Source: Gammaproteobacteria bacterium (lineage in GTDB: Bacteria; Pseudomonadota; Gammaproteobacteria; JAKBBU01). From it: 64,000 nt of DNA. The position numbers and the translations under genes were made by a program. Of this stretch, positions 1-64,000 are shown one piece after another (position 1 is the first letter of the stretch; the number at the start of each line of letters is the position of its first letter). Location of the stretch: the NCBI GenBank assembly GCA_021773195.1, contig JAJFKN010000028.1, positions 18,533-82,532 on the forward strand, written 5' to 3'. The notes below the pieces were generated by a model. The model did no database searches. It saw nothing but the letters and a program-made list of their open reading frames with translations, and was not told where the DNA came from.

Positions 1-752
1 ATAAAGAACGCATCGAAACCATTAAGAAAAAAGTCAAAAAGGCCCTCTACTACCCAGCCGCAGTCATGGCTGTTGCGCTTATAGTTACAGTGGTCCTTTT
101 ATTATTCGTTGTACCGCAATTTGAATCACTGTTTAAAGGCTTCGGTGCAGACTTACCCATGTTCACCCGAATGGTTATCGATATGTCGCGCTGGATGCAA
201 GATTTTTGGTGGGTAGCCTTCTTCTTCGTAGCCGCCGCTGCTTTTTCTTTTGGTTACTTAAAGAAAAATTCCGACAAATTTAATTTTCTATTGGATAAAC
301 TGGTGTTGAAACTCCCCGTTGTGGGTAATATTATGCAGAAAGCTGCCATCGCTCGTTATTCTCGGACTCTATCTATCACTTTTGCTGCGGGTTTACCTTT
401 AGTGGATGCCTTAAAATGTGTATCGGGCACCGTAGGTAATTTGCTTTATACCAATGCGGTTATTCGAATCCGTGATGAAGTGGCTATGGGTCATACCATA
501 TCCTTTGCTATGCATCTCACAAAAATGTTCCCCAATATGGTGGAACAAATGATAGCCATCGGTGAAGAATCTGGTTCTCTGGATGATATGCTAGGTAAGG
601 TTGCGGATTTCTATGAAGAAGAAGTCAATAATGCTGTAGACAGTCTTAGCAGTTTATTAGAACCATTAATTATGGCAGTATTAGGTATTCTCATTGGCGG
701 CTTAGTGGCGGCCATGTACTTGCCCATCTTCAAATTGGGTTCTGTGGTTTAA
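1..752 (+). CDS. pilC: Type IV pilus assembly protein PilC (GspF-family inner-membrane platform), C-terminal part; the CDS begins upstream of the window
   Basis: The reading frame is open from nt 3 (KERIETIKKKVKKALYYPAAV...). The protein shows T2SS-F domain features (hydrophobic helices, conserved LEPLIM..LG...G motif) and is followed by pilD, as in pilBCD operons. Confidence 0.85.
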   Translation, partial: KERIETIKKKVKKALYYPAAVMAVALIVTVVLLLFVVPQFESLFKGFGADLPMFTRMVIDMSRWMQDFWWVAFFFVAAAAFSFGYLKKNSDKFNFLLDKLVLKLPVVGNIMQKAAIARYSRTLSITFAAGLPLVDALKCVSGTVGNLLYTNAVIRIRDEVAMGHTISFAMHLTKMFPNMVEQMIAIGEESGSLDDMLGKVADFYEEEVNNAVDSLSSLLEPLIMAVLGILIGGLVAAMYLPIFKLGSVV

Positions 753-764
753 ATCTTCCTACGG

Positions 765-1574
765 GTGGACAATGTGATAATCCTCGGTATTACTCTGGTG
801 GCCTTGATCATAGGCAGTTTCCTCAACGTGGTGATTCATCGCATTCCCATCATGATGCAACAAGAATGGGATAATCAACAAGACACTACTTTCAATCTAT
901 GGTGGCCCGGCTCTCAATGCCCGAAATGCCACACCGCCATCAAATTCTGGCAAAATATTCCCGTCATCAGTTTTTTATTATTGAAAGGTCGCTGTAACCA
1001 TTGCCAACAGGGTATCTCATGGCAGTACCCCTTGGTGGAGCTTGCAACCTTGCTCCTCACCCTAGTGCTGTATTGCTTCTTAGGCTTTCATTGGAATTTC
1101 ATTTATGCTTGCTTTTTTACCTGGGGCTTAATCGCTCTATGTGTCATCGATATAAAACACCAACTCTTACCCGATGCCATCACCCTCAGCCTTCTGTGGG
1201 TGGGTCTACTGGCTAACCTCACGGGTACCTTCACATCGCTTTCCAGCGCCGTTATTGGCGCCATGGCGGGTTACTCTGCCCTCTGGCTCTTTGCCCAGGG
1301 TTTTCGCCTTGTCACGGGCAAAGAAGGCATGGGACATGGGGATTTTAAGCTGCTGGCCATGATAGGCGCCTGGGCTGGTTGGCAAGTTTTACCCTTTGTC
1401 ATCTTGTGTTCTTCTTTGATTGGCGCTATAGTTGGCGCTTTATTGATCATCACTAAGCGGCAAAGTCGCGGGCAAGCTATTCCTTTTGGCCCCTACTTAG
1501 CTTTAGCAGGCTGGATTGGTTTGCTTTTCGGTCAAGGCATTGTAGACTTTTATCTAGGAATAGCTTTCCATTGA
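765..1574 (+). CDS. pilD: Prepilin peptidase / N-methyltransferase PilD (A24 family); GTG start
   Basis: 269 aa with an N-terminal membrane segment. A tetra-Cys zinc motif (CPKCH...CNHC) sits in the first cytoplasmic loop and multiple TM helices follow. The gene lies immediately after pilC. Confidence 0.9.
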   Translation: MDNVIILGITLVALIIGSFLNVVIHRIPIMMQQEWDNQQDTTFNLWWPGSQCPKCHTAIKFWQNIPVISFLLLKGRCNHCQQGISWQYPLVELATLLLTLVLYCFLGFHWNFIYACFFTWGLIALCVIDIKHQLLPDAITLSLLWVGLLANLTGTFTSLSSAVIGAMAGYSALWLFAQGFRLVTGKEGMGHGDFKLLAMIGAWAGWQVLPFVILCSSLIGAIVGALLIITKRQSRGQAIPFGPYLALAGWIGLLFGQGIVDFYLGIAFH

Positions 1575-1623
1575 TGGTGAATTTCTTTGGTTTTTTTGCC
1601 CATCCATTAATCAAGGTAAAAAT

Positions 1624-2226
1624 ATGTTTGTCGTAGCTTTAACAGGCGGTGTGGCCGCCGGTAAATCAACCGTTGCTGAGCATTTTGCAAAGCTTGGTAT
1701 TGTCATCATCGATACTGATGAATTAGCCAAGGCATTAGTCCAACCTGGTACTGCCATGATGGACGATGTTGCCGAACACTTCGGTGATGAATTTAAAAAA
1801 CCCGATGGCAGTTTGAATCGCCCCAAAGTTCGGGAACATATTTTCAGCCATCCCGAAGAAAGAACATGGCTAGAAAACCTAATGCATCCTTATATTCGTA
1901 GAAATATGAAAAAAGAAGCTGAACAAGCAGGCTCGCCCTACGTCATAGCACAAATTCCCTTATTACTGGAAACACAACCCAATGATATTCTTGATCATGT
2001 CTTGGTGGTGGACGTGCCCGAAAAAGAACAAATTCGACGAGTACAAAAGCGTGATGACATCAGCGCCAAGTTAGCTAAACAAATGCTTGAAGCCCAAGCC
2101 AGTCGCGAAGACCGTTTAGCCATAGCCAATGACGTCATTGTGAATGATGGTCGTCCCGAGGATCTGAGTATCAGAGTATTAGAGTTACATAAAAAGTACC
2201 TCAAAATGGCAGAGGATTATGCTTAG
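1624..2226 (+). CDS. coaE: Dephospho-CoA kinase
   Basis: The N-terminal P-loop LTGGVAAGKST matches the CoaE family. Length is 200 aa and the gene follows pilD, as in many gammaproteobacteria. Confidence 0.9.
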   Translation: MFVVALTGGVAAGKSTVAEHFAKLGIVIIDTDELAKALVQPGTAMMDDVAEHFGDEFKKPDGSLNRPKVREHIFSHPEERTWLENLMHPYIRRNMKKEAEQAGSPYVIAQIPLLLETQPNDILDHVLVVDVPEKEQIRRVQKRDDISAKLAKQMLEAQASREDRLAIANDVIVNDGRPEDLSIRVLELHKKYLKMAEDYA

Positions 2227-2998
2227 AACCACCACCCATCTTGTTACCTATGAACAACCCATCAATGAATTGATGCGCGCTTGCTTACGCTTGGAATATT
2301 TATTCGATCAAGCGTTGCATCATTTGCATGGTCAAAGCGAGTGGGACAATCGTCATGTGGTTTCGGCGATTATTAATATTGCGGCTCTGTTAGACCGCTC
2401 AGATTTAAAATCTAAATTGCATAAAGAACTCCTCCGTCACCGTAATAATCTTATGCATCTTGCACAGACACCTGGCATTGATATCAGTAAACTAGAAACC
2501 TTAATGGGCCGCTTGGAATCCCTGCAACAACGACTTAATTCTTCCGAAGGTCGACTGGGGCAAGAATTACAGAGTAATGATTTTTTAAATAGTATCCGTC
2601 AATACATCCACAATCCAGCAGGCGCTTGCAACTTTGATGTGCCTGTTTACCATGCTTGGCTGCATCAACCCTTAGAACAACGCACACAACAAATGACCCA
2701 ATGGTTACAAAAGTTCGACACCATGCGCACCATCGTGGAATTATTACTGCAGATGATTCGAGAAAGTGCCATCCCCGAATCCTTGAAAGCGGAAAAGGGT
2801 TGCTACCATGAGCCGTTAGATAGCAACGCACCCACTCAATTAGTGCAAGTGATTTTAGATAGTAACAGCAAAACATTTCCTGAAATCAGTGCCGGTAAAC
2901 ACCGCATTAATATTCGTTTTGTGCAATTCACTGGAGAATCACGCGGCGAAAGCGTGTGTAATGACGTGTACTTCCAATTGAATCGCTGCGTTATTTAG
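2219..2998 (+). CDS. zapD: Cell division protein ZapD (YacF family)
   Basis: The N-terminus YEQPINELMRACLRLEYLF resembles the ZapD signature. Length is ~250 aa and the gene lies immediately downstream of coaE in the conserved coaE-zapD arrangement. No yacG-like zinc-finger ORF follows. Confidence 0.8.
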   Translation: MLRTTTHLVTYEQPINELMRACLRLEYLFDQALHHLHGQSEWDNRHVVSAIINIAALLDRSDLKSKLHKELLRHRNNLMHLAQTPGIDISKLETLMGRLESLQQRLNSSEGRLGQELQSNDFLNSIRQYIHNPAGACNFDVPVYHAWLHQPLEQRTQQMTQWLQKFDTMRTIVELLLQMIRESAIPESLKAEKGCYHEPLDSNAPTQLVQVILDSNSKTFPEISAGKHRINIRFVQFTGESRGESVCNDVYFQLNRCVI

Positions 2999-3170
2999 CT
3001 TTCTTAGCGCCGACAGGTGCTGTATCCATACAGTCAATGGATGGATTGTTGAATGTTGTAGCTGCCTCAGCATCACCGTAAACATAGAATCATATTTTTG
3101 TTTCTGTCAGCATTTTTTGTTCACGGCTATAACTTTAAACACATTACCCGGACTTGAATATTATGACCCA

Positions 3171-3386
3171 TTACTTAATAGTGGGATAGGTCTGTGTGGG
3201 CAGATAAGGATGGGATTGAAAAACCATGGTGGGGTCTTTCTCCGCATTTACAGTTTGGCTTTGTATACCAGCAACATCGTCGTTGAGCACTTCTACTTTG
3301 ACAACCGCACTTGATATGGCATTTGTCATCAGCGCAAAAATCAATAACAGCCCATAGGCCAGATAACTTGTTAACTTAATTTTCAT
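3171..3386 (-). CDS. Small hypothetical protein with N-terminal signal peptide (71 aa)
   Basis: The ORF has a hydrophobic N-terminus (LAYGLLLIFALMTNA) and an AAGGG Shine-Dalgarno about 9 nt upstream. It sits in the otherwise non-coding zapD-mutT gap. No family was recognised. Confidence 0.25.
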   Translation of the reverse strand: MKIKLTSYLAYGLLLIFALMTNAISSAVVKVEVLNDDVAGIQSQTVNAEKDPTMVFQSHPYLPTQTYPTIK

Positions 3387-3492
3387 GCAATTCTGCCCTT
3401 AATTATTATGACGAATCAATGCCATAATTGTAGTGCATCTACACAGGCAAAGGATTAGCGCATTAAGCAATATTGGGATAGATCATTATTAT

Positions 3493-3885
3493 TCAAATAG
3501 TTATAGATTTTAATACGTGGATATTCGCTGGCGGGAAGCGATACTCAGGCAGATTGGCCAAAGGGATCCATTGGATTGCTTGACCTTCACAGCCCTGGGC
3601 TTGACCTGTAAATGCTGTGACACGAAAAACGTGGAATTCAATAGGACCTTTATCGGAGGTATGTTGGAAAGTCATCATGGCCTGAGGTGCTACGATGTGG
3701 ATGCCCACTTCCTCCAATAACTCTCGCTGTAGTGCATCTTCTGGGGTTTCACCCATTTCAATCTTGCCGCCGGGAAATTCCCAATAGCCCGCTAAGTGCT
3801 GGTGAGCACCACGTCTGGCAATTAATACCTGGGATTGATCATTCATGATCACCCCCATGGCAACTTTTAGGGGATCTACACTCAT
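3493..3885 (-). CDS. mutT: NUDIX hydrolase, MutT-like 8-oxo-dGTP diphosphatase
   Basis: The Nudix box [24 protein letters not shown] is present. The gene lies immediately downstream of secA, matching the secA-mutT synteny. Confidence 0.8.
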
Positions 3886-3888
3886 GGC

Positions 3889-6630
3889 TTATTGAAGCTT
3901 ACCATGGCATTGCTTATATTTTTTACCTGAACCACATGGACAAGGGGCATTACGGCCCACCTTAGCTTCTTCACGCACGAAGGGGGTTTCTGGCACGTGG
4001 GCTGCTTCTTGCTGGGCCTCTTCAGGCGCAGCCATTTCTGGCGGTGTCATAGCCTGCATACTAGCATGTTGGAATTGCATATTATGGGCCATAGCCGCCT
4101 GACGACGTTGCTCTTCCACCGCCTCAGCATCTTCTTCTGCTTGCACTTCCAGACGGCTCAAAGTAGCAATAACATCATGCTTCATTGAATCCAGTAAACT
4201 GGAAAAGAGATTGAAAGCTTCTCGCTTATATTCTTGTTTGGGATTACGCTGGGCATAGCCACGCAAATGGATACTCTGACGCAAATGATCCATGGTGGCC
4301 AAATGTTCGCGCCAATGGCTATCTAGAGTTTGCAAAGTAACAGATTTTTCAATTTGACGAATCGCATCTTCTGCCACACTATTGGCTCGCTTATGATAAG
4401 CCTCATTCATTTCATCCAAAATAAATTCACGCAGTGTTTCTTCATGCAAGTTTTCATCTTCATTCAGCATTTTCTGTAAATTCAGACGCAGACCAAAGTC
4501 ATTATCCAAATGCTTTTCAAGGCCAGGAACTTCCCATTGCTCTTCTAAACTTTCTGCTGGGATATATTCATTAATGGTTTGATTAACTACATCATAACGA
4601 ATATTACTAATGATTTGGCTAATATCACTGGCTGCCATCAACTCACGACGTTGTTCATATACTACTTTACGCTGATCATTGGCGACATCATCATATTCCA
4701 ATAATTCTTTACGAATATCAAAGTTACGACCTTCCACTTTCTTTTGCGCATTCTCAATGGCTTTGGTCACTAAAGAATGCTGAATGGCCTCACCCTCTTC
4801 CACGCCCAAACGTTGCATAATGCCCGCCATGCGTTCTGAAGCGAAAATCCGCATTAAATCATCTTCAAGGGATAAATAGAATTGGGTAGAACCAGGATCA
4901 CCTTGACGGCCGCAACGACCACGCAATTGGTTATCGATACGTCGAGATTCGTGACGTTCAGAACCAATCACTCGCAAACCACCAGCAGCTAAAACTGTTT
5001 CGTGGCGCTGTTGCCAATCTTGTTTGGCCTTTTCCTTTTGTGCATCACTAGCTTCATCACCTAAAGCATGTAGCACTGCCTCTAATGACCCGCCTAAGAC
5101 AATATCCGTACCCCGGCCCGCCATATTAGTGGCAATGGTAATCATACCCGGGCGGCCCGCTTCCGTAATAATTTCCGCTTCTTTCGCATGAAATTTTGCA
5201 TTTAATACTTGATGAGGGATTTTTTTCTTGTTCATCAAATTAGAAAGAATTTCTGAATTCTCAATGGAAGCCGTCCCCACAAGAACGGGTTGATTTTTTT
5301 CGCGGCAATCCTGGATATCTTCTACAATAGCTTCGTATTTTTCTTTTGCTGTAAGATAAATCAAATCTGACTCATCAGCCCTCTGCGAAGGCTTATTAGT
5401 AGGTATCACCGTCACTTCTAAACCATAGATTTGATGGAATTCGTAGGCTTCTGTATCAGCCGTACCCGTCATGCCCGATAGGGTATTATAGAGACGGAAA
5501 AAGTTTTGGAAGGTAATGGTTGCTAGGGTTTGATTTTCCCCTTGAATAGAAACCCCTTCTTTGGCTTCGATGGCTTGATGCAAACCTTCGGACCAACGTC
5601 GTCCGGGCATCGTTCGGCCCGTATGTTCGTCCACAATCACCACTTGATCGTCTCTGACGATGTAATCAACGTCACGACTGTATAGTGCATGAGCCCTCAA
5701 TGAAGAGTTTACATAGTGCATCAAAGTAATATTCGCCGCATCGTAAAGGCTTTGGCCCGGCTGCAACAAACCGACTTTTTCTAATAATTCTTCGATGTGT
5801 TGGTGACCTTCATCGGTCAAATAAGTTTGACGTAATTTTTCATCTACCGTGTAATCACCCGGTCCGTCTTCTTCCTCTTGCTTGGTTAATTCTGGAATTA
5901 GTTTATTAATGGTGACATAGGCCTCGGAACTTTCTTCGGCTGAGCCAGAAATAATGAGAGGCGTACGCGCTTCATCAATTAAAATAGAATCCACCTCATC
6001 TACAATGGCGAAATTCAATTCCCGCTGCACGCGGTGTTCAATATCAAAAGCCATATTATCGCGAAGATAATCGAAACCAAATTCATTATTGGTTCCATAA
6101 ACAATATCGGCATTGTATGCGGCACGCTTTTCTTCAGGAGACATGTCAGGAACAACCACCCCCAGACTCAAACCCAAGAAATTATAAACAGGTTGCATCC
6201 ATTCAGCATCACGCTTTGCTAAGTAATCATTGACTGTTACGATATGCACACCAAGGCCTGAAATCGCATTCAGATAGGCGGGCAACGTACCCACTAAGGT
6301 TTTACCTTCCCCGGTGCCCATTTCAGCAATTTTGCCATCATGCAATATCATGCCACCAATAAGCTGTACATCAAAATGACGCAAACCTAAGGTACGCACA
6401 GAGGCTTCTCGTACTACAGCAAAAGCTTCGGGCAATAGCCGATCTAGGGATTCGCCATTTTTATGACGTTCTTTGAATTCCTGCGTCTTCGCCTGCAACT
6501 GTTCATCGCTCAAAGCTTGTACATCTGATTCCAACAAGTTAATGTTAACCACTACCTTGCCACACTGATGCAATACTCGCTCATTGCGACTGCCAAAAAA
6601 TTTCTTTGCTACTTTACCTAAACCCAACAT
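3889..6630 (-). CDS. secA: Preprotein translocase ATPase SecA
   Basis: 913 aa with DEAD-like motor motifs ([27 protein letters not shown]) and the C-terminal zinc-binding tail [14 protein letters not shown]. Confidence 0.97.
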
Positions 6631-6678
6631 ATCAAACCGTCTATTTCCTGGTGTAACACCCTATGTTAATCTAAACCC

Positions 6679-7137
6679 ATGAGTAGTAACAGCCAAATTC
6701 CGAAAAACAAACCCGTGCGAGCCATCCTCAAGGAGGATGCGCAATTCGCAGCCATTATGGATAAAGCGTTGTCCCTAGGACGACTCCAACAATGGTTAGA
6801 AGAATTTTTGGATCCGGCCGCCCTTGAACATTGTCAAGTGGCTAATTATGAAGACCAGCATATGGTACTTCAAGTCAGTAGTGGCGCTTGGGCCACCCAC
6901 ATTCGTTTCCTATGCCCTAGCATAAAAGAATTCTTTAAAGAAAAGGGCTTGAGAAGTTTACAGCAAGTGCAGTGCAAGGTAGTTCCTCATTCAACGGAAC
7001 AAAAGGCAGAACCATTGCCTAAAGCAAAACCCATTTCCTCTAATAGCCGTCAAGTCATTGCTACTATGGCTGAGGGCCTCAATCATCCATCTCTTCGCGC
7101 AGCATTACTAAAGCTCAGCGAAGGAAAATCTTCTTGA
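6679..7137 (+). CDS. DUF721-family protein (DciA-like), conserved between lpxC and secA
   Basis: 152 aa on the strand opposite secA/lpxC, in the position DUF721 genes occupy in Pseudomonas/Legionella-type genomes. The call rests on conserved position and general sequence character; no motif could be verified without a profile search. Confidence 0.5.
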   Translation: MSSNSQIPKNKPVRAILKEDAQFAAIMDKALSLGRLQQWLEEFLDPAALEHCQVANYEDQHMVLQVSSGAWATHIRFLCPSIKEFFKEKGLRSLQQVQCKVVPHSTEQKAEPLPKAKPISSNSRQVIATMAEGLNHPSLRAALLKLSEGKSS

Positions 7138-7144
7138 TAGGATG

Positions 7145-8068
7145 TTAGGTTGCGTCGGCACTCACCCAAACAGGATTCAAGAAACTAACGGGAGCTTCTT
7201 CATCATCTTCATAGGTGATGTATTCCCAAGCGTCTTGTTCCTGCAGTAAAGCATGTAAAAGGCGATTATTTAAGGTATGCCCTGATTTATGGCCATGATA
7301 TGCACCAATCAAACTGCAACCCAAGAGATAAATATCACCAATAGCATCCAATATTTTATGCTTCACAAATTCATCGTCGTAACGCAAGCCATCTTCGTTA
7401 ATGATACGATATTCATCTACTACAACCGCATTATCTAAACTGCCACCTAAGGCTAAATTATTTTCGCGTAACATTTCAAAGTGGGATAGGAAACCAAAGG
7501 TACGTGCACGACTCACTTCCTTTGCGTAAGAAGCATTAGAAAAATCTAAAACGACTTGTTGGGGATGAGCTTTCATGACAGGGTGATCGAAATCGATACC
7601 CATACTTACTAAGAAGCCATCAAAGGGTTCGAAACAAGCCCACTTGTCACCGTCTTCCACGCGAATTTCTCGCTTAATGCGAATGAAACGCTTGGGTGCA
7701 TTCTGTTCTTGAATACCCGCGGATTGAATCAAAAAGACAAAAGGAGCTGCACTGCCATCCATAATAGGAATTTCTGGTGCCGTTACATCGATATAAACAT
7801 TATCAATGCCCTGACCTGCTAAAGCAGAATTGATATGTTCCACGGTGGAAATGCGAACATCGCCGTGACCAATGGTGGTGGCTAATGTCGTATCGATCAC
7901 ATTGCTCGCACTGGCTGGAATTTCTACAGCGGGATCTAAATCCACCCGTCGGAAAATAATGCCCGTACCCACTGGCGCTGGGCGCAAGGTCAAATAGACC
8001 CGGTTACCCGTGTGTAACCCCACACCTTTGGCGCGGATAACATTTTTTAAAGTTCGCTGTTTTATCAT
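7145..8068 (-). CDS. lpxC: UDP-3-O-acyl-N-acetylglucosamine deacetylase
   Basis: The canonical N-terminus MIKQRTLKN is present; the ORF-track Met at 8098 is 10 codons upstream of the likely true start. Zinc-dependent deacetylase motifs are present and the gene lies downstream of ftsZ. Confidence 0.95.
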
Positions 8069-8154
8069 GTAAGTTAAGCCTTCTCTACCGATCCGCACAT
8101 TCTAGCATATTTCCTTAAGGATTAGTAACTTCTGTACAGCACAGAAGCCTACAG

Positions 8155-9321
8155 CTAGACTTCTTCCTTACGTCGTAAGAAAGCAGGAATCTCTAGATAA
8201 TCAATGTCTTGAGTCACTTCATTCGTAGACTTAGACGCGTTTGCCCCCCGATTACGTAATACGGTAGGACGTTCTAATTCGTGGTAATCCATGGTGCCAT
8301 CGGATTTAGTGCTATCCATCAGGCGAGAAGTATGGTGGCTACGAGAACTGACTTCGCTTGGCGCATGCCCGAGGCCCGTTACAACGACCGTAACTCGTAA
8401 TTCATCGCTCATTTCCGAATCAATTACCGTACCGATAACCACTGTTGCGCCTTCCGACACAAAACCTTTGATCACATCGCCCACTTCTTCAAACTCACCA
8501 ATGGACATATCTAGACCAGCCGTAATATTGACCAGTACGCCACGAGCGCCGGACAGATCCACATCTTCCAGAAGAGGACTTGAAATGGCAGCTTCGGCAG
8601 CTTCACGTGAACGATTCTCACCGCTAGCCACACCTGTACCCATCATAGCCATACCCATTTCTGACATAACCGTACGCACGTCAGCGAAATCCACGTTGAT
8701 TAAACCTGGACGAGTAATCAGGTCTGCAATACCTTGTACCGCACCGTGAAGCACGTTATTGGCATTTTTAAAAGCATTTAAAAGCGTAATGTTCTTACCT
8801 AAAACCGTTAATAATTTATTGTTGGGGATGGTAATTAGAGAATCCACATATTGGGTCAAACGTTCGATGCCTTGCAAAGCTACCGTCATACGTTTTTTGC
8901 CTTCGAAAGAAAATGGCTTGGTTACAACGGCTACGGTGAGGATATCCATTTCTTTCGCAATTTCAGCTACCACAGGCGCTGCACCGGTACCGGTACCACC
9001 ACCCATGCCTGCGGTAATAAATACTATGTCAGCCCCTTCCAAGGCGTCACGAATGCGTTCTCTATCTTCTTGAGCTGATTCACGACCTACTTCAGGATTT
9101 GCACCGGCACCGAGTCCTTTGGTTATTTCTGTGCCTAATTGTAATATAGTGGGAGCACTGGAATTTTTTAAGGCTTGAGCATCGGTATTAGCGCAGATGA
9201 ACTCCACACCTTCGATTTGTTCAGCCATCATATGTTCGACGGCATTACCACCTCCGCCACCAACACCAACGACTTTAATTACCGCTTGTTGTTCACCATT
9301 TTCTGCAAATTCAAACATCAA
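8155..9321 (-). CDS. ftsZ: Cell division GTPase FtsZ
   Basis: Tubulin signature GGGTGTG and the N-terminal [14 protein letters not shown] are present. Length is 388 aa. Confidence 0.97.
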
Positions 9322-9336
9322 TCTCTCCTCACACCT

Positions 9337-10593
9337 TTAAAAGTTACCCTGGAACCAACCACGCATTCGTCTATAAGCGCCTTTCATGCCAATTTGTTGG
9401 CGTAGTTCGGGCATGGGTTGGTACTGTTGTTGGCAACCGTATACCAATAAACCTAGTCCTGTAGCACAAATGGGATTTTCAATCACATCGGCTATCCCTT
9501 TAAACTGTCTTGGAATACCCAATCGAACGGGCATTTCAAATACGCTTTCCGCTAAATCCATGGCCCCTTCGGCCTTAGCAGCGCCCCCGGTGATGACCAT
9601 ACCAGCGGGAATTAATTCTTCAAAACCACTGCGACGCAATTCTGCTTGAATGAGTCGGAATAACTCTTCGTAACGGGGCTCCACCACTTCAGCTAATTCC
9701 CGACGAGAGATTTGTTTAGCTGGACGATTAGCCACCGTAGGCACATCAATTATATCACTGTCACTGGCCATGCTGGTCAAAACACAAGCATGTTCTATTT
9801 TCACGGCTTCGGCATTTTGAGTGGGGGTACGTAGTGCCACGGCAATATCATTACTCACCTGGTCACCAGCAATGGGAATCACGGCCGTATGACGAATAGC
9901 ACCCTCAGTGAAAATAGCAATATCAGTAGTGCCACCACCAATATCTACCAAACAAACCCCTAATTCTTTTTCATCATCGGTCAATACTGCATGACCGGAA
10001 GCTAATTGCTCCAGAATAATATCGGAAACCTCTAAACCACAGCGGCGCACACATTTGATAATGTTTTGTGCAGCACTGACGGCGCCCGTCACCATATGAA
10101 CTTTGGCTTCCAAACGTACGCCAGACATACCCACGGGTTCACGTATGCCTTCTTGGTTATCAATAATAAACTCTTGGGGCAAAATATGTAAAATCTTTTG
10201 ATCAGCTGGAATAGCCACGGCTTGCGCCGCATCGATAACCCTATCCACATCCGCTTGAGTGACTTCACGGTCCCGTATGGCCACGATTCCGTGGGAATTG
10301 AGGCTGCGAATGTGACTACCAGCAATGCCCGTATAGGCGCTGTTGATTTGGCAACCTGCAGTCAATTCCGCTTCGTGAATAGCCCCTTGAATGGACTCCA
10401 CAGTAGATTCGATGTTAACCACAACACCCCGTTTTAAGCCATGGGAGACGTGGGTCCCATATCCAATAATTTCAATATGACTGGCATTGGGTGTTTTTCC
10501 ACCGGTTTCGGCCACCTCACCAACAATAGCTGCGATTTTAGATGTACCGATATCAAGACCGACAATTAAATTCTTCTCTGGTTTTTTTGGCAT
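9337..10593 (-). CDS. ftsA: Cell division protein FtsA (actin-like ATPase)
   Basis: N-terminal LIVGLDIGTSKI and the DIGGGTTD phosphate-2 motif are present. Length is 418 aa and the gene lies between ftsQ and ftsZ. Confidence 0.95.
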   Translation of the reverse strand: MPKKPEKNLIVGLDIGTSKIAAIVGEVAETGGKTPNASHIEIIGYGTHVSHGLKRGVVVNIESTVESIQGAIHEAELTAGCQINSAYTGIAGSHIRSLNSHGIVAIRDREVTQADVDRVIDAAQAVAIPADQKILHILPQEFIIDNQEGIREPVGMSGVRLEAKVHMVTGAVSAAQNIIKCVRRCGLEVSDIILEQLASGHAVLTDDEKELGVCLVDIGGGTTDIAIFTEGAIRHTAVIPIAGDQVSNDIAVALRTPTQNAEAVKIEHACVLTSMASDSDIIDVPTVANRPAKQISRRELAEVVEPRYEELFRLIQAELRRSGFEELIPAGMVITGGAAKAEGAMDLAESVFEMPVRLGIPRQFKGIADVIENPICATGLGLLVYGCQQQYQPMPELRQQIGMKGAYRRMRGWFQGNF

Positions 10594-10723
10594 GTGAAAA
10601 GTGGCTCCTTCCCAATAACGACAGGGATATGTCCTTTAGGGGCATGAGGATACAAGAAATAGCGCCAACATTAAATGATAAAAGGAAAATTTCTTTGTTA
10701 TTTACAACTTTTTCATCCATTAC

Positions 10724-11434
10724 TTATGTGGTTTTCGAGCTTTTGTCTGCAAAACTCACAGCGAATCCATTTGAGTAGCGCAAATCCACACTTTTTAAAG
10801 GCTTATTTTGAAAAGATTTTGGGTAGGCTAAAACAAAACGTGCCAGACGTGTGTAAATATTTTCTCTACCTAATTTGATTATCGTACCGTCCCCTAAAGT
10901 CATGCGCCAGGCATATCGAGGGGACAAATCCAGCTGCGCGATAGACAAATGCAAGGGTGTTAATTGGCTTTGCATTTTTTTATAGGTGGTGATCATTAAA
11001 TTCTGGCTTTTATCGGGGCCGCACAGCAGAGGCAATGGCTTAATTCCTTGCAAGCTTTTAGGCATAAAGATTTGCCCCTGGGCTGTCACCAAAGAGTCAT
11101 TATTCCAACGAGCGAATGGTTCCTTTTCAGTAATGACAATATTGACTTTTGCAGGCCAAACTCGTCTAACCTCAATTTGATCAACCCAAGGAAACTGCTC
11201 AGCTCTTTGGGCAATGCCAGCAATGTCCAAAGAGAAAAAGCCTCCCGTCACGAGAGGTTCCATGGCTTTTTGAAAAACCTTCTGGTTAATATGCTGTAGC
11301 TGCCCTGAAACTATGACCTGCTTAATGGGAAAACGACCAGCGGAATGCAAAGCATCCCACCCCCACACTAAAATCGCTAAAAGAAGAAGGTAACTTCCCC
11401 ACTTAAAGTATTTTTTTAAGGTTATACTAAACAC
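10724..11434 (-). CDS. ftsQ: Cell division protein FtsQ (POTRA-domain bitopic membrane protein)
   Basis: 236 aa with a single N-terminal TM (LLLLAILVWGW) followed by a POTRA-like region. The gene sits between ddl and ftsA. Confidence 0.8.
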   Translation of the reverse strand: MFSITLKKYFKWGSYLLLLAILVWGWDALHSAGRFPIKQVIVSGQLQHINQKVFQKAMEPLVTGGFFSLDIAGIAQRAEQFPWVDQIEVRRVWPAKVNIVITEKEPFARWNNDSLVTAQGQIFMPKSLQGIKPLPLLCGPDKSQNLMITTYKKMQSQLTPLHLSIAQLDLSPRYAWRMTLGDGTIIKLGRENIYTRLARFVLAYPKSFQNKPLKSVDLRYSNGFAVSFADKSSKTT

Positions 11435-11437
11435 AAA

Positions 11438-12388
11438 TCACGTCCTGCTGGGCGACTCAAGAGTTTGAGCTAAAATACGCAAAATTAATTCATTAAAATC
11501 GATGCCTTTTGATGCCACAGACATGGGCACTAGACTATGGCTTGTCAGCCCAGGAATGGTATTTAATTCCATTAACCAAAACTGACCCTTGCTATCTCTT
11601 AAAGTATCCACCCTACCCCAATGACGGCAACCGATGGTTTGGAATGCGCGTAATGCTAAATCCTGCAACTGTTTCTCTTCTTCTTCTGTTAACCCCGCGG
11701 GCAGCAAAAACCGGGTGTCATCGCGAAAATATTTTGCTTGATAGTCGTAAAATTCACCGGGTGTTTCAATTTTAATGACGGGATAAGCTTTATCCTCGAG
11801 AATGGATACATCATAATCGCCCCCCTGTATGAAGGGTTCCACCATGACCACGTCATCATATTCGCGAGCCGTCACTACGGCAGGCATTAATTCTTCTGCA
11901 TTATTCACTTTAGTCACACCAATGCTGGAACCTTCGCTAACGGGTTTAACGATCAAAGGTAAACCCAATTTTTCAACTATATGTTCTGCATCAGAGTTTT
12001 CATCCAACAACTCATAGGGTAAAGTCGGCAACCCCTGACCCATCCAAAATTCTTTACAACGTACTTTATCCATAGCTAACGCAGAGGCTAAAACACCACT
12101 ACCTGTGTAAGGTATTTTTAGTAATTCTAATACACCTTGAATTAAACCATCTTCAGCGTACTTACCATGCAAAGCAATAAATGCACGATCAAATTTGTTT
12201 TGAGACAGAACCGAAACAATATCCCATTGTACATCTATGCCATGAGCATCCACCCCCGCACCTTTTAATGCTTCCAGTGTTGCATTACCACTCATGAAGG
12301 AAATTTCTCGCTCGGCACTCATACCGCCCATGAGTACGGCTACTTTTCCAAATGCTTTAGGATCCACGGTAAAATTAGACATCTTCAC
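11438..12388 (-). CDS. ddl: D-alanine--D-alanine ligase
   Basis: ATP-grasp motifs are present (GKVAVLMGGMSAEREISFMSG, ELNTIPGLTSHSLVP). Length is 316 aa. Confidence 0.93.
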   Translation of the reverse strand: MKMSNFTVDPKAFGKVAVLMGGMSAEREISFMSGNATLEALKGAGVDAHGIDVQWDIVSVLSQNKFDRAFIALHGKYAEDGLIQGVLELLKIPYTGSGVLASALAMDKVRCKEFWMGQGLPTLPYELLDENSDAEHIVEKLGLPLIVKPVSEGSSIGVTKVNNAEELMPAVVTAREYDDVVMVEPFIQGGDYDVSILEDKAYPVIKIETPGEFYDYQAKYFRDDTRFLLPAGLTEEEEKQLQDLALRAFQTIGCRHWGRVDTLRDSKGQFWLMELNTIPGLTSHSLVPMSVASKGIDFNELILRILAQTLESPSRT

Positions 12389-13277
12389 AAGCCTCCCTTA
12401 TGGGGTCTCCAATGATATGTACTTCATGAATTAATAATACATCCTGTTGTTCCCTCACTTCTTTTTGCACATGAGTAATCAACGCTTCAATATCTTTTGC
12501 TGTGGCATTGCCTGAGTTAATGATGAAGTTGGCGTGCTTAGTTGATACTCCAGCATCACCTATATGATGACCTTTTAAACCACAGGCTTCAATCAAACGA
12601 GCAGCATAATCATCTTTAGGATTTCTAAATACCGAGCCGCAGCTGGGCAAATCTGTCGGTTGAGTTGCAGCACGTCTATCCAATAACTTCTTAATGCGTT
12701 GCAGTGAAATGGATTTTTCACCCTGCTCTAAAGCAAAATGTCCTGCTACAAACCATTCTTCTCGTGCATGTCCAACATGTCGATAAGCAATAGAAAATTC
12801 TTCTGGACTACGTAAATGAATTTGGCCTTGCCGATCGATAGTTTCTACGGCCGTAACCCATTCCCAAGTTTCACCACCATCACAACCAGCATTCATGGCT
12901 AAGGCGCCACCCACAGTGCCAGGAATACCCGCTAAAAACTCTATACCCTGTAAATTTTGCCTGGCGCAATGACGTGCCATTTTCGCACAAGCTACACCGG
13001 CTTCGACTCGAATGATATTGTCCTCTAATGCCGTAATTTCATTCAACCCACCCAAGGTCAAGATTACCGTTCCTTGATAACCACCATCACGGATTAACGT
13101 ATTACTGCCTAAGCCCATCCATAATAAAGGTTCATCTTCAGGTAACCCGCTCATAAAAAGTGCTAAATCTTTTAAGCCCTTAGGCATATAACAACACTTG
13201 GCTTTCCCACCCACACGCCAAGACGTGTATTGTGCAAGGCTCTGATTTAATATTAATTTGCCAGCATAGTTATTCAT
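12375..13277 (-). CDS. murB: UDP-N-acetylenolpyruvoylglucosamine reductase
   Basis: FAD-binding MurB motifs are present (TSWRVGG..., GLGSNTLIRDGG). The start was placed at the internal Met (MNNYAGK...) to remove the 65-nt overlap with murC given by the first-ATG ORF. Confidence 0.9.
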   Translation of the reverse strand: MNNYAGKLILNQSLAQYTSWRVGGKAKCCYMPKGLKDLALFMSGLPEDEPLLWMGLGSNTLIRDGGYQGTVILTLGGLNEITALEDNIIRVEAGVACAKMARHCARQNLQGIEFLAGIPGTVGGALAMNAGCDGGETWEWVTAVETIDRQGQIHLRSPEEFSIAYRHVGHAREEWFVAGHFALEQGEKSISLQRIKKLLDRRAATQPTDLPSCGSVFRNPKDDYAARLIEACGLKGHHIGDAGVSTKHANFIINSGNATAKDIEALITHVQKEVREQQDVLLIHEVHIIGDPIREACEDV

Positions 13278-14697
13278 GACCCAAAGACATCTCCTCGGCA
13301 AGTTGAGCCGCCACAGCCCCCACGTTGCCGGCACCTTGTGTTAACAAGACTGCATCATCTTGCATGACGTCATTCAGAATATTTTGTAACTCTTTAGGTT
13401 CAGGTATTAAAATAGGCTGCACGGCATGTCGAACTTCAATGGCTTTAGCTAAAGCGACAGAATCCGCGCCTTCAATGTGTTGTTCATTGGCTGAATAAAC
13501 ATTCATTAAAAAGAGTTGATCAACACGGCCTAACACTTCGACAAACTCTTCAAACAAATCTTGTGTGCGCGAATAACGATGGGGCTGAAATAACATGGCT
13601 AAGGTACGTTTTGGCCACGCTCGACGCACAGCTTCGATAGTCATGGCTAATTCTTTAGGATGGTGACCATAGTCATCCACTAACAAACCTTTACCCCGGG
13701 TATATTGAATATCACCGTAAATTTGAAAACGTCGGCCAATGCCTTGGAATTTACTGAAGGCTTCTTGGATAGCGGCATGGGACACACCAACTTCCAACGC
13801 CACAGCAAATGCAGCCAACGCATTTTGCACATTATGGGTGCCTGGTAAAGCCAAACGAATAGGAATTTGTTTGCGCCCCTCGTCAAACACGATAGTAAAT
13901 AGTGAGGTAGTACCTTCTTGTCGGAAATCAATGGCACGTACGTCAGCATCTTCGTGCAATCCATAGGTCACCATGGGCCTAGCTATTTTTGGGATGAGCT
14001 CTCGAATGACCGGATCATCCACGCATAAAACGGCTCGACCATAAAAAGGTAAATGGTGAAGAAATTCTAAAAAGGTATTTTTTAATAAATCAAAATCACC
14101 TTTATAGGTCGCTAGATGATCGGCATCAATATTGGTTACCACAGTGAGCATGGGTTTTAAATATAAAAATGAAGCATCACTTTCATCGGCTTCAGCCACT
14201 AAATATTTACCTTCACCTAATTTGGCATTGGTCCCGGCACTATTTAATCGGCCACCTATCACGAATGTGGGATCTAATCCACCCTCTTTTAATAAGCTAG
14301 TCACTAAACTGGTTGTGGTTGTTTTACCATGGGTACCTGACACTGCAATACCATATCGAAAACGCATCAGTTCCGCCAGCATTTCAGCTCGCGCCACAAT
14401 GGGAATACGCGCAGCTCTTGCTGCAACGATTTCGGGGTTTGCCTCTTGGATAGCACTGGAAACCACGACCAAATTTGTGTTTTCTACATGATTGGCATGG
14501 TGACCTAATACAACTTGTGCACCCATTTTTTGTAAATGTTTTGTCATGGCATTCTGCGCCGCGTCAGAACCGGAAATCTCATAACCCAAGTTCAATAACA
14601 CTTCGGCAATGCCGCCCATGCCAACACCACCAATACCAATGAAATGGATCTTCTTTATTGATCCAAATGCCGATTCAATCACGGCATACCTCCCCAC
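13270..14697 (-). CDS. murC: UDP-N-acetylmuramate--L-alanine ligase
   Basis: N-terminal IHFIGIGGVGMGGIAEVL and the Mur ligase P-loop GTHGKTTTTS are present. Length is 475 aa. Confidence 0.95.
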   Translation of the reverse strand: MGRYAVIESAFGSIKKIHFIGIGGVGMGGIAEVLLNLGYEISGSDAAQNAMTKHLQKMGAQVVLGHHANHVENTNLVVVSSAIQEANPEIVAARAARIPIVARAEMLAELMRFRYGIAVSGTHGKTTTTSLVTSLLKEGGLDPTFVIGGRLNSAGTNAKLGEGKYLVAEADESDASFLYLKPMLTVVTNIDADHLATYKGDFDLLKNTFLEFLHHLPFYGRAVLCVDDPVIRELIPKIARPMVTYGLHEDADVRAIDFRQEGTTSLFTIVFDEGRKQIPIRLALPGTHNVQNALAAFAVALEVGVSHAAIQEAFSKFQGIGRRFQIYGDIQYTRGKGLLVDDYGHHPKELAMTIEAVRRAWPKRTLAMLFQPHRYSRTQDLFEEFVEVLGRVDQLFLMNVYSANEQHIEGADSVALAKAIEVRHAVQPILIPEPKELQNILNDVMQDDAVLLTQGAGNVGAVAAQLAEEMSLGHE

Positions 14698-15745
14698 AAT
14701 GAGCGACTATTTCCTCGCAGGCGTGGGTCCGACAGAGGGACCGAGCCCGTTGCGCCATGGTCAATAGATTACCACGGCCGTCGCGTATCATACCATCAAT
14801 GGCTTGCCACAGTACCACAGGGGTTAGCTGATTTTGTTGGAAGCACATGGCTGCTTGAGCTTCCACCATATTTTGTGCATTTTTTGTTTGATGATCATCC
14901 ACAGCATGGGGAAAGGGTACAAAAACCGCCCCTAGGCCCGCAGCCATCACTTCACTAATGGTTAAGGCTCCCGCACGACAAATGACCAGGTCTGCCCAAG
15001 CATAGGCCCCAGCCATATCTTTAATGTATTCTTCCAAACGCCCTTGAACACCCTGTTGTTGATAATAGGCCTTTGTTTCTTCCAAGCGTCCTTTTCCCGT
15101 TTGATGCCAAAGCTCGATTTTGTCTTGCGTCAGGCACAGAGCCTCAGGCAATAATTTATTAAGCGCTTGAGCACCCAGGCTGCCACCTAAGATTAATAGT
15201 CGAATGTTACCATTACGTTCTTGAAAACGTTCTGCAGGTGTAGGCAATTGCAGAATATCCTGGCGCACGGGATTACCCGTATAATAGACAGTATCTTTAG
15301 CCGGAAATGTATTAGGAAATGCTTGCAACACCCGGCTGGCCATCTTAGCTAAATAACGATTAGTCATGCCAGCTACAGCATTTTGTTCATGCACCACCAA
15401 AGGAATACCCAACAGCTTTGCTGCAATACCACCAGGACCACTGACAAAACCACCCATACCTAAAACCACACCTGGCTTCAAGCGGCGTAATTGTCCCATG
15501 GCTGCAAAAATGGCTTGAGTTAATTGAAAAGGCACCAAGCATTTTTTTATACCCTGCCCACGAATTTTTGACACACTGATCACATTCAAAGGAATGTCGT
15601 ATTCTGGCACGATACGGGTTTCCATTTGATTTTTCGCACCTAGCCAATGCACATCCATGCCTTTTTCACGACACTTTTCCGCAACGGCCAGCCCCGGATA
15701 GATATGCCCTCCCGTACCGCCCGCCATTATTACTATCTTACTCAT
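14675..15745 (-). CDS. murG: UDP-N-acetylglucosamine--N-acetylmuramyl-(pentapeptide) pyrophosphoryl-undecaprenol N-acetylglucosamine transferase
   Basis: The G-loop IMAGGTGGHIYPGLAVA is present. The start was set at MSKIVIM; the ORF-track Met lies 21 codons upstream. Confidence 0.93.
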   Translation of the reverse strand: MSKIVIMAGGTGGHIYPGLAVAEKCREKGMDVHWLGAKNQMETRIVPEYDIPLNVISVSKIRGQGIKKCLVPFQLTQAIFAAMGQLRRLKPGVVLGMGGFVSGPGGIAAKLLGIPLVVHEQNAVAGMTNRYLAKMASRVLQAFPNTFPAKDTVYYTGNPVRQDILQLPTPAERFQERNGNIRLLILGGSLGAQALNKLLPEALCLTQDKIELWHQTGKGRLEETKAYYQQQGVQGRLEEYIKDMAGAYAWADLVICRAGALTISEVMAAGLGAVFVPFPHAVDDHQTKNAQNMVEAQAAMCFQQNQLTPVVLWQAIDGMIRDGRGNLLTMAQRARSLCRTHACEEIVAHCGEVCRD

Positions 15746-16901
15746 GGGACACCCCATACAATTCACAACGTGTTTCATAATCAATACGTAATACAATCGC
15801 CAAAGCAATACAATTAATTAATAGACTGCTTCCGCCATAACTCATCAAAGGCAAAGTCAAACCCTTTGTGGGCAAGACACCAGCATTAACCCCCATATTG
15901 ATCATAGCTTGAAATGCCATCCACAAACCAAAACCTAAGCAGGTGTAAGCTTCAAAGGGCCGATTCAATTGCATAGCACGGCGATGTACTTTAAGAATCC
16001 GTGCCACTAACAACAAATATAAAGCCATGACTATTGTTATGCCCAACAAACCTAATTCTTCAGCTAATACAGCAAATAAGAAATCCGTATGAGCTTCGGG
16101 CAAATAAAATAATTTCTGTACGCTATCGCCTAAACCCACCCCAAACCAACCACCACGACCAAAGGCGATCAAGGATTGTGTTAATTGATATCCACTATTA
16201 AACTGATGAGCCCAAGGATTCATGAAAGTGGTTAAACGTTCCAAACGATAGGGTGAGGAAATAGCTAAGACCACCAAGACAATTAAAACCAAGGTAACCA
16301 ATAGGGCAAAATGGCGCAACTTCACTTTCGCAATAAACATCATACCCAATGCCGTCGCTAAAATAACTACGGTTGCCCCAAAATCAGGTTCTTTTAATAA
16401 TAAAATGGCTATAACACCTAACAATAACATGGGCTTCACAAACCCCATAATATTGTTTTGTACTTCGTCACTGTGGCGTGTTAAATAACTGGCTAGAAAT
16501 AAAATAACGCAGAATTTCGCTAACTCAGAAATTTGCATACCAAAAGGCCCAAAGCCAATCCAACGCATGCTACCATTCACCTCTCGACCCACACCCGGCA
16601 CCAACACTAAAGCCAACAGCACCACTGCAACAATCAATAAAGTGCCGCCGTAATGTTTCCAATAGCTCGAAGACATTTTTAATACGGGGATACATAGAAC
16701 GATAGCTAAGCCTAAATAAGTAGCTTGGCGAATGAGAAAATGGAAAGAATGACCAAATTGTTTTTCAGAAATAACAATTGAAGCCGAAGCCACCATAATC
16801 AAACCAAGGGATAACAAGCCAACTAGTGACAGAATCATCCAGCGGTCATATAACACAGGGTGTGAATTCCGCATCAATTTATTTCCTTCACTAATTGACA
16901 A
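15738..16901 (-). CDS. ftsW: Peptidoglycan glycosyltransferase FtsW (SEDS family)
   Basis: 387 aa, polytopic membrane protein with the SEDS motifs (PEAHTDFLFAVLAEELG). It lies between murD and murG. Confidence 0.93.
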   Translation of the reverse strand: MSISEGNKLMRNSHPVLYDRWMILSLVGLLSLGLIMVASASIVISEKQFGHSFHFLIRQATYLGLAIVLCIPVLKMSSSYWKHYGGTLLIVAVVLLALVLVPGVGREVNGSMRWIGFGPFGMQISELAKFCVILFLASYLTRHSDEVQNNIMGFVKPMLLLGVIAILLLKEPDFGATVVILATALGMMFIAKVKLRHFALLVTLVLIVLVVLAISSPYRLERLTTFMNPWAHQFNSGYQLTQSLIAFGRGGWFGVGLGDSVQKLFYLPEAHTDFLFAVLAEELGLLGITIVMALYLLLVARILKVHRRAMQLNRPFEAYTCLGFGLWMAFQAMINMGVNAGVLPTKGLTLPLMSYGGSSLLINCIALAIVLRIDYETRCELYGVSHE

Positions 16902-18208
16902 AACACGTCACCGCGATGTTCGAAGTTTTTAAACATGTCAAAGCTAGCGCAGGCCGGCGAGAATAAGACGGCATCACCCGCCTCACTCAACTGCTTAGCC
17001 AGTGCCACGGCTTGAGACAAATCTGTAACAGTTTGCGTTGGGCAAGCGCCATCTAACGCTTGTGCCATAGCGGGAGCATCTTCACCAAACAAAATAACTT
17101 GCTTTGCAAAACGCTTTGCCGGCGCTTGCAAGGGTGAAAAATCCGCTTGTTTGCCCTGACCACCAGCAATCCAAATGACTTTCCCTATCAAATCATTACC
17201 AATGCCCTTCAAAGCCCACTGTGCAGCACCTACATTTGTACTTTTGGAATCGTTATACCATGCCACATCTTGGTATTTCCCAATGAACTGACAACGATGA
17301 CTCAAACCTTTGAAGTTTTTTAATGCGTGAATACAGTCTTCCATAGGAAATTGTAAGATTTTTCCGAATGCCAAAGCAGCTAATGCATTAGACCAATTAT
17401 GTCGCCCTTTAATGGGCAATGCCTGAGTGTCTAATAACTTTTTTGAGCCGTAGGCCAGATAGCAATGTTCCTCTTCTTCAATAATGCCAAAAGTATCTTC
17501 TTTAGGTGTATTTAATGAAAAGTGACAACTGTGTTTTATCCCATCTGGAATAGGAATATCCACATCATCATTCACGATGGCCACTTCACAATGATCAAAA
17601 ATTCGTAGCTTGGCTTGTAAGTAATTATCCAGCGTCTTGTGTCGGTCCAAATGGTTATCGCTGACATTTAATACCGTCGCTGCTTGTAACTTTAAGCTGT
17701 AGGTGCTCTCTAATTGCCAGCTGGATAACTCCAATACATATAACTCTTTAGGTCCTTCCTGTAATACATCTAAAACAGGAATGCCAATATTACCAGCAAC
17801 ACTTGCATTAACACCTGCTGCCTGAGCCATATCCCCCACCAAGCTTGTCACCGTACTTTTGCCATTGGTACCCGTAATCCCTACCACCTTTGCCTGCACA
17901 GCACGAGCGAATAACTCGACATCGCCCATGGGTTTAATACCTTTGTCTATGGCTGACTGAATAGCAGGTTCTTGTAACGATAAACCGGGGCTAACAACTA
18001 AATGAGTAGCCGAGCATAGTATGCTTTCATCTAAGGGACCTAAATGCACGGGTATCTGTGGAAATGCTTCTTTCATAGCATTCAATAGCGGTGGATTATT
18101 TCGAGTATCCATAACGCTTACTAAAAAGCCCTGTTGATGCAAATAGGCAACACTGGATAAACCTGTTTGACCTAAACCGACGACGATGTATTTCTCTTGC
18201 TTGCTCAT
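16874..18208 (-). CDS. murD: UDP-N-acetylmuramoylalanine--D-glutamate ligase
   Basis: N-terminal [12 protein letters not shown] and the Mur ligase P-loop [10 protein letters not shown] are present. The start was set at MSKQEKY, which abuts the mraY stop. Confidence 0.93.
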
Positions 18209-19287
18209 CGTAGTTTTAAAGTTCCCAATCCGATTAAAACCAAAACAAATGTGATTATCCAAAAACGCACAATAACTTTCGGTTCAGGCCAACCCTTCAA
18301 TTCGAAATGGTGGTGAATAGGTGCCATTTTAAAAACCCGTTTACCCCGCAGTTTAAACGAGCCCACTTGTAAAATCACAGAGACCGTTTCCATGACGAAC
18401 ACGCCCCCCATGATAAATAATACTAATTCTTGACGCACAATAACCGCCACAGCACCTAAAGCAGCCCCCAAAGCTAAGGACCCAACGTCCCCCATAAAAA
18501 TTTGTGCTGGGTATGTGTTAAACCATAGGAAGCCCAAACCGGCACCCACCAGGGCACTACAGAATATGGCCATCTCCCCAGCGCCAGGCACATAGGGAAT
18601 TAATAAATAATCAGCAAAATTCACATTACCGGTTAAATAAGCAAAAACACCTAACGCACCAGCCACCAGGACTGAAGGTAATATGGCTAAGCCATCTAGT
18701 CCATCGGTTAAATTCACGGCATTACTGCTGCCTACAATGACAAAGTAAGTTAATAAGACAAACCAAGGGCCCAAACCAATAATCACTTCTTTAAAGAAAG
18801 GAATAACTAACTGGGTTTCTGAGGGTAAACTGGCCGTATGATACAAAAAGATTGCCACCCCTAGCGCTAAAATTGATTGCAATGAATATTTCCATCTCGC
18901 GGGCAAACCTTTAGAATTTTTCAAAACTAATTTCCGATAGTCATCGACGAATCCAATTAATCCAAATCCTATAGTCACTACAAGAACCACCCAAACAAAA
19001 CGATTGGCTAAATCCGACCACAACAGAGTACTAATGCCGATGGCAATAATAATCATTGCACCACCCATGGTAGGCGTGCCCGATTTTGAAAGGTGGGATT
19101 GGGGGCCATCATCTCGAACCATCTGTCCTATTTGATGCTTTGTTAAGCGTCGGATCATAATGGGACCCAAGACAAATGCGATAAGCAATGCCGTCAAAGC
19201 ACTTAAAATAGCCCGCAAAGTAATGTATTGAAAAACATGGAACCCATGAAAATAATGTTCTAATACATTACTCAGCCAATACAACAT
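18205..19287 (-). CDS. mraY: Phospho-N-acetylmuramoyl-pentapeptide transferase
   Basis: 360 aa, 10-TM MraY family. The conserved [13 protein letters not shown] and HHHFE motifs are present. Confidence 0.95.
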
Positions 19288-19297
19288 AATATTCCCC

Positions 19298-20632
19298 TTA
19301 AGCCTTGATGGCTTCTGTCACTTCCCACATACGTTGACTATTAGAACCCTTAATCAAAATCGTAGTTTGTTTTGTTAATTGTGGCTTTAACGCAGCCACC
19401 AATGAAGATTTATCCTCAAAATAATGTCCTTCTTCACCAAACGCCTGCGCAGCATGCTGACTTAACTTGCCATAGCAATACAATGCATCGATACCTTGTT
19501 CTTTGGCTTCTTTTCCTACAGCTTCATGATAAGCAACTTCTTCTTCACCTAACTCAGCCATATCCGCAAAAATAAAAATTCGCTGTCCTTTTTCTCGCGC
19601 TAATACTTGCATAGCCATAGCCACTGATTGTGGGTTGGCATTATAACTATCATCGATGACACGAGCGCCTCCCAACCCTGAGTATATGGTCAAGCGTTTA
19701 TCCACAGCTGTAAATTCATTCAATCCTTGCTGAATAATATTCATAGGGATATTTAAGGCTTTAGCTGCACAGGCCGCAGCCAAGGCATTTAACACATTAT
19801 GATCACCCATTAATTGTAGGGTTATTGGCAAACAATTATTTTGATCATTTAAAGTAAAGGCCACATACCCTTGCTCATCTAAACGAACATCCGTAGCAAA
19901 TACGTCGGCCTTTGGATTTTCACCAAAGGTTATGCACTGATGTTCTTGTAATTTTTCTTTAAAATACGGTGTAAAGGAATCTGCAAAGGGGATAATCCCT
20001 ATGCCATGTTTAGGCAAGGCATCAAAAATTTCTGCTTTTGTTGTTGCCACGCCCTCCAAACTTTTGAACCCTTCTAAATGCACTGGCGCAACATTCAATA
20101 AAATAGCCACATCGGGTTGAGCGATTTGCGCCACATAAGCAATTTCACCCTTGTGGTTTGCACCCATTTCAATTACTGCATATGCATGCTCATGGGTTAA
20201 TTTCAGTAAAGTCAACGGAACACCAATGTCATTATTCAAAGAGCGTTCGGGGAATAATGTCGGTGCTTTTAAACAAAGTATCTGAGCTAACATCGCTTTA
20301 GTGGTAGTTTTACCACAACTGCCCGTGATGCCAACGATAGGACAGCTGAAGGACTGACGCCAATAGTGAGCCAATTGACCTAATGCTATGCGAGTATCTT
20401 TAACCATTAATACTGGTGCTTCTGCACAGGGTTTTGCGCTGATGGCACCACAAGCACCATTATCCATGGCTTGTTTTATATAATCATGGCCATCAAAATT
20501 TTCCCCTTGTATGGCGATGTATATATCACCGAATGTCAGGGTCCGAGTATCAATAGAAACACCTGTGAAAGTCGTATCTTTACCGATCAACTCTCCCTGC
20601 AAGGGTTTAGCGATTTTAGATAATGTCATCAT
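19298..20632 (-). CDS. murF: UDP-N-acetylmuramoyl-tripeptide--D-alanyl-D-alanine ligase
   Basis: The Mur ligase P-loop [12 protein letters not shown] is present. Length is 444 aa and the gene lies between murE and mraY. Confidence 0.9.
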
Positions 20633-22104
20633 GCCAATGTTCCCTTATTCAATAAAGCCTCGACAACTTTAATATCGCTAAAAGGCCGACGTTCTTCCCC
20701 AATAACTTGGAAAGCTTCATGTCCCTTACCTGCAACCAAAACTATGTCACTTTCACCTGCTTGGTCCATGGCAAACTTTATAGCTTGCGCTCTATCATGT
20801 TCAACTATAACTGCAGAAACATTCATAATGCCTTGTAAAATTTCATCGGTAATATTTTCTGGGTCTTCTTCCCTCGGGTTGTCATCGGTAACAACGATCT
20901 GGTCAGCATAGGTTTCTACAGCTTCAGCCATTGCTCGACGCTTACCCGTATCACGACCACCGCCGCAACCAAAAACGCACCATAATAAACCGTCACAACA
21001 TTCTCTTAAGGTACTCAAGGCTTTTTCTAGGGCATCAGGTGTGTGAGCATAATCAATAACTACTAAAGGACCGGTTATTTGACGAAAGGGTTGCATGCGT
21101 CCCGAAACTGTCGTGGCATGACTCAAACTGTCCACCACTTGAGGCAAAGGTATATCCAAGGCCATGAGTACTGTTGTGGCAGTCAATAAGTTACTCATAT
21201 TGATGCGCCCTAATAAAGGGCTTGTTAGTGAGGCTTGCTCACCCTCACAAGTTATCTGGGCCTTTATCCCCTGGGTTGTTAACTGCATATCTTTAGCTGT
21301 TACATGACTTGAACCTTCTATGGCAGGCTTATCAAGACCGAAGGTCATAATGGGATACTTTTGTTTAAATTCTTGAGCTAATTGCCGACCAAACTCATCA
21401 TCAAGATTGATAACCGCTTTTTTCAGGTATGGGAATTCAAATAATCGGCGTTTAGCTCGACCATATTGCTGCATATTACCATGATAATCCAGGTGATCAC
21501 GAGTAAGATTTGTAAATACGGCTATATCAAACTCAATGCCATTAGCACGCCCCTGTTCTAAACCGTGAGAAGAGGCTTCCATAGCAACGTACTTAGCACC
21601 TTGTGATTTTAGTTTAGCTAACCATTTTTGAATATTGATGGGTTCGGGTGTAGTATGCAAGCCTGGGGTTAAGTCCCCAAACAATCCGTAACCTAAGGTC
21701 CCAATAACACCACAGACTTTACCCAAAGAATCTAATGCTTGAGCGATGAAATGACTACAAGAGGTTTTCCCGTTGGTACCCGTGATGCCGATCACAGTCA
21801 TGTCTGCACTGGGATTACCGTAAAAATTAGCGGCTATTTCTCCCAACCGTTGTTCTAAATTTTCAACCCCCAAAGTAATAACAGATTCACTATTCCACTC
21901 TACGGGTTGTTGTTTTTCATGCAAGACAACATTCGCGCCTTTTTTGATAGCTTGGCTGATGTATTCACTACCATGAGTAGTCTGGCCGGAGCGCACAACA
22001 AAAACAAAGCCCTTTTCTACTTCTCGACTGTCTTGCGTCAAGCCTTGTATATCACAATCTTGTGTTACCGAAGTAATATTATTAAGCAATGTACTTAACT
22101 GCAT
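20629..22104 (-). CDS. murE: UDP-N-acetylmuramoyl-L-alanyl-D-glutamate--2,6-diaminopimelate ligase
   Basis: P-loop [10 protein letters not shown] and a DAP-type ligase C-terminal region (DNPR motif) are present. Length is 491 aa. Confidence 0.93.
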   Translation of the reverse strand: MQLSTLLNNITSVTQDCDIQGLTQDSREVEKGFVFVVRSGQTTHGSEYISQAIKKGANVVLHEKQQPVEWNSESVITLGVENLEQRLGEIAANFYGNPSADMTVIGITGTNGKTSCSHFIAQALDSLGKVCGVIGTLGYGLFGDLTPGLHTTPEPINIQKWLAKLKSQGAKYVAMEASSHGLEQGRANGIEFDIAVFTNLTRDHLDYHGNMQQYGRAKRRLFEFPYLKKAVINLDDEFGRQLAQEFKQKYPIMTFGLDKPAIEGSSHVTAKDMQLTTQGIKAQITCEGEQASLTSPLLGRINMSNLLTATTVLMALDIPLPQVVDSLSHATTVSGRMQPFRQITGPLVVIDYAHTPDALEKALSTLRECCDGLLWCVFGCGGGRDTGKRRAMAEAVETYADQIVVTDDNPREEDPENITDEILQGIMNVSAVIVEHDRAQAIKFAMDQAGESDIVLVAGKGHEAFQVIGEERRPFSDIKVVEALLNKGTLA

Positions 22105-22107
22105 ATA

Positions 22108-23802
22108 TTACGCCTTATTCTTGGGTAAATTGTCATAGCGGTCCGGCGGGACATCCATAATCCTCAAAGCATTGGCCATGACTTTTGAAAACACAGGCGC
22201 TGAAACCAAACCACCGTAATAAAATTTGCCTTCTGGGTCGTGAATGAAAACCGCTACAACTAACTGGGGCCTACTGGCTGGAGCCATTCCCACAAAAACT
22301 GCATTATGGTGATCTTTTTCATAACCACGGGGACCTACAATACGCGATGTGCCGGTTTTTCCTGCCACATGATAACCAGGCACTTGCGCCAAATAACCCG
22401 TCCCACCTTTTTCTACAACAGCTTGCAACATATTCACTACTTGCTTTGCCGTTTCAGGGCTCAATACTTGCTGCCCTGAGGGTAAGCTGTTTTCCTTTAG
22501 CAAAGAAACTGGCATTTTAACACCGTCATTAGCTAACACTTGGTAAGCTGCCGCCAACTGCAATGTCGTTACCGACAATCCATAACCAAAAGATAACGTT
22601 GCTAAAGAAAATGCTGGCCAATTGGCATGATAGGGTAAATAACCTGCGCTCTCACCGGGGAAGTCACTGGTTGTACGCTGCCCAAAACCTACGGTTTGTA
22701 AAAGGTGTGGCAGACTTTCTGGAGGTAAGGATAAAGTGATTTTTGCCGCGCCCATATTGCTAGAGATTTGAATGATCCGAGTTAAATCAATTTTCCCATT
22801 ATCACGATGGTCACGTACGCGGTGGCCACCCACAATCATCCAACCGGGCGATGTATTGACCACGGTACTCGGTGTGTATTCCCCACTGGATAGTGCATTA
22901 GCTACGGTAAAAGCTTTATTGGTAGAACCTGGCTCAAATACATCGGTAACGGCTCTATTTCTATATCTACCCATGGCAATATCAGGACGGTTATTAGGAT
23001 TGAAAGAAGGTACTGTTGCCATGGCAAGCACCTCGCCTGTTTTAGCGTTCATGACAACAACGGAACCTGATTTCGCTTTATTCTTTGCTACGGCTTCTTT
23101 CAATGTACGATAAGCCACATATTGAATACGTCGATCGATACTTAATTTTAGGTCATGCCCTGGTGTGGGTTCACGAATAATATCTACATTAGCAACGATG
23201 TGACCTAACCGATCTTTCAATACGCGTTTTTTACCTGAAACGCCTTCCATCCAGCCGTTATATGCCAGCTCCATACCTTCTTGACCATTGTCGTCAATAT
23301 TTGTAATCCCCACTAACTGTGCCGCCACCTCCCCTTCAGGGTAATAACGCCGAAATTCTTTTTGTTCATTAACGCCTTTGATATTCAATGCCAATACACG
23401 TGCCGCAATACTGGGATCTACCAAACGTTTTATAAAAAGAAATTCTTTTTTGCTATTAGCATGGATATGTTTTTGTATATCTGAAGCATTGAGATCTAAT
23501 AGGCTAGCCACTTGTTTTAATTGTTTAGGGGTGATTTTCAATTTCTTTGGATTCACCCAGATGGCTTCAACGGGTGTACTGATGGCTAAAGGCGCACCGT
23601 AACGATCTTCAATCATACCGCGGTAAGCAGGAATGGGCACCACACGCAACGTCCTAACATCACCCTGATTTTGCAAAAAAACCCGGTCAAACACCATCAA
23701 ATCCAACATACGGTAAAATAGGCCACCCGCTACTAAGAGGAGCAGTCCGGCGATAAACCAAAAACGCCAGGTATTATTAACTGTCTTTTTGGGGGCCTTC
23801 AC
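22108..23802 (-). CDS. ftsI: Peptidoglycan D,D-transpeptidase FtsI (PBP3)
   Basis: N-terminal TM, PBP dimerisation domain and transpeptidase motifs are present: STNKA-like SxxK, SSN and KTGT (GKTGTSR). Length is 564 aa. Confidence 0.93.
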   Translation of the reverse strand: MKAPKKTVNNTWRFWFIAGLLLLVAGGLFYRMLDLMVFDRVFLQNQGDVRTLRVVPIPAYRGMIEDRYGAPLAISTPVEAIWVNPKKLKITPKQLKQVASLLDLNASDIQKHIHANSKKEFLFIKRLVDPSIAARVLALNIKGVNEQKEFRRYYPEGEVAAQLVGITNIDDNGQEGMELAYNGWMEGVSGKKRVLKDRLGHIVANVDIIREPTPGHDLKLSIDRRIQYVAYRTLKEAVAKNKAKSGSVVVMNAKTGEVLAMATVPSFNPNNRPDIAMGRYRNRAVTDVFEPGSTNKAFTVANALSSGEYTPSTVVNTSPGWMIVGGHRVRDHRDNGKIDLTRIIQISSNMGAAKITLSLPPESLPHLLQTVGFGQRTTSDFPGESAGYLPYHANWPAFSLATLSFGYGLSVTTLQLAAAYQVLANDGVKMPVSLLKENSLPSGQQVLSPETAKQVVNMLQAVVEKGGTGYLAQVPGYHVAGKTGTSRIVGPRGYEKDHHNAVFVGMAPASRPQLVVAVFIHDPEGKFYYGGLVSAPVFSKVMANALRIMDVPPDRYDNLPKNKA

Positions 23803-24176
23803 TCATTATCATCCATTGACGCCGTCAGCGCAGATTGTGCTGACAACTTGACTATTTTCATATTCTTTGCCTGTGGCAATTTCATATCTAACCGCGTTTG
23901 CGCCAAAACTTGTACCCGAGCCTGTGTAGCCAAGGTATTTTGTTCCAACAACAATTGCCCCCATTGGGTATGTGCACTGTCTTGTGTACGCTGTAAGGAT
24001 ACCATTTGCATAAAGAGCTGGCGATTATTTTGTTTAACATAGACCACGCCTAAAGCTGAAATCATAACGCCAAAGCCCAAAACCAAAAAAATTAATACTT
24101 GTTTTGAAAACAAAAACGCCAAAAAAGAGCTGTTCACCGCGTAATTTCGATCATAGGCCTTAGCCGCTGTATTCAT
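23799..24176 (-). CDS. ftsL: Cell division protein FtsL
   Basis: 125 aa small bitopic protein with one TM (LIFLVLGFGVMISALGVVYV). It lies between rsmH and ftsI. Confidence 0.7.
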   Translation of the reverse strand: MNTAAKAYDRNYAVNSSFLAFLFSKQVLIFLVLGFGVMISALGVVYVKQNNRQLFMQMVSLQRTQDSAHTQWGQLLLEQNTLATQARVQVLAQTRLDMKLPQAKNMKIVKLSAQSALTASMDDNE

Positions 24177-25108
24177 GAAGCTCTTTCTCCTATTCTTAAA
24201 ATAGCACTACGAGAACGCGGGTTTAGCGCCAACTCTTCTTCGCCTGCACGGATGGCCTTGCCTAATATACGCAGCGGAAATACCTGCTGCTCTTCACGAA
24301 TTGGCAGATCTTTGGGCCATTGGGCCGTGGATTGTTTACGCATAAACTGTTTAACTATACGATCCTCGAGGGAATGAAAACTAATTACTAAAATGCGCCC
24401 ACCTACCCTTAACACATGTAAGCTGTCTTGTAGGCATTTTTCTAATTGTCTTAATTCACCATTGATGAAAATTCGAATGGCTTGGAAAGTCCGAGTCGCT
24501 GGGTGTTTCTTTTCTCGAGAAGGATTTGCCTTTGCCACAACTTCGGCTAATTGCAAGGTATCGGTTAAAGGGCTTTTTTCTCTGGCTTGCACGATGGCTC
24601 GGGCTATTCTGCCAGAAAATCGTTCTTCACCAAACTCCCATAAAACTTTTTTAATTTCAACTTCCGCTGCGTCATTTAACCAATCAGCCGCGGTAACACC
24701 TTGGCTGCTATCCATTCGCATATCGAGAGGACCTGAACGCTGAAAACTAAAACCACGGCTGGGATCATCCAGTTGTGGAGAGGAGACGCCAAGATCGAGA
24801 ATGATCCCATCTACGTTGCCGTAAAAACCCTTTTTTTTCGCTATTTCAGCCAACATGCCAAAATTTCCATGTTCAAACTGGAAACGCTTATCAACTTCAC
24901 ACTTATCTCGAGCCGCCCTTTGAGCCTCCGGGTCTTGATCTATCCCCAGCAAAACTCCATCAGGCCCCAAGCGACTCAAGATTTCCCCAGCGTGGCCACC
25001 ACGCCCGTAGGTGGCATCGATATAAACCCCAGAAGACTGAATGTTCAACTGGTGGATTATTTCACGGAGTAAAACCGGCTTGTGTGAAAATTCCTCATAT
25101 TCTTGCAT
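24173..25108 (-). CDS. rsmH: 16S rRNA (cytosine1402-N4)-methyltransferase RsmH (MraW)
   Basis: SAM-binding motifs are present (YIDATYGRGGH, LGIDQDP). Length is 311 aa and the gene follows mraZ. Confidence 0.93.
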   Translation of the reverse strand: MQEYEEFSHKPVLLREIIHQLNIQSSGVYIDATYGRGGHAGEILSRLGPDGVLLGIDQDPEAQRAARDKCEVDKRFQFEHGNFGMLAEIAKKKGFYGNVDGIILDLGVSSPQLDDPSRGFSFQRSGPLDMRMDSSQGVTAADWLNDAAEVEIKKVLWEFGEERFSGRIARAIVQAREKSPLTDTLQLAEVVAKANPSREKKHPATRTFQAIRIFINGELRQLEKCLQDSLHVLRVGGRILVISFHSLEDRIVKQFMRKQSTAQWPKDLPIREEQQVFPLRILGKAIRAGEEELALNPRSRSAILRIGERAS

Positions 25109-25563
25109 TACAACGATAATGTTTCCAGATCAGGGGGTAATCGATTACCCCCTGAATCTTTTTCTAACCATGCCTCGCGATTACTATTCCATTTGGTTTC
25201 ATCCCAAATTTCAAATTTTTTCCCCTGACCAATCAATACTACTTTCTTGGTCAACCCAGCGTAATCGCGTAATAAAGGCGCTAATAAAATTCGTCCATTG
25301 GCATCTAATTCTACTTCCGTAGCATGACCAATGAGTAACCTTTGGATGCGACGAGAGGCCGGATTGAAACTTGGCAAGCTTGCCAATTTTTCTTCTATCA
25401 ATTCCCACTCGCCTAATGGATAGAGCAATAAACATCGTGCTTCTGTATCAATCGTGACAACCAACTGGTCATTAGCTTCCGAAGCCAATCGGTCTCGATA
25501 CCGCGTGGGCATGGCCATGCGGCCTTTTACGTCGATATTAATGGCATTGATCCCACGAAACAC
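25108..25563 (-). CDS. mraZ: Transcriptional regulator MraZ
   Basis: N-terminal MFRGINAINIDVKGRMAMPTRYR matches the MraZ signature. The duplicated MraZ domain gives 151 aa. Confidence 0.93.
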   Translation of the reverse strand: MFRGINAINIDVKGRMAMPTRYRDRLASEANDQLVVTIDTEARCLLLYPLGEWELIEEKLASLPSFNPASRRIQRLLIGHATEVELDANGRILLAPLLRDYAGLTKKVVLIGQGKKFEIWDETKWNSNREAWLEKDSGGNRLPPDLETLSL

Positions 25564-25582
25564 TTTACTCTCCAGCAGGGGA

Positions 25583-25612
25583 ACTTCCCCACTCTAACCC
25601 ACTTTATTCCAC
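25583..25612 (-). promoter_or_regulatory. Three direct repeats GTGGA/GTGGG/GTGGG with 10-nt periodicity just upstream of mraZ; candidate MraZ operator overlapping the dcw promoter
   Basis: The minus strand reads GTGGAataaaGTGGGttagaGTGGGgaagt, ending ~20 nt before the mraZ start codon. MraZ is known to bind tandem GTGGG-type repeats upstream of its own gene. Confidence 0.45.
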
Positions 25613-25782
25613 TTTCGTACACTATAGGAACTGAGGGCTAAAGTGTCAAGCTTCTCAGCTCTATGGATCTGCTCATGCAATAAATGATAGGAGCTAATAT
25701 TGAGGACCATCAACCTCTTACTATAGTTAAAATCAATTATATACGTTATAATGATAGATGTTAACTATGTATAGGATGGCCC

Positions 25783-26685
25783 ATGAACATTAGGGATCTT
25801 AAGTATCTAGTGGCAGTACAGAAGCAGGGCCATTTTGGCCATGCGGCCAAAGCTTGCTTTGTGAGCCAGCCCACTTTGAGTATGCAATTAAAAAAATTAG
25901 AAGAAGAATTAGGAGTAAAACTCATTGAGCGAAACAATAAACAGGTATTGATGACACCCATCGGTATCAGTATTGCAGCTAAGGCAGAACATATTTTGCA
26001 GGAAGTGGAAGCCATTAAAAACCTAGCCAAACAAGAAGATCCTCTGCAGGGCACCTTAAAAATTGGTATCATTCCCACCCTAGCCCCCTATCTCTTACCC
26101 TATCTCATTCCTTGGCTTAGTGAGTTTTTTCCCGGCGTTAGCCCCTACTTAAAAGAAGCCCAAACCTCGCAAATTCACGCTGATTTACGTCAAGGTGATT
26201 TAGATGCGATGCTATTAGCTCTACCCATTAACGATGATTCATTAACTGGTGTCACTTTATTTGCTGAAGATTTTTGCTTAGCTACACCCAAAGGTCATCC
26301 CTTGATAAAGAAAACGCGTCTGTCTCCCAAAGATTTACAACCCTACTCCCTTTTGTTGCTTACAGAAGGACATTGTCTGCGTGATCAGGCGCTTATGCTA
26401 TGTCAGTCAGCTCATCTTTCTGAAAAATTAGACTTCAGTGCTACAAGTCTGGAAACCCTGCGGCAAATGGTCGCTGCTGGCGTAGGCATAACTTTACTGC
26501 CAAAATTAGCGGTAAAAGCCCCCGTTATTAATGAGGCTGCCATAGCCACACGGCCTTTTACTCATGAGATACCGCAACGACAAATAGGCTTGTTATGGCG
26601 AAAAGGCTCCCCGCGAGATGCTTTACTCAAGGTCCTTTCGGAAAGGCTTAAACAAGCCATTCCAAAGATTCTTCCTTTGGGCTAG
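25783..26685 (+). CDS. oxyR: LysR-family hydrogen-peroxide-sensing regulator OxyR
   Basis: N-terminal HTH MNIRDLKYLVA...VSQPTLS is present. Both redox-active cysteines lie in the conserved context EGHCLRDQALMLC, followed by SATSLETLRQMVAAGVGITLLP, closely matching E. coli OxyR. Confidence 0.88.
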   Translation: MNIRDLKYLVAVQKQGHFGHAAKACFVSQPTLSMQLKKLEEELGVKLIERNNKQVLMTPIGISIAAKAEHILQEVEAIKNLAKQEDPLQGTLKIGIIPTLAPYLLPYLIPWLSEFFPGVSPYLKEAQTSQIHADLRQGDLDAMLLALPINDDSLTGVTLFAEDFCLATPKGHPLIKKTRLSPKDLQPYSLLLLTEGHCLRDQALMLCQSAHLSEKLDFSATSLETLRQMVAAGVGITLLPKLAVKAPVINEAAIATRPFTHEIPQRQIGLLWRKGSPRDALLKVLSERLKQAIPKILPLG

Positions 26686-26720
26686 ACTTATAGTGTTGCA
26701 ACCCAATAATAGAGGAAGAT

Positions 26721-27011
26721 ATGGGTAAAGTAATCCTGCTGATTGCCGCTTTAAGCCTGCCACTGTCCCTGTGGGCAGCCTCCAATAATGCGGCTAAGCA
26801 AAACCTACAGACCCTCAAATCCCAAAACCGCCAACAAGCCGTTCAAAATAGAGGAACCCCTAAAAATCAAATACGTACACAACGCTCAGGGCAAAATATC
26901 CAACGTGCACAGCAACAATTAGACACCCAAACTCTGCCTCCTCAAGAGATACCCAACCTACGAAATCAAGTACGTCAGCAGGATTTACCCAAAGAACCCA
27001 TTGCGCCATAA
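26721..27011 (+). CDS. Hypothetical small secreted Gln/Asn-rich protein (96 aa)
   Basis: A signal peptide (LLIAALSLPLSLWAAS) is followed by low-complexity Q/N/R-rich sequence. The gene lies downstream of oxyR on the same strand. No family was recognised. Confidence 0.4.
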   Translation: MGKVILLIAALSLPLSLWAASNNAAKQNLQTLKSQNRQQAVQNRGTPKNQIRTQRSGQNIQRAQQQLDTQTLPPQEIPNLRNQVRQQDLPKEPIAP

Positions 27012-27213
27012 GCCCATCTCCTATAGAATGAAGGATTCGACCTCAAGAGATTTACGACCATGGCACTACTACTACAATATTATGCCGCCCTCAAAAGTAC
27101 CGCCTATTATCGGTATTGCCGCTCCTATCGATTTAGTTATTGATACATCCTTTACTTTATCTAGATATACTATTTCTCACCCGCAATAACGGGCTACTTT
27201 TAAGAGGTCTCAT

Positions 27214-28230
27214 ATGATCATTACAATGAAAACCAATGCTAGCGAACACGACATCAATAATGTGGTTGATAAAATTAATACTTTGGGCTTGAAAGCTCAC
27301 ATTTCCGCAGGTACCCAACGCACCATTATTGGTGTGATTGGCGAAGGCAATCACGACCATCAACACACTTTGCGTTCCATGGCATCCGTTGAAAACGTCA
27401 TTCCCATCGCTAAGCCTTACAAGATTGTCGCACGCACATCACACCCACAAACCACAATAATCGATATTAAAGGGATTCCACTGGGTGGGGAACAAATCCA
27501 AGTCATCTCAGGCCCCTGCTCCGTTGAAACACCGGAACAAATGACTGCCAGTGCAGATGCTGTAAAAGAAGCGGGTTGCCGCCTCATGCGTGGCGGTGCT
27601 TATAAACCACGCACCAGCCCTTACAGTTTCCAAGGCCATGGTGTGGATGGGTTGAAAATGTTTCGTGATGCCGCCAATCAATATGGTTTACCCATTGTAA
27701 CGGAATTAATGGATGTGCGTGAACTTGATAACTTCATGAAGCACAATGTGGATGTTATTCAAATCGGTACCCGTAATATGCAGAATTTTGACTTACTCAA
27801 AGAAGTAGGCAAAACCAAAGTCCCTGTCATTCTTAAACGAGGCATCGCCGCCACAGTGAAAGAATGGATCCTAGCAGCTGAATACATCGCTGCCAGTGGT
27901 AATCATAACATTATCTTCTGCGAACGGGGTGTACGCAGCTTCGAAACAGCTTACCGAAATATGTTGGACATTACGGCTATTCCATATTTGAAACAAGAAA
28001 CCCACTTACCTGTCATCGTGGATCCCAGCCATGCTGGTGGTTATGCTTGGATGGTACCCGCTCTTTCCAGAGCTGCTATTGCAGCAGGTGCCGATGGTTT
28101 ATTGGTGGAAAGCCATCCTATACCTAATGAAGCGTGGAGTGATGCCGAACAAGCACTCTCTCCGGCAGAGCTTAGCCAACTCATGCAAGAATTGAGTGCT
28201 GTGGCTCAAGCCATGGGCCGCACCATTTAA
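27214..28230 (+). CDS. 3-deoxy-7-phosphoheptulonate (DAHP) synthase, class I-beta (KDO8PS-like) with N-terminal regulatory domain
   Basis: 338 aa. The C-terminal ~260 aa carry DAHPS/KDO8PS family features (GPCSVE, KPRTSPYSFQG, DPSHAGG) and are preceded by a ~70-aa ferredoxin-like/ACT-like extension. It is the first gene of the aromatic amino-acid operon. Confidence 0.85.
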   Translation: MIITMKTNASEHDINNVVDKINTLGLKAHISAGTQRTIIGVIGEGNHDHQHTLRSMASVENVIPIAKPYKIVARTSHPQTTIIDIKGIPLGGEQIQVISGPCSVETPEQMTASADAVKEAGCRLMRGGAYKPRTSPYSFQGHGVDGLKMFRDAANQYGLPIVTELMDVRELDNFMKHNVDVIQIGTRNMQNFDLLKEVGKTKVPVILKRGIAATVKEWILAAEYIAASGNHNIIFCERGVRSFETAYRNMLDITAIPYLKQETHLPVIVDPSHAGGYAWMVPALSRAAIAAGADGLLVESHPIPNEAWSDAEQALSPAELSQLMQELSAVAQAMGRTI

Positions 28231-28243
28231 GGGGATATATATT

Positions 28244-29332
28244 ATGAATAATGAACAACAAGAATTGGATGAAATGCGCAAGCAAATTGATGCCATTGAC
28301 CAACAAATTCAAGACTTAATAAACAACCGAGCTAGCTGTGCCTTAAAAGTAGGAGAAATCAAACGAACCTACCATGACAACCCTGTGTATTATCGCCCAG
28401 AGAGAGAAGCCCAAGTCTTACATAAAATCATGGAACGCAACAAAGGTCCCTTACCTGATGAAGATATGGCGCGGATTTTTCGTAATATTATGTCCATGGG
28501 ATTAGCCCTACAACAAAACATGCGCATTGCTTTTTTAGGGCCAGAGGGCACCTTTGCTCACAGTGCTGCACTCAAACATTTCGGACCTTGCATTGCCACT
28601 AACCCCATGGATGCGATTAATCAAGTGTTTCGCGTGGTGGAATCCAAGAATGCCGATTATGGTGTGGTCCCCATTGAAAATTCTACGGGTGGCATCGTTA
28701 GTCAAACCTTGGATTTATTCATCGATTCTAATATTAAAGTTTGCGGTGAAGTGGAAATCCCCATTCATCAACATTTATTAAATTATCCCGGTGACAATAC
28801 GCCTATTACGCGTATTTATTCCCATCAGCAATCCTTAACTCAGTGCCGTCAATGGCTCACTGAGAATTGGCCCCAAGTGGAACAAATCGCCGTGTCCAGC
28901 AATGGCAAGGCTGCCAAGCTAGCCAAAGCCGAAGCTGGAGCTGCAGCAATCGCGGGTGAGATGGCTGCCGATGCCCATGGTTTAACAAAACTCGCTGAAA
29001 ATATCGAAGATAATCCTGACAACCGCACACGCTTTTTTATCATTGGCCACCAAGAAACACCCGTCAGCGGCAAAGATAAAACTACCTTACTATTCAAGCT
29101 AGACCATCAAGTAGGTTCTCTGGCCACCTTATTGAATACTTTGGCCAAGCGAGAAATCAATGTGTTATCCTTAGAATCTCGCCCATCCCCTAGCCAATCT
29201 TGGCATTATTTGTTTTTTATTGATGTGGAAGGCCATGCCGATGATGGCAAGCTTCATCAAACGCTAAAAGAATTAGATGAAATTGGCATTCAAATTAAAC
29301 AGTTGGGTTCTTATCCTAAAGCGGTGATTTAA
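28244..29332 (+). CDS. pheA: Bifunctional chorismate mutase / prephenate dehydratase (P-protein) with C-terminal ACT domain
   Basis: An N-terminal chorismate mutase helix (LDEMRKQIDAIDQQIQDLINNRA) is followed by a PDT domain and an ACT domain. The start was set at MNNEQQ, which has a GGGGA RBS; the ORF-track Met is 16 codons upstream inside the previous gene. Confidence 0.9.
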   Translation: MNNEQQELDEMRKQIDAIDQQIQDLINNRASCALKVGEIKRTYHDNPVYYRPEREAQVLHKIMERNKGPLPDEDMARIFRNIMSMGLALQQNMRIAFLGPEGTFAHSAALKHFGPCIATNPMDAINQVFRVVESKNADYGVVPIENSTGGIVSQTLDLFIDSNIKVCGEVEIPIHQHLLNYPGDNTPITRIYSHQQSLTQCRQWLTENWPQVEQIAVSSNGKAAKLAKAEAGAAAIAGEMAADAHGLTKLAENIEDNPDNRTRFFIIGHQETPVSGKDKTTLLFKLDHQVGSLATLLNTLAKREINVLSLESRPSPSQSWHYLFFIDVEGHADDGKLHQTLKELDEIGIQIKQLGSYPKAVI

Positions 29333-29334
29333 TC

Positions 29335-30174
29335 ATGTCGAAACGCATTTGTATTATTGGTCTTGGCTTGATGGGAGGCTCTTTGGCCTGCGCAAGCGCA
29401 TCCAGAGATTTGCATATTCATGCTGTTGATCTTGATGCGTCGAGCTTAGAAAAAGCCAAACAAGCGGGCCACATACAAAGTTATGCCACCACCATGGATG
29501 AACAAATACAACATGCAGCACTGATTATACTGGCTGTACCTATGGGCGCCATGGCACAAACCATGCAACGTCTTTACCCTTTTTTGTCCGATGACACCAT
29601 CATCACCGACGTGGGTAGCAGCAAGCAGCGTGTCATGGAAGAAGCAAAGAAATACCTTAAACAACATGCTGCCCGTTTTGTTCCAGGACATCCTCTAGCC
29701 GGTTCAGAAAAGAGCGGTTTTGATGCGGCAATCCCTGGGCTTTTTGCCAACCGGAAAATTGTCTTAACACCCCATGCACAAACCGATGCAAACGCCACAG
29801 CCACGGTGACTGACTTTTGGCAAACACTCAACGCGCAAGTCATCACAGAAGATGCCAAAAAACATGATGAAATTCTAGCGGTAACCAGCCACCTCCCCCA
29901 TATGATTACCTATGGATACATGCCACTCATTGCAGAAGACCCACAACGCTTTAAAAATTTATCGGCCAACGGTTTTCGTGATTTTACCCGCATTGCCGCC
30001 AGCGACCCCACCATGTGGGCTGACATCTGTATCGCCAACCGAGACAATTTATTAACAAGTCTAAAAGCTTTCCAAACAAACTTAGAAGAATTAACCAAAG
30101 CCCTGGAAGAAAAAGACCATGGGACACTTATGGAAGCCATAAGAAAAGCAAAATCCTTATGCACTTCCTCCTAA
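29335..30174 (+). CDS. tyrA: Prephenate/arogenate dehydrogenase (TyrA family)
   Basis: The Rossmann motif ICIIGLGLMGGSLA is present. Length is 279 aa and the gene is translationally coupled to pheA (2-nt gap). Confidence 0.8.
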   Translation: MSKRICIIGLGLMGGSLACASASRDLHIHAVDLDASSLEKAKQAGHIQSYATTMDEQIQHAALIILAVPMGAMAQTMQRLYPFLSDDTIITDVGSSKQRVMEEAKKYLKQHAARFVPGHPLAGSEKSGFDAAIPGLFANRKIVLTPHAQTDANATATVTDFWQTLNAQVITEDAKKHDEILAVTSHLPHMITYGYMPLIAEDPQRFKNLSANGFRDFTRIAASDPTMWADICIANRDNLLTSLKAFQTNLEELTKALEEKDHGTLMEAIRKAKSLCTSS

Positions 30175-30259
30175 AAAGTGCCACATGCCTTAATTTATCC
30201 CCATTAAAAAATGCTATCATACGTCAGCACAGGGACTACCACTGGCAACTGGACGTAAT

Positions 30260-30688
30260 GATAAACGATTTAAAGTTTATTTTTTTGATATAGGTCTAGC
30301 CCAGCGCATCATGCAATTAAGTTTAAAAGAGTGGTTAAACACCCCCCTTGAGGTCACTTACTTAGGAGCCATTGCAGAACAATTAGTAGCACAAGAATAT
30401 CTTGCTTATTCCAATCCAGAGGTTCCGACAGATATTTATTACTGGCATCGAGAAGAGGGCAGCTCAAATGCTGAAATAGATTTTGTATTTTTATAGAATA
30501 ACCATATCATTCCAGTGGAAGTAAAATCTGGGCTTAAGGGTGGCATGAAAAGCTTAAATCGGTTCATGCAAACCCATCCCAATACGCCATATGGCTTGAA
30601 AATTTCTCAAAATCCTAAAGCCACACAAGAACATACACGGGAATTACCTTTATATGCTCTGGAATCTTGGTATGCCGATGATTGTTAA
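30260..30688 (+). pseudogene. Remnant of a DUF4143-type AAA+ ATPase gene: C-terminal ~140 codons only, interrupted by an in-frame TAG
   Basis: One frame reads DKRFKVYFFDIGLAQRIMQLSLKEWL...YYWHREEGSSNAEIDFVFL*NNHIIPVEVKSGLKGG.... KxYxxDxGL and EIDFV...IP(V/I)EVKSG are hallmarks of the C-terminal domain of AAA_14/DUF4143 ATPases. The N-terminal ATPase part is absent; a TAA lies in frame at 30257 and only ~85 nt separate it from tyrA. The in-frame stop is at 30494-30496. Confidence 0.6.
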
Positions 30689-30693
30689 ACTAT

Positions 30694-32088
30694 CTAAAAA
30701 GGCAGCACGAGCTCACTGTCTAATTTCAATAATTCCCGACGGAATATGTCTTGAATTTGCAACAGAGCCTTTTCATTATCCGCTTCAAAACGCATGACCA
30801 AACAAGGCGTGGTGTTAGAGGGCCGTATTAACCCCCATCCTTCAGGGAATTCCACACGTACACCATCGATATCAATGATATGCGCATCGCCAAAGTCCGC
30901 TTTTTGTTTAATGAGGTCCATAAAAGTAAATTTAATGGCTTCATCCAAAGGTAATTTCAATTCAGGCGTATTCACACTGTCGGGGAAATCATTAAATATA
31001 CTGGCAATATCTCGCGCGTCCTTGGCAACGATTTCTAATAAACGGGCACCGGTATAAAGGGCATCGTCGAATCCATACCAACGTTCTTTAAAAAAAATAT
31101 GCCCACTCATTTCCCCCGCTAGGGGCGCACCGGTTTCTTGGATTTTTGCTTTTACCAGTGAATGACCTGTTTTCCACATCAAAGGTCGGCCGCCTTCAGC
31201 TTCAATCACATCTGCCAACTTACTTGTGCATTTCACATCAAAAATAATTTGTTCGCCTGGCACCCGGGACAAGATATCCTTGGCATATAACATCATTTGC
31301 CGATCAGGCCATATATTCTCACCTTCATTGGTAATCACCCCCAAGCGATCACCATCACCATCAAAGGCTAATCCCACGTGAGCTTTTTCAGCGATGACAC
31401 GGTCCATTAATTCTTGAATGTTTTCTAACTGTGAAGGGTCAGGATGATGATTAGGGAATGTGCCATCCACATCGCAATACATCTCGATCACATCACAACC
31501 CAACGCCTTAAATAATTCTGGTGCAATTACACCGGGCACCCCATTGCCGCAGTCTATGACGATTTTTAAAGGTTTTTTTAATTTCACATCTTGGCAAACG
31601 CGTTTTATATAATCGGCTTTAATATCTCGCTGGCTGTAGCTGCCCTGCCCTTGTAAAAAATCTTCATCATTAATACGTTGATACAAAGATTGAATGGTAT
31701 CCCCTGACAAGGTTTTACCGGCCATGACCATCTTCATCCCATTGTAATCGCCGGGGTTATGACTGCCCGTTAACATAATGCCCGTTTTAGAAGTTAAAGT
31801 ATAAGTAGCAAAGTACACGAGAGGTGTGGGCACTAACCCCAAATCAATGACATCGCAACCACTATCACACAAACCAGCGCTTAATGCTTCGCTTAATTGA
31901 GGACTGGACAGGCGGCCATCGCGACCAATAATAATTGCCAATTCTCCTGCCAGTGATGCTTCGCTGGCAAAGGCCCGACCAATAGCATAGGCCATATTCA
32001 AAGATAATTGATCTTCCCGAGCGATACCACGAATATCATAGGCTCGGAAAATGGATTGGCAAGGAGGCTTTGGAATACTGTATGTCAT
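30694..32088 (-). CDS. Phosphomannomutase/phosphoglucomutase (alpha-D-phosphohexomutase family, AlgC/ManB-like)
   Basis: 464 aa. The active-site Ser loop TGSHNPGDYNGMK, the metal-binding DGDGDR motif and a sugar-binding GEMSGH loop are present. Confidence 0.9.
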   Translation of the reverse strand: MTYSIPKPPCQSIFRAYDIRGIAREDQLSLNMAYAIGRAFASEASLAGELAIIIGRDGRLSSPQLSEALSAGLCDSGCDVIDLGLVPTPLVYFATYTLTSKTGIMLTGSHNPGDYNGMKMVMAGKTLSGDTIQSLYQRINDEDFLQGQGSYSQRDIKADYIKRVCQDVKLKKPLKIVIDCGNGVPGVIAPELFKALGCDVIEMYCDVDGTFPNHHPDPSQLENIQELMDRVIAEKAHVGLAFDGDGDRLGVITNEGENIWPDRQMMLYAKDILSRVPGEQIIFDVKCTSKLADVIEAEGGRPLMWKTGHSLVKAKIQETGAPLAGEMSGHIFFKERWYGFDDALYTGARLLEIVAKDARDIASIFNDFPDSVNTPELKLPLDEAIKFTFMDLIKQKADFGDAHIIDIDGVRVEFPEGWGLIRPSNTTPCLVMRFEADNEKALLQIQDIFRRELLKLDSELVLPF

Positions 32089-32186
32089 GGTACTTCATTC
32101 TTTTGAAAAAAAGCCAGTTTGCCTCACTTGAGGGGTTTTATCAATGTTGCTGATGAGCAAAGTCTGCTTTCTCTAAGTTCTCAGAA

Positions 32187-33059
32187 TTATACGCTTTCGT
32201 TTTGCTTGCTATAACAGAGGATTTCCTTAGAATCGTCAGAATCATAATCTTCTTCATTGTCAGGCCCAAGTATGTCAGTTTGAATGGACCCTGTTACTGC
32301 ATCCCCTCTAAACACAGCGCCAAAATAAGTCCCAATGCTGTAAACAGTCCCTCGATAAGCCCCATTGAACAATTGCGCCCCGGCAAAGCATAACCCAGCT
32401 GATAGGCCGACAGCTACAGCAATGGATTCCGAATCTAATGCATCGGGGTCATAGCCCATGAGCTGCATGAGGGGACCCACTAAGAAAAATAGCCAATCGG
32501 CATTAGCTACTTGGTAACTGATGGGCCAAGTGCGCCACTGCGTTTGAGTCACACGACCTGCCAATTGAAAAAGTGGACCCGTTATGGCATTAAATAATGA
32601 AAAGGCGAATAATATACTCAAGTACCCACTGCCTGCCAAGTCACCTAAGTAACTAGCACCATCAGCAATAAAGTTCCACAAAAATGCAACAATAAACACA
32701 CAATAAGCCAACTGGCCTGCACTTTTGAAGGTAGCACCCATATCAGTTTGCAAATTACCTTTAGCAGATTCCAGAAAAAGAAAAATAACCACTGCACCTA
32801 TGGCACCACCCGTGCCCGTGAAGAGATTGCGCCAGATCCCACGGAAGGCACGTTCTTCCATGGCTGGCATGTTTTGGGTTTGCATGTAATCTGCGAAGAC
32901 AGCATAAGCTTTATCGGCCGCTTCCCAACCTGCTCCACAACCGGCGCATTTTAATGCCACTTCATCAAAAATGGACTTCAAAATGGAACTGGAACTGGCT
33001 ACTTCACTTGCTGTAACGTGGCTGGACTGAGCTGCCCTTCCGCCCTGTTGATATGACAT
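32187..33059 (-). CDS. Hypothetical polytopic membrane protein with acidic C-terminus
   Basis: 290 aa with at least 5 predicted TM helices and a C-terminal tail rich in D/E (DNEEDYDSDDSKE). The gene is flanked by AT-rich non-coding DNA on both sides. No family was recognised. Confidence 0.4.
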   Translation of the reverse strand: MSYQQGGRAAQSSHVTASEVASSSSILKSIFDEVALKCAGCGAGWEAADKAYAVFADYMQTQNMPAMEERAFRGIWRNLFTGTGGAIGAVVIFLFLESAKGNLQTDMGATFKSAGQLAYCVFIVAFLWNFIADGASYLGDLAGSGYLSILFAFSLFNAITGPLFQLAGRVTQTQWRTWPISYQVANADWLFFLVGPLMQLMGYDPDALDSESIAVAVGLSAGLCFAGAQLFNGAYRGTVYSIGTYFGAVFRGDAVTGSIQTDILGPDNEEDYDSDDSKEILCYSKQNESV

Positions 33060-33246
33060 TCTATACCTCTCCTATATTATCTATTCTTTTCGGCTCATTA
33101 TCTCTAATCATTATTATCTGTGCATATTATCAAATTCCGGCTTTTATGTCCATATAGAGAACAATCATGATTTCAGCGATTCGCTGATGCAAGCCACGCA
33201 TTTTTAAGGCAAAATAGACTTTTCCAAGGATATAGGAGTCCTCTTC

Positions 33247-33555
33247 ATGCCCACACTGACCGGGCGCCCCATCAGTCACCTTGTGATACCTGGTTTAGCG
33301 CTATTATCTTGGGGAAATAAACTTACCAAGGAAAATTATGATAAAATTCAAGAAGGTATGAGTCAGCCTGAGGTTTATAACCTGCTTGGCCGTCCTACCC
33401 AGAAGGCCGCCTATAGCCTCAATGGGCTATCAGGGACTCAAACTCTGTGGAAAAAGTCGGGCAAAACCGTTACAATCCTGTTCACTGATAATCAAGTAAG
33501 GACCAAGACCTATATCCAGGATGATGAACAACCGTCAGCACAACCAGCCAAATAG
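33247..33555 (+). CDS. Hypothetical small protein with SmpA/OmlA (BamE-like) fold signature
   Basis: 102 aa with an AGGAG RBS 8 nt upstream. The stretch LTKENYDKIQEGMSQPEVYNLLGRP...VTILFTDNQV resembles the BamE/SmpA_OmlA pattern (LTxExxxxIxxGMxxxxVxxLLGxP). No lipobox cysteine is present. Confidence 0.35.
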   Translation: MPTLTGRPISHLVIPGLALLSWGNKLTKENYDKIQEGMSQPEVYNLLGRPTQKAAYSLNGLSGTQTLWKKSGKTVTILFTDNQVRTKTYIQDDEQPSAQPAK

Positions 33556-33567
33556 GTAATAGCAATC

Positions 33568-34359
33568 ATGACAGCAGCAACCGCCATACAACCCTTTTCT
33601 AAAATTATTCTTGGAAGCTTGAGGCTCTATAAGCAAGGGCTCATTAAAATTCTCCCCCTTTGCGTCATCTATTTTCTTTTATTGTTTTTAGCCCATATGG
33701 GCGAGACACTACCTTTTGTCCCCCCCGCGGTGCATACCGCATTACCTATTTTGATGACCCTCATTTCGCCTTTAATTTTGGCAGCACTGGTTTTTAGTTT
33801 GGATGAATTCCTGCATGACAAACCCATTTGTTATAAGCGAGCCTTAGGACTCGTTTGCCGTAAAATTCATATCTTAGTCATTTGTTTTGTTATTTATACC
33901 TTAGCAATTATTATAGGTGGCTTTCTTTTAGTGATACCCGGTGTCTTCATCATGGTATCGGCATTGTATTTTTATAATATTGTCATGTTAGAAAATGGCG
34001 GCATTTGGGGTTCCTTAAAGGGCAGCCTGCTATTGGTTTGGGGCCATTGGTTCCGCACCGCAGCTGTTTTCTTTAGTGCGATGTTTATTTACATTATTTG
34101 CAGCGTGCTTATCGCTTCGCTATTAGCTGGCCTAACCTTTGTTCTGCAATGGGTATTAATTCATTTAGGTGTGGATCAATTACGTGCGGCGCAAATGACT
34201 AACAACATCGCCATGGTGGGTATTCTATTTGGCCCTGCTATTTTAGTGCCCCTCCCCGCGTGCTTCATGGTAATGCAATTTAGAGATTTGCAATTACGTA
34301 AGAAAGCAGATGCGCTAGAAGCCGCCGCGGCGAATGATGAAGCAACCCTTAGCGAATAA
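33568..34359 (+). CDS. Hypothetical integral membrane protein (263 aa, ~6 TM)
   Basis: 13 nt downstream of the previous small gene, so probably a two-gene operon. Multiple long hydrophobic segments are present. No family was recognised. Confidence 0.45.
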   Translation: MTAATAIQPFSKIILGSLRLYKQGLIKILPLCVIYFLLLFLAHMGETLPFVPPAVHTALPILMTLISPLILAALVFSLDEFLHDKPICYKRALGLVCRKIHILVICFVIYTLAIIIGGFLLVIPGVFIMVSALYFYNIVMLENGGIWGSLKGSLLLVWGHWFRTAAVFFSAMFIYIICSVLIASLLAGLTFVLQWVLIHLGVDQLRAAQMTNNIAMVGILFGPAILVPLPACFMVMQFRDLQLRKKADALEAAAANDEATLSE

Positions 34360-34432
34360 TAACCGACAGAAACCCGTCACCCCGATAAGGGTTTACCTTT
34401 AGACCCAGGGGAACGTTTTACTCACCTTTGGA

Positions 34433-34452
34433 TCTCCTGCCTTCGCAGGAGA
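34433..34452. terminator. 8-bp perfect stem-loop (TCTCCTGC-cttc-GCAGGAGA) between convergent genes; no flanking T-run
   Basis: The inverted repeat was seen directly in the 136-nt convergent intergenic region between the membrane-protein gene (+) and dut (-). The T-tract expected of an intrinsic terminator is lacking. Confidence 0.3.
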
Positions 34453-34495
34453 TGACCTTGGAGTATCGCGGAGATAACGGGTATCGCGACACTAA

Positions 34496-34948
34496 TTACA
34501 GACGCCCTGAAGATCCAAACCCACCTTCGCCCCGCTCTGTGGTTTCAAACTCTTCCACAACATCAAAGTTAGCGCGAATAATAGGCACGAAAACCAGCTG
34601 AGCTAAGCGTTCACCGGGTTCGATGGTGAAGGGATTTAAACTGCGATTCCAACAAGATACCATTAGGGGACCTTGATAATCAGAATCAATTAATCCCACT
34701 AAGTTACCTAATACAATCCCATGTTTATGACCTAAACCAGAACGCGGTAAAATGGTAGCGGCAATGTTAGGATCACGCATATGTACACTGATTCCCGTAG
34801 GAATGAGTTGAGTTTCAGAAGGTTTTAAGATCAAAGGCTCATCAATACAAGCTCGCAAATCTAACCCCGCGGAACCTGTAGTCGCATAACTGGGTAAAGG
34901 ATAAGTGCTACCAATACGTGAGTCTAAAATCTTTAATTCAATGTTCAT
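34496..34948 (-). CDS. dut: Deoxyuridine 5'-triphosphate nucleotidohydrolase
   Basis: Canonical dUTPase motifs are present ([18 protein letters not shown]). The start was set at MNIELKIL to give 151 aa with a 4-nt overlap with coaBC; the ORF-track Met is 33 codons upstream. Confidence 0.93.
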
Positions 34949-36150
34949 GCCTTCCTCTCTTGCATTCTTTCGGCAATACAAGCAATTAATGCTTGAGCTA
35001 ATTGCCTCTTGGGTTGTAATGAAAATGTTTTCTGGCCATGGGGCCATAAGGCGGTTGCTGCATTATCATCGCTGTGGAACCCTCTATCGGGTTTATCCAC
35101 TTCATTGGCAATGATCATATCAATGCATTTATTTTTTAATTTCTCACGGGCCTTAGCTTCCACTTCTTCTGTTTGTGCAGCAAACCCCACACAGAAAACC
35201 TCATGGGGTTGTGCTGCCATGATGGCCAATATATCGGGATTCTTTACCAATTCTAAGGTGACATTGTCTTTTGAGCACGGAATTTTTTTTATGGCACTGT
35301 TAACCGGAGCATAATCAGCCACCGCTGCTGCGCTAATAAATACATCACAAGAAGCAGCTAAAGGTAATACTGCATCCAACATTTCTTGCGCACGCTGAAC
35401 CTTTATGCAGGTAACTTCTGGAGGCGGTGTCATGCCCACAGGTCCAGAAATCAAAAATACATCGGCGCCCGCTTCATAGGCCGCTTGTGCCAAAGCGTAA
35501 CCCATTTTCCCAGAACTGTGATTACTGAGGAAACGCACCGGGTCAATGGGCTCTTGCGTGGGACCGGCCGTAATAACCACTTTCAGCCCATCCAATAAAT
35601 TCGTTTTATAAAAACCTTCTAATTTCTCGGTGATGATTTCCGGTTCTTGCATACGACCCACCCCCACTTCGCCGCAAGCCTGTTCGCCGATCGTAGGATC
35701 GATAATCACCTTACCGTGCTTTTTTAACAGCAATACATTATCTTGTGTGGCTTTGTCCTTCCACATTTCATGATTCATGGCTGGCGCCACAAAAATGGGG
35801 GCTTTGCTTGCTAAACATAAGGTTGTCAATAAATCATCGGCTCTGCCTTGGGCTAAGCGAGCTAAACAATTAGCGGTTGCAGGAGCGATGATCACTCCGT
35901 GGGCCCAACGAGCCATTTCAATATGCCCCATGGCTGCTTCAGCTTCTACATCCAAAAGATCATCTAAAACACGATGGCCCGACAACGCTTGCATGGTAAG
36001 AGGGGTAATAAAGGACTTGGCGCCTTCGGTCATAACCACACGCACCTCTGCCCCCGCTTTGCGCAAACAGCGTACTAGTTCAGCACTCTTATAGGCAGCG
36101 ATGCCGCCAGTAATACCTAAGACAAAATTTTTGTGACGTAGAGAACTCAT
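34945..36150 (-). CDS. coaBC: Bifunctional phosphopantothenoylcysteine decarboxylase / phosphopantothenate--cysteine ligase
   Basis: 401 aa with an N-terminal flavoprotein domain ([12 protein letters not shown]) and a C-terminal CoaB domain. The coaBC-dut order is conserved. Confidence 0.93.
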
Positions 36151-36216
36151 ATCTTACAACCTGCCCTAATAATCTATGGCATCCTATCATTTCACCCCCA
36201 TGCATGCGAGAAGAGA

Positions 36217-36894
36217 ATGCAAGCCATCAAACATTGGCCTCTACAAGAACAACCCCGCTATAAGCTCTTAAATCATGGGGCCCAGAGCCTAAGTGATGCA
36301 GAATTACTGGCTATTTTCCTGCGCACGGGCATTAAAGGCAAGACAGCCATAGACCTTTCCAGAGATATTCTACAACGCTTTGGGGGGATTCGCCCCCTTT
36401 TGGATAATAGCTGGAAAGAAATTCAAGCTGTTAAAGGCTTGGGAGCCGTAAAGTATGCCCAGTTAAAAGCTTGCCCCGAATTATCTCGACGTTACTTTCA
36501 AGAAACCCTACAGCGCCAATGCATTACACAACATCCCCATACCCTACAGCGATACCTGACAGAGCAATTAAGAGCCCATGGGCAAGAAGTCTTTGCTTGC
36601 CTCTTTTTGGACAGCCAACATCGCCTCATTGCCTTTAAAAAGCTCTTTTATGGCACCTTACATACCACTTACGTTCACCCCAGAGAGATTCTCAAACAAT
36701 CTTTAAATTACAATGCAGCGGCTCTAATTCTGGCCCATAATCACCCTTCTGGCGACCCCAAGCCCAGTAAGGCCGACATAGAGGTGACTCAGCGCATCAA
36801 GAGAGCCTTAGAACTCCTAGATATCCCCATTTTGGACCATCTTATCGTAGGGGATAACGAAGTATTTTCCTTCTACGATGGTGGGTTACTATAA
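36217..36894 (+). CDS. radC: RadC-family (UPF0758) JAB/MPN-domain protein
   Basis: N-terminal helix-hairpin-helix region and the C-terminal JAMM motif (ILAHNHPSGDPKPS) are present. The gene is divergent from coaBC-dut and upstream of rpmB-rpmG, the standard arrangement. Confidence 0.88.
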   Translation: MQAIKHWPLQEQPRYKLLNHGAQSLSDAELLAIFLRTGIKGKTAIDLSRDILQRFGGIRPLLDNSWKEIQAVKGLGAVKYAQLKACPELSRRYFQETLQRQCITQHPHTLQRYLTEQLRAHGQEVFACLFLDSQHRLIAFKKLFYGTLHTTYVHPREILKQSLNYNAAALILAHNHPSGDPKPSKADIEVTQRIKRALELLDIPILDHLIVGDNEVFSFYDGGLL

Positions 36895-36968
36895 TGGGGC
36901 TTGAATAGATAGGGCATATTTGTTATAAAGGCCCGCTCACTACAAGAGAATAATCAGGAGATAAGATT

Positions 36969-37205
36969 ATGTCACAGGTTTGTCAGGTTACGGGAAAGCG
37001 CCCTATGTCGGGAAATAACGTTTCTCATGCCAACAATAAGACCAGACGACGCTTCCTCCCCAATTTGCAAGCTAAGCGGATATGGGTAGAAAGTGAACAG
37101 CGCTATGTGCGTTTGAAAATCAGCACGAAGGGCATGCGTATCATCGATAAATTAGGTATTGATACGGTTCTGGCTAAATTACGCCAAAATGGCGAAAAAG
37201 TATAA
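36969..37205 (+). CDS. rpmB: 50S ribosomal protein L28
   Basis: 78 aa beginning [25 protein letters not shown]..., the canonical L28 sequence. Confidence 0.95.
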
Positions 37206-37218
37206 AGGGGTTTAAATT

Positions 37219-37401
37219 ATGGCAGCGCCAGCTTATACCAAAGTAAAAATGGTCTCTACAGCTGATACGGGTTATTATTACACTACCACAGTGAATAAGA
37301 AGAACCGTCAAATGAAAGGCCAAGGTAAATTGGTCTTAAAAAAATTCGATCCTAAAGTGCGTAAGCATGTGGAATTTAAAGAAGAGAAAATTAAGTCATA
37401 G
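37219..37401 (+). CDS. rpmG: 50S ribosomal protein L33
   Basis: 60 aa. The stretch [22 protein letters not shown]...[16 protein letters not shown] is the canonical L33. Confidence 0.93.
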
Positions 37402-37460
37402 GCTAGCTATCTATTTAGTCCTTTGTTAGAATCCCTTTTCGAATTTTAAAGTTTATAAGT

Positions 37461-37489
37461 CTCCCTCTCATCGAGGGGGGCTTTTTTTA
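37461..37489 (+). terminator. Rho-independent terminator of rpmB-rpmG
   Basis: The sequence is CTCCCTC-tcatc-GAGGGGGG followed by CTTTTTTTA, ~60 nt after the rpmG stop. Confidence 0.6.
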
Positions 37490-37709
37490 TACCTGTATTA
37501 TTTCCATCTTAGAATTACCCTCTGGAAACCTGACAAACTCATCAATCCGCGACCTCCGATCCCATTTTTCCAAACACGCGGTAAATACATCCCTGTACGC
37601 TCGTATGCGGCATCCCTGCCGCATACGGTTTGCAAAAATAGGACCCTCGGTTTGGATTGATATTGTGGTACGAATCCACTTATTCCCGGGGGTTAATTCT
37701 AAGATAATA

Positions 37710-39407
37710 TTAAGGAACAACTTGCCACTGGCCAATCCCACGGGGATCCGATGCTCCTAAGACCTTATTATTTTTTGTATCCCAATATACCGCTTGCATG
37801 TCACCATAGGGTTGTTTTAGTGCTTTCAAATGGTAGCCCATTTTACGCAAAGCCTTCTGTTGTTCCAAAGTAAAGGCATCAGGCTCGTATTGCACGGTAT
37901 CAGGCAAGTATTGCAAATGGTAACGTTTTACCTGTACCCAATGTTCAGGATTGGGATGCTTAGGCATATCCAAAATCGCTAATAACACCATGCTGACAAT
38001 GCGGCTACCACCAGGCGTGCCTAATATAGCAACACCATCAGGGGTTTGCACAAAACTTGGGGTCATGCTAGACAAAGGCCGCTTACCGGGTTCGATGATA
38101 TTAGCTCGTGACCCGATTAAACCATACACATTGGGCACGCCTGGATTCACAGCAAAGTCATCCATTTCATCATTCAATAAAACCCCGGTACCTGAGACCA
38201 CAAAACCCGACCCAAAAATGTAGTTATTACTTAGGGTCGCCGACACATAATTGCCTTTTCTGTCTAATACAGAAATCTGTGTTGTATTGCCTTCACTTTC
38301 GCGAATGCTGTCGCCCATAGGTAGTTCACGACTAGCCATCGCTCTATGTAAATGAATTTTTGTGGCGAGCTGTTTAGCATTGTCTAAGCTTAATAATTTT
38401 CTTAGGGGAGCCTTAACAAAATCTGGGTCGCCCAAATATAAAGTCCGTTGCCAATAAGCCATACGCATGGCTTCTAAAATCAAATGCAATTGAGTGATGG
38501 GTTTTAAAGTCGCCATGGGAAATTGGCTTAAGATATTTAACATGGTAATAATGCCCACGCCACCGGCAGAAGGCGGCGGCGCTGTAATCACCGCCATGCC
38601 ATGATATTGCCCCTCTAGGGGTTTGCGCACAATCACATGATAGTTTTGCAAATCCTTTAGTTGCCAAACGCCACCATGCTTTTTGACCTCTTGCACCATA
38701 GTTTCCGCTATAGGTCCCTGATAAAACCCCGCTTTGCCTTCTTGCGCAATGGTTTCCAGGGTCTGCGCTAACTGGGGTTGTTTGATTAGAGTACCTAAAG
38801 GCGGCACTTTGTTGTTACGCAAGTAAATAGTTGCACTGCTGGGGTAGCGTTGTAATACCGCTAAACGCCATTTAGCAAAGCGTTGGTATTTTTTATCGAC
38901 TTTAAAACCCTGTTGTGCCAGTTGAATAGCCGGGGCAAAATCTTTGGCTAGGGTTAATTGGCCATAATGTTTTACCATATACACCATGCCAGCCACTTCA
39001 CCGGGAATGGCTGCAGCGTTGGGCCCATTAATGGAAGAACCTGGAATGTAGTGATCACTTTCATCCATGTACATATTGGGTCTAGCTGAACTGGGCGCTG
39101 TTTCACGGCTATCGATAAAAGTATTACGCTTATTGCTGGCTTGATGAATTAACCAAAAACCCCCACCGCCTAAACCCGATTGATAGGGTTCCACCACGGC
39201 TAAAGCGGCAGCCACGGCCACTGTAGCATCAAAGGCATTGCCGCCTTGTTTCAAAACGGTAACGCCGGCTTGAGTGGCTTCAGGATCGGCACTGGCAATG
39301 GCTGCCGCATGAAGTCTTATAGAAGATGTTCTATGCAAGAAAATATAAAGAATGAGTACGCAAAGCAATACTGCAATGATTACAGCGAACATCCTTGTGA
39401 TTTTCAT
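37710..39407 (-). CDS. ggt: Gamma-glutamyltranspeptidase
   Basis: 565 aa with an N-terminal signal/anchor. The autoprocessing nucleophile region GNTTQISVLDRKGN and the C-terminal GG-motif (TPGGSRI) are present. Confidence 0.9.
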   Translation of the reverse strand: MKITRMFAVIIAVLLCVLILYIFLHRTSSIRLHAAAIASADPEATQAGVTVLKQGGNAFDATVAVAAALAVVEPYQSGLGGGGFWLIHQASNKRNTFIDSRETAPSSARPNMYMDESDHYIPGSSINGPNAAAIPGEVAGMVYMVKHYGQLTLAKDFAPAIQLAQQGFKVDKKYQRFAKWRLAVLQRYPSSATIYLRNNKVPPLGTLIKQPQLAQTLETIAQEGKAGFYQGPIAETMVQEVKKHGGVWQLKDLQNYHVIVRKPLEGQYHGMAVITAPPPSAGGVGIITMLNILSQFPMATLKPITQLHLILEAMRMAYWQRTLYLGDPDFVKAPLRKLLSLDNAKQLATKIHLHRAMASRELPMGDSIRESEGNTTQISVLDRKGNYVSATLSNNYIFGSGFVVSGTGVLLNDEMDDFAVNPGVPNVYGLIGSRANIIEPGKRPLSSMTPSFVQTPDGVAILGTPGGSRIVSMVLLAILDMPKHPNPEHWVQVKRYHLQYLPDTVQYEPDAFTLEQQKALRKMGYHLKALKQPYGDMQAVYWDTKNNKVLGASDPRGIGQWQVVP

Positions 39408-39412
39408 GGCAA

Positions 39413-39685
39413 CTAATCCTCTGTATCAGTCTCTGCCTTAGCGCGCATTAATCCTTCGTATTTTAATTGTAATTGTTCATTGGATTCAACAAAATCAGGA
39501 TGTACGGGAATACAATCCACGGGGCAAATGTCTCGACATTGAGGAATATCAAAATGCCCAACACATTCGGTGCATTTAGATGTATCAATTTCATAAATAA
39601 TTTCACCCATGTAAATAGCATCATTAGGACATTCGGGTTCACAAACGTCGCAATTGATGCATTCATCGGTAATGGTTAATGCCAT
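39413..39685 (-). CDS. fdxA: Ferredoxin with two Cys clusters (FdxA-type [3Fe-4S][4Fe-4S])
   Basis: 90 aa with CINCDVCEPECP and CTEC...CRDICPVDC cysteine motifs. It lies 4 nt downstream of coaD. Confidence 0.8.
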   Translation of the reverse strand: MALTITDECINCDVCEPECPNDAIYMGEIIYEIDTSKCTECVGHFDIPQCRDICPVDCIPVHPDFVESNEQLQLKYEGLMRAKAETDTED

Positions 39686-39688
39686 GGT

Positions 39689-40216
<528 letters not shown>

Positions 40217-40223
40217 CTAAGGT

Positions 40224-40260
40224 AAAAAAAAAGCCATGGACCCCGAAGGGTACCATGGCT
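40224..40260 (-). terminator. Rho-independent terminator for the upstream secreted-protein gene
   Basis: The minus strand reads AAGCCATGGTACCC-TTCG-GGGTCCATGGCTT followed by T9. It lies 27 nt after the stop of the 40287..40976 gene. Confidence 0.65.
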
Positions 40261-40286
40261 TGAATCCTCTCGAATGAGTTAGATTA

Positions 40287-40976
40287 TTAATTTACAGGGC
40301 AAGCATTAGCCGTTATTTTCAAACCTGATGAAGCTTCATCATGCTTTCCATGGACATTACTATAGTTGTCGAATGAAAAAGGTTTATAACCATCTTGTGG
40401 CGTACCTAAGCTGCCGTCTTGATTGACCAACATGATATTGGTATCTTCAACATCGGTATCAGAGGGGTGACAAGACTCATCCATAAAACCGGCATCAATG
40501 TTATGGTACTTATAGTAAACTTTAAAGGTTTCTACATAAGTCTGACCACCAGTACATTTGTTGTATGCAACAAAATCAATATGCCCTTGAGCGTACCCAT
40601 CTTTTTCATGGGTGTAATATGTGGTACTTGCATCTTTCAAGTTCACTGAATAGGTACGAGCAATACCTAATGGATCTGTATAGTTAAATGCCGAGTCATC
40701 AGTAATTTTCCACTCGTTATCATTGTCACTAGAATCTTCTGCTTCCTGCGTCATGAGATCACCATGCTTATAAGATAATGGGTTAATATTATCGCTTGGT
40801 GATTTTGAGATATCTTTGTCGTCATTCAATTTTTGAACTGTGATGGCTTGGTTCGTGCTATTTGTTACATCCGTATCTATCATCAACTTAGCATTATTAC
40901 AATAACCTGTGGCATACATAGCTGCAGGTAAAGTTAATAGGCCGACAAAACATAATTTTTTTAGGACGTGATTCAT
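40287..40976 (-). CDS. Hypothetical secreted protein (229 aa, Sec signal peptide, 5 Cys)
   Basis: N-terminal MNHVLKKLCFVGLLTLPAAMYA is a typical signal peptide. The mature part is Asp/Asn/Thr/Tyr-rich with no recognisable family. The gene is a monocistronic unit with its own strong terminator and a 360-bp AT-rich upstream region. Confidence 0.5.
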   Translation of the reverse strand: MNHVLKKLCFVGLLTLPAAMYATGYCNNAKLMIDTDVTNSTNQAITVQKLNDDKDISKSPSDNINPLSYKHGDLMTQEAEDSSDNDNEWKITDDSAFNYTDPLGIARTYSVNLKDASTTYYTHEKDGYAQGHIDFVAYNKCTGGQTYVETFKVYYKYHNIDAGFMDESCHPSDTDVEDTNIMLVNQDGSLGTPQDGYKPFSFDNYSNVHGKHDEASSGLKITANACPVN

Positions 40977-41335
40977 TTCTACTTTCCTCGTATTGGGCAG
41001 TTACTTGGTTTCTTAAAAAAGGTTTTTTTACGGCAACAGAATACTCGTGCTCTAAGCTCTTGTGGCTGAAAGGTTGTTTAATGTATTTTGAGGACCGGTT
41101 TTTGGAAGAATTCCAGATTTGGACAAATTATACCTAGATTTACCCCTCAATGCAAGGGCTTTAGACATACAATCATTATCAATGACTAATTTATGCCTAT
41201 AGATTTCGCATTCTCACCCATAACTCCATGAATTAACTAATTATTTAAAATACGTCCCAAAACATAAGCCTCAAGGAATCCAACCTACGGTCGCTATAGT
41301 CAGGAGAAAATACATATTTATAAGGTACCTTAACC

Positions 41336-42910
41336 ATGAAAAAAGGCCGCATTGCCATCATCTGTGTCGCCTTGGTGCTCCTGCTTTTGGGCGCTGGTTA
41401 CTATGCCGTATCTCAGATTAATGTGGAGCGTCTGCGCCCCATCATTGAAAAACACCTACAAACCAATATTGGCTACCCCGTCAAAATAACAGGGGATATA
41501 GAAGTTGCTTATAGCATCATGCCCTCCATTACCGTAGAAGGCGTACAAATCTATAATCCATCCTGGGCTAAGCGCCCTTTGGCTGCCAGTGTGGATCAAT
41601 TGAGGATTCAAATCGCTTTGATTCCATTATTAAAGAATAAACTACAAATCAACGAATTCGCCATAGAAGGCGGCACCATCATTATTGAATATGATAAAAA
41701 TGGCCGAAGTAATTGGCAGCATTTGTTAGAGACCGGGATTAGTCAGAAACAACCTCTAACGCCTAAAGAACTCTATCTAGGCAATACTCAAGTGATCCGT
41801 ATTAATGATAAAAATAATGATGTAAGTCGACTTAACATCGAACGCTTAGCCATTCAGCTCTATTCAACCAAGCAAACCATGGTAGTGAATCTGATTGCAA
41901 GTTATGATCGTTTTCCCTTTCAATTGTCGGGAACGGTTAAAAGCCAAAGCAACCATTTCAATAGTCCTTATCAACTGGACCTAACCCTAAGCTCTGATAA
42001 TTTAGATGCGAACGTGACAGGCACTTATGACCACAATAGCCATACACAAAACTACTGGGTTTTAGCCTCAGGCTTAAGCACTGAAGATTTGAGCCCCATA
42101 TTTCGCGCAGACATTCCGGATTTGGGCCCCTTTCAGGTGGGCATGATTATGCAGCAGGGACCCGACCTATGGACATTTAAAGATATTCAAGCCAACTTAA
42201 TGAAAGGTAAATTACGCGGCAACATCACTTTAAATAATTCAAAAGAAGATACCCAACACAAAATAAAAATGTCAGGACATGGCCTTGATTTACCCGAGGT
42301 ATTTAAGCGTTTACATATCAGCGGAAACTATCATAGCGGTAAATTAGCCTTTAACACAGACCTTACCAGCAAAGGAAATAACTGGGATGATTTCTTAGAA
42401 AGTTTAAATGGCCATGCCATGGTTAACTTCACCAAAACCCATTATGTTAGCCAGGGATTTGCTAGCTACACGGGAGATTTCATTCGAATGTTATCGGGCA
42501 AACACAATGATGAAGTTTATATCAACTGCCTCTTAGTACAAGTATTAATTAATGACGGCATAGTGAAAACCGAAAACATGATCATTAACACCCGAGGTGA
42601 AACCATACTGGGCAAAGGGATTATCAATCTTAAAAACCAATCCATAGACTTAATTATGCGACCACAGGTACGTGGTCTGTCAATAAAACCCCATGCCATA
42701 CCCATTCGGATTACGGGCCCCATTGAAGCGCCCCATGTAGATACCACATTAGCTGGCACCAGTATTGGTACAGGCAAAAAGATTTTAGGCTTAGCCTCAG
42801 GGCAACGTCTCTTTGAATCCATAGAAGCTACTCTTACGGATCCGATGCAAAATCACTCGAAAAATAATGCCTGTCTGAAGATTTTAAAATCCGAACAGTT
42901 AACTCCTTGA
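41336..42910 (+). CDS. AsmA-family protein (outer-membrane biogenesis/lipid-transport-like, N-terminal anchor)
   Basis: 524 aa. An N-terminal TM (IAIICVALVLLLLGAGYY) is followed by a long beta-rich periplasmic region with a repetitive character typical of AsmA-like proteins. The family call rests on architecture only. Confidence 0.55.
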   Translation: MKKGRIAIICVALVLLLLGAGYYAVSQINVERLRPIIEKHLQTNIGYPVKITGDIEVAYSIMPSITVEGVQIYNPSWAKRPLAASVDQLRIQIALIPLLKNKLQINEFAIEGGTIIIEYDKNGRSNWQHLLETGISQKQPLTPKELYLGNTQVIRINDKNNDVSRLNIERLAIQLYSTKQTMVVNLIASYDRFPFQLSGTVKSQSNHFNSPYQLDLTLSSDNLDANVTGTYDHNSHTQNYWVLASGLSTEDLSPIFRADIPDLGPFQVGMIMQQGPDLWTFKDIQANLMKGKLRGNITLNNSKEDTQHKIKMSGHGLDLPEVFKRLHISGNYHSGKLAFNTDLTSKGNNWDDFLESLNGHAMVNFTKTHYVSQGFASYTGDFIRMLSGKHNDEVYINCLLVQVLINDGIVKTENMIINTRGETILGKGIINLKNQSIDLIMRPQVRGLSIKPHAIPIRITGPIEAPHVDTTLAGTSIGTGKKILGLASGQRLFESIEATLTDPMQNHSKNNACLKILKSEQLTP

Positions 42911-42977
42911 TTTTAAATACTAGTTTCCTTATCATCTATAATTAACGGAACCATACTATTATTTAATGGAGTCCCCC

Positions 42978-43202
42978 ATGAACAAGAAAGCCCACATCAT
43001 TGGTGCCGCAGGCCTAGCCATCGCCCTGTCTAGCCTCGGTAATGTTGCAAATGCAGCCAGTAATCCTTTTGCTAGCCAATCTTTGCTAAATCCCTATAAC
43101 CTAAGCAGCAATACAGCAGATAGTACCGAGGGCACTGATGATAAAAGCAAACCTGGCAAATGCGGCAGCGATGGTAAATGCGGCCATGGTTCATGCGGAT
43201 AG
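42978..43202 (+). CDS. Precursor peptide of MNIO (DUF692) RiPP-like system: Sec signal peptide plus C-terminal GKCG-GKCG-GSCG cysteine repeats (HvfA/bufferin-like)
   Basis: An AUG with a GGAG RBS 6 nt upstream gives MNKKAHIIGAAGLAIALSSLGNVANA|ASNP..., a signal peptide with an AxA cleavage site. The mature ~49 aa end in ...KPGKCGSDGKCGHGSCG*. The ORF-track start at 42966 lacks an RBS. The stop overlaps the start of the DUF692 gene. Confidence 0.7.
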   Translation: MNKKAHIIGAAGLAIALSSLGNVANAASNPFASQSLLNPYNLSSNTADSTEGTDDKSKPGKCGSDGKCGHGSCG

Positions 43203-44008
43203 GTCTTGGCTATCGGCGTGAGTTTGCTGAAGATCTTCAAAGGCTATTACCGTCAACTATCGATTTTCTGGAATTAGCTCCAGAGAATTGGATCAAGATA
43301 GGGGGTAAGCGGCAGTGCGAGTTAACTAACTTGCATGAGCATTACCCATTGGTAGCTCATGGGTTGTCCCTTTCTATTGGCGGCCCTCGCCCGCTTAATG
43401 AACCTTTCCTTCAAGAATTAAAAAAGTTCTTTGATCATTATAATATTTCTATCTATACCGAGCACTTGAGCTATTGCGGTGCGAAAAGCCATATTTATGA
43501 TTTATTACCCATGCCTTTTTGTGAAGAAGCCATACACTACATTGCTTCACGCATCCGGCGGGTCGAAGATATATTAGAGCGACCTATTGCCCTAGAAAAT
43601 ATTTCCTACTATGCCACGCCCATGCAAGAGTTGACCGAGTTGGAATTTATCAACGGCATTCTGACGGAGAGCCAATGTGGCTTGCTTTTAGATGTGAATA
43701 ATATTTATGTTAATAGCATCAATCAAAACTATGATGCTAAAACATTTTTAAAAAGCTTAAAGCCAAAACACATTCCCTACATCCATGTAGCAGGCCATAA
43801 TAAACGCTCAGAAGATTTTATTTTAGACAGCCACGGTAGTGATATCATCGACCCTGTATGGGATTTACTGAATTGTGCTTATCAGCAATATGGTCTTTTA
43901 CCCACGGTCCTAGAGCGGGATAATAATATTCCCACATTAAATAGGCTTTTAAAAGAAGTAGACATCATCAGAGATATTCAGACATCCATTGATAAGGGAA
44001 CAGTGTGA
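43193..44008 (+). CDS. DUF692-family multinuclear non-heme iron oxidative (MNIO) enzyme, MbnB/HvfB-like
   Basis: The protein reads MRIGLGYRREF...LAHGLSLSIGG...TEHLSYCG...DLLPMPF...LENISYY...LLLDVNNIYVNS...HVAGH. This matches the conserved block pattern of the DUF692/MbnB TIM-barrel family. An alternative in-frame start at 43178 adds 5 aa. Confidence 0.85.
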   Translation: MRIGLGYRREFAEDLQRLLPSTIDFLELAPENWIKIGGKRQCELTNLHEHYPLVAHGLSLSIGGPRPLNEPFLQELKKFFDHYNISIYTEHLSYCGAKSHIYDLLPMPFCEEAIHYIASRIRRVEDILERPIALENISYYATPMQELTELEFINGILTESQCGLLLDVNNIYVNSINQNYDAKTFLKSLKPKHIPYIHVAGHNKRSEDFILDSHGSDIIDPVWDLLNCAYQQYGLLPTVLERDNNIPTLNRLLKEVDIIRDIQTSIDKGTV

Positions 44009-44760
44009 TGGCTAAGGTCCCTAAATTCATGAAAATCCAGCAGGCGTTTAGTAATGCCGTCTTAGGTTCCGCAGCATGCCCCTTAGAGGTTGACCAAAAT
44101 CACGTTAAAATCTATCGGAATTTAATCCATGAAGGTATGGATGAAATATTAAGAACAAATTTCCCTGTGCTCTATTCCCTATTTAATGAAGAAGACTGGC
44201 AGCAACTCATTAGCCATTTTTTACAAACCCACCCCTGTAAAACCCCTCTCTTTTATGAAATCGCTGAGGAATTTTTAGACTATTTAAATAATGAACGAGA
44301 TTCCAAACAAGATCCGTCTTTCTTGGTGGAGCTAGCTCACTATGAGTGGGTGGAGTTAGCTTTGGACTTACATGAAAATGAAGGGCCTTTTGGCAGCGTA
44401 GATTTATTTAATGACACACTCAGAGTTTCTTCTTTAGCTTGGTTACTGCAATATGACTATCCCGTGCACCGTATCGGCAAGAATTATCAACCCCAGACAA
44501 AACCTCAAGAACCCACTTGGCTTGTGGTTTATCGTGATCGAGCCTTAAACATTGGCTTCTTGGAATTGAATGCCCTTTCAGCTAGATTATTAGCTCTATT
44601 GAAAGAACAGTCCATAACAGGAGAAGAAGCTCTAGCAATTATTGCCACAGAATTACAACATCCTGAACCACAAACACTACAAACCTTCGGTCTGGAACTA
44701 TTGAGCGACTTTCTTGAAAAAGATATTATTCTTGCTGCTTATAAGTCATTTCCCTCTTGA
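44005..44760 (+). CDS. DUF2063-family protein, MbnC/HvfC-like partner subunit of MNIO enzymes
   Basis: The N-terminal region QQAFSNAVLG...KIYRNLIHEGMDEILRTNFPVLYSLF...EIAEEFLDYL fits the DUF2063 pattern (QxxFxxAL...YRNN...FPV). The gene overlaps the DUF692 gene by 4 nt. Confidence 0.8.
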   Translation: MMAKVPKFMKIQQAFSNAVLGSAACPLEVDQNHVKIYRNLIHEGMDEILRTNFPVLYSLFNEEDWQQLISHFLQTHPCKTPLFYEIAEEFLDYLNNERDSKQDPSFLVELAHYEWVELALDLHENEGPFGSVDLFNDTLRVSSLAWLLQYDYPVHRIGKNYQPQTKPQEPTWLVVYRDRALNIGFLELNALSARLLALLKEQSITGEEALAIIATELQHPEPQTLQTFGLELLSDFLEKDIILAAYKSFPS

Positions 44761-44823
44761 AAAATATCCCCAGTAAGATAGGATGCTTCTTCTTCACGAG
44801 CTAGTTTACAGACTGGGTGTCTC

Positions 44824-45654
44824 ATGGTAAAAAAATACGGGTTATTAGCTGGAATCATAGGAAGTCTCCTATTGACATCCTATGCTTTCGCAGTTCCTCC
44901 CCAACCCACTATAACTGTAAGCAAAAATCACGCTCACGATGGACCCATTATCGTGGTTATTGATCCTGGCCATGGTGGCAAAGACCCGGGAACCACTGGC
45001 TCCCACAACATCAAAGAAAAAAATGTCGTACTGAAAATATCCAAAGATTTACAGCAAGATATTAATAAAGAAAAAGGTTTCCATGCCAAATTAACCCGAA
45101 AAGGTGATTATTTCATCCCGCTGCGCGGCCGCTTGAAAATAGCTCGGGAAGATAAAGCTGATATGTTTGTTGCTATTCATGCTGACGCCTACAAGGACCA
45201 TAAAGCTCATGGGGTTTCGGTCTTTGCCCTCTCAGAACATGGTGCCACCTCCGAAGCCGCCCGTTGGGTAGCTCACGAAGAAAATAAATCCGAATTAAAA
45301 TACGATAACCTAGCGGGCATTAATTTAAATAATAAGAGCAAAGTGTTACGCTCGGTGCTGATTAATCTTTCACAGACAGCCACCACAGCCACAAGCATTC
45401 AAGTGGGTGACGCCATCATTAATCAAGTATCTAAAGTCACTGATATGCATCATCATGGCATAGAACAGGCGGCTTTTGTGGTATTGAAATCACCGGATAT
45501 TCCATCCTTATTAGTGGAAACGGGATTCTTATCTAATCCTAAAGAAGCCAATCGACTCAACAACCCTGCCTACCAAGAAAAAATTGCTCATGCTTTAGCT
45601 AAAGGCATTGTCACTTATTATAGGGATCACCCCATTAAACGCGGAAAATACTAG
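44824..45654 (+). CDS. N-acetylmuramoyl-L-alanine amidase (Amidase_3 family, AmiA/AmiC-like)
   Basis: A signal peptide is followed by the catalytic-domain motifs VVIDPGHGGKDPGTTG and E...H zinc ligands. Length is 276 aa. Confidence 0.85.
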   Translation: MVKKYGLLAGIIGSLLLTSYAFAVPPQPTITVSKNHAHDGPIIVVIDPGHGGKDPGTTGSHNIKEKNVVLKISKDLQQDINKEKGFHAKLTRKGDYFIPLRGRLKIAREDKADMFVAIHADAYKDHKAHGVSVFALSEHGATSEAARWVAHEENKSELKYDNLAGINLNNKSKVLRSVLINLSQTATTATSIQVGDAIINQVSKVTDMHHHGIEQAAFVVLKSPDIPSLLVETGFLSNPKEANRLNNPAYQEKIAHALAKGIVTYYRDHPIKRGKY

Positions 45655-45693
45655 GTCTGTTGACATTTCGCTGGTTCGAAACATCAATAGTTC

Positions 45694-47193
45694 CTAATCC
45701 ATAATATCCTTGATCTCCCTTTGGAATGATTCAGAAAACAATTTTGATTCCATAGTGTTGATATCATCCGAGAGTAAATGCTCTCCGTTGTAGGGTGGAA
45801 CCCAACTTCGAATTAAATCATGAATGGCCTTTAAACTGGGGTTCAAGCTTAACCCTTCTTGCATATCCATGCCTTGGCATGCCACTAATAGTTCAATAGC
45901 TACAATGTATTTGCAATTTTGTGCCATGCTATGCAAGCGACGTGCTGCGTAACAAGCCATACTCACATGGTCTTCCTGATCCCCTGAGGTGGGAATACTA
46001 TCCACGGATAATGGATGAGCTAAGGCTTTATTCTCACTGACCAAACTAGCCGCTGTCACCTGAGCCATCATGAATCCACAGTTCAAACCTGGATCTTGAG
46101 TTAAAAAGGCGGGTAGACCACTGTGTTTTGCATCCATCAGTAGAGCAATACGGCGCTCACTCAAGGATCCTAACTCTGCCAATGCCAGCGCCATATTATC
46201 GGCCGCGAAGGCTATAGCTTCACCGTGAAAGTTGCCACCTGAGAGAATGCGATGCTTCTTTCTGTGTACAATGGGATTATCAGAAATACCATTCACTTCC
46301 CGCAGCACAAGATCCAAAGCATTCTGCCATTGGTCCCAACAGGCACCCATCACTTGAGGTTGGCAACGGATAGAGTATGGGGCCTGAATGTGATTTCCCT
46401 CAGTATGTTTAACTGCACAGCCTTTTAAGAGGTTATTAAAATAACTATTTACTTGTTGCTGGCCTTTTTGGTCATGCAATGCATTTAATAACTTATCAAA
46501 AGCTTCTTGATTAGCATTCACGGCTAAGGTTGAGAAACTCCCCACTAAGATAGCCATTTTTATTAACTGCTCTAATTCAAAGGCCCCCTGCCAAGCCAGA
46601 GCCGTAGAGACTTGAAGACCATTAATTAATGCTAAACCTTCCTTAGGCGCTAATATTATTTTTGTAAAATCCGCTGCACTGGCTGGCACTACCTCATGGC
46701 TACCCATGACATGACCATGACCCAATAATACACTGGCCATATGTGCCAAGGGGGCTAAGTCGCCAGAAGCGCCCACGGACCCTTGGCTAGGAATCAGAGG
46801 CAATAGGTCTTCATTATATAATGTTGTTAACCCATGAACTAACTCCGGCCGAACACCCGAATAACCTTGTGCCAACGTATTTATTTTAAGAATCAAAATT
46901 AAACGCACCAAGGATTTTGAAAATGGCTTACCCACGCCACAGCTGTGTGAAAAAATCAAATTACGTTGCAAGGTTTCCCAGTCATCTCTACCGATAGGGA
47001 AATTATCAAAGTCGCCAAAACCATGATTAACGCCATAAACGGCTTGTGAATCTAAAGCTGATAATAAAAATTCATGGTCGGCGTTTAAATGCTTATCTAA
47101 ACCACGGGGCAAGGCAATATACACGCCACCTTTTTGCAGATATTGCAAATCTTCATGAGTCAATTTTCCGGGTTTTAGTTTCCATGATTTCAT
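45694..47193 (-). CDS. hutH: Histidine ammonia-lyase
   Basis: The MIO-forming GASGDLAPLAHMA motif is present. Length is 499 aa and the gene is the last of the hutUI-H cluster. Confidence 0.93.
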   Translation of the reverse strand: MKSWKLKPGKLTHEDLQYLQKGGVYIALPRGLDKHLNADHEFLLSALDSQAVYGVNHGFGDFDNFPIGRDDWETLQRNLIFSHSCGVGKPFSKSLVRLILILKINTLAQGYSGVRPELVHGLTTLYNEDLLPLIPSQGSVGASGDLAPLAHMASVLLGHGHVMGSHEVVPASAADFTKIILAPKEGLALINGLQVSTALAWQGAFELEQLIKMAILVGSFSTLAVNANQEAFDKLLNALHDQKGQQQVNSYFNNLLKGCAVKHTEGNHIQAPYSIRCQPQVMGACWDQWQNALDLVLREVNGISDNPIVHRKKHRILSGGNFHGEAIAFAADNMALALAELGSLSERRIALLMDAKHSGLPAFLTQDPGLNCGFMMAQVTAASLVSENKALAHPLSVDSIPTSGDQEDHVSMACYAARRLHSMAQNCKYIVAIELLVACQGMDMQEGLSLNPSLKAIHDLIRSWVPPYNGEHLLSDDINTMESKLFSESFQREIKDIMD

Positions 47194-47197
47194 TGCA

Positions 47198-48856
47198 TCA
47201 CCGCTTCTTAATCATTGGTAGTTTAAGACCATTAGCTTTAGCGCAGTCTATAGCATCAGTATAGCCTGCATCACAATGACGCATAACAGCTGTAGCAGGG
47301 TCATTGCTTAACACCCGTTGTAGACGGCCTTCAGCAGCTTCACTGCCATCGGCTACCACCACGAATCCCGCATGTTGTGAATACCCCATGCCTACACCAC
47401 CCCCATGATGGATACTCACCCATGTAGCACCGCTAGCACAATTCAATAAAGCATTTAATAAAGGCCAATCCGATACAGCATCGGAACCATCTAACATACC
47501 TTCTGTCTCACGATTAGGGCTTGCTACAGAGCCCCCGTCCAAGTGATCACGCCCGATGACAATGGGTGCCTTTAATTCTCCCCGGGCTACCATTTGATTA
47601 AAAACAACGCCTATTAAGGCACGATGCTGTAAGCCTAACCAGCATATACGTGCTGGCAAGCCTTGGAAGGGAATACGCTCTCTCGCCAAATCTAGCCAGC
47701 GATGTAAATGAGTATCTTCGGGTATTAATTGTTTCACCACCTCATCGGTTTTATAAATATCACTTTTCTCTCCCGACAAAGCCACCCAGCGAAAAGGACC
47801 TATACCCTGACAAAACTGAGGACGAATATAAGCGGGCACAAAACCTGGAATATCAAAAGCATCCTTCACCCCCATATCCAAGGCCATCTGTCGTATATTA
47901 TTCCCATAATCGAAGACAGGTATGCCTCGTCGATGAAATTGCAACATGGCTTCTACCTGTATCGCCATGGACTTTTTAGCTTCTTGAATAACATACTGGG
48001 GTTTATCTATACGTAGCGCCTTTGCTTGCATCAAGGACCAACCTGATGGTAGGTAACCATTTAGAGGATCGTGAGCACTGGTCTGATCCGTTACTAAATG
48101 AGGTTGTACTTCACCCATGGCAATGGCGGGAAAAATTTCTGCGGCATTACCCAATAACGCCACTGAAATGGCTTTACCCTTGAGGCAAGCTTCTTGAATT
48201 CGGGCCAATGCCACAGTTAACTCTTTTTCAATGTAATCCACATAGCCCATGGATTTACGCCGTTGTATATGTTCCGAATCACATTCCACCACCAACATAC
48301 TGGCGCCGGCCATGGTGGCAGCCAATGGTTGAGCCCCTCCCATGCCACCTAACCCTGCACTCAAAATCCATTTACCTTGTAAGGTCCCGTTATAATGTTG
48401 GCGTGCTGCTTCACAGAAAGTTTCATAAGTGCCTTGAATAATGCCTTGGCTACCGATATAGATCCAAGACCCTGCGGTCATTTGTCCATACATCATTAGG
48501 CCTTTGGCATCTAATTCATTAAAATGCTCCCAGGTAGCCCAATGGGGCACTAAGTTAGAATTAGCTAACAATACCCGAGGGGCATCAACGTGAGTTCTCA
48601 TGACACCTACGGGCTTACCCGATTGAATTAATAATGTTTCATCACATTCCAGTGTTTTGAGGCAATCCACGATGGCGTGGTAACAATCCCAGTTACGCGC
48701 CGCTTTGCCTACACCACCATAAACAATCAATTCATCGGGATTTTCAGCTACATCAGGATCTAGATTATTCATTAACATGCGCATGGGTGCTTCTGTTAAC
48801 CAACTTTTAGCTATCAGTTGAGAGCCTCTTGCTGCTTTAATGAGTTTATTTGACAT
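47198..48856 (-). CDS. hutU: Urocanate hydratase
   Basis: 552 aa, urocanase family. A glycine-rich NAD-binding region ([10 protein letters not shown]) and conserved C-terminal region are present. Confidence 0.95.
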
Positions 48857-50075
48857 GGCTTACCTTCCCATGCTTGACCACTTGATAACAGGGATTTCCC
48901 CCCAGGGTAGAACATAATTCTCCGGGACTATGACAATCCCATAAAACAAAATCCGCCATTTTCCCAACTTCTATACTACCGTAATCTTTTTCTATGCCTA
49001 AAGCACATGCACCATTATAAGTAAAACCACGTAAGGCTTCCTCTACAGTTAAAGCGTATTGCACACAAGCCAAAGATAATAATGACAACGGTGATATTAA
49101 GGGAGATGTTCCAGGATTACAGTCTGAGGCGATAGCCATTGATACATTGTATTGACGCAACAGATCTAAAGGCGGTTTTTCTCGTTGTTGCAAAAAATAG
49201 CTAGCCCCAGGTAATAGAACCGGCATAGTTTTACTTTTGGCTAAAGCAATCAAATCCTTTTCTTCAGCGAATTCTAAGTGATCTACCGATAACGCATTGT
49301 ACTTTAAGGCCAATTGAATGCCTTGGCTAGCGGATAGTTGATGAGTATGTAATTTCACCGGCAATCCATGCTGTTTCGCGCAGGAAAATAAAACCTCAAT
49401 GGCCTCACAAGAAAATGCCAACTCATCACAAAATCCATCCACCGCATCAACCAGATCTTCATGGACTAGTATGGGCAATACTTCTTGGCACATAAAATCC
49501 AGGTACGTCTGAACGTCACGGAATTCCTTTGGCAAGACATGGGCACCCAAATAACTGGTTTTAATGGTCAATGGTAAAATATCACCTAACTTTCTTGCTA
49601 AGATCAATTGTTTCTTTTCCGTCTCTAAATCCAACCCATAACCTGATTTTATTTCTAATGTGGTTACCCCTTCTAAATGCATACAGCGTGCGCGTTTTTC
49701 ACAAAGTTGCAACAGTTCATGAAAGCTGGCAGCCCTAGTATCTCGCACTGTGGCATGAATTCCCCCACCTGCTTGCAAAATCGCTTGGTAACTTTCACCC
49801 TGAATTCGTCGTTGGAATTCTTCTTCCCGAGAACCGGCATAAACTAAATGAGTATGACAGTCCACAAAACCTGGCGTCATTAAGCGACCTTCAACTGAGA
49901 TTTCTTGTTTGACTTGTTGTCGCATAGCTTGCGGTATGTCTTTCATCAGACCCAACCAGACAATACGACCTTCTCGCACAACCAAACCTGCATCGTCTAT
50001 TATTTCAAACGCAGCTTGAGGGGCTAAGCTAAGAATACGGGCATTTACCCAAAGGCTGTCATAGTCATTATTCAA
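48846..50075 (-). CDS. hutI: Imidazolonepropionase
   Basis: 409 aa, metal-dependent amidohydrolase with the HTH metal motif ([14 protein letters not shown]). It lies upstream of hutU. Confidence 0.93.
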
Positions 50076-50161
50076 TGAAATTCCTTATTGATGCTTATGC
50101 TCTATAGAAAAGTATAATCAATCCTTCTGTCATTGCATGCGTACAGCAACTATAATGGTAA

Positions 50162-51103
50162 TTGTTTGATTCTTCGAGGTATTTATTTCAAGTGAAAACC
50201 GAACTATCAATATGTTACGAAGCCCCTTCTCAGGAGCGTTGGCATCCTAAAAGCCAAGTAACACTTATAGATTTAAGTAAACCCGCGCCCCCTGTGAATA
50301 AGGGTTTCGGTCTGTTGGGTTTTGCCTGTGATAGCGGCATAATACGCAACCATGGTCGGCCGGGTGCTTATTACGGGCCAACGGCATTACGTCAAGCAAT
50401 GTTACGCAGCCCCATCTACGATTGTGGTGATATTATTTGCAAAAATCACGATTTAGAATCGGCGCAACATGCCCTGGCTGAAGCTGTAAAATCCATTTGC
50501 CAATTAAACCTCACCCCCATACTGATCGGTGGCGGCCACGAAATGGCTTATGGACATTTCCTCGGTCTTTCGGTATTCCACTCGAATATTGGCATTATAA
50601 ATATTGATGCCCATTATGATTTAAGGCCGCTCTTATCGGGAAATAAAGGTTCTTCTGGCACACCATTTTTACAAATAGCGCAACACTGCAAAAACAATAA
50701 TAAAGATTTCCATTATTGCGTCTTAGGCATTCAACCTGAATCAGCTAATAAAGAGATCATGGAAAACGTTAGAAAGTTAAATGTATTGAGTTTTACTGCA
50801 AAGCAAATACAACATAACAATATTCAGGATGAATTAAAAACCTTTATGCTATCCTGCAACCAGATTTATTTGACTATTTGCTTGGATGCTTTTTCAAAAG
50901 ATATAGCACCGGGCGTATCTTCACCTCAAGCTTTGGGCATCAGCCTCGACGATATATTACCTCATCTCAAGATCATTTTAGACAGCAAGAAAGTTTGCGC
51001 CATGGATATTGCTGAATTGTCCCCACCTTTAGATGAAAAGAACAAAACGACTCAACTAGCGGTTTCTCTCTGTGATTTTATACTCCCGCATATAATCCCC
51101 TAA
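50162..51103 (+). CDS. hutG: Formimidoylglutamase (arginase/ureohydrolase family)
   Basis: Arginase-family metal motifs are present (GGGHEMAYG, DAHYDLRP, CLDAFSKDIAPG). The gene is divergent from hutIUH. Confidence 0.8.
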   Translation: MFDSSRYLFQVKTELSICYEAPSQERWHPKSQVTLIDLSKPAPPVNKGFGLLGFACDSGIIRNHGRPGAYYGPTALRQAMLRSPIYDCGDIICKNHDLESAQHALAEAVKSICQLNLTPILIGGGHEMAYGHFLGLSVFHSNIGIINIDAHYDLRPLLSGNKGSSGTPFLQIAQHCKNNNKDFHYCVLGIQPESANKEIMENVRKLNVLSFTAKQIQHNNIQDELKTFMLSCNQIYLTICLDAFSKDIAPGVSSPQALGISLDDILPHLKIILDSKKVCAMDIAELSPPLDEKNKTTQLAVSLCDFILPHIIP

Positions 51104-52015
51104 CATGCCATAAGACAAGCCAATGCCACCACAGACAATAACTAAAACATTTTTATATTGAGAAAAATCCACTAAACCATCGTATAAACAAGCAAGCGCC
51201 GCGCCACAAGAGGGTTCCACGAGTATACGATGCTCATCTAAGAATAAGTGACACGCCCGAATGGTTTGATGGTCCTCGACTAACCTAGTATGCAAGGGGT
51301 GTTGCTTATCATATTCCAGCAGCTGTTTTGTCACATTCTGTGCCGCCAGAGACGTAGCAATAGTATTTACATCATCTAAATCTATTACCTTACCCACCTT
51401 TTTCGCTTGATTGAAACCGGGGGCACCTTGCGTTTCCACGCAATACACAGGAATATCCATACCTTCAAAACGCCGCAAGCCTTCAATAACACCACAAGCC
51501 AGACCGCCACCACCCACAGACAGTATAACAGCATCAGGGGCGTACCCATCGGCATAGATTTCTTCAATCATGGTGGCATGGCCATTCCAAATCATGGGGT
51601 GGTCGTAGGGTGGAATAAAGGCTGCCTGCTGTTCTCTCGCAAAAGTTGTAGCCGCTTCCAATACCCCTGAAAATTTAGATTTCTTTATGATGGTTTCAGC
51701 ACCATAGGATTGTACTGCATCAATAAATCGTTGGTGACTGGTGTAAGGTAAAAATACCGAAGCTTTTGCGCCTAGCTTTTCTGCTGCATAGGCCACAGCC
51801 ACACCGGCGTTTCCTCCTGAAAAAGCAACAAAATATTTTGTCCCCTGTTGTGCGTGATACTGGCACAACTGTCCAACCCCTCTAATCTTGAAAGATCCTG
51901 TGGGTTGATAACATTCCATTTTCAACAAAACACGCGTACCCACTCGCTGGCTCAGGGGTTTTGATTCAAGTGTGGGAGTCCAGTGATGTAGTGTTCTCAT
52001 TTTAATCAATCCCAT
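51056..52015 (-). CDS. PLP-dependent threonine/serine dehydratase-like enzyme (tryptophan-synthase-beta superfamily)
   Basis: The lysine motif SFKIRG and the glycine loop SGGNAGVAVAYAA are present. Length is 319 aa with no C-terminal ACT regulatory domain. Confidence 0.7.
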   Translation of the reverse strand: MGLIKMRTLHHWTPTLESKPLSQRVGTRVLLKMECYQPTGSFKIRGVGQLCQYHAQQGTKYFVAFSGGNAGVAVAYAAEKLGAKASVFLPYTSHQRFIDAVQSYGAETIIKKSKFSGVLEAATTFAREQQAAFIPPYDHPMIWNGHATMIEEIYADGYAPDAVILSVGGGGLACGVIEGLRRFEGMDIPVYCVETQGAPGFNQAKKVGKVIDLDDVNTIATSLAAQNVTKQLLEYDKQHPLHTRLVEDHQTIRACHLFLDEHRILVEPSCGAALACLYDGLVDFSQYKNVLVIVCGGIGLSYGMLGDYMREYKITERNR

Positions 52016-52108
52016 TTTGAAGAGTAGATCTAGCTAATTACTTGCATGCATTCTACAATAGTCAATTATAATATTTAAACGACAACTTTGCCAATATTGG
52101 ATTAAGCC

Positions 52109-53344
52109 ATGGCGTCCCGAGAGACATATCAATTCTCTGTGATTTTATTCATTGTCTTCATTGGTTTAATGGGCACAGCCTTACCCTATCCTATTTTTGC
52201 TCCCATGTTTTTACATCCGACATCAGAAAGCATCATCCCCCAATCCTGGTCCTTGGCTCATCGTGGTATTTTATTAGCCGTCACTCTGTCAGCTTTTTCT
52301 TTCGGGCAGTTCATCGGCTCTCCCATTATTGGCCGTTTAGCTGACATCTTTGGACGTCGAAAAATATTGCTCTACAGTTTATGCCTTACCTTACTCACCT
52401 ATATACTGACAGCTTTTGCTATTGATTGGTCATCGGTTTCTTTACTTATTTTCTTTCGTTTCTTCACGGGAGCATTCGAAGGCAATATCCCCTTAGCTCG
52501 CTCCATTGCTGCCGATTATACGACCATTCATAAACATATTAGTTTTGGCAGTATTTCCGCGGTTTCTGCCATAGGTTACATTTTCGGGCCTATTTTAGGT
52601 GGCATCTTTTCCGATGAAAAATTAGTAGGTTGGTTTAGCTATGCAATACCTTTTTACTTTTCTGCATTTTTATTATTGATAGCGGTAGTAGCCGTTATCT
52701 TCACCGTAAGAGAAAGTTACACACCAACGCGCACCCATGACAACATGTTAAAACTGTTAAATCCTTTAGGTCGCATAGGTGAATTTAAAGCCACGCCTAA
52801 CTTGCTTAAATTAATCTTTATTTGCAGCATTTTCACGCTTTCGGTCGATATGTATTACCAATATTCCCCCGTTTATTTAGCCGGCTATTGGGATTTACAG
52901 CCCTCGGCCATCGCTCTATTTAATGCCGCCATGGCCGTTGCTATGGCTATCAGTTGTGGCTGGTTAGCGTATCTATTCTCCCGCTACTTTAGTATTCGCT
53001 ATACGGTATTAGTTGCTATGGGCTTCTATGCAGTAATTCTTTGCCTATTATTTTTGAGTCATAGCTTAAGCCTTACTTTAGGGCTCTTCTTCGCCATTGG
53101 CTTTGCTATTTCCTTTGTCGTCACGAACATTCCCATTGAAATTTCCAATGTATCAGGCCCCGATATTCAAGGGGAAGTCATGGGTGTCTTATGGGGCATT
53201 CGCACTTTTGGCGACGGTTGCATTTCTTTGATAGGTGGTATTTTAATTATTTTTTCTTTCCGCGCGCCCTTCTTATTTTCTATGGTCATCACCCTAATTA
53301 GCATGTTTGGCTACTGGGCTTGGTTTATGAAAAAACCTCAATGA
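52109..53344 (+). CDS. MFS-family transporter (12 TM)
   Basis: 411 aa with 12 hydrophobic segments. The MFS loop motif GRLADIFGRRKIL lies between TM2 and TM3. Confidence 0.75.
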   Translation: MASRETYQFSVILFIVFIGLMGTALPYPIFAPMFLHPTSESIIPQSWSLAHRGILLAVTLSAFSFGQFIGSPIIGRLADIFGRRKILLYSLCLTLLTYILTAFAIDWSSVSLLIFFRFFTGAFEGNIPLARSIAADYTTIHKHISFGSISAVSAIGYIFGPILGGIFSDEKLVGWFSYAIPFYFSAFLLLIAVVAVIFTVRESYTPTRTHDNMLKLLNPLGRIGEFKATPNLLKLIFICSIFTLSVDMYYQYSPVYLAGYWDLQPSAIALFNAAMAVAMAISCGWLAYLFSRYFSIRYTVLVAMGFYAVILCLLFLSHSLSLTLGLFFAIGFAISFVVTNIPIEISNVSGPDIQGEVMGVLWGIRTFGDGCISLIGGILIIFSFRAPFLFSMVITLISMFGYWAWFMKKPQ

Positions 53345-54327
53345 TCACCGCAGTCCACATGTTCACAGGCACCCATTTCCACTTGGATCGTTGCATGATC
53401 AATTTTAAAATGATGTTCTAAATGTTCGTTGATTTCAGCGTATTGTGCGTCACTGAACGTGCCTTTCGGATGCACTACATGCGCCGTTAAAGCAGCCCCT
53501 TTTGTACTTAATCCCCAAATATGCAGATCATGTACGTCGCAACCACCATTAAAATTTTCTAAGTAAGCTTTAACACCTTTAGCATCAACCCAATGGGGCA
53601 CGGCATCCATAATCAAATTCACAGAATCCCGTAACAATCCCCAGGTTCCGATAACAATCGCCACAACGATAGCTATCCCCACGATGGGATCCAGAGCATA
53701 CCAACCCGTCCAAAGAATCACGGCACCCGTTATCACTACGCCTACTGAAATTAAAGCGTCGGCGGCTAAATGCATGAATGCGCCTTTGATATTAATATCA
53801 TCTTTGCTACCACGAGCAAATAACATGGCTGTAGCACCATTCACAAAAATACCAATGGCTGCCACAATCATTACCGTGGGTTCGTGAACAGCCGCGGGAT
53901 GCATTAATTTTTCGATGGATTCACGCAGGATAATGGCTGATGCAAGAATTAATAAAATGGCATTACCTAAGGCTGCCAAAATGGTCGTTCGTTTATACCC
54001 ATAACTGAACTTTCTGCTGGGTTTTATAGTTAATAGCCAACTGGCAATCCAAGCCATCAACAATCCCAGGACATCCCCTAGGTTATGACCTGCATCGGCC
54101 AAAAGAGACATGGAATGGGCCATGATGGCATAAAATGCTTCAATTCCCGTAAAGGCTAAATTTGCGAGGACGGCAATGGCAAAAGCGCGATTGAAATTAT
54201 CCGGCGCATGATGATGATGGCCGTGGCCATGATGATGGTGATGATTATCCTGATGATCGTGCCCATGATGGTGGCCCATTTTTGACCTCTTTGTGCTATT
54301 GGTTGAAATCGGCAAATATTTAACCAA
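53338..54327 (-). CDS. Cation diffusion facilitator (CzcD/ZitB-like) with His-rich N-terminal extension
   Basis: The N-terminus is GHHHGHDHQDNHHHHHGHGHHHH, followed by 6 TM helices with CDF signature residues (H/D in TM2 and TM5) and a C-terminal cytoplasmic domain. Confidence 0.88.
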   Translation of the reverse strand: MVKYLPISTNSTKRSKMGHHHGHDHQDNHHHHHGHGHHHHAPDNFNRAFAIAVLANLAFTGIEAFYAIMAHSMSLLADAGHNLGDVLGLLMAWIASWLLTIKPSRKFSYGYKRTTILAALGNAILLILASAIILRESIEKLMHPAAVHEPTVMIVAAIGIFVNGATAMLFARGSKDDINIKGAFMHLAADALISVGVVITGAVILWTGWYALDPIVGIAIVVAIVIGTWGLLRDSVNLIMDAVPHWVDAKGVKAYLENFNGGCDVHDLHIWGLSTKGAALTAHVVHPKGTFSDAQYAEINEHLEHHFKIDHATIQVEMGACEHVDCGDH

Positions 54328-54436
54328 TTATTTCAGCATTTACTGCCCTTCTCATGACTGTCTTCAAAAGGCCAATTCCATTATAATCTGTTTTTTGATT
54401 GAACCGTGGCGCCTGCCCAGATAGGCATTTACCTAA

Positions 54437-55255
54437 TTGAGGACTGTCATGCATAATTCCCCAGACCATAACAAATCTGAACCTAAAAGGCCACGGGATT
54501 TAGTCCCAAAAGCCCCTCGTGGTGTCTCTTGGCCACATTTTGAAACTAAGGATGAGGGATTAGATCAAGGGATCAATCCCTTGTTAGGAAAAGCCGCCCC
54601 CATACTGCGCCAAATCACATCTCTTAGTACCACGCATCCCGGCATAGAATTACCTCAATTGCAGAGCCAATTGCTCGAAACGCTTAATGTTTTTGAGCTC
54701 AATGCGCGCCATGTAGGCTACGCCACAGAAAGTATCCTCTTAGGACGCTTTATTCTGTTTGCCGTTATGGATGAATGCATTATCCATAGTACTTGGATTG
54801 AAGATAATGCCTGGGATGAATACCAGCTAACAAAAACGCTCCACGGCAGTGTCGATGGCAATCAGCGTTTTTTTCAAATTTTAGAGAAAATCATTTTAGA
54901 ACCAAAATTTTATTTAGACCTTTTGGAATTAATGTACATCTGCTTGAGCTTAGGCTTCGAAGGCCCTTACCGCTACGAAGACCGAGGCAGCCAACAATTG
55001 CGCGCCATCACAGATGATCTTTACCAAATTATTTGTCGTCAACGGGGGGATTATGATTTAGCCATTTCTCCCTCCACCAAAAGTCGCTATAAACCCCACA
55101 ATCCTCAACTCAAACCACCTTTACGTCTGGGCCGATTAACCCTCACAATGGGTTTGATTTTAATTGCTATTTACTCTGGCTTTACGCTATTAACCAATGC
55201 GGTTTATACCCCTGTTTATCATGATATATTGCATTTAACTCAATATATCCCTTAA
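54437..55255 (+). CDS. dotU: DotU/IcmH (TssL)-family protein
   Basis: 272 aa with a ~220-aa cytoplasmic domain and a single C-terminal TM (LTLTMGLILIAIYSGFTLL). It lies immediately upstream of an IcmF-family gene. The family call is from architecture plus partial motif recall. Confidence 0.6.
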   Translation: MRTVMHNSPDHNKSEPKRPRDLVPKAPRGVSWPHFETKDEGLDQGINPLLGKAAPILRQITSLSTTHPGIELPQLQSQLLETLNVFELNARHVGYATESILLGRFILFAVMDECIIHSTWIEDNAWDEYQLTKTLHGSVDGNQRFFQILEKIILEPKFYLDLLELMYICLSLGFEGPYRYEDRGSQQLRAITDDLYQIICRQRGDYDLAISPSTKSRYKPHNPQLKPPLRLGRLTLTMGLILIAIYSGFTLLTNAVYTPVYHDILHLTQYIP

Positions 55256-55271
55256 AGAATTTGGAAGACTT

Positions 55272-57242
55272 ATGCGACCTTTACGTTTAATACTCTTATT
55301 ATTAATCCTCACTCTTGCCTTAGGCATCTGGTTTGCAGGCCCCCTTCTGCAGATTCAACACTATTACCCTTTGTTGAGCGGCACAAACCGCTTGCTATTA
55401 ATCCTAATATTATTTACTTCCTGGGCTGCCATGGATCTCTGGCGTGAAAAAGACCAAAAAAAACCCAGCAAAGCCAACAATGCTGCGTATCGCCTGGAAC
55501 AACTTTTTTCCGGAGCGGTGGAATTTCTTCGCCAAAAGAATCTTTTTGAAAAACCTTGGTATTATATGCTTGGTCCAACGGGCGCAGGGAAAACGGCTCT
55601 TATTGCTAATTCTGAACATCCCTTCTTATTATCTAAAAAAATTGACTGGGGTACTCCCAATCCTATTGCCGCCACCAAACATTGTGAATGGTGGGCCAGT
55701 CGCCAAGCTGTTATGGTGGATATGTCGGGCACCTACTGTGTGAATGGTGGTTCTGCAAAAAATTTATGGAAAAGCCTCTTACGCTTAACCCAACGTTTTC
55801 GTGGAAAACGCGGCATTAATGGTGTTATTCTAACCTTAGATATCACCGCTTATTCGCAATTATCCAAACGCCGAAAACTCCAAATGACACAAAGTCTAAA
55901 AAGCCGTATCAAAGAATTGCAACAACAGTTCTCTTTGAATTTACCCATTTACCTCACCCTAACAAAATGCGATAAAATTCCAGGATTTTTAGAATTCTTT
56001 GCGGGATTATCTCGTCTCGAGCGGAAGCAAGTTTGGGGTATGACTTTTTCATCTTTAGAGCCACAGGATACCTTCACCCTTACTCAACAATTGGATGAAG
56101 AATTTGAGGGTCTATTAAAACGTTTAAATGATCGCGTGATTGTTCGTTTACACCAAGAACATAACCCACTAAAACGTGCGCTCATTCTAGACTTCCCCTC
56201 TCAACTGGCTAATCTTAAACAAGCCTTAATGGAAGTACTTCCCCGCTTAATGCCTGAAACAAATAATAGCCTTTATCAATTACGCGGAGTCTATCTCACC
56301 AGCGCCATGCAACAAGGCCGTGGATCCTATGAATTAACCTCTTCTCTTGCACAAAGTACGGCATTGCAACAACATGATTTACAACCTCATACCAACCCCC
56401 ACAAAAGTTTTTTTATTCCACAATTATTGAATACTATTATTTTCCATGAAGCTAACTTAGTTTACCCTAAGAAAATACGCAGCAAAGTAAGCCACTGGCC
56501 AAAGCGTCTGGCCTATGGTTGCAGCCTGGGAATTATTTTGGCTTTTACCGGCTATTGGTCACAAAACTTTTTACAAGCGCTACAAAAAACGGGCACCATT
56601 GAAACCACTTTGGCCCAATATCGAGGTTTGTTGGAGAACTTGCCTGATAATGATGTAGCAAAGTTACTCCCTGCTTTTAATATGTTACAAAAGACCAATA
56701 CAGAAATTGCGGCCCTGCACACACCGCGAGTGATTAAATACATGCATAATGGCCATGTCATTGGAGATTATGCGCAAGGCAGTTATGAGAAATCCCTGCA
56801 AACGCTTTTCTTACCTACCGTGGGCAAGCAGTTAGAGACCGTCATCAACAGCGGAAAATTCACTTCACAAGATCAAATGTATGGTGCTTTAGCCACTTAT
56901 ATGATGTTAGTACAACCCATGAGTCTCAATAAACAAATCGTTACTCGATGGTTAGGTGGCTACTGGCAGCATCATTACAAGAATGAAAAGACCGTCGCCC
57001 AATTGAATCAATTATTAAGTGATGCCCTGTCAGAGGATGTAGAAGCCATTCCCTTGAACCCAAAAATCGCCAGCATTGCTGACAGTGCTATGACACAGTT
57101 GACTCATCCAGGCGATAAACCTAAGAGTAAACCTCTTAAGCCGAGCAGGCCTGAGCCTCAAGCGACTGCTTCACCTACATCACAACAACCAATGGTGATG
57201 CAAGAAGAACAGCCGAATTATGGGAATATCACCATGAGCTAA
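55272..57242 (+). CDS. icmF: IcmF (TssM)-family inner-membrane NTPase, unusually short (656 aa)
   Basis: Two N-terminal TM helices are followed by a cytoplasmic Walker-A loop (MLGPTGAGKTALI), a third TM (~aa 410-430) and a ~225-aa periplasmic tail. This is the IcmF/TssM topology, but the periplasmic domain is much shorter than in canonical 950-1100-aa members. Confidence 0.55.
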   Translation: MRPLRLILLLLILTLALGIWFAGPLLQIQHYYPLLSGTNRLLLILILFTSWAAMDLWREKDQKKPSKANNAAYRLEQLFSGAVEFLRQKNLFEKPWYYMLGPTGAGKTALIANSEHPFLLSKKIDWGTPNPIAATKHCEWWASRQAVMVDMSGTYCVNGGSAKNLWKSLLRLTQRFRGKRGINGVILTLDITAYSQLSKRRKLQMTQSLKSRIKELQQQFSLNLPIYLTLTKCDKIPGFLEFFAGLSRLERKQVWGMTFSSLEPQDTFTLTQQLDEEFEGLLKRLNDRVIVRLHQEHNPLKRALILDFPSQLANLKQALMEVLPRLMPETNNSLYQLRGVYLTSAMQQGRGSYELTSSLAQSTALQQHDLQPHTNPHKSFFIPQLLNTIIFHEANLVYPKKIRSKVSHWPKRLAYGCSLGIILAFTGYWSQNFLQALQKTGTIETTLAQYRGLLENLPDNDVAKLLPAFNMLQKTNTEIAALHTPRVIKYMHNGHVIGDYAQGSYEKSLQTLFLPTVGKQLETVINSGKFTSQDQMYGALATYMMLVQPMSLNKQIVTRWLGGYWQHHYKNEKTVAQLNQLLSDALSEDVEAIPLNPKIASIADSAMTQLTHPGDKPKSKPLKPSRPEPQATASPTSQQPMVMQEEQPNYGNITMS

Positions 57243-57288
57243 GGGCTTGTCGCCAGTATATATAGGTACAGAGGCAGAAAGTCTATGA

Positions 57289-58263
57289 TTACATAGATTT
57301 TTCTGAAAGCTGAGAAACTAATTCAATGACGTCAGGATCAACACCCTTTTCACGAAGAAAATCCGTCACTTTATTCATACCCTTTTGTATGCCTTCCTGC
57401 ATGCCTTTCTGGATACCTTTCTGGATGCCTTTCTGGATGCCTTTCTGGATGCCTTCTTCACGCCCTATCTCTATGCCTTCTTCGCGCCATTGTTCTACCA
57501 ATGTCATAATGCCATCCTCCAAACGCTTCGAGCGTTTATGCTCATAATAAATACCATCAAAGATTTTTGTTGGAATATCCACACCCGTACAAAAATATTG
57601 TAGCACAAAATTTCCATATTCTTCACTATCCATCCCCGTAAGATTGTCCACCATCGTTAATAATAACGGCAATGAACGAACCGCTTCTTTATCTCGGATA
57701 TGCTTAAATGCAAAACATAAAACACCGGCCCACCCATATTGAAGAAACTCATGATCAACCATCTCATGAAGATTAAAGACACTGGGTGATAAATAACCAT
57801 CAGATTGATTCCACCCCATAGGATCATGGATTAATTCTTTCAAACTTGTGGCTGCAATATAGTTCTTTTGTCCATGATAGAGAATAACCCCATGGATAAA
57901 TGGAATCGGCGCCACATCGCATTCTCTACGTTGCGAGAAGGCCATATTATAAATAGCATGTTTGTAGCGTTCTATACGCAAAACCATCTTATGATCCAAA
58001 GAACTTTGATGCTCAATTATGACTACCATAAAATCTTCACGGTTTTTATAATTGACAGAAAAGACGGAATCAGAGATGGTTTTTTGTAAGTCCTCATTCA
58101 CACAACTTTCCTTTAACTGACGAATATCTTTCAAATCTAATTCATCTTTAAAGTGATCAAGTAAAATCATTCCCAGTAACGAATGGTAAAAATATGGGAA
58201 TTTCAAAGCGTAATGAAAGGCTTTGTCGTGTAGTTGTATAGCATCTTTGAAAATTCTCTTCAC
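57289..58263 (-). CDS. Rpn-family (YhgA-like, PD-(D/E)XK) recombination-promoting nuclease / putative transposase with C-terminal (GIQK)n repeats
   Basis: The conserved core DFMVVIIEHQSS is followed by a C-terminal tail of tandem GIQKG/GMQEG repeats, typical of Rpn/YhgA proteins. Confidence 0.6.
   Translation of the reverse strand: MKRIFKDAIQLHDKAFHYALKFPYFYHSLLGMILLDHFKDELDLKDIRQLKESCVNEDLQKTISDSVFSVNYKNREDFMVVIIEHQSSLDHKMVLRIERYKHAIYNMAFSQRRECDVAPIPFIHGVILYHGQKNYIAATSLKELIHDPMGWNQSDGYLSPSVFNLHEMVDHEFLQYGWAGVLCFAFKHIRDKEAVRSLPLLLTMVDNLTGMDSEEYGNFVLQYFCTGVDIPTKIFDGIYYEHKRSKRLEDGIMTLVEQWREEGIEIGREEGIQKGIQKGIQKGIQKGMQEGIQKGMNKVTDFLREKGVDPDVIELVSQLSEKSM
57390..57462. repeat. Tandem 12-nt repeat (GCCTTTCTGGAT)n, ~4 perfect plus flanking degenerate units, inside the Rpn gene
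   Basis: Seen directly in the sequence. It encodes the (I/M)QKG repeats at the C-terminus of the Rpn-family protein. Confidence 0.8.
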
Positions 58264-58435
58264 AGGCTGATTCTCAGAAATCCATCACTGAGAACCAGTA
58301 TGCATGAAATCTAGGGGCATAGTGTAAGCATTATCCCTTTCACCATCTAATGCTTTAGCGACTTGCAATATTTTCCTGGATCCCACGGTCAAGCCGCAGG
58401 ATAAAGGCGCAATAGTTTGGAAAAAGGATTAGGAA

Positions 58436-59443
58436 TTATAAACGTGAGCGGGGTGTCGTGGCTTTTAGGTATTCGGCGTATTGAAGGCGTGCCGAAAAAT
58501 CTTCGTCATTTTCACCGCTTTCTGCAGTCGCTTGATTCAATGCATCATCGGTTAACTCGATCTTTCTTTCTTCATATTTACTCTTACACTGCGCAAAAAG
58601 TCCGGCACTACTCTTACTCTCATAGTTAGACATGATTCTAGTGGCTTCTGCATTTTCCCAACTAGGAAGTACTGCCTCAGCTGAATGCCGAACCACATCA
58701 ACTGGAGAGCCTGTATGCAATCCACGAACGACTCCCGCAACCTTTGTCAGTTTTTGTAAAGCGGTATCACCAGCATATCCCGTAATATTTCTGAGAGCAG
58801 GTACATCGCTTTCACACGCATCTCTAGCAACACTTATACTGATCATAGCATCATCGTTACGTTCCCAATGGATACCGCTGTTGTAGATCGTCACGGTTGC
58901 ATAATTTCCTGGGGCAGAATCTGCACCCAACACTTCCACATTTACGCGGCGACCACTCGTCGTATCAACAACACCAAACCCCAAGGGCCTAGCTAAATAT
59001 TCTTCTAACTGATCTACGTTAAGGGTTAAATAACTATCTTGGTCTGTATCCACTATAGAACAGCCAAGTTCAATCCCTTGCGTATGCATAAACGCTCGCA
59101 ACACAGGGCCCATAATAACTTGCTGTGCATAGCTATTGTGATGTAATTTTGTGGTGAGGAGTAAATGAAAATTCGTCCAAGTGAAGTCGCCGTCAATGCC
59201 ATAGTGTCTAGCGAAGGTAGTTTTTAATTCTTCATAGGCCCCTTGGCGAGCCTCTAATTCTTCCATTACCTCTGTAACGTGCCCACTTTTTTGGCTAGCG
59301 AAATAAACAACTGCCCGAAGAATTTCAGGTACAAAACAATGTACACCGCAGTTATTTAAAAAACCGGAAATTTGGAGTTCGCGGGCAGGCAAAGAAGCGA
59401 ATGTATCGCTGCCCGTGCCGCCTGATCTACTATGGTCGTACAT
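58436..59443 (-). CDS. Hypothetical protein; candidate secreted (Dot/Icm-type) effector
   Basis: 335 aa with no recognisable family. An N-terminal Cys/His-containing segment (GFLNNCGVHCF) is present. The C-terminal 30 aa are enriched in Glu/Asp (TAESGENDEDFSARLQYAEYLKATTPRSRL), reminiscent of the E-block translocation signal of Legionella effectors. The gene is flanked by two Rpn-family nuclease genes. Confidence 0.45.
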   Translation of the reverse strand: MYDHSRSGGTGSDTFASLPARELQISGFLNNCGVHCFVPEILRAVVYFASQKSGHVTEVMEELEARQGAYEELKTTFARHYGIDGDFTWTNFHLLLTTKLHHNSYAQQVIMGPVLRAFMHTQGIELGCSIVDTDQDSYLTLNVDQLEEYLARPLGFGVVDTTSGRRVNVEVLGADSAPGNYATVTIYNSGIHWERNDDAMISISVARDACESDVPALRNITGYAGDTALQKLTKVAGVVRGLHTGSPVDVVRHSAEAVLPSWENAEATRIMSNYESKSSAGLFAQCKSKYEERKIELTDDALNQATAESGENDEDFSARLQYAEYLKATTPRSRL

Positions 59444-59653
59444 AGCCTAACCCTCAAATCTAATAAATTCTTATGGATAGCTATCCTTGCTAGATACTCA
59501 TTTTCATCGGTCCTTCAAGGGATTATTGTACAGGATTACCCCAAAAAGTAAAGCATTCGCGCCCTTTATACGGGGGTATAGGCTGAGGGAGGCCTAAGCC
59601 ATTTGCTGAGGGTTATTGAGCCAAAGGCAACCTATTGTTTTATATTGATTTTC

Positions 59654-60682
59654 TTAAGAGCTCTCTTCGGTGGCCTTTTCACCCATATGACTCATAATGG
59701 CTGCCACTTTCGCTTTATCCACACCTTCGCGGGCCATACTCTCAGCGACCCTACCCAACGCACTGGCTTCACCCCGGGCTTCACCTTGGGTCTCACCTTC
59801 ACGATATCCCTTCTCATACAAACCTTGAGCTAATGATTTCATCGTTTCATCCTCCAGCGTATTCCTGTTTTCCAATACACGAATTAAATCCCAAATTTCA
59901 TCGGTGTTCATACACTTCATGGCATAGTATACAATACGCCTAGCCTCTATGGCAGAACCTTCAGACTTTTTCATTAACTGACTTAACTGTTCTATCAAAT
60001 GAATGAACTTTTTTTGCGGTACATACTTCATAGTCATTTCCATCAAACCCAATAAAGGTCTCTGCTTTATATTTTCATCAGAAATTTTGGAGATATCCAC
60101 TAATTGGATGGGACGCTTATAAATACTTTTCGCGATAGCTCCCGTCCGATCAAAAGCAGGGAATAAAGCCGTAGATTGATTGTATTTTACAGTACCATTA
60201 TAAAAAATCATGGGATGTATTTGAGGTAATGTCTCATGACGCTTATAATGATCCGACATTAAGCGGTTGATGTAACAAAATACTCGCCAAGGCAAACCGG
60301 ACACAGGCGAACTTTGATGTTCCACTAATAAATAAAACAAACCTGGGCCTTCTCGATATTTTACTTGATAAACCATATCGGAATGACGATTGATTAAACG
60401 CCCATCCACAAAATTCCGATTAGCTAAAGACAAACTATCCAAATTTAATGTTTGTTTAATCTCATCGGGCAAATAACATTGAAAAAATTCCTTAGCCAAA
60501 CGTGAGCGAAACATAAGCTTTTTAAAAAACTCATCGTGTAATAGAGTGAGCGTTGATTCCATTAACCAATTTTCCTTATCCAACCATGACACTACTGTAA
60601 GAGAAAAGGCGACCGCAGTCTGTAGGACAATTTGATCAAAAAATAAACTGACATCCCTCCATTGCCTTATAACATGAGGCAT
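59654..60682 (-). CDS. Rpn-family (YhgA-like, PD-(D/E)XK) recombination-promoting nuclease / putative transposase
   Basis: The N-terminal motif DEFFKKLMFRSRLAKEFFQCYLP, the core YLLVEHQSS and a C-terminal Gly/Glu-rich repeat tail (EKGYREGETQGEARGEA) are present. Confidence 0.7.
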   Translation of the reverse strand: MPHVIRQWRDVSLFFDQIVLQTAVAFSLTVVSWLDKENWLMESTLTLLHDEFFKKLMFRSRLAKEFFQCYLPDEIKQTLNLDSLSLANRNFVDGRLINRHSDMVYQVKYREGPGLFYLLVEHQSSPVSGLPWRVFCYINRLMSDHYKRHETLPQIHPMIFYNGTVKYNQSTALFPAFDRTGAIAKSIYKRPIQLVDISKISDENIKQRPLLGLMEMTMKYVPQKKFIHLIEQLSQLMKKSEGSAIEARRIVYYAMKCMNTDEIWDLIRVLENRNTLEDETMKSLAQGLYEKGYREGETQGEARGEASALGRVAESMAREGVDKAKVAAIMSHMGEKATEESS

Positions 60683-60776
60683 TCCAAATGCATTTAAAAT
60701 TTAGTGCAAATAACCCTTGAAAGTTCTCATTTCGTTCTCTATGATAAAAGCTAACGGGAACGAAAGGAGAACGTAA

Positions 60777-64000: not shown

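Follow-up and report, generated by a model that had tools for sequence, protein, structure and literature searches.

Genes and features at the locus

The window, by which we mean the whole stretch of 64 kb that was analysed (43% GC), contains a small gene on the forward strand that lies directly upstream of the genes for an HvfB-type MNIO and its DUF2063/RRE (PME1) partner, and the three genes are contiguous and overlapping. The features are as follows.

42907..42935, forward strand: candidate sigma-70-like promoter, TTGATT-17-TATCAT, from a consensus scan (9/12 matches), in the 67-nt gap after an asmA-like gene
42968..42971, forward strand: Shine-Dalgarno sequence GGAG, 6 nt 5' of the precursor ATG (-5.9 kcal/mol with the 16S 3' end)
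42978..43202, forward strand: hvfA-like precursor gene, 74 aa and then TAG at 43200-43202; sequence MNKKAHIIGAAGLAIALSSLGNVANAASNPFASQSLLNPYNLSSNTADSTEGTDDKSKPGKCGSDGKCGHGSCG
42978..43055, forward strand: Sec-type signal peptide, residues 1-26 (MNKK, a hydrophobic core, then ANA before AS), which aligns with the signal region of canonical HvfA precursors
43062..43103, forward strand: conserved post-signal segment NPFASQSLLNPYNL (family consensus NPFAMtELssGYm), covered by the Cys-free N-terminal profile
43152..43199, forward strand: core PGKCG-S-DGKCG-HGSCG, with Cys codons at 43161-43163, 43179-43181 and 43194-43196
43191..43221, forward strand: predicted RNA hairpin, tentative, with the hvfB AUG 43193 and the precursor UAG in its 5' arm
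43193..44008 (alternative start 43178), forward strand: hvfB, an HvfB-family MNIO (NF003818, 384.8 bits against a cut-off of 360; PF05114, 9.7e-97)
44008..44760, forward strand: hvfC, the partner protein (NF050145, 263.2 bits against a cut-off of 142; PF09836 (DUF2063) and PF22106 (NGO1945-type, with an RRE-type C-domain))

The small ORF at 42978-43202 is a real gene. A protein identical to its 74-aa product is present in public gene calls (NCBI and Logan), and the gene is also called on an SRA-derived contig. The earlier note had placed the start at the RBS-supported AUG 42978, and this start is borne out both by the GGAG upstream and by the identical product in the public calls. The duplex energy of this Shine-Dalgarno sequence with the anti-SD is reached by about 4% of random window positions. 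The alternative in-frame ATG at 42966 overlaps the GGAG and is without an SD of its own (-3.5 kcal/mol). As for transcription, the promoter candidate is weak evidence, because ten such sigma-70-like sites were seen in the region by the consensus scan against 6.3 expected.

The N-terminal part of the product is a Sec signal for signal peptidase I, as judged from the signal anatomy and the profile alignment. The n-region MNKK carries a charge of +2, the hydrophobicity of the core is highest at residues 7-17 (Kyte-Doolittle 2.5), and ANA at residues 24-26, followed by AS, satisfies the -3/-1 rule. The scan of the signal anatomy found neither a lipobox Cys nor a twin-arginine motif in the signal region. 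Moreover, the predicted cleavage site aligns with the A-x-A directly before NPF in homologues. Thus, the Sec signal with an AxA cleavage site, as read in the earlier note, agrees with the n/h/c anatomy and with the alignment to canonical precursors. The predicted mature peptide has 48 aa and a pI of about 5.5. When HvfA itself is expressed in E. coli, it is exported via Sec and cleaved by signal peptidase I (PMC11252979), and a Sec signal instead of a leader peptide has been described as characteristic of bufferins and oxazolins (PMC12452194).

The genes on both sides are unrelated to this cluster. The upstream neighbour encodes an AsmA-family protein and the downstream one an AmiA/AmiC-type amidase. 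Of three further ORFs on the minus strand at 45694-50075, homology identifies the middle one as urocanate hydratase (about 75% identity to many taxa), and the outer two, read by eye, we tentatively take to be hutH and hutI. No second MNIO or HvfC is present elsewhere in the 64-kb window, and an Rfam search of the same 64 kb gave no rRNA and no other match. A DoxX (HvfX) gene is a frequent but not universal associate of the family, and tblastn with two DoxX proteins of related loci found none in the 64-kb window.

Family membership of the precursor and its partner proteins

Both partner genes are assigned above the cut-offs of their families. The window HvfB matches PDB 3BWW at E 1.9e-70 and falls below the cut-offs of the BufB, ApyH, ChrH and MbnB models; its scores are 253.3 bits against a cut-off of 310 for BufB (NF050167) and 28.6 bits against 325 for MbnB (TIGR04159). 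It keeps every column that is invariant in an alignment of 20 sequences, which is true by definition as the window protein is one of them. Among these residues are H56, H91, E135, D167, N170, H198, D212, H214, E241 and D243, and they include the ERD catalytic motif and the His, Asp, Glu and Asn columns expected for metal ligands. The score and the conserved residues place the protein in the HvfB family, with one exception, namely Asn after the catalytic Asp, where Phe is usual. HvfC has the DUF2063 N-domain and the NGO1945-type C-domain of its family and matches PDB 3DEE at E 1.3e-6.

The precursor is more divergent. It has no family match in Pfam and NCBIfam at default thresholds, and its core reaches 9.9 bits (E 0.56) on the NCBIfam HvfA model NF050137 ('KCGExKCG_twice'), below the cut-off of 19.5. 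The repeated EGKCG on which this model is built does not occur, there being zero exact EGKCG in the precursor, while a looser definition of the class, a 5-mer repeat containing Lys-Cys (PMC13097082), is satisfied by two of its sites. Current HvfA annotation models thus miss the window precursor, and therefore such precursors are likely labelled hypothetical.

The relationship becomes visible outside the Cys motifs. We extracted precursors upstream of HvfB relatives at the 80 genomic loci listed, most of which have a precursor with signal, NPF and (E)GKCG at this position, and made a profile from the Cys-free N-terminal parts only (signal peptide and NPFAMxELssGYm) of the canonical ones. This profile matched the window precursor with 25.3 bits (E 1e-7) in a set of 206 sequences, consisting of 204 window ORFs and two copies of the precursor. 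The runner-up among the window ORFs, at 29910-30140 on the minus strand (11.4 bits), was considered as a second precursor and rejected; it lies antisense inside a 279-aa ORF at 29335-30174 on the plus strand. The homology of the precursor covers the NPFxMxELxxGYM segment. A phmmer search against 1.84 billion representatives gave 23 proteins at E<=1e-3, the query included, and all 20 of the retrieved matches are HvfA-like (signal, NPF and (E)GKCG), the best with 54% identity. A word-indexed protein search with the precursor returned the precursor itself as the sole match.

Because the Cys-free N-terminal part matches the HvfA profile, we regard the precursor as a divergent HvfA/oxazolin ('captophorin', Lys-Cys group). 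As read from its sequence and setting, 42978-43202 is most probably the precursor of a minimal three-gene hvfABC-type RiPP cluster of this group (oxazolin / 'captophorin'). It is highly improbable that the ORF encodes an unrelated secreted peptide, or is a chance ORF, that HvfBC does not act on. The null result with Pfam and NCBIfam at default thresholds would fit such an ORF, but the N-terminal profile match, the HvfA-like proteins recovered by the exhaustive phmmer search, the X-Cys-Gly sites at the C-terminus and the strong SD all speak against it, as does the position of the ORF directly upstream of hvfBC, which is the usual one at family loci. The earlier note had also set the product beside HvfA and the bufferins rather than the leader-cleaved methanobactin. 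This kinship is supported by HvfB and HvfC scores above the cut-offs, by the MbnB score of 28.6 against 325 and by the HvfA profile match. Neither the marks of methanobactin (an MbnB score, an MbnA-type leader and core) nor those of bufferins (DUF2282, a BufB score) were found.

Cys motifs, precursor length and gene overlap

The three Cys of the precursor, at residues 62, 68 and 73, stand in PGKCG, DGKCG and HGSCG, so that the GKCG/GKCG/GSCG peptide motifs reported before are indeed present. On the other hand, the DNA units had been described as near-identical and tandem, and a change of the Cys number by slippage had been proposed; neither view is supported at this locus. Tandem Repeats Finder detected nothing at score >=30 on the precursor locus. 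The repeat search found only two 13-nt copies, TGGYAAATGCGGC, which are 92% identical and 18 nt apart, and by direct reading the third unit, GGTTCATGCGGA, agrees with the second at 8/12 bases and begins 15 nt further on, so that the spacings are unequal. With the codon usage of the window, at least three of four identical codons for the same GKCG peptide are expected with P of about 0.2, and the 12-mer pattern GGYAAATGCGGC, allowing one mismatch or none, occurs at least twice in 21 of 100 window shuffles, hence it is not enriched. Since the repeat finder gave nothing, the codon identity is as expected and the pattern is not above shuffles, the GKCG repeat is a protein-level family motif. The peptide motif accounts for the similarity of the DNA units, which gives no indication of a recent duplication or of slippage at this locus.

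The idea of slippage nevertheless holds for the family, because the DNA of many canonical relatives does contain true tandem arrays (periods of 15-117 nt, 2-6 copies, TRF scores as high as 654). Repeat-number evolution is thus real in the HvfA family, and the window locus lies at its bottom end with vestigial units only. A comparison of homologues, which had been suggested as a check for copy-number variation, bears this out at the family level, where the number of Cys varies from 2 to 14, but not among close relatives, as none exist: the nearest relatives of the window proteins have 54% identity for the precursor and 62% for HvfB.

The count of three Cys had been regarded as odd against modification in pairs or in sets of four to six. 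However, the number of Cys is odd in 21 of 66 family precursors (exactly three in 3 of them), and fontiphorin carries seven 5-thiooxazoles, each Lys-Cys site being modified independently with a loss of 4 Da apiece (PMC13097082). The authors of that work suspect that EGKCG peptides bind copper in a stochastic or network-like way and not strictly in pairs (PMC13097082). The odd count is therefore unremarkable. With regard to spacing, one interval of the precursor is C-x4-C, which dominates in the family, and the other is C-x5-C, outside the eight commonest.

What is peculiar to the precursor is its compactness. With 74 aa it is the shortest, its 66 relatives spanning 77-225 aa, and its tail after the last Cys is one residue against at least two in these relatives. 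The first ATG of the hvfB frame is at 43178, immediately behind a TAA at 43175-43177, and a second in-frame ATG follows at 43193. The precursor TAG lies inside this frame, and the overlap is 10 nt from 43193 or 25 nt from 43178, in agreement with the earlier note, which had the precursor stop embedded in the MNIO start with AUG at either position. Both hvfB ATGs are formed by the Lys/Ser-Cys-Gly codons of the precursor, as AA-ATG-CGG at 43178 (codons of Lys67-Cys68) and as TC-ATG-CGG at 43193 (codons of Ser72-Cys73). The start at 43193 is the choice of the public gene calls and is nearer the precursor stop, while 43178 would give an 8-residue N-terminus that is common in the nearest homologues; the N-terminal residues of HvfB are not conserved among homologues. 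The distance between the precursor stop and the first conserved HvfB Gly codon is -1 nt, the minimum among the 69 loci listed (median 96, next smallest 26), and the window protein has three residues before GLGxR against a median of 11.

This compactness raises the question of decay, in which a deletion between a longer hvfA repeat and the 5' end of hvfB would have removed the spacer between the two genes, the C-terminal tail and most of the repeats and left a crippled or partly processed remnant precursor. The extreme values for precursor length (74 aa against 77-225 aa, n=66), tail (1 against >=2), gap (-1 nt against a median of 96 at the 69 loci listed) and HvfB N-terminus (3 residues against a median of 11) fit with it, as do the core score below the cut-off of the HvfA model, the Pro at position 1 of the first motif and the lack of a DoxX gene within the window. 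Nevertheless, HvfB and HvfC are full length, score above the equivalog cut-offs and keep every invariant residue, and the precursor still has its signal peptide intact, its NPF segment and a strong SD. Moreover, precursors with two or three Cys are known in other lineages, two Pseudoalteromonas HvfB proteins have equally short annotated N-termini, and a past deletion would be compatible with present function. We therefore consider a decaying remnant quite unlikely and retain the reading of a functional, minimal precursor.

The overlap also bears on the translation of hvfB. The SD energies of its two ATGs (-3.3 and -2.8 kcal/mol) are no better than random, as 29% of random positions reach -3 kcal/mol. 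Since hvfB has no RBS of its own and its start codon lies inside precursor codons, its translation is probably coupled to termination of the precursor. The tentative hairpin at 43191..43221 is of modest significance; the 101-nt fold around it has a z of -2.3, and 3 of 200 shuffles fold as well. Similar arrangements are seen in relatives, one of which (L084) has a TAATG overlap of the precursor and enzyme genes, and in two others a perfect hairpin lies between these genes. At the next junction, the hvfB stop and the hvfC start overlap in TGATG (44006-44010) according to the sequence and the gene call, which agree on the hvfC start. Termination-reinitiation coupling is the most economical reading of this geometry, the lack of an hvfB SD and the hairpin, and is plausible. 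Of the translational coupling claimed in the earlier note, the overlap and its setting stand, including the TGATG of hvfB and hvfC, and make coupling plausible, while the coupling itself is an inference from the sequence.

Expected product and comparison with known systems

HvfBC, FonBC and NgoBC convert Cys in X-Cys-Gly to 5-thiooxazole, and the earlier oxazolone/thioamide assignment of oxazolin has now been revised to this structure (PMC13097082; bioRxiv 10.64898/2026.07.17.739211). Oxazolin, fontiphorin and gonophorin all bear 5-thiooxazoles and bind copper (PMC13097082), and in HvfA all six EGKCG Cys are modified and the signal is cleaved (PMC11252979). By homology with these systems, the window locus most likely works in the following way. 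The 74-aa precursor would be translated from its own strong RBS, and in the cytoplasm the iron oxidase HvfB together with HvfC would convert Cys62, Cys68 and Cys73, each in X-Cys-Gly, to 5-thiooxazoles with a loss of 4 Da each. Sec export and a cut by signal peptidase I after Ala26 would then leave a mildly acidic, probably disordered periplasmic peptide of 48 aa. The thiooxazole thiolates, perhaps together with His70, may bind Cu(I) and buffer copper stress. As judged from the gene geometry, coupling of hvfB translation to termination of the precursor would yield far less enzyme than substrate.

The number of modified Cys can be estimated from the substrate rules of FonBC, which acts only where position 4 is Cys and position 5 is Gly or Ala. 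At position 3 it accepts Ala, Arg or Thr, and it fully processes DGKCG, but Pro at any position and Arg at position 1 are rejected (PMC13097082). Its minimal substrate needs two repeats, one being insufficient (PMC13097082). In the window peptide, Gly follows Cys at all three sites and Lys precedes it at two of three. The second site, DGKCG, is a proven FonBC motif, and Ser at position 3 of the third resembles the tolerated Thr and Ala. Cys62 may be poorly modified, because PGKCG has Pro at position 1 and such a motif is not processed by FonBC (PMC13097082). Two to three thiooxazoles are thus expected, since DGKCG is proven, HGSCG resembles tolerated sites and PGKCG has Pro, and the expected capacity would be one to two Cu(I), possibly with His70. 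Histidines also stand in the His-rich GHKCGHGKCG motifs of a near relative. The rules of FonBC may not transfer, however, because the window HvfB has Asn at the equivalent of Phe250.

This residue deserves attention. Phe follows the catalytic Asp in 111 of the 120 closest HvfB homologues, and the nine without Phe include the window protein (Asn244) and several of its nearest relatives. A possible, though rather unlikely, view is that the window HvfB belongs to a functional sub-group with Asn, Asp, Thr or Glu at this position and with altered substrate gating, which acts on Glu-less motifs (xGKCG, GSCG, AKCG, HKCG) and whose metal or product properties may differ from those of oxazolin. FonB Phe250 controls the tolerance around Cys (PMC13097082), and Glu occupies position 1 in 370 of 486 Cys 5-mers at Phe loci against 2 of 37 at non-Phe loci, counts that ignore shared ancestry and are not independent, because the non-Phe loci are probably one or few clades. 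The few clades weaken this view, as does the way in which Asn244 was equated with FonB Phe250, via the conserved ERD-F motif and not by alignment to FonB; moreover, the chemistry is probably 5-thiooxazole still. The co-variation between loss of Phe and loss of position-1 Glu is suggestive. If it holds phylogenetically, the published specificity rules would be extended.

A further step would be a distinct HvfB sub-lineage (Phe to Asn, Asp, Thr or Glu) that co-evolved with Glu-less, short precursors of the His/Ser-containing or lipoprotein type, in which translation of the precursor dictates enzyme synthesis. On this account, enzyme synthesis would be strictly slaved to precursor translation, because the start codon is made from the codons of the last modified Cys and is sequestered in the hairpin, and among natural captophorins the peptide, with its 48 aa and three sites, would be the smallest. 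We consider this unlikely, and continue with the reading as a divergent member of the HvfA/oxazolin group.

Methanobactin (MbnA/MbnB/MbnC) resembles the window system in that an MNIO turns, or would turn, Cys residues of a ribosomal peptide into a copper ligand, but it has a cleaved leader and not a Sec signal, oxazolone/thioamide chemistry, and MbnC instead of DUF2063 as the partner. Bufferins (BufA1/DUF2282, BufA2, BufBC) are closer in being Sec-exported, MNIO-modified thiooxazole peptides for copper buffering with a DUF2063 partner, all of which may apply to the window system; unlike them, the window precursor has no DUF2282 match, its enzyme is below the BufB cut-off and its Cys context is Lys-Cys-Gly.

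The HvfA/oxazolin system of nontypeable Haemophilus influenzae (hvfABC and the DoxX-like hvfX) has in common with the window a Sec signal with no cleaved leader, C-terminal X-Gly-Lys-Cys-Gly sites, and a gene directly upstream of those for the HvfB MNIO and HvfC (DUF2063/RRE). The expected product would likewise be a periplasmic or secreted Cu(I)-binding 5-thiooxazole peptide. HvfA is 95 aa long, has six modified Cys in three AEGKCGEGKCG units and also an N-terminal disulfide (PMC11252979), in contrast to the window peptide, whose 74 aa contain three Cys but no exact EGKCG and end with the last Cys-Gly. DoxX is also absent from the window, unlike H. influenzae hvfABC-hvfX. The precursor and enzyme genes of the window overlap.

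The fontiphorin cluster fonABC of Fontimonas thermophila is like the window locus a three-gene cluster (precursor, MNIO and PME1 partner) without DoxX (PMC13097082), and both have the Lys-Cys group motif and an odd number of Cys (seven modified in fontiphorin). On the other hand, FonA is longer with seven sites of the EGKCG type, the counterpart in FonB of the window enzyme's Asn244 is Phe250, and Pro at position 1, as in the first window site, is not tolerated by FonBC (PMC13097082).

About half of the Pseudomonadota reference genomes contain HvfBC-type clusters, which have been linked to copper stress and virulence (PMC13097082, PMC11252979), and a survey of the MNIO landscape found hundreds of small signal-peptide ORFs with 1-18 Cys before such MNIO genes (PMC12452194). 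The locus leaves this general picture unchanged. The window precursor adds a new member, minimal and divergent yet largely ordinary, to a RiPP class that was characterised recently but well. As a naturally minimal substrate, with a 48-aa mature peptide, three close sites and Ser-Cys-Gly at the very C-terminus, it could suit mechanistic or structural work on thiooxazole formation.

Residue 244 of HvfB and the first position of the precursor motif

The MNIO enzyme HvfB carries Asn at position 244 (codon 43922-43924), directly after the catalytic Asp of the ERD motif, where 111 of the 120 homologues have Phe. Among the related loci, non-Phe HvfB accompanies precursors without Glu at the first position of the Cys motif, an association that is uncorrected for phylogeny. 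Glu occupied this position in 2 of 37 cases with a non-Phe enzyme versus 370 of 486 with a Phe enzyme.

Gene junctions and surrounding ORFs in the window

The hvfB stop TGA shares bases with the hvfC start ATG in the sequence TGATG (44006-44010), and therefore overlaps chain all three genes of the cluster. The gene call starts hvfC at ATG 44008; the 251-aa product that would start from GTG 44005 was absent from the public collection. At the junction of the precursor and hvfB, a hairpin is predicted, whose 5' arm contains both the hvfB AUG (43193) and the precursor UAG. The 101-nt fold containing this hairpin gave z = -2.3. Rfam returned zero matches across the entire window.

Features of the window:
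43191-43221, predicted RNA hairpin with arms UCAUGC.GAUAG / CUAUC.GCGUGA
40287-40976 (-), ORF of 229 aa with a signal-peptide-like N-terminus, between a putative coaD and an asmA-like gene
45694-50075 (-), three consecutive ORFs

One neighbor of the 229-aa ORF is what we take by eye to be coaD. The middle ORF of the three (47198-48856, minus strand) is urocanate hydratase by homology, with about 75% identity to many unrelated taxa and hence no taxonomic signal, and the outer two are presumably hutH and hutI, as read by eye.

Unusual precursors and acidic segments in related loci

Several loci encoding HvfB relatives differ in precursor type or gene order.

L086 1217-1444 and L087 1183-1431, lipoprotein-type precursors with lipobox LTSC and AKCG motifs, without the NPF segment
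L082 931-1215 and L089 1-168, Cys-rich precursors, with a Na+/H+ exchanger gene between precursor and hvfB

In both L086 and L087, the precursor gene and hvfB flank a perfect inverted repeat, a DoxX gene comes after hvfC, and HvfB has Asn at the same position as Asn244 of the window. The L082 precursor bears His-rich GHKCGHGKCG motifs. No recognizable precursor ORF was found in the 170-nt gap (L085 2330-2501) upstream of a near HvfB relative (P0018), whose precursor may be encoded elsewhere or missing.

The L022 record is titled 'uncultured Halobacteria archaeon', yet its hvfABC locus is typical of the gammaproteobacterial type; its HvfB is 57% identical to that of the window, and the archaeal title probably reflects mistaken binning or labelling at the source.

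Some precursors (L017, L022, L045, L077, L078; proteins P0127 and P0128) possess acidic Asp/Gly-rich segments, e.g. DADGDGKITRDEF, which are placed between or after the EGKCG blocks. By appearance, these segments resemble EF-hand calcium loops. An EF-hand-fused Buf_EGKCG precursor type has been described (PMC12452194), and the acidic-segment precursors may belong to this type.
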